A DNA stretch of 64,000 nucleotides from the human T2T-CHM13v2.0 reference genome, Homo sapiens (GCF_009914755.1 NC_060929.1); one strand, 5' to 3'. Numbered from the stretch's first letter, positions 1 through 64,000 are shown. Program-made: numbers and translations. The notes: generated by a model not told the origin, from the sequence alone.

Positions 1-683
1 TGTCCGAAACATGCAATTGTGATGCAACTTTAAATAATTGTATTAGAAGAAAATAGTAAGTGTGTAATGGTAACCCTTCTATTCATTCTACGTGGCTTCA
101 GGATTAACAGCAATTTTAAAAAGAATCCTAAAGGAACTCTTTAATTTATTGCAATGTAAAGCTTTTTACTTTTTTAGTTTAGATATTTAGTTTATTTTGC
201 AAGATTTTATCTTAATATGATAATTGATATATGGTAGTATAAGATCAATATTACAAAGAGCATGTGTGCATTCTTCCCCATGCAGCATTCCAGGGAACTA
301 GAAGAGCCTGTAGAAAAGAATGATCACTGTTTTCCTGACAGCCTTTGTAGAGTAAGTCCCTGGCACAGGTCAAGTAAACACCTCTTATAGATCAGCCTGA
401 ACTTTTTAAAATGAAATCTGAGATCCATTGTACTTAGAAGGTATAAAAATGGCTACTCCCCTTTAAATTGGAACCTACTACTTGTGTGTATTAGAGGACT
501 CTGAACTGCTGTCAAATTGAATGCAGAAAACGAGGCATCTGCTCAGTGTTGAACATCTGAAGTCCTCGCGTGAGTGCACCTGCGTGCAGATGTCTGCTGG
601 TGTTTATTATGGCTGTGCTCTGTGATTACAGTGCACTGGCAAAGGGCTGTAGTGTACTGAACAATGATGCCTGTTTTTATTAG

Positions 684-899
684 GGTTCCTGAAGTGGTTC
701 AGGAGCTTCCATTAACTTCGCCTGTGGATGACTTCAGGCAGCCTCGTTACAGCAGCGGTGGTAACTTTGAGACACCTTCAAAAAGAGCACCTGCAAAGGG
801 AAGAGCAGGAAGGTCAAAGAGAACAGAGCAAGATCACTATGAGACAGACTACACAACTGGCGGCGAGTCCTGTGATGAGCTGGAGGAGGACTGGATCAG
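684..899 (+). CDS. OCLN: Occludin internal coding exon (probably exon 6), cytoplasmic C-terminal tail
   Basis: ttag|G acceptor and AG|gtaccg donor; 216 nt; encodes [72 protein letters not shown]. Upstream exons are outside the window, so the partial OCLN pseudogene copy cannot be fully excluded. Confidence 0.93.
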
Positions 900-2220
900 G
901 TACCGACTCAGCTCTCCTTTCCTGGCCCACGTGCTCCTTCTGATAATTAAAGGAGACCAACCAGGTGTTGGAGTTATTGCCTCCCAAATTGAGGTCACTG
1001 GTGTAATTTCATTCTTTGCCAACCAGGACTGGAGACAGTTTTTTGTGTGGTGTTGGCTGGTTTTTTCCTTAGCACCCTTTTGTGACAAAGTTTGAAGTGG
1101 AGAGAATGTTTGGCAGTAACCATGTCTTTGAACTTTGGCAGTAACCACTTTGAACTTTCCACAGTGTGGCTGGTGAACTTCACCAGTGCTCTTTCTTATA
1201 CCAATAGTCACGGAAGAAAGATGTCCTAGCACTTTGGGAGGCTAAGGCTAAGAGTTCAAGACCAGCCAGGCATAGTGGTGTGGGCCTGTAGTTCCAGCTA
1301 CTCGGGAGGCTGAGGCTGAGGCAGGAGGATTGCTTAAGCCCAGGAGTTCAAGGCTGCAGTGAGCTATAATTGCATCATTGCACCCCAGGCTGGGTGATAG
1401 AGCTAGACCCTATCTCAAAAAACAACCAAAGGCCTTTCAAATAAATAAAATCCAGGTATAGAAGAACTTTGTTTTACTAATTATAAAATTCCCAAACCAG
1501 TGCTATGGTTTTCCTTTGGCATTACTTTTTTTTTTTTTGAGACGGAGTCTTGCTCTGTCGCCCAGGCTGGAGTGCAATGGCACGATCTCGGCTCGGTGCA
1601 ACCTCTGCCTTCCGGGTTCAAGCAATTCCTGCCTCAGCCTACCAAGTAGCTGGGATTACAGGCGCCCACCACCATGCCCGGCTAATTATTGTATTTTTAG
1701 TAGAGACGGGTTTCACCATGTTGGCCAGGCTGATCTTGAAAATCCTGACCTCAGATGATCTCCCTGCCTCGGCCTCCCAAAGTGCTGGGATTACAGGAGT
1801 GAGCCACCGCGCCTGGCCGGCAATTATTTTTTAAATTAAGCTTAAAATGATAAGACGAGAGTTTCTTTTAAAGTTTAATCCAAAGAGTTCCGTAAACAAT
1901 TGAGGTAACAATTTAGTGTTCAGCCACAGTTGTGGTTAAGTTTCTTTGTGTTTTGGTGGTTTTGTTACAATCCATCCACCATCACCAAATGTATTTGTGT
2001 ATGATGTGTAGCCTTCCTATGCCCAAGTATTCTGAGGACTAAGACGCACATCAGAAACATTTGCAATGTGAATGGTAATCAAAACATCGCTTCTCAGAGA
2101 GTGAGGAATGATAGGCGGGGCATGGGTAGCTTGAGATCCCCTATTCACTGATGATTCTGATACTTTATCTTCCCCTCTCCCCTCAAGAGTTTTTGGCCTG
2201 GCTTAGCCATCTATCTGTAA

Positions 2221-2596
<376 letters not shown>

Positions 2597-3067
2597 TGAT
2601 CAAATCATTTAAATTTCTCCCCTCTGTAAAATGAAGATGTTAGATTGTTAGATCTAAAATTTGAAATTCCACATCATTGTGAAACTCCAGTCCTGTGAAA
2701 GGATTCAGAGTATTTTCTCTATGGATTATGGGTTAATGGCATCGTCTTCCTATGTAAGGAGTGGCTGGTATATTGAGAAATAGGTGTGATACAAAATTTC
2801 AGTTTTTCTTCTTTATACTTTAATGAATTGCCAGATTATTTTAACAGTGAGCACATGTTTTTATACATGTACATTTTTAATGTCTATTTTTATTGTGAAA
2901 GAAGTAGATAAGCTATTTCCACTTCGGAAAAACAAGAGCAAAAAAATAAATAAACCAGTCTGAAAACTATGGGTGGTAGCAGGAAACAGCCACTTCCAGT
3001 CAGCTGTGCTGCCACTGTGGTGATCAAAGCGGACTTTGTGTTCCAGAATTCCAGTTTTAAGACTTTA

Positions 3068-3381
<314 letters not shown>

Positions 3382-3712
3382 TTATAAACATAAGTAGTCC
3401 ATTATTGATATTGTGTATGGGAAATAAGTGAGTTCCTATGACTTGTACCTTCAATTTTGTAAATGATTTTCAAAATTATTTCTGCAAATTACGTAGGCAT
3501 AGTTTTTATTTTTTAAAAAATGAGCAGTAATATATAGTCACTCTTAATAGAACTTATTTGTATTCTCTCTCTCTTTCCCCATAAGAAACAAAAACGAAAC
3601 AAGAAAATGTCATTCTCCATACCCAACCAGCTTTATTATCTTTGAGGAAGGAGCATTGAATTTTATGTCTGCTAAGGATACATATGTAGTCATTTTCTCT
3701 CTCACCTTTTAG

Positions 3713-3884
3713 GGAATATCCACCTATCACTTCAGATCAACAAAGACAACTGTACAAGAGGAATTTTGACACTGGCCTACAGGAATACAAGAGCTTACAA
3801 TCAGAACTTGATGAGATCAATAAAGAACTCTCCCGTTTGGATAAAGAATTGGATGACTATAGAGAAGAAAGTGAAGAGTACATG
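3713..3884 (+). CDS. OCLN: Occludin coding exon (start of occludin/ELL coiled-coil domain)
   Basis: AG/GT flanks; 172 nt; in frame with the previous exon: [57 protein letters not shown]. Confidence 0.95.
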
Positions 3885-4073
3885 GTAAATTCAACCTGAT
3901 ATTTATATATTAAACAGAATTTGAATCTAATCTGTGGAGGTACAGCATCCTTTATATTAATGTTGATAAAAATGTGCTAGTAGTTATCAAACTGCAGTTT
4001 CATTGAAGAATAGTTGAGATTGGGTTTTGGATGAAATTCTTTCCTAATAGAAGATTGTACTAATGTATAATAG

Positions 4074-4402
<329 letters not shown>

Positions 4403-4830
4403 CCTACAAAGCACTATTCTATGTACATCTATCCTTTCCTATTTAAAATAAAATAGCCAGGCTGGGCATGGTGGCTCATGGCTATAATCCCCACACTTTG
4501 GGAGGCCAAGGCAAGTGGATCACCTGAGGTCAGGAGTTAGAGAATAGCGTGCCTAACATGGTGAAACCCCATCTCTACTAAAAATACAAAAAATAGCAGG
4601 GCATGGTGGCAGACACCTGTAATCCCAGCTACTCGGGGAGGCTGAGACAGGAGAATTGCTTGAACCTGGGATGGGGGAGGTTGCAGTGAGCCAAGATTGC
4701 GCCATTGCACTCCAGCCTGGGCGACAGAGTGAGACTCCATCTCAAAAATTAATAATAATAATAATAAAATAGCCTTATTATCTTTCCTATTTATAAAGCC
4801 ATTCATTCTTTCTGTAGAAAAGAACTTAAG

Positions 4831-5226
<396 letters not shown>

Positions 5227-5970
5227 TTAGTTAAAACAATCTCTCCAAGCAGGAGTCACCAAGGCACATACACCTTTCTTTAAGGAAACATCATCTTCCA
5301 TGTTTCACTTATTTTCTTCCTGTCTTTTAAATCAACAGTTTATGGGTTTTTTTTTTCCCTCCCTTGATCACCTGGCTGAGATAGAATTTGTCCATGTAAA
5401 GTTACTGGATTTTTTTTTCAATCCATCCTTTTCATACTGTATTTTGTATACATACTGAAATTAATGTAGTTACACCACCTTTTAGAGGGAGATTAATCTC
5501 TTCTTGTTTATTTGTTCCTTTATTGATCAGTCAATCACTTACGTAAGTATGGACTTTACAGATACCTGTTTTATACTGTGAATTATAATCCAAGGCTGCT
5601 TTATTTTGTAGCTCTAATTGTTCTCGCTTTGACGGTTGGGAACTTTCAGTTGCTTCCCGTGTCCCTTTGACATACTCTTATTGTGGGGTTTTATCTTTAA
5701 AAAAAAAACAAACAAAAAAACTTCCTTGCACTGCTTATTTCTGGCTTTTCTTAACAGCAAGTTTTTTTTTTTATATCAATAATAAAGACCTACTTACTTT
5801 TAAGTTTTTTATGTGTAAAATTAGGTAAACAACTTTCAAATTTATGGTTGTATCATAATTTAAGAGTCATTTTCTATGGATAGACATTTAAGTATGTCTC
5901 CCCCTACTCCAGTAGTACCAGTATATACTGGTGAACCTCTCTGTTTTTGCACTCTTGTCTACTTATCTAA

Positions 5971-6132
<162 letters not shown>

Positions 6133-7324
6133 TGACTAATTTTTGTATTTTTAGTAGAGACGGGGTTTTGCCATGTTGGTCAGGCTAGCCTCGAACTCCT
6201 GACCTCAGGTGATCTGCCTGCCTTGGCCTCCCAAAGTGCTGGAATTACGTGTGTGAGCCACAGTGCCCAGCCTGCTTATCTAACTAAAACTAATTCCAGA
6301 ATGTGAAATTGCTGAGAGTCAGAGGGTACGTACCTTTGCAAAGTTGCAAAATTGCCCTCCAGAGAGACTGCACCAACTGTGTCTCCCTCTTGATACAATA
6401 CAGGACTCATTTGATGCACATCTCATTAAATATTCTGCCATTTTTCAGTTGAGGTGATCTACTTTTTAGTTTTGACGTATTCACATCTTTATATAGTTAG
6501 ATTTATGTATTTCTTTTATGGTTTCTATAGGGTGTTATAGATCTTTCTTAATTTAGTGAACATTTATTGATCACTTATTTTTCTTTGATGATGTGGAAAT
6601 GCTGGAGCTAGAGACATAAAATCTTGTCCCCACCCTAAAAGAGCTTATATTTTAAGAAAAAAAACCTGACATCTAAACAATTTAGACAGTATGATTAATG
6701 CTGTATTTGCATCATGTGTAGAAAGCACTATAACTAACTGCTCATAGAAGAAATAAAGTCTTTGGAGGCTTCACAGTGAGGGAATCGTTAAGAGCTTTCC
6801 AGACAGAAGGGTGCGGGGAGGTGCATGATTACAGCCATAAGGAAAACATGATTGAAATCCTGAAGCATTTAACATGTCTCAGTTTTTAAAGGAGTTGCTG
6901 ATGATGGGTACTGAGACTGGAAAGGTAGGAAACTGGATGAGGGGAGAAGTTAATGGGAAGCTCAGACCAGTTGTGTAGTGGGATATTACCTGATCAGCGA
7001 GCGCTCTGTGTTATAAAAGATCTTCCTGGTGTCAATGTAGCATGGGGACTGGCATGAGGAGAGATGAGAAGTAGCAGAACAGATAGTTACCTGCCTATGT
7101 GAGTGAAATGTGAAAGATACAGTATCATAAATGTCTCTTCACTGAATTCCTTCAGACCTTCCTGCTGATCATGAGTTTTAAGAGCTTTACGACTTCATTC
7201 TTTTAATTGCTTATATTTTTGTCATAAGCTGTCATTTTTAGCTCCAAAGTATAACATCAGGAATGTTACTTTTAAAAGAGAAAATGCCCCAGTAAACATA
7301 TTCCTTTGTGTCTGTCGTTAATAG

Positions 7325-7366
7325 GCTGCTGCTGATGAATACAATAGACTGAAGCAAGTGAAGGGA
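7325..7366 (+). CDS. OCLN: Occludin 42-nt coding exon
   Basis: atag|GCT...GGA|gtaagt; AAADEYNRLKQVKG. Confidence 0.95.
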
Positions 7367-7811
7367 GTAAGTATCCGAGATTGTTCTTTTAGGAAGAACT
7401 TTCTTTCTTCTTCTTTTTATTTTAATTCCCATACCTACTCATCTGGAGGAAGAGCTTTTCTATTACATGTTTTTCATTTTTTATTTTATATATTTTTTAA
7501 AAGTTGAAGTATACATACAGAAAAGTGTATAAATCAAAGTGTATAACATGGTGAATTTTCACAATGTGACCACATACCTGCGTATGCAGATCAAGAAATA
7601 TATTTCCCAGTACCTCCCCACCCCCAGCACCCCCACCCTCACTTGTACTACTTTCCAGTGTTTACACTCTCTCCAGAGGGGTCCATCATGCTCACTTCTA
7701 ACATCATAGAGTTTTGTCTATCTTGCACATTACATAAATGGAACCACACAGTATGTATTTTGTGTGTGATTTCTTTTGCTCAGTATAGTGTTTGTAAGGG
7801 TCCATTTGTAG

Positions 7812-8423
<612 letters not shown>

Positions 8424-9350
8424 TAATTTTTATTGCTTTGTAGTGTTGTATATAAAATGCAACTTTATTCATCCATTCTATTGTCAATGAACGTTTGGGT
8501 TGTTCCCAATTTTTGGCATTTAAAAATATTGCAGCTTCATACATATTTGTAAATGTTTGAGCGTAGAAGTGATGGGCATTTGTCTATCCAGCCTTAGTAG
8601 ATACTGTCAAATGGCCTTCCAAAGTACTTGTACCAGTTTACATTCCCACCAACCACTACAGACTCCTGTTGCCCTATATCCTTGCTAACACTTGGCATGA
8701 CAGTCATTATTGACTTAAAACATTAAAAAAAAATTATATTAAAATTTTTGTAAATTACTTATCCAGGTGCTGTGGTTACATGCCTGTAGTCCTAGCTACT
8801 AGGGAGACTGAGGCAAAAGGATCCCTTGAACCCAGGAGTTCAAAGCTGCAGGGAGCTATAATTGTACCACTTCACTCCAGCCTGGGCAATAGGATGAGAC
8901 CCTTTCTAAAATAAGAAAAAAAAATTATAAATTACAGGCATCATGATTTGAAATAAGAGTTTAAAGGGTATACAGTAAAATTTCCCATCTCTCTTATCCC
9001 CTATTCAGCTTCCCTTTCCCCAGTCAAATGAGATCACCAGTCTCTTGTTTTACTTACAGTTTTAGATGATGTGTTAGCAAAAAGGCTGGTAAGTTTTCTT
9101 GGTCATTTTACAGATTTTTAGAAATGAGGGTATCCTTTGGAAAAACCCAGGTTAGAAGACAGAACTGAGCAAATAGAATCAGCTGCCTGTGTGGTTAGTG
9201 ATACTGCCAGGCACCTTGCGTATTTTACTTCAATTAACACTCCCAGCAATTCTCTTGACTAAATATTCCATTTCTGTGTTCAATTCTGCCTTCCCAGCAG
9301 ACCTGTTTTCATTTTGTTGAATTTATGTGATTCATTTTCTCCCTTTTTAG

Positions 9351-9452
9351 TCTGCAGATTACAAAAGTAAGAAGAATCATTGCAAGCAGTTAAAGAGCAA
9401 ATTGTCACACATCAAGAAGATGGTTGGAGACTATGATAGACAGAAAACATAG
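9351..9452 (+). CDS. OCLN: Occludin last coding exon
   Basis: Polypyrimidine tract and AG; [33 protein letters not shown] followed by TAG. Confidence 0.95.
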
Positions 9453-9590
9453 AAGGCTGATGCCAAGTTGTTTGAGAAATTAAGTATCTGACATCTCTGC
9501 AATCTTCTCAGAAGGCAAATGACTTTGGACCATAACCCCGGAAGCCAAACCTCTGTGAGCATCACAAAGTTTTGGTTGCTTTAACATCAT

Positions 9591-9700
9591 CAGTATTGAA
9601 GCATTTTATAAATCGCTTTTGATAATCAACTGGGCTGAACACTCCAATTAAGGATTTTATGCTTTAAACATTGGTTCTTGTATTAAGAATGAAATACTGT
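9591..9700 (+). promoter_or_regulatory. miRNA seed-match cluster in the proximal OCLN 3' UTR
   Basis: CAGTATT 9591-9597 (miR-200bc/429), ACACTCCA 9639-9646 (miR-122 8mer), ATACTGT 9694-9700 (miR-144). Confidence 0.6.
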
Positions 9701-10721
9701 TTGAGGTTTTTAAGCCTTAAAGGAAGGTTCTGGTGTGAACTAAACTTTCACACCCCAGACGATGTCTTCATACCTACATGTATTTGTTTGCATAGGTGAT
9801 CTCATTTAATCCTCTCAACCACCTTTCAGATAACTGTTATTTATAATCACTTTTTTCCACATAAGGAAACTGGGTTCCTGCAATGAAGTCTCTGAAGTGA
9901 AACTGCTTGTTTCCTAGCACACACTTTTGGTTAAGTCTGTTTTATGACTTCATTAATAATAAATTCCCTGGCCTTTCATATTTTAGCTACTATATATGTG
10001 ATGATCTACCAGCCTCCCTATTTTTTTTCTGTTATATAAATGGTTAAAAGAGGTTTTTCTTAAATAATAAAGATCATGTAAAAGTAACAAATGTGTGAAA
10101 TTTAAAGATTGTAAATATATATTTACTTTTTTAAGATCAAAGTTTAAACCCCGTGGTTAGAATTTTGTGTGTTTTTAAATACTTTTTATCTTTTTGCATG
10201 CCTTTTTTAAAAAACCAACTAGAACTTTTCATTATATCAGAATATCTGATTACATTTATAATTCAATTGTGACTTGAACTGTATCTTACAGGAATGTTCA
10301 ATTTCTATACATATTTTATAAGGTATTAAACCTGGTGTTTTCTTTCCATAATAACCTGTTTGATGTTATTAGTGCTGTTAACATACAGCAATGGAAAACC
10401 ACACTCAGGAGTTGTATCTGTTGTTGTTTATACTCCTTTGGATGCTGTGCTGGTTAGTCGTTTCCCATTCCTTTGGCTGTAAGAATGCTGATATGTCTGG
10501 GAATAGAATGCTATACCACGAAATACCAAATAATTTCAAATGGTGCCCTTAAATTGTATCACTTTTTTAAAAATTCAGATTCTTATTAGTAAAATTAGTT
10601 GATAGCACTGTGCTGACCAAGTTGATTGTGATCATCCCAGCTTAGACTTTTCTAAAAACTTTTTTTTAGAATAATCTATAAACTGAACTTTAGTATGCAT
10701 TTCAGATATTTAGGTATATAA

Positions 10722-11362
<641 letters not shown>

Positions 11363-14300
11363 TGATTTTGAATTATTTTCCAGAGATAAAATTTTAAATG
11401 TTTCCATTATATCACTGATTTATTTCTGCAAATTGAATAAATTCTTAATTTTCTGCATGCACATAATACAAAAGGTATTTTCATAGTTTTGGATTTATAC
11501 CAAATGAAAAGGATTCTCTTGATGAGCACCTTTAACTGATTTTTCTGTTAAAGTTTTAACAATTTGTTCTTGGAAGTCAGTTCGTGAAGGCAAGTTTGTC
11601 AGTATTTTCACAAAACTATTCAGCTGAATCCAGAAAGTGAAACAGCAAGAATTTGCATTGTAAAATTGTGTTATAAAATTGGACTTTGAAATTTCAAAAA
11701 TAAGAAAAATTTTCATGTGTATTTATACTAAATACCGTTTTAGGAAACTAGGATCAGGGTGTTTCTGTTGGCGTTGGCATTAACTAGCTGGATGTAAATT
11801 TGAAAAGCCACTCAAGCAGCTTCCTAGTCTAGAAAGTCAGAGGTTTAGATTAGATTTCCGACATCCCTTCCATTTCTGACCTGTAGTTCTTGTCTGGAAT
11901 TCTGCTTTGTTATAAACTATTGTTCTAAGGAGTTTGTTGTGATAGCACATAGTTCATTTTGTAAAGATTCCCTGCGTATAAAGTGATGCCCTACATATGT
12001 GATTTTGTATTAAAAGTATATAGGATCATTATTTTATTTTGAAAAATTTAAATACAGAAAAGTATAAAATATAAGTACCATCCGCCCAGAAATAACATGT
12101 GTTAATGTTTTGTCATATGTGCTTTATATTTTTTGAAATAAAGTGAAGTCAACTAGTATTTATAGTAAATAAGTTACATACACATAAGTACATATATGAT
12201 ATTTAATCCTCACAACGATCTTTTGACATGTGACCATTTCTTATTCTTCTTTTATAGACAAGGAACTAATGATATGATAGATTAACTGGCTGTTGTCACA
12301 CTAGCAAGTGGCAAAACAAGGGATTAGGATCTTAGTCTCTTCAACTGTTAGATTCTATACTTCCATCCTGTGTTGACTTTGTTAATGGATTGGATAATGT
12401 GAGATCACTCTGATGTAAATAAAGTATCCTATATTAATTTCGAGTGCATTTTAAGTACTTGTAACATAAATGCTTCCTGTGAAACATCTGTAAAGACCTG
12501 AATGGGTACATGTGTGTAAAGAAGAATCAGGGCAGAAAAGTGCTTTTATCATGGCTCCGGGGACCTTAGCTTCAGTTGGTGTTGTGAGAATTCCTCACAC
12601 AAGGACATTCTCCTTGCTTCAGCATCAGGATGGAAGTGTTTCTCATCTGGACTTTTTCAAAGACTCAGCTGGAGGAATCAGAATTCATAATTTCCTGGCA
12701 GCTCATGATTCTGCTACACTACACCATGCCATCTCTTGTGTGAAAGGACAGATTTGATGGAGGACTATGTCATCCCTCATGCGTTTCTTATTGTCTACAT
12801 TTATTCTAATGGGAAGAAGTGAGCAAAAACACCTCAATAATTTGGGTAGTTTTTAGAAAACCTTGTTAGTAAATTAGAATAGTGCCACTTTGGCATTATG
12901 AGAAAGAAGCATGGATACATAACTAGGGTTTTGTGTATGACTACAACGAAATGCAGAATGGTGTCTCCAAAAGGTTTCCAATTGCTGCCACAAGAACTGC
13001 TTGGTATTGCCTACATGTGTTGTCCTATTTTTGCTTTGCCCTTCTGCAGTTACTTGCTGTGGGACCTTGGAGAAATTAACTTAGCCTCTCTGTACTTCAG
13101 TTTTTTGTATTTGTAAAATATATTTGTAATAATCTCATAGTTAAGAAGGTAGTTAATGTGTGACTCAGTCCTTGTCTAAAAGTAAATATGCCTAGCTACC
13201 CCCATCTTCCAAAGCCAGAAGGTGAAACTTTAACAAGTTTTCTAAAAGCAAATTGTGTTTTTTAAAAGTGCATGTGTCATCCAATCCCATATGATTGATC
13301 TGTGCTGGGTGCAGCCTTAGAATGTAAATTCTTTTGAATTCTAGGCAGAGAATGCAGGATTGGCATTCTAAATATTTGTACATGATAAACAAATGCTTCT
13401 TTAGGTTAGAGCAAATAGTTTACTTATCAAGATCACAATTGTTAGATACTGTTGTCAATTACAGAGGTTTTAGATGAGGCTTTCTGGAATGATTTAGTTT
13501 CCCTGTAAGGGAGCCTGTCTATTGGAATAGACAGGTTCACTTCTCCCAGTCTTTCAAGTTGCATGCTTTTTATATCTGATTCCACTGGCTGAGCTGATTG
13601 TGAATGTCCTAACCCTGTTGATTGTGTCTGGCCACTCATGGGCAAAGAACAGATTATCCATTCTTTATAGTTGTCTTTTAGTTTTACAAGTTGAAAAAAC
13701 ATCTGAGTAGGTTAGATAATTTATTCTACCACTTTGTAAATGATTAGAATATGTCAGTCATAATCATGCCAAGAGATTATGGATTTATGCATATTTTGTT
13801 TTGCTGTAGTACCATTCCTAGTTGAATTTTAACATCCATGTCTAAAATCTATACAGAACAAATATTACAGTTGGGAAAACTGTTTCAGTCTCCTCTCTTC
13901 GCAAATATGCTTTATATTTATTGGGGAGTCCTCTATCTTTTTCCTGGTTTTCCTTAAAGCCTTCCCAGGCTGATGGATAACAAACATATGAAAGAAACTT
14001 GGGGCTTGGGATTCCTCTAGGCTGTTTGTCCTAGAGGAATGCATCCCGTCTTGCAAATAGGATGGTCAATTAAGATGGAAGGAAGCAAAAGTGTGGATAG
14101 GAAGGAAGGGCACAAAAGGAAAAGTGTGGAATTTGTGTGTGAGTCCTCTAATGAGGTCAAAGGTGGGAGGGAGGCAAGCATGGAAGCTTCCTGGCACTGC
14201 GATACTAATTTCCCCTCCTCTCCCTTTTAAAATCCTGTCTTCTGGGAGGAAATGAGACTGATTATGGAGTTCCCACTAAGCCCTGCAGGGTTGGTGGAGA

Positions 14301-14589
14301 CAACCCCATTTTACACATTAGTTCATAGACTTGGGTTGTGACTTGCTTGAGGTCACCCAGCCAGTGTGTCAGAGCCTGATTTTAAATCCAGGGCTGTTCT
14401 TTCCACTGCTATGCAAGATACCTTCTGTTTATATTTTTGAGGGAGACAACAGAGATGGGAAAAATTTTTAACAATAAAATAAAGGCAATGGAGGGGATGA
14501 GTATGCTGATGGGGAAGGAAAGAGGCCCTAGCTTCTGCAGTTCCTTTGTGTTATTCCTAACCCTTTTCTCATCTGGGGGTGCACTGCCT

Positions 14590-15605
<1,016 letters not shown>

Positions 15606-15714
15606 ACAGCAAGAGCAATGGAGGAGTCCTGAAATACACAGCAAGAAGCAAGGATAATTCTGGCTTTACTTCTGTGGCCAGGGTCCTTCATCCCAACCTT
15701 TTAGAAGTAGAAAG

Positions 15715-16300
15715 ACAAGATCGAGCTCCTCAGAACCCAGGTCGATGGCTGCAGAGCCTTCGACCTTCCGAGAGCGAATGGCGATCACTCTTTCCGGTTC
15801 TCTGCGAATTCCAGCTGGAACACCGTCCCTTTCCGCGCCCCAACTCAGCGGAGGCCATGCCCTGCACCTGAGCGCCCCGCTCCGGCAGCTGCACTCTGCA
15901 GCATCCGGAACGTTTCGGCGTGGCCGCAGGGCGCGGCGGAATGACTTCCGGGGCGCCCCTAAAGCGGCGGAGAGGAGTGTCGGGCTGAGTTTCCGGCTGA
16001 GAATCCTTCTAGCGGCGCCGGTGAGTCCGCGTGTGGAAGTCTGTGAGGCGCAGAGGTGGGGCAGGCTGTCTGACTAGCTAGGCGGCTGGGAGCGTTTTCG
16101 TGGCGGGGAACGGAGGTTGAATTGCCCTGCCTGGGCTCATAGGGAAGGAGGATGTGAAGGAGCTTGTGAAGGCAGAGGAAGGTAACTTTCGTCTGGGGAG
16201 CCGCAGAGTAGGGAGGGAAGCTGCAGGCCGTCTCTCCCTAAGTAAAAGCGCGACTTTTAGAAATGATGGTTCAGGGTTCGAGTTTGTGACCCGCTTGAGA
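15715..16300 (+). promoter_or_regulatory. GTF2H2C: CpG-rich promoter of the GTF2H2-family gene
   Basis: The main non-repeat CpG-dense stretch of the window; several ETS cores (CCGGAA 15905, CGGAA 15937, ACTTCCGG 15944, TTTCCGG 15990). Confidence 0.85.
15960..16181 (+). other. GTF2H2C: Non-coding first exon(s) with two alternative donors; start approximate
   Basis: CCG|gtgagt after 16020 and AAG|gtaact after 16181; the next acceptor is acag|ATT at 20877. Confidence 0.7.
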
Positions 16301-16536
16301 AAGTGACCAACCTCTGAGCCTGAATCCCATACCTGAAAAACAAGGACAGTAATCACCCTTGCCAGTTTCACATAGCTTGGTAAGGTGTGAAGAAAAGCTT
16401 CTTAAATTGGGATGTTTGGTGCTCTCATTTGTTGGCAGATAGCATTCCGAGCTCATGTAACGGGAATCACACCAGTAGGCTTATGCTGAGGAACGTGGAT
16501 TGTTTGGGGTTGGATTCCAGGAAACAGATCACTTAA

Positions 16537-16743
<207 letters not shown>

Positions 16744-18427
16744 TAGGATGGTCTTGATTTCTTGACCTCGTGATCCTCCCGCCTCGGCCTCCCACAGTGC
16801 TGGGATTACAGGTGTGAGCCACCCACCTGGCCTCGGTGATATTTTTAAGAAGAAAATGGACTGTTGGGAAGTGACAGGCCATTGGAGATCTTTACAAAGT
16901 CCATCTTCAGGATGCATGAATCCTTTAAACAGCATGCATGTTTACAATCAGACTTCCCATTGAACGTCTGCAGTTTTAGGGACCTTAATACCTCCTGTCC
17001 AGTCGGATTTCCCATTGCAGGCAGCTCTAATTAAGAAGTCCTTTTAGCCGGGCGTGGTGACTCATGCCTGTAATCCCAACACTTTGGAGGACCGAGGTGG
17101 GCGGACCAGTTGTGGTCAGGAATTCGAGACCAGGCCTGGCCAACAGGCTGGTGAAACCCCGTCTCTACTAAAAATAAAAAGGTTAGCTGTGGTGGCGTGT
17201 GCCTTAATCTCAGCTATTCGGGAGACAGAAGAGACAGTAGAATCGCTTGAACCCTGGAGGCGGAGGTTGCAGTGAGCCGAGATTGCGTCACTGCACTCCA
17301 AGCTTGGGCGACAGAGCAAGACTCTTGTCTCAAAAAAAAAAGAAAAAAAAGAATTCCTTTGATATGGTCAGCCAAAAGTCTCTCAGTTGCTATTTACTTT
17401 TATATTTATAATATTTATTATATATTTGTAATTATTTTATTTATTTTGAGATAGGGTCTCACTCTGTCACCCAGTCTGGAGTGCAGTAGTGAACATAGTA
17501 GCCTCGACTCTCCTGGGCTCAAGCCATCCTCCCACTTTTGCTTCCCAAGTAGCTGGGACTCAAGTACTCGCCACCTCGCCCAGCTAATTTTTTGATGTTT
17601 TGTAGAGACAAGGTTATTGCCCAGGCTGATCTGAGCGCCTGAACTCAAGCAATCCTTTTGCCTTGGCCTCTCAAAGTGCTGGGATTACAGGTTTGAGCCA
17701 CTGTGCCCTGCGAAGAATTTGAGTTTAAAAACGTTGAGAACGTTATGCGAGTTTTTCATTTTTAAAGTTCACAATACGTAACAGAAAACAGGGAGGAGCA
17801 AAATGTTCAGTTGAGGCTGGGTGTGGTGACTCACGCCTGTAATCCCAGCACTTTGGGAGGCCGAGGTGAGTGGGTCACCTGAGGTCAGGAGTTCGAGACC
17901 AGCCTGGCCACCATGGCAAAACCCCATTTCTACTAAAAACACAAAAGTTAGCCAGGTGTGGTGGTGGGCTCTTGTAATCCCAGCTACTCGGGAGGCTGAG
18001 GCAGGAGGATCACTTGAACTCGGAGGCGGAGGTTGCAGTGAGCCGAGATCGCGCCATTGCACTCCAGCCTGGGTGGTGAGTGAAACTCCGCCTTAAAACA
18101 AAAAAAGAAACAAAAATATTCTGTTTACAGGCAGATCACTTGAGGTCAGGAGTTTGAGATCAGCCTGGCAAGTCAGGCGAAACCCTGGCTCTACAAAAAT
18201 ATAAAACATGGCAAAACCCTGACTGTACTAAAAATACAAAAATTAGCTGGGCATGGTGGCACGCGCCTGCAATCCCAGCTCCTTGGGAGGCTGAGACAGG
18301 AGAATCACTTGAACCCGGGAGGTGGAGGTTGCAGTGAGCCACGAGGTGGTGGAGTTGGGAGGGAGATTGCATTGGGGAGGATGGAGGTGTGATGAGGACA
18401 TTTATTTGTGCATGAATGAATGAATGA

Positions 18428-18559
<132 letters not shown>

Positions 18560-18937
18560 TAGGCCCTGCTGATTTTTGTATTTCTAGTGGAGACGGCATT
18601 TCACTATGTTGGCCAGCCTGGTCTTGAACTCCTGACCTGAAATGATCTGCTGGCCTCGGCCTCCCAAAGTGCTGGGATTACAGGATGAGCCACCGTGCCC
18701 GTTTCTCTCTCTCTCTTTCTTTCCTTTCTTTTCTTTCTTTTTTGAGGCAGGGTCTCATTCTGTTGCCCAGGCTGGAGTGCAGTGACCTGATCTCGGCTCA
18801 CTGCAGCCTCCGTGCCTCCTGGGTTCAAGCAGTCCTCTTGTCTCAGCCTCCCCAGTAGCTGGGATTACAGGGGCCCGCTCCCACCAACCTCCTAGCTAAT
18901 TTTCAAACTCCTGACCTCAAGTGATCACCTGCTTTAG

Positions 18938-20398
<1,461 letters not shown>

Positions 20399-20909
20399 TG
20401 TTTAATTTTGTGTCCTTTTTTTTTGAATTATGAGCTATAGCATTTACCCATTTATAAATAATAAATGTGATTTAAAAACTTTTGATTATGAGAAAATTGA
20501 GACATACACAGAGAGATAGTACAATGAATCACATGTCACTCAGCTATAATAGTTCAACTACGCCCATACTGACTCCTCACAAGTCTACAGTTTGTCATGT
20601 GACACATCTATAAAGCATTTTTGTTCTTTTACAAATTGTAAAAAGACACTTATTTTTATTGGTACCAAGTTTGTGTATAAGTTCATATTATTTCTTGGAA
20701 ATGAGAAATGGAGTTCTATGAAGATTTTTAAGACAATTATTGAGTAAAATACAAAGAATAAGATGACCTGGCATTCCATTTTTTTTACTTTATATATGTG
20801 TCTAATTTTCAAATTTAATTGGATGAATTTTGTAACAAACATCTTTAGATAACTTACATTCTAATGGTTTTTACAGATTATTGAATAATAAAATACAGTT
20901 TTGAAAAAA

Positions 20910-47949
<27,040 letters not shown>

Positions 47950-48000
47950 TTCCAGCATGTAGTATACATTGTATGTGTTAAAAAGAAATTTGCAACTGTG

Positions 48001-48006
48001 AATAAA
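48001..48006 (+). terminator. GTF2H2C: Proximal poly(A) signal candidate
   Basis: AATAAA 51 nt after the stop codon. Confidence 0.55.
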
Positions 48007-48372
48007 AGGACTTCTTTAGAAGAAGCTTCATTTAAAACATGAAAGGATAATCTGACTTAAGAAACTTTTTGCTAAGAAAAGGTAATATTTTATTAAATTT
48101 TAAATTTGTGTTGTCACAGAAATACCTGAAATTCAGTAGTACTTCATTCAATTAATTTTGTTTTCTATTATTTTGAGTTATACTGTTTTCAAAGTCATTA
48201 TGCAGTATGTATAAACTTATAAGAATTAAATTGATGTGATAATTTTATGTTTTTATAATTAAATATAGAATCTTTATGATTTATGTTAATTCATTAATTT
48301 AGTGTAAGAAGAAAGTTAAGTCTGAATGTAAATTCAGTGTAAGATGAAAATTTATCAATACTTATGAAATTA

Positions 48373-48750
<378 letters not shown>

Positions 48751-49499
48751 TTATCAAGTTAGTACATCTGAAATTATTTGTGGCTATGACCAACAGAAGT
48801 CACTTTACATTAAACATTCAAACTCACAAGACTGCCATGGCCATACTTGGTACCCGCTTACTCAGAAGGATATTAAACAGAAACAACAGCCTGCCAGCAC
48901 AGCATCAAGCAGTCCTCATTAGCAGTGGAAGTCCTTGTAGCAGTCCACTAGTACAATTTGGGTGCAAGGAGATAAGATCCTCCACAGGCATCAAGGAACC
49001 AATATCTCTTAACAATTCCATAAACACAGCTTCCAGGTATCCACAAGGGATGTGTCAATTTCAAGAGTCACTACACTCAGGAAAGCCTAAAGCTTGAAGA
49101 CTCCATTTATTTATAGTGCATCCCAATCCAGATACGTAACAATTAACGAGTTATTTTTACTATAAGCAAAGTTGCCTAAAATCATAGTTGATACTAACCA
49201 TGGTTAACAGAGCTCTAAAGTTTGACAGAAAGTGAGATTCAAATCCTTTCACTCTCATATGCTAAACCTTTTGCCTTACTCTGGGTCATCAGAGAAATTT
49301 AGGTGAGAATGTATGATGAAGTCTGTGTTTTAGATTCAATGCAGATATATCATTGTGGGCAGAACTCTTTCTGGTTATATCCAGTTAAGAGTAAATCAGG
49401 CTTTCAGCCGGGCGCGGTGGCTCACGCCTGTAATCCTAGCACTTTGGGAGGCCGAGGCGGGCAGATCACGAGGTCAGGAGATCGAGACCATCCTGGCTA

Positions 49500-49746
<247 letters not shown>

Positions 49747-49805
49747 CTATTTTATGTATATAAACTTCAGGTACTCTAACTTGAGTTTCACTATGAAATT
49801 TGTGA

Positions 49806-50009
<204 letters not shown>

Positions 50010-50183
50010 TGATCAGGCTGATCTCCAACTCCTGACCTCAGGTCATCCACCCACCTCCGCCACCGTGCCCGGCCGAAATTTGTGATTTTATAACTAAGAA
50101 TTTTTAGTTAAGAACATTATCAGTAAAGACAACGTAATCCCACCCTGGAGAGTTTATTGGGAGCCCAGGAATATTCATTTTTA

Positions 50184-50185
<2 letters not shown>

Positions 50186-50227
<42 letters not shown>
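50186..50227. repeat. (AC)21 microsatellite
   Basis: Read directly from the sequence. Confidence 0.95.
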
Positions 50228-50229
<2 letters not shown>

Positions 50230-50984
50230 ATCAGAGTAACGGGAGTTTCTCTCAGGAGTCATACTCCATGAGCCTGGACCCAGTGGTTCTTTATGTGGAA
50301 ACAAATTTCACCTATAGGTAACCTGGTAACTGCTATTTTCTTCTGTGTGCTCTGTCAACAAAGGTATCAGTGGCTTGCAGGAGATGCCTTTAATACTCAG
50401 AGCATTCTATCTCCCCCTATCTGGTTTAGAAGGAAGGCCTTCATTAGTTACCTTTTGAGAAGTTACTAGAACTCTCTATTAGAGACTTACCCTCCTGACC
50501 TGATAAAAAGGGATACCCATGTCTCTATTAACAGCTTTATCTCTTTCTACAGTTTTGGGTATTTGATAAGGTTAAGGCAAAATTTTAGTTATGCTTAAGG
50601 AGGAGTTCTTTTTTCACAATTACAGAGAAAATTTTGGTTTGTTGAAGATTGCAGAAACAGCAATGGTAATGTAAGACAGTTTTGGCCTTTAATTTTTTTC
50701 TTGAAACTCTACAGTATACTACAATAGTGAAGGAAACTATTATCATGAGAGATCCTTCTGAATAGGATGTCTTTCTGAGTTCCACTATTCAGTTACAAAA
50801 CTCCTTAATGCTTAAAATTCATTATGAAAATTAGATTTATTTTAAATACTTTCAAGTGTATACATTTTTATTTCATAATTTTTATTGTCTTTTAACTAAA
50901 GCATTTAGTTCATTTATATTTACTGTGTACCTTTTATATTTAATAAATATATTTACTTATTAAAAGATTACCACTGATATATTT

Positions 50985-51119
50985 TATTTATTATAAATAT
51001 TATATTTATAAATATATTATTTATATTTATATTTATATATTTATATATATTTATATATAATATATATTTTAATATATTATATATTAAAATATATAAATAT
51101 ATATAATAAATATAAATAT
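50985..51119. repeat. Pure A/T low-complexity tract
   Basis: About 135 nt containing only A and T. Confidence 0.9.
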
Positions 51120-51261
51120 TTATTAAAAGATTACCACTGATATATTTGGGTTTAAGTCTATTATCTTTGTGTTATTGGTTCCAACAATTCCATCTTTCGT
51201 TTTTTTAAATTTTTTTAACTACATATTTGATACGATCTTTTCCTTCTTGCCTTCTTTTTGA

Positions 51262-51623
<362 letters not shown>

Positions 51624-53083
51624 TGACCTCATGATCCATCTGCCTTGGCCTCCCAAAGTGCTGGGATTACAGGCGTGAGCCACCACGCCTGGTCAACAAC
51701 AAGAATTTCTTAACTTAGGTCCCCTAGGAAGTAGAACCTGAGGCAAAGATGAAAGTATTGTTACTTTATTAGGGAGGGACAGATCTAGGGGGGTGAGAGT
51801 GTGGAAGAAAAGGGAAAGCAAAGCAAGGAAAAACGTGATGCATTGTGTTACTGCAGTGACCAGGCTTCATGACAAGCTGTGACGAGATACAGGAGCCTTC
51901 CAGCAAGTGTGTTCACTTAGAGTGTGGGGCTTCTCCAGAAGGTTTATAAGGAGAAACTGCCCCTCTGAGCAGTCCATTGAAGGGAGGAAGGAGAAGTAAC
52001 TTAGTTTCCTAAGTTCTTCCATTTCCCGTTGATCCTAGTTTGCCCACAGGGCTGTGTCATCTCGTCCTTTGGTAACTGCTCAGGAAGCCAGATCTCGTGC
52101 TCAGTGGTGTGGCATTGCATCTACTTCTAGAAGGATTTCTCAATACTTTATAACTTCCTCATGTTTCTGGTCATGTCTGTGTTCAGCTATATCTCTAGAA
52201 CGGTTGGCCAATTCATAGCATGAAATGATTTCATGAGTGGTGACAAAGAAAGGGTGCAATCAGCCCTTGGGGAGTGGGTTAGTGGAATCCCAGTCCTGAG
52301 GCCATTAGTGGGTGGCAGAGTTTAGGAGAAAAGGTAAGAAGTTTCAGTCCTTGGGCCCTGTAGTAAGGAGAAAAAGGGTACAGGAGGTTGTCACACTTCT
52401 GAGAAGTAGTCTTAGAGTGCCCTAGTGCCTGCTTTGGATCCAGTTCTGTAAGGGCAGAGGATTCATTATTTCCAGGTAATTTAAGTATGTTCTGGGGAGA
52501 AGTGTTACAAGATGGACTGGGGACTCGGCTGGGATCCTGATGGGATCTAAATTATTGATTTCACCTGACTGAATTGCTATTTGCGTCACACCTCAGGACC
52601 CTGGAAACAATACACAATTTGCCCATTCATTAATTTATTAATTCACTCAACAAACTTGTACATCTGCCATAAGTCTGACACCATCCTAGTTATCAGGGAT
52701 GTAGATAGTCAAAAGAAGATGTAAACCTAACCTCATGCATCTGTGAATCTCCCCATCTAAAAAGACACAGCCTTGTAAAGAAGCTTGTGTGAAAGTGCTA
52801 ACGACAGACATGCCAAGTGTTAAGGGGATGCAGGAGAGGCGTGGTAAAATGGGTTGGGAGGCAGCTCAGATGTCTAAAGGGGTCAGGCAGACAATGCAGA
52901 TAAGTGAAAGAGGGCCAGTTGATGCAGAGTGGGGACATCTGGAAAGCACCCGCCCCATCTAAAGGAGGCAGCCTCTGAGAGTCTGGGGATCAGGGATAGA
53001 AGGGAGATGTACTTTTCACTGTACATCCTTTTGTATTTTTTAAATTTTGTTACTTAATTCAAAAAAATGTAAAAATAAAGTGA

Positions 53084-53380
<297 letters not shown>

Positions 53381-53716
53381 TAGGCTGGTCTTGAACTCCT
53401 GAGCTTAAGTAATCTGCACACCTCAGTCTTCCAAAGTATTGGAATCACAAGCGTGAGCCACCATGCCCAGCCGTAAAAACTGGATTTTTAAAGTGAATTC
53501 TCCCAAGTTTGAGATGTTAGCCTCTAATTTAGAAAAACACAGAGGCTAAATAAAACTTATCTTCAGTCCACCAGTTGACAAACTTTGGCCTGGCCTGTCT
53601 CTTTTCTATCGTTTATCATCAGGGCAGATAATCTTTTAAGTTTCAGGTGTTACACTTTCCTGGGATATACTCCTCTTAGGGGATAATTTATTTACTTTTT
53701 GTTTTTGTTTTTGTGA

Positions 53717-53998
<282 letters not shown>

Positions 53999-54394
53999 TA
54001 GGGGATAATTTAGGTTTTTTGTGTTTCTGTTTTAAATTTAAATTTTTATTTTTTTGAGGCAGTATCACTCTGTCTCTCAGGCTGGAGTGCAATGGCACAA
54101 TCAACTCACTGCAGCCTTGAATTCCTGGGCACAAGTGATCCTCCCAATTCAGCTTCTCAAGTAGCTAGGACTACAGGTGTGCACCACCATGCCTGGCTGA
54201 ATTTTTTTTTTAAGAGATGGACTCTTGCTGTGCTGTCCAGGCTCGTGTCAACTCCTGGCCTCAAATGATCCTCTCTCCTAGGCCTTCCAAAGTGCTGGGA
54301 TTACAGACGTTAGCCACTGTACCCAGCCTAGTTCAAGTTTTAAGCATTAAGAATTGACTCTTTGGAGGAATAGGGATCTTTTAAGGATCTCTAC

Positions 54395-54890
54395 AGTCAG
54401 TGACTCTAAATGTAGTGTTTGGACCAGTAAGTAGCATTAGCATCACCCAAGAAGTCATTAGAAATGCAAATTCTTGGCCAGGCGCGGTGCCTCATGCCTG
54501 TAATCCCAGCACTTTGGGAGGCTGAGGTGGGTAGATCACGAGGTCACGAGTTCGAGACCAGCTTGACCAACATGGTGAAACCCTGTCTCTACTAAAAATA
54601 CAAAAATTAGCCGGCCGTGGTGAAGGGCATCTGTAATCCCAGCTACTCAGGAGGATGAGGCAGGAGAATCACTTGAATCCAGGAGGCGGAGGTTGCTGTG
54701 AGCCAAGATCGCACCACTGCACTGCAGCCTGGGCAACAGAATGAGACTCCATCTCAAAAAAAAAAAAAAAAAGCAAATTCTTGAGCCCCATCACAGGCCT
54801 GTTGAATCAGAAACTCTGAGGATGGGTCTAGCAGTCCGCTTTAACAAATCCTCCAGGTGGTTACCATAAATGTTGAAGTGTGAGAGCTAC
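54395..54890. mobile_element. MER5A-type element split by an Alu
   Basis: AGCATCACC...TTAGAAATGCAAATTCTT, resuming after the Alu with duplicated GCAAATTCTT. Confidence 0.6.
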
Positions 54891-55004
54891 TGCCTGTAAT
54901 CCCATTTAGAGAGGTACATAGGTAACTTAAAAACAGGTCCTGATAAAAGAATTCTACTAAACTTAAAAAACAAATTCAGGTAACTTTATAAACAAACAAA
55001 TCTC

Positions 55005-55332
<328 letters not shown>

Positions 55333-55342
55333 TCACTTCTCT

Positions 55343-55655
55343 CTTTTGTTTTGTTTTTTTTTTTTTTTGAGACAGAGTCTCGCTCTGTCACCCAGGCTGG
55401 AGTGCAGTGGCGCGATCTCGGCTCACACTGCAATTTCTGCCTCCCGGGTTCACACCATTCTCCTGCCTCAGCCTCCCGAGTAGCTGGGACTACAGGTGCC
55501 CGCCACCACGCCCGGCTAATTGTTTTTTTGTATTTTTAGTAGAGACGGGGTTTCACCGTGTTAGCCAGGATGGTCTCGATCTCCTGACCTCGTGATCCGC
55601 CCGCCTCGGCCTCCCAAAGTGCTGGGATTACAGGCGTGAGCCACTGCACCCGACC
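55343..55655 (-). mobile_element. AluY
   Basis: TSD TTTTTCACTTCTCT. Confidence 0.92.
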
Positions 55656-55714
55656 TTTTTCACTTCTCTTAATGCTCTGTAAACATTAATGTATTTATAT
55701 ATGTACTTAGAATT

Positions 55715-57050
<1,336 letters not shown>

Positions 57051-58059
57051 AACTTCAGTGAGTATACACATATGCCCTGAAGTAGCTAAACTTTAAAACA
57101 CTGCCCTATGTGTGTGTACTTTTTAGCTAAAAAAGTGTTTGAAAACAGTATTATTTTGAAACTCAAAATTCCAAATCCTCTCTTCAAATTAGGTAGTAGT
57201 GTCACTGGAAGTAAAAGAGAAGTTACTTTAACTGCTAAAGAGTATCCACTAAGAATCTACAACAAACATCATGTTTAATGCTCAAACTTTAGAAGAATTT
57301 ATACCAAAAGTCAAGAATAAGATAGGATATCTATCTTCATTATTAAGCAACATTATATTAGAGGCCCTAATCAATGCAACAAGGCAATAAATAAAAGACA
57401 AAACTGTCATAATCAGATACTACAAACATCTAAGAAAATTCAGGGGGATTTACAGTCATATATTAAACAGTCCAGAAGGAGTCCTATACATCATCAATGA
57501 ATATTGAGAATAAAAAATAGTTTTTAAAACCCCTCCAATTTATAAGGGCAACAAAATGTACAAGGTACTAAAATAAATGTAATGTGTATTTGGGTATAAA
57601 TACAGCAACATAATGAAAAGGTTTATTGGGGAAAAAATTACAGGGAGAAGGGTCAACAACGTGAAGAGGTTCCCCTGCCATCTGGACTTCTGGAAAAAGA
57701 CCTGCTGGTCTAGGCACAGCTGGATGCACCATGGAAAGTGGTTCCAATAAACACTGGCACTGTAACAATTGTGTATGTTGATACAAAAAGAGGGAGCCAA
57801 TGAATACTTGGTCGATTATTTAACAATTGCTTCTCTGCTGAAGAAATGGCCTTGTTGGACTAGAGCTTAACTGTGGTTCACATACTAATGCTGCTATAAC
57901 AGCTAGAAGCCTTACTAAGAAATTTACTAAACCACCAAAAAGAGGAAATGAACCTTCTAGGACATCTGGATTGCCTTTTCTTAAAAATCTAGTCTTGGCT
58001 GGGTGCTGTGGTTCACGCCTGTAATCCCAGCATTTGGTGAGGCCGAAGTGGGCGGATCA

Positions 58060-58272
<213 letters not shown>

Positions 58273-58989
58273 CTAAAAAAAAAAAAAAAAATCTAGTCTG
58301 TATGGCAGCACAACATCAGGTAAAAGTACAGACTAGCCAGATCACTGGTTAACCTTAACCCCTATGTGCTTGAGTTTCCTTTTCTGTAATATGGAGATGA
58401 TATAGCAATAGCTGATTTTGGACTGTTAAAGGAATTAAGTGGACACATGTAAAGTGCTTAGAATTGTGCCTGGCAAGTAGTAGGCTGCAATATTGTGATA
58501 TAATAAATATATATATCTGATCTTCATCCAGTTCCTGGCACAGATCTCCAGAAACCCTTGTAATTTCCTGAGTGACAGGGGTGATAGAAACATCTTTTAT
58601 TAGAATACTTGGTCTTGGTTCCTGACACAAGAGCTTCTAAGACCTTTGGAATCTCCAAGTGATAAGAGTGTATGACAGTGAGCTAACTGGTGGCTGGGAT
58701 CCTTTAGACAACTTCAGGATGGGGGCTATCCCGTGAAAGACTAAGGCATGATTAGAGGTCTGGGATTTGCAGCCCCACGCCTCGACCTCCAGAGAGGGTA
58801 AAAGGGCTGGCGATTGATTAACCACCAGTTGCCAGTGATTTAGCCAATCATGCCTAAGTGATGGCACCTCCATTAAAAAATAAACCACAGGTTTGGAGAG
58901 CTTTCGGTTTGGTTAACCCCAACCACATACCAAGAAGGCGATGCACCTCAAACTGCATGAAGACAAAAGGTCCTGTGCTCACCTGGGAC

Positions 58990-59035
58990 CCTTCTGGACG
59001 TTGCCCTGTGTACCTCTTCGACTGCCTGTTCATCT
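58990..59035 (+). other. NAIP: NAIP-family non-coding exon within the MER21 LTR; start approximate
   Basis: Matches my recollection of the NAIP cDNA 5' end (CTGGACGTTGCCCTGTG...TTCATCT); followed by GTATCCTTT. Confidence 0.6.
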
Positions 59036-59113
59036 GTATCCTTTATAATAAAGCAGTAAACATAAGTAAAGTTTCTGAGTTCTGTGAGCCATTATAAGAA
59101 ACGATCGAACCTG

Positions 59114-60267
59114 GGATTTTCCTTTCGGAAGCCGCTCTCTCTCACAAGGGAGAGAGCTGTTCTCCTTTTTCTTTTGCGTGTTAAACCTCCGCTCCTAAAC
59201 CCACTCTTCGTGTGTATCGTGTCCTTAACCTTGTTGGTGCGAGACGACGAACCCCGGGTATTGACCCCAGACAACAATGCCACTTCATATTGGGGACTTC
59301 GTCTGGGATTCCAAGGTGCATTCATTGCAAAGGTGAGTAAAGGGGCGGACCTCAACTCTGTCCTTTGATTTCGAGGCTCTTGGCCTCCATTTTAGAATCA
59401 AACCAAACCAAATACTGGGCCCCCTTCTGCTTCTGTGAATGAGAAAACTCTGCCTTCACCAATTAGCCATTTAAAAATTATGAGCGTGGCTGCCAGCCTT
59501 ACAAGTTTTGGGGGACAGGCTTGCTGGGGAGAACATGGAGAACCCCCCAATACCCACGGGCTGCTGGGCATATTGGCCATGTTTGAACCAGTTTCCTTTC
59601 ACGGAGGACCAAGCTGTCGTGTGGGGCTGGAAGAGGTCCTGGAGCAACTGAGGATTTCTGGCTGGGGCTACCTCCTGGTGCCATCCGAAGGCTTCTGGAC
59701 TGACCCCAGCCTCCGACCACCCTAAGGGGTGTCGGCAACAGGACCTCCAACTTTCCTATCATAATTCCCTCATTTCCTATCCACGACCACCATGTCTCCT
59801 AACCTCTCTCTGTATGCAGTACTGAGGGAGTTTTACAGTTCAGGGAAGTAATCTTGTTAGGCAAGAACAAAGACTGCTGTAGTAACCAGGGATATAGCAC
59901 AGGGGCATGCTGTTGTGATTTTCTAGGAACAGAGGGTCTCCTCTCCCACCACAGTGAGCGTCACTCTCTGCCCTTGCTCTGGAAAGCACATGGCATGTCA
60001 AGGTCACTCTGCCCTTTGTCATAGTAAGATTAGGGTGGGGCGCCCAACCTTCCCCGCGTGCTATGTAAACGTCACACCTGTTCAAACCAACCTGTGGGCT
60101 CTGCGCAAATCAGACGCCGCCTCCTCAGGCCTACCTATAAAATCTGGTGCAGTCCACCGCAGGCCGGATTTTCCTTTCGGAAGCCCCTCACAAGGGAGAG
60201 ATCTGTTCTCGTTTTTCTTTCTTTTGCCTATTAAACCTCTGCTCCTAAACTCCCCCAACCCCCAAGA
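59114..60267 (+). mobile_element. ERV-P (LTR9/HUERS-P3-like) RNA copy: R-U5-PBS-leader...U3-R
   Basis: R segment repeated at 59114 and 60166; U5 ends in CA at 59287; tRNA-Pro-type PBS TGGGGACTTCGTCTGGGAT 59291-59309; TATAAAA 60136; ATTAAA 60230; flanking 18-bp direct repeat. Confidence 0.8.
59244..59332 (+). other. NAIP: NAIP-family non-coding exon spanning ERV U5/PBS
   Basis: gag|ACGACG acceptor; AAG|gtgagt retroviral major splice donor; matches the recalled NAIP 5' UTR. Confidence 0.7.
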
Positions 60268-62590
60268 AAGAAATTATCGAACCTGAGGGGGTTGCAGATA
60301 CCCATGATTTGTAGTGAACTCAGACAGAAGTGTGGGTACCCTGAGGTCCTAATAGTTGTGGCTGGCATCTGAAGTAGGGGGCAGTCTTGGGGGCTGAGCC
60401 CCTAACCCGTGGGGTCTGCACTAACTCTGGTTAATTAGCATCAGAATTGAGTAAAATTGTAAGACACTCAGCTGCTGTCTGTGGAGAATTGGAGAATTGG
60501 TTGGTGGAAAACCCATATATTTGATGTCAGAAATGTGAGTAGAGAAATGGTTTTTCCTTGATAGGCTCTATGTAAATTTTAGTTCATGTTTTTGGTAATA
60601 AATACACAATATTACTGATTCTTAAAAGTATAAACCCAGGAAAATTAAGAAAACAAGAATGTCAAGTCCAACAGAGTTTAAAGGTAAAAAAAAATAAAAT
60701 AGAACAGAAATGGGACCAGTAGCACATAGAATATTTTAACACATTCTTGGAAAGTAGAAACTATATGGACTAGTAGTCAGGAAGGAAGCAGCTCAAGGAA
60801 ACCGCTTCCTGAATATGGAGTCTCCTATGAGAGACTATCTGCCCTATGGAGAAGCTTGGAGTAACTGCGGACACAGGATGCCAGATAGGAAGGAGGGCTG
60901 GAGTGACATGAAGGGCTGAAAATTGAGGGACTAATTGGAAGCCCGTGCACGGGACAGTCAGCTCTCTCTACCCCATGATCAGAATATTTGACACACAAGT
61001 GTTTACCCTGGGGCAAAAAATTACAGGAGTCTTCCCTGCTTCCCCCAAAATTGAACACATTGCTTTCTCTTAGCTGACCTAGAGAACCAGTGTGGGCACT
61101 GGCACCCCAAAACTAAGAATCCTTTTAAGAAATGGTGATTTTATGTCCAAGGAACGTTCCAAGTAAGTTTTCGGCTGCTAGCTTTGTCTTTACAAGTAAC
61201 GGGCCAGGCCCAGTGGCTCATGACTGTAATCCCAGCATTTTGGGGGACTGAGGTGGGCAAATGGCTTGAGGTCAAGAGTTCAAGACCAGCTTGGGCAACA
61301 TGGCGAAACCCTGTCTCTACTAGAAATACAAAAATTAGCCAGGTGTGGTGGTGCATGCCTGTAGTCCCAGCTATTGTGGGGCTGAGATGAGAGGATCACT
61401 TGAGCCTGGGAGGTAGAGGCTGCAGTGAACCGAGATTGTGCCACTGCACTCCAGTCTGGGTGACAAAGTGAGACCCCATCTCCAAAAACAAAACAAAACA
61501 AAAAAAACCCCAAGTAACTTGAAATCATTTTCTGAAATCTTTCTCTGACATTCTGACATTAGGGTAATTCTTGTTCTCCATAGAGTGAAAGGCTCAGGTT
61601 CAAGTCCCACTCCTGTGGCTCCTGATTTTTTAATGATTAGTTTGACCAATGTGTTTTTAAATGACTTAATTTTTAAACATGAGTTGAAAACCCAGGATCA
61701 CTACACATTTGAGGAAAGTTGATAATATGAAAAGTAAACACCAAGGTAAGTGGTAAAAACCTTTGAGGAAACATAATTCAGGAAACAGGAACTTAAACAT
61801 TAGTATCGTACAGCAGATTCAGGAAGATGGCACTGGTTAAAAAAATTGACACTATGAAAATAAGGCACAGAGAAAAGAAAGAGCTGTGGGAAATTATAAT
61901 TGCTGAAATTTTAAACTAGATTGGAGAGCCGGAATATAAAGGAGAGGACAGCTGGGTGCGGTGGCTCACACCTGTCATCCCAGCATTTTGGGAGGCTGAG
62001 GCCGGCAGATCACTTGAGCCCGGGAGTTTGAGACCAGCCTGGGCAACAAGGTGAGACCCCCATCTCTACACAAAATAAAATATAAAATCAGCTGTGCATG
62101 GTAGCACACGTCTGTAGTCCCAAAACTTGGGAGGCTAGGTGGGAGGATCACTTGAGTCCAGGAGGTGGTGGCTGCAGTGAGCTGTGATTGTGCCATTGCA
62201 CTCCAGCCTGGATGACAGAGCGAGACCCTTAGAAAGTAGGAAAAGAATATATGAAAAAAAAATAAGTGATCAATTAATTACTCACCTGAATAGTGGGAAT
62301 ACCAAAAGAGTAAAAAGAGAGTAACAGACAGTAGGAAGTTATCAAATAAATAATAGAAGGTAATTTCCCAGGCTTGATGGGAGACCCAAGAGCTCAGATT
62401 GAAAATGCCCATTGAATACCCAGCCCAATGAATGTAGAGAGGTCTACACTTAGGAGAAAAGATCCTAAAAGCTACCAGAAAGATAGAAACTGTTACTATA
62501 ACAGAAATAAGACACTAGCACCTTAACTATTAACCAATCTTAACAAACTAGAATAAAGGCCGGATGTGGTGGTTCATGCCTATAATCCTA

Positions 62591-62764
<174 letters not shown>

Positions 62765-62864
62765 TCATTACTCCTTTGGGGTCCTGATTAAATCCTGTTG
62801 ACTCAAGACCTTAGAGCATTTACTGGTAAAGTCTCTGACTGCGCGATTTTTTTTTGCATTTTAG

Positions 62865-62990
62865 TTCCTTAAATATTTTCTCACTGCTTCCTACTAAAGG
62901 ACGGACAGAGCATTTGTTCTTCAGCCACATACTTTCCTTCCACTGGCCAGCATTCTCCTCTATTAGACTAGAACTGTGGATAAACCTCAG
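62865..62990 (+). other. NAIP: NAIP-family 5' UTR exon preceding the ATG exon (gene or pseudogene copy; coding exons are not in the window)
   Basis: ttttag|TTCCTT acceptor; CAG|gtaagt donor; ...GAACTGTGGATAAACCTCAG is recognised as preceding the NAIP start codon. Confidence 0.8.
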
Positions 62991-64000
62991 GTAAGTAAAT
63001 TACTATCCCTGGCAAAGGTGCTTTTCTTCCACACCTAAACCTATGGTCCCTTCTTTGTCTTGCTATTGTTTCTCTCTTTGGAGGCAGGATGGTATGGAGG
63101 AAAGAGGACAGACACTGGAGTCACACAGACTTGGGTTTAAATCCTAGCTCCATGGCACAGTTGCCTCAATGGCACTCTTAGCACTGTAGTCAAAGAATAT
63201 TAGACCTGGAAAGGGCCTTGGAAATTACTTCTCCTCCCCCAGAAACAGCCTCTAGACTGGCATGATTGACCACCAAACTTCGTTGTGTCAGACAGGATCA
63301 ATGTCTGCTGGTCTGCTGCAACTCTGTACTCATTTATCTCTGGGGAGGCCTGAAGCCTTGGTGCTGTTCCTTGGCCAAACCTAAATGAAATGTACTAGCC
63401 AGTGATTAATAGAGTCCTGTGCTGGGGTGGGAGACAGACCAGGGAGCAGCCTGTTTCTTGCTTCTTTCTTTCTTTTTGGAGATGAAATCTCATTGGCTTT
63501 GAACTTCTGGGCTCAAGTGATCCTCCCACTTCAGCCTCCCAAGTAGCTGGGATTACAGGTGCATGCCACTGCCCCAGCTTGACTATACCAGCTTGTTTCT
63601 GGTTTTGAGCCCTGGTATGCAAGCTAGTGTTGGCTACCTGATCAGAGGAGTATAAAAGAGCCTCAGATGAGGTTACAGTTCTCTTGAGACCAAGGTGTCT
63701 TGCATGTATCATCTAGCTGGTTCATTGCTTAAAGATGAAGCACATCTTCCACATCCTCTGTGGCTGCAAAAGGACCCTAGGAACTGGGTGTGGTGTTTCA
63801 CTTGCCTTTTGGTTTGTTGGGTTTTTTTTTTTTGTATCTATCCTTTACCTTTATTAAAGCCTTATGTGAGGATACTATGCGGAGTCTTCTAAGTCTTTTC
63901 AATGATCCAAACCTGTGTAATTGATGAAGAGGGTACTGTGAATAGGATCATTACTTTTTTTTTGTTTTTGAGACAGGGTCTCTCTCACTCTGTCACCCAA

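What the first reader, a model, noticed from the sequence alone, without database searches (positions are those of the whole stretch)
59036..59243. Candidate de novo U12 (minor-spliceosome) intron built from two different LTR elements in the NAIP 5' UTR
Seen: the 208-nt segment starts with GTATCCTTT and ends TCCTTAAC-CTTGTTGGTGCG-AG. The branch A at 59228 is 15 nt from the 3' end and there is no polypyrimidine tract. Established: GTATCCTTT and TCCTTAAC are the U11 5' splice site and U12 branch consensus, at the usual spacing. U12 introns are generally ancient and gains are considered very rare. Here the donor lies in the MER21 LTR and the branch point and acceptor lie in the later ERV-P insert, so the intron could only exist after that insertion. 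My recollection of the NAIP cDNA joins exactly CATCT|ACGACG. Inference: this is a primate-age, transposon-derived minor intron. The LTR promoters of NAIP are published; I do not know whether the U12 character of this intron has been reported.
Basis: partly seen in the sequence, partly recalled or inferred. Interest (0 to 1): 0.85.

Follow-up and report, generated by a model that had tools for sequence, protein, structure and literature searches.

The report
Known NAIP minor intron, LTR-built, duplicated copy
This 208-base stretch has textbook signals of a rare minor-spliceosome intron, assembled when a retroviral RNA copy landed inside an older retroviral repeat; the identical intron of the NAIP gene is already in a minor-intron database, and this window holds its duplicate.

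Summary
GTATCCTTT lies at 59036-59044, TCCTTAAC at 59222-59229 and AG at 59242-59243. The branch A is 15 nt from the intron end.

The U12 classification is not new. Supplements of Olthof et al. 2019 (MIDB) list a 208-nt NAIP intron with the same two 12-mers, labelled HumanOnly.

This window is not NAIP itself. It is an inverted duplicate, 99.3% identical over 19.7 kb, lying beside GTF2H2C. No gene is annotated at the site.

The origin from two LTRs is supported and sharpened:
- **Donor.** It is a family feature of MER21-type LTRs: 14 of 28 copies carry it exactly, and its 18-mer occurs 162 times in the genome.
- **Branch and acceptor.** They are a family feature of LTR9/HERV-P U5: 13 of 32 copies have them.
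- **Insert.** It starts at R, ends after its poly(A) signal and has an 18-nt flanking repeat, like an L1-made retrocopy of HERV-P RNA.

I saw no RNA data and no test of minor-spliceosome dependence. I found no main-text report of the LTR origin.

The parts
58450..59095 (+). MER21C-type LTR, 5' part, sense orientation. Holds the 3' end of upstream exon 1, which ends at 59035. The exon start was not determined here.
   Evidence: Homology to 28 other MER21-like copies. Romanish 2007 names it MER21C (passages).
59036..59243 (+). 208-nt GT-AG intron with U12-type signals
   Evidence: The identical sequence at the NAIP locus is listed as a 208-nt minor intron.
59036..59044 (+). U12-type 5' splice site GTATCCTTT
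   Evidence: Positions +4 to +9 can pair with nt 3-8 of the genome's own U11 snRNA, giving 5 Watson-Crick pairs and 1 G-U pair. The motif is exact in 14 of 28 MER21-like copies.
59047..59052 (+). AATAAA poly(A) signal of the MER21C LTR, inside the intron, beginning 11 nt after the donor G
   Evidence: ATAATAAA is kept in most aligned MER21-like copies.
59096..59113 (+). 5' copy of the flanking repeat (target-site duplication) AAGAAACGATCGAACCTG
   Evidence: It matches 60268-60285 at 16 of 18 positions.
59114..59205 (+). R region of the HERV-P/LTR9 insert. No U3 precedes it. The hexamer at 59180-59185 reads GTTAAA where the 3' R has ATTAAA.
   Evidence: It aligns to 60169-60252 with 75 matches and 5 mismatches.
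59206..59288 (+). U5 region of LTR9. Holds the branch site, the acceptor and the first 45 nt of exon 2.
   Evidence: Solo-LTR copies end their match at 59287-59291.
59222..59229 (+). U12-type branch site TCCTTAAC, branch A at 59228
   Evidence: It forms 7 Watson-Crick pairs with nt 18-24 of the genome's own U12 snRNA, with A59228 bulged. 13 of 32 LTR9-like copies have TCCTTRAY here.
59242..59243 (+). 3' splice site AG
   Evidence: AG is at the aligned place in 30 of 32 LTR9-like copies.
59244..59332 (+). Exon 2 (89 nt): end of U5, a primer-binding-site-like stretch and the retroviral leader. Holds an upstream ATG at 59277-59279.
   Evidence: The 5' edge comes from the catalogued intron. The 3' edge is inferred from AAG|GTGAGT. 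Calling the stretch a tRNA-Pro primer site is recalled, not tested.
59333..59338 (+). U2-type donor GTGAGT of the next intron, probably the retroviral leader splice donor
   Evidence: GT[GA]AGT is kept in 8 of 10 other distinct HERV-P copies.
60011..60252 (+). 3' LTR of the insert, U3 plus R only. TATAAAA at 60136-60142, R from 60166, ATTAAA at 60230-60235.
60253..60267 (+). Tail of the insert, CCCCAACCCCCAAGA. It is C-rich, not the A-rich tail seen in sister copies.
60268..60285 (+). 3' copy of the flanking repeat AAGAAATTATCGAACCTG
60286..60550 (+). MER21C-type LTR, 3' part, resuming after the insert
   Evidence: Single MER21-like copies (L014, L026, L036, L040) align across both parts, with a 15-nt overlap at the junction.

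Best explanation
The segment is a duplicate of the 208-nt U12-type (GT-AG) intron in the LTR-derived upstream 5' UTR of NAIP. It is identical to the NAIP copy across a 2,264-nt block.

In transcripts that start in or before the MER21C LTR, the likely steps are:
- U11 pairs with GTATCCTTT.
- U12 pairs with TCCTTAAC and bulges out A59228.
- The intron is removed, joining ...CATCT to ACGACG....
- This takes out the MER21C AATAAA signal and the R region of the insert.
- Exon 2 then ends at the retroviral leader donor, AAG|GTGAGT.

The intron was made by juxtaposition, not by new point mutations. MER21-type LTRs carry the donor word just before their poly(A) signal. LTR9 U5 regions carry a TCCTTAAT-type branch site with an AG 15 nt on. 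A retrocopy of a short HERV-P RNA (R-U5...U3-R, with an 18-nt target-site duplication, L1-like) landed 60 nt after the donor motif. Because the copy begins at R rather than U3, the two signals lie only 186 nt apart.

Shown here: the sequence, the repeat homologies, the duplication and the database listing.
Inferred: actual use of the minor spliceosome, use of this particular copy, and L1 as the agent of insertion.
For: **Motifs and spacing.**

**Pairing with the snRNAs of this genome.** U12 was fetched, U11.

**Poor fit to a U2-type intron (read).** The donor matches the recalled U1 consensus only at G+1, T+2 and A+3. The acceptor is GAG and has no pyrimidine tract.

**Database listing (supplements of Olthof 2019, PMC6717393).**
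- File 1 has the row: NAIP, HumanOnly, protein coding, TCTGTATCCTTT, GTGTCCTTAACC, 98.44, 88.07.
- File 8 has chr5 71024407-71024614, ENST00000517649-NAIP, 208, minus.

**Copies in the genome.**
- Only two copies exist, both 100% identical to the 501-nt query.
- Window 44338-64000 aligns to C5:71496000-71476401 at 99.32%.
- The nearest differences are at 57712 and 59977.

**Donor as a family feature.**
- 14 of 28 MER21-like copies carry exact GTATCCTTT, and 18 of 28 carry RTATCCTT.
- The 18-mer TGTATCCTTTATAATAAA occurs 162 times, against 1 for the reversed control.

**Branch and acceptor as a family feature.**
- 13 of 32 LTR9-like copies have TCCTTRAY with AG at the aligned place. 12 of these 13 have the first AG 15 nt from the branch A, and one has an earlier AG at 9 nt.
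- The 23-nt pattern occurs 24 times, against 0 for the control.

**Insert structure.**
- Searches give the layout and the repeat.
- 8 of 12 sister loci with internal sequence also lack U3 at the 5' end.
- 7 of 7 displayed 3' ends run into A-rich tails.

**Literature.** Passages of Romanish 2007 describe MER21C interrupted by HUERS-P3/LTR9, both in the NAIP orientation, with the THP1 start site in MER21C and two exons upstream of the main start site.
Against: - I saw no RNA evidence. The junction rests on one Ensembl transcript model named in a supplement.
- Romanish 2007 could not confirm the MER21C start site by 5' RACE in primary tissues, so this is at best a minor isoform.
- No gene is annotated at this place in this window. 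Use of this copy is unknown, and short reads cannot tell the two copies apart.
- The base before the branch motif is G, where U12 A25 would need a T. The branch score in the table is 88, not near 100.
- A distance of 15 nt is at the upper side of the optimum I recall (11-13 nt).
- The exact motif pair arises by chance in about 1% of simulated windows.
- The tail of the insert is C-rich, not poly(A). This weakens the L1 retrocopy reading for this copy.
Confidence: 0.78

Rival explanations
1. At this copy the segment is only a silent duplicate. The GTF2H2C-side paralogue is not transcribed through this region, or not spliced here. The 'intron' then exists only at the NAIP locus, and the window shows an unused replica.
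For: The hub table lists no gene at 50971-64000. The nearest NAIP-related annotation, NAIPP3, starts at 74083. The region is a 99.3% duplicate.
Against: The promoter-bearing LTRs, both exons and 2,264 nt around the intron are identical to the NAIP copy. Whatever drives the NAIP upstream exons is therefore present here too. This rival is compatible with the main reading of what the sequence is.
Confidence: 0.4
2. The intron is removed by the major (U2-type) spliceosome. It has GT-AG ends, and its likeness to the U12 consensus is a by-product of LTR sequence.
For: The ends are GT-AG. Both motifs are inherited repeat sequence, not selected signals. Loose motif pairs are common by chance, in 107 of 300 simulations.
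Against: The donor TCT|GTATCC matches the recalled U1 consensus only at +1 to +3. There is no polypyrimidine tract and the acceptor is GAG. The donor and branch scores in the MIDB table are 98.4 and 88.1. Pairing to U11 and U12 is intact.
Confidence: 0.08
3. The annotated junction is an artefact of cDNA cloning or alignment in repeat-rich sequence, and no such splice occurs.
For: The region is made of repeats. [quoted passage not shown]
Against: The two intron edges share no short direct repeat that would favour template switching: CATCT|GTATC against GCGAG|ACGAC. The edges fall exactly on consensus splice signals. The next exon edge is a strong donor.
Confidence: 0.07

Closest known systems
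NAIP minor intron in MIDB (Olthof, Hyatt and Kanadia 2019, BMC Genomics; supplementary tables seen)
   Same: Same 208-nt sequence, same 5' splice-site 12-mer (TCTGTATCCTTT) and branch 12-mer (GTGTCCTTAACC). It is listed under ENST00000517649-NAIP and labelled HumanOnly.
   Different: That entry is the minus-strand copy at the NAIP gene. The window holds the plus-strand duplicate beside GTF2H2C. In the passages I saw, the table says nothing about repeats. The column headers were not seen, so the meaning of 'HumanOnly' and of the two scores is inferred.
LTR-derived 5' end of human NAIP (Romanish et al. 2007, PLoS Genet; passages seen)
   Same: A MER21C solitary LTR interrupted by a partly deleted HUERS-P3/LTR9 (HERV-P) element, both in the gene's orientation. 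The published THP1 start site lies in MER21C and the testis start sites in the 3' HERV-P LTR. Both elements are present in Old and New World monkeys.
   Different: The main text has 0 occurrences of 'U12' or 'AT-AC'. The R-U5...U3-R layout and the flanking repeat are not in the passages I saw. Figure S1, with the exon structures, was not seen.
Canonical, ancient U12-type introns of conserved genes (established knowledge)
   Same: Same donor and branch consensus, short branch-to-acceptor distance, no pyrimidine tract, and complementarity to U11 and U12.
   Different: Those are mostly in coding regions and conserved across animals or beyond. This one lies in a 5' UTR, is made of primate-age repeats and belongs to a minor isoform.
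Processed retrocopies of endogenous-retrovirus RNA made by LINE-1, as described for HERV-W (recalled: Pavlicek 2002, Costas 2002; not read here)
   Same: It starts at R, ends at the poly(A) site of the 3' R, and has a long target-site duplication at an A-rich target. Sister copies carry A-rich tails.
   Different: A different ERV family. The window's own tail is C-rich. I did not check whether such copies have been described for HERV-P.
Mass gain of U12-type introns in Physarum polycephalum (bioRxiv 10.1101/2020.10.12.336362; search listing and start of abstract only)
   Same: An example that minor introns can be gained. The listing shows that the text mentions transposable elements.
   Different: A different organism and scale. 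I did not read the text, so no closer comparison is made.

Membership tests
U12-type (minor-spliceosome) intron | 5' splice site RTATCCTT(T) right at the exon edge | tested here: met
   GTATCCTTT at 59036-59044. The consensus itself is established knowledge.
U12-type (minor-spliceosome) intron | Branch site TCCTTRAY close to the 3' end (roughly 10-20 nt from branch A to the intron end; range recalled) | tested here: met
   TCCTTAAC at 59222-59229. A59228 is 15 nt from 59243.
U12-type (minor-spliceosome) intron | No polypyrimidine tract | tested here: met
   CTTGTTGGTGCG lies between branch motif and AG, with no pyrimidine run longer than 2.
U12-type (minor-spliceosome) intron | Base pairing with U11 (donor) and U12 (branch, with a bulged A) | tested here: met
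   U11 5' end is AAAAAGGGC: 5 Watson-Crick pairs plus 1 G-U with +4 to +9. U12 nt 18-24 is GTAAGGA: 7 pairs with A59228 bulged. The upstream G59221 does not pair with A25.
U12-type (minor-spliceosome) intron | The edges are a real exon-exon junction in RNA | tested here: inconclusive
   An Ensembl transcript model with this 208-nt intron is named in a supplement for the NAIP copy. No reads were seen, and nothing is known for this copy.
U12-type (minor-spliceosome) intron | Splicing depends on U11, U12 and U4atac/U6atac | not testable with these tools
   This needs knock-down, patient-cell or minigene data.
MER21C LTR (donor side) | Sequence homology to other copies of the family on both sides of the insert | tested here: met
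   28 other copies at 67-82% identity. Single copies span both parts. The family name is taken from Romanish 2007; no repeat library was run.
LTR9 / HUERS-P3 (HERV-P) element (acceptor side) | Homology of 59111-59288 and 60011-60252 to LTR copies, and of 59290-59950 to internal sequence | tested here: met
   The name is taken from Romanish 2007.
LINE-1-made processed retrocopy of ERV RNA | Starts at the transcription start (R) and ends at the poly(A) site of the 3' R | tested here: met
   The insert starts at 59114, which corresponds to 60166, 30 nt after the first T of TATAAAA. R ends at 60252, 17 nt after ATTAAA.
LINE-1-made processed retrocopy of ERV RNA | Long target-site duplication at an A-rich target | tested here: met
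   18-nt repeat, 16 of 18 identical, starting AAGAAA.
LINE-1-made processed retrocopy of ERV RNA | Poly(A) tail | tested here: not met
   The tail at 60253-60267 is CCCCAACCCCCAAGA. 7 of 7 sister copies displayed do have A-rich tails. I therefore say this copy works like such a retrocopy, and do not file it firmly as one.

The most novel reading that the evidence does not exclude
This would be a clean, datable case of the birth of a minor-spliceosome intron in primates by pure juxtaposition. Two unrelated LTR families each carry, as a family-wide feature, one half of a near-perfect U12 intron. MER21-type LTRs carry the donor, whose 18-mer has about 160 further exact copies in the genome. LTR9 U5 carries the branch site and acceptor. 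A retrocopy of HERV-P RNA lacking U3 dropped the second half 60 nt behind the first. If so, LTRs are a standing reservoir of latent minor splice sites. Other lineage-specific minor introns, or U11 binding sites that affect LTR polyadenylation, could then be found by searching such pairs.
Probability: 0.5. Interest if true: 0.6.

Novelty: already known. Interest (0 to 1): 0.4.

Why it matters
Minor introns are usually treated as ancient relics that are lost far more often than gained. Here each base of a young one can be traced to a dated repeat. That makes the question 'how does a U12 intron arise?' testable in primate genomes and in minigenes.

The practical weight is small:
- The intron lies in the 5' UTR of a minor NAIP isoform.
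- It is already catalogued as a minor intron.
- The copy in this window has no annotated gene.

One point matters for expression work. The two copies are identical for 2.2 kb, so short reads from this intron cannot be assigned to NAIP or to the duplicate.

Tried and rejected

I therefore did not see the supplements of Moyer 2020 (IAOD/intronIC) or Olthof 2024, the column headers of the Olthof 2019 tables, or Figure S1 of Romanish 2007. Any of these may bear on prior reports.
- File 2 of Olthof 2019 has a NAIP row of eight numbers. I cannot interpret it without headers.

**Literature searches.** All ten were used. By title and start of abstract, none turned up a main-text report of the NAIP minor intron or of a minor intron derived from an LTR.
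- (NAIP + minor intron) gave 3 papers on spinal muscular atrophy or neuromuscular disease.
- (NAIP + U12) gave 34 papers, 15 listed, none on this point by title.
- One search was badly framed. Only papers without MER21 or LTR9 were listed, so it excludes nothing for two-term combinations.
- Subscription journals are not covered.

**Analyses that led nowhere**
- The repeat finder on 57500-64000 found only Alu-like repeats and missed the 3' LTR. BLAST in scripts found it.
- Motif statistics alone were rejected as evidence.
- An alternative acceptor for the MER21C donor before the insertion was considered: TCCTTGAT at 60555-60562, with usable AG only 21 nt on. It was not pursued.
- Dating from R-R divergence (5 mismatches in 80 aligned bases) is too coarse. 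I rely instead on the statement in Romanish 2007 of at least 40 million years.
- intronIC, MaxEnt scores, RNA-seq and primate alignments were not available.

Full report
**1. The observation**

One search shows ...TTCATCT|GTATCCTTTATAATAAAGC... with GT at 59036-59037. It also shows ...GTGTCCTTAACCTTGTTGGTGCGAG|ACGACGAACC... with AG at 59242-59243. The segment is 208 nt long.

TCCTTAAC lies at 59222-59229. Its second A, 59228, is 15 nt from the last intron base. The 12 nt between the motif and AG hold no pyrimidine run longer than two.

As bare motifs these are not rare:
- GTATCCTTT occurs twice in the window, against 0.83 expected.
- TCCTTAAC occurs once, against 2.99 expected.
- The looser RTATCCTT occurs 9 times and TCCTTRAY 7 times.

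I simulated 300 Markov windows. The exact pair, with an AG or AC 9-20 nt after the branch A and within 1 kb, arose in 3. The loose pair arose in 107. Such exact pairs would therefore occur by chance several hundred times in a genome. The case for an intron must rest on more than motifs.

**2. Where this is**

The 501 nt around the segment occur exactly twice in the assembly, both at 100% identity. One is this window, on the plus strand. The other is C5:71481002-71481502, on the minus strand.

Window 44338-64000 aligns in one piece to C5:71496000-71476401 at 99.32% identity, with 53 mismatches and 14 gap openings in 19,672 columns. The nearest differences to the segment are at 57712 and 59977, so 57713-59976 is identical in both copies.

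The hub table shows no gene between the end of GTF2H2C (50970) and the window end. The nearest NAIP-related entry, NAIPP3, starts at 74083. The window therefore holds the duplicate of the region upstream of NAIP that lies beside GTF2H2C, not the NAIP gene itself.

The minus-strand copy is taken to be the NAIP one because the published table places the intron on the minus strand of chr5.

**3. Prior knowledge**

*The MIDB listing.* The supplements of Olthof, Hyatt and Kanadia 2019 (PMC6717393) were searched for NAIP.
- File 8 holds 'chr5 71024407 71024614 ENST00000517649-NAIP 208 -'.

The two 12-mers are those of the window at 59033-59044 and 59219-59230, and the length is the same. So this intron, at the NAIP copy, is already catalogued as a minor intron and tied to an Ensembl transcript model. 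I saw only these passages, not the column headers.

*The LTR background.* Passages of Romanish et al. 2007 (PMC1781489) state the following:
- The published THP1 start site lies on a MER21C solitary LTR that is interrupted by a HUERS-P3/LTR9 element, which they call HERV-P.
- Both elements are in the gene's orientation.
- The main start site lies in the third exon of that cDNA form.
- Both elements are present in Old World and New World monkeys, so they are at least 40 million years old.
- They could not confirm the MER21C start site by 5' RACE in primary tissues.

Their main text has no occurrence of 'U12' or 'AT-AC'.

*Searches.* My ten literature searches found no main-text report of this intron's class or of a minor intron derived from an LTR. 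I judged by titles and abstract starts only. One search was poorly framed.

Paper reading closed. The IAOD and 2024 taxonomy supplements, and Figure S1 of Romanish 2007, were therefore not seen.

**4. Anatomy**

*Boundaries.* BLAST of fetched repeat copies against the window gives this layout:
- MER21-type LTR at about 58450-59113.
- The insert from there to about 60267.
- MER21-type LTR again at 60271-60550.

Single MER21 copies (L014, L026, L036, L040) span both parts, with a 15-nt overlap at the junction.

*Flanking repeat.* Reading the sequence shows an 18-nt repeat on both sides of the insert. AAGAAACGATCGAACCTG is at 59096-59113 and AAGAAATTATCGAACCTG at 60268-60285. They match at 16 of 18 positions.

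*Shape of the insert.* Its 5' end (59114) corresponds to 60166 in its own 3' LTR. That is 30 nt after the first T of TATAAAA (60136-60142), about where transcription should start. Its 3' LTR stops at 60252, 17 nt after ATTAAA (60230-60235).

The insert therefore has the shape R-U5-leader-...-U3-R. That is the shape of a retroviral RNA, not of an integrated provirus.

*Sister copies.*
- 8 of 12 distinct loci with internal HERV-P sequence likewise have R but no U3 at the 5' end.
- All 7 whose 3' end I displayed run from ...CTCCTAAAC into A-rich tails.
- By eye, at least L007 and L061 show flanking repeats.

This is the pattern I recall for LINE-1-made processed retrocopies of HERV-W RNA. The window's own tail (60253-60267) is C-rich rather than A-rich, and I cannot explain that.

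*Parts of the intron.* The intron consists of 78 nt of MER21C, 92 nt of HERV-P R and 38 nt of U5. The MER21C part holds the donor, the AATAAA at 59047-59052 and the 5' copy of the flanking repeat.

*Exon 2.* Exon 2 (59244-59332) is the rest of U5, a primer-binding-site-like stretch and the leader. It ends at AAG|GTGAGT. That donor is kept as GT[GA]AGT in 8 of 10 other distinct HERV-P copies, so it is probably the retroviral leader donor.

**5. Which bases pre-existed**

*Donor.* The sample was the 28 best-scoring non-self MER21-like copies, drawn from 778 first-look candidates of which 40 were scored. Fourteen have exact GTATCCTTT at the aligned place and 18 have RTATCCTT.

The 18-mer TGTATCCTTTATAATAAA occurs 162 times in the genome, against 1 for its reversed control. 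So the donor is a family feature that sits just before the LTR's poly(A) signal.

*Branch and acceptor.* I compared 32 distinct LTR9-like copies covering 59215-59250, after dropping self hits, places fetched twice and partial rows.
- 13 have TCCTTRAY with AG at the aligned place. 12 of these have the first AG 15 nt from the branch A; one (L043) has an earlier AG at 9 nt.
- 30 of 32 have the aligned AG.
- The copies without the motif mostly read TCCTAAAT.

The pattern GTCCTTAAYCTTSTTGGYRYGAG occurs 24 times, against 0 for the control. The 22 other places read TCCTTAAT...CTTC. Only the two NAIP-type copies read TCCTTAAC...CTTG.

Both halves therefore pre-existed. The insertion brought them together, and one later T-to-C change moved the branch word to the best consensus.

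'De novo' should be read as new by juxtaposition.

**6. How it most likely works**

I fetched the genome's own snRNAs with Rfam models.
- The U11 5' end AAAAAGGGC can pair with donor positions +4 to +9, giving 5 Watson-Crick pairs and one G-U pair.
- U12 nt 18-24 (GTAAGGA) pairs with TCCTTA-C and bulges A59228, giving 7 pairs.
- The base before the motif, G59221, does not pair with U12 A25. This fits a branch score below the donor score in the table.

As a U2-type intron it would be very weak. The donor matches the recalled U1 consensus only at +1 to +3. The acceptor is GAG without a pyrimidine tract.

The edges share no direct repeat that would suggest a reverse-transcriptase artefact.

I therefore hold that transcripts starting in or upstream of MER21C are spliced here by the minor spliceosome.

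Splicing removes the MER21C AATAAA and the R hexamer. That hexamer reads GTTAAA at 59180-59185 in this copy, against ATTAAA in the 3' R. It is speculation that U11 binding just upstream of the AATAAA also dampens polyadenylation there.

**7. Limits**

- I saw no RNA data and no functional test.
- The isoform is minor at best.
- Use of this copy is unknown.
- Repeat names come from the paper, not from a repeat library.

**8. Verdict**

The class of the intron is already catalogued and the LTR make-up of the region is published.

- This window holds the duplicate, not NAIP.
- Both splice signals are family features of their LTRs.
- The insert looks like an RNA-derived retrocopy lacking U3.

Interest is moderate, mainly as a worked example of how a minor intron can arise.

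Noticed in passing
window 44338-64000 and G000 C5:71476401-71496000: An inverted segmental duplication, 99.32% identical over 19.7 kb. It joins the 3' part of GTF2H2C and the upstream NAIP-type exons. Reads from 57713-59976 cannot be assigned to one copy.
   Followed up: yes
L003, L004, L007, L010, L061, L063, L069, L070 (and window 59114-60267): A family of short HERV-P/LTR9 elements of about 1 kb, shaped R-U5...U3-R. They have A-rich tails and, in some, flanking repeats. They look like LINE-1-made retrocopies of a short HERV-P RNA. 8 of 12 loci with internal sequence have this shape.
   Followed up: partly
window 60253-60267: The tail of the window's HERV-P insert is CCCCAACCCCCAAGA. It is C-rich, whereas 7 of 7 sister copies have A-rich tails. 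Unexplained.
   Followed up: no
window 59333-59338: The donor that ends exon 2 (AAG|GTGAGT) is kept in 8 of 10 other HERV-P copies. NAIP-type exon 2 therefore seems to borrow the retroviral leader splice donor.
   Followed up: partly
window 59180-59185 vs 60230-60235: The R-region poly(A) hexamer reads GTTAAA in the 5' R, inside the intron, and ATTAAA in the 3' R and in most sister copies.
   Followed up: no
window 59277-59279: An upstream ATG in exon 2, open to the exon end.
   Followed up: no
window 9130-9138 (+): A second exact GTATCCTTT, inside the last OCLN intron and about 220 nt before the last exon. It is not at an annotated exon edge and is in line with chance.
   Followed up: no
window 60555-60562 (+): TCCTTGAT in or just past the 3' part of MER21C, with a usable AG only 21 nt on. 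Before the HERV-P insertion it would have lain about 350 nt after the MER21C donor.
   Followed up: no
genome-wide: The word TGTATCCTTTATAATAAA, a U12-type donor plus a poly(A) signal, occurs 162 times in the assembly against 1 for the reversed control. That is a large set of latent U11-type sites in MER21-like LTRs.
   Followed up: partly
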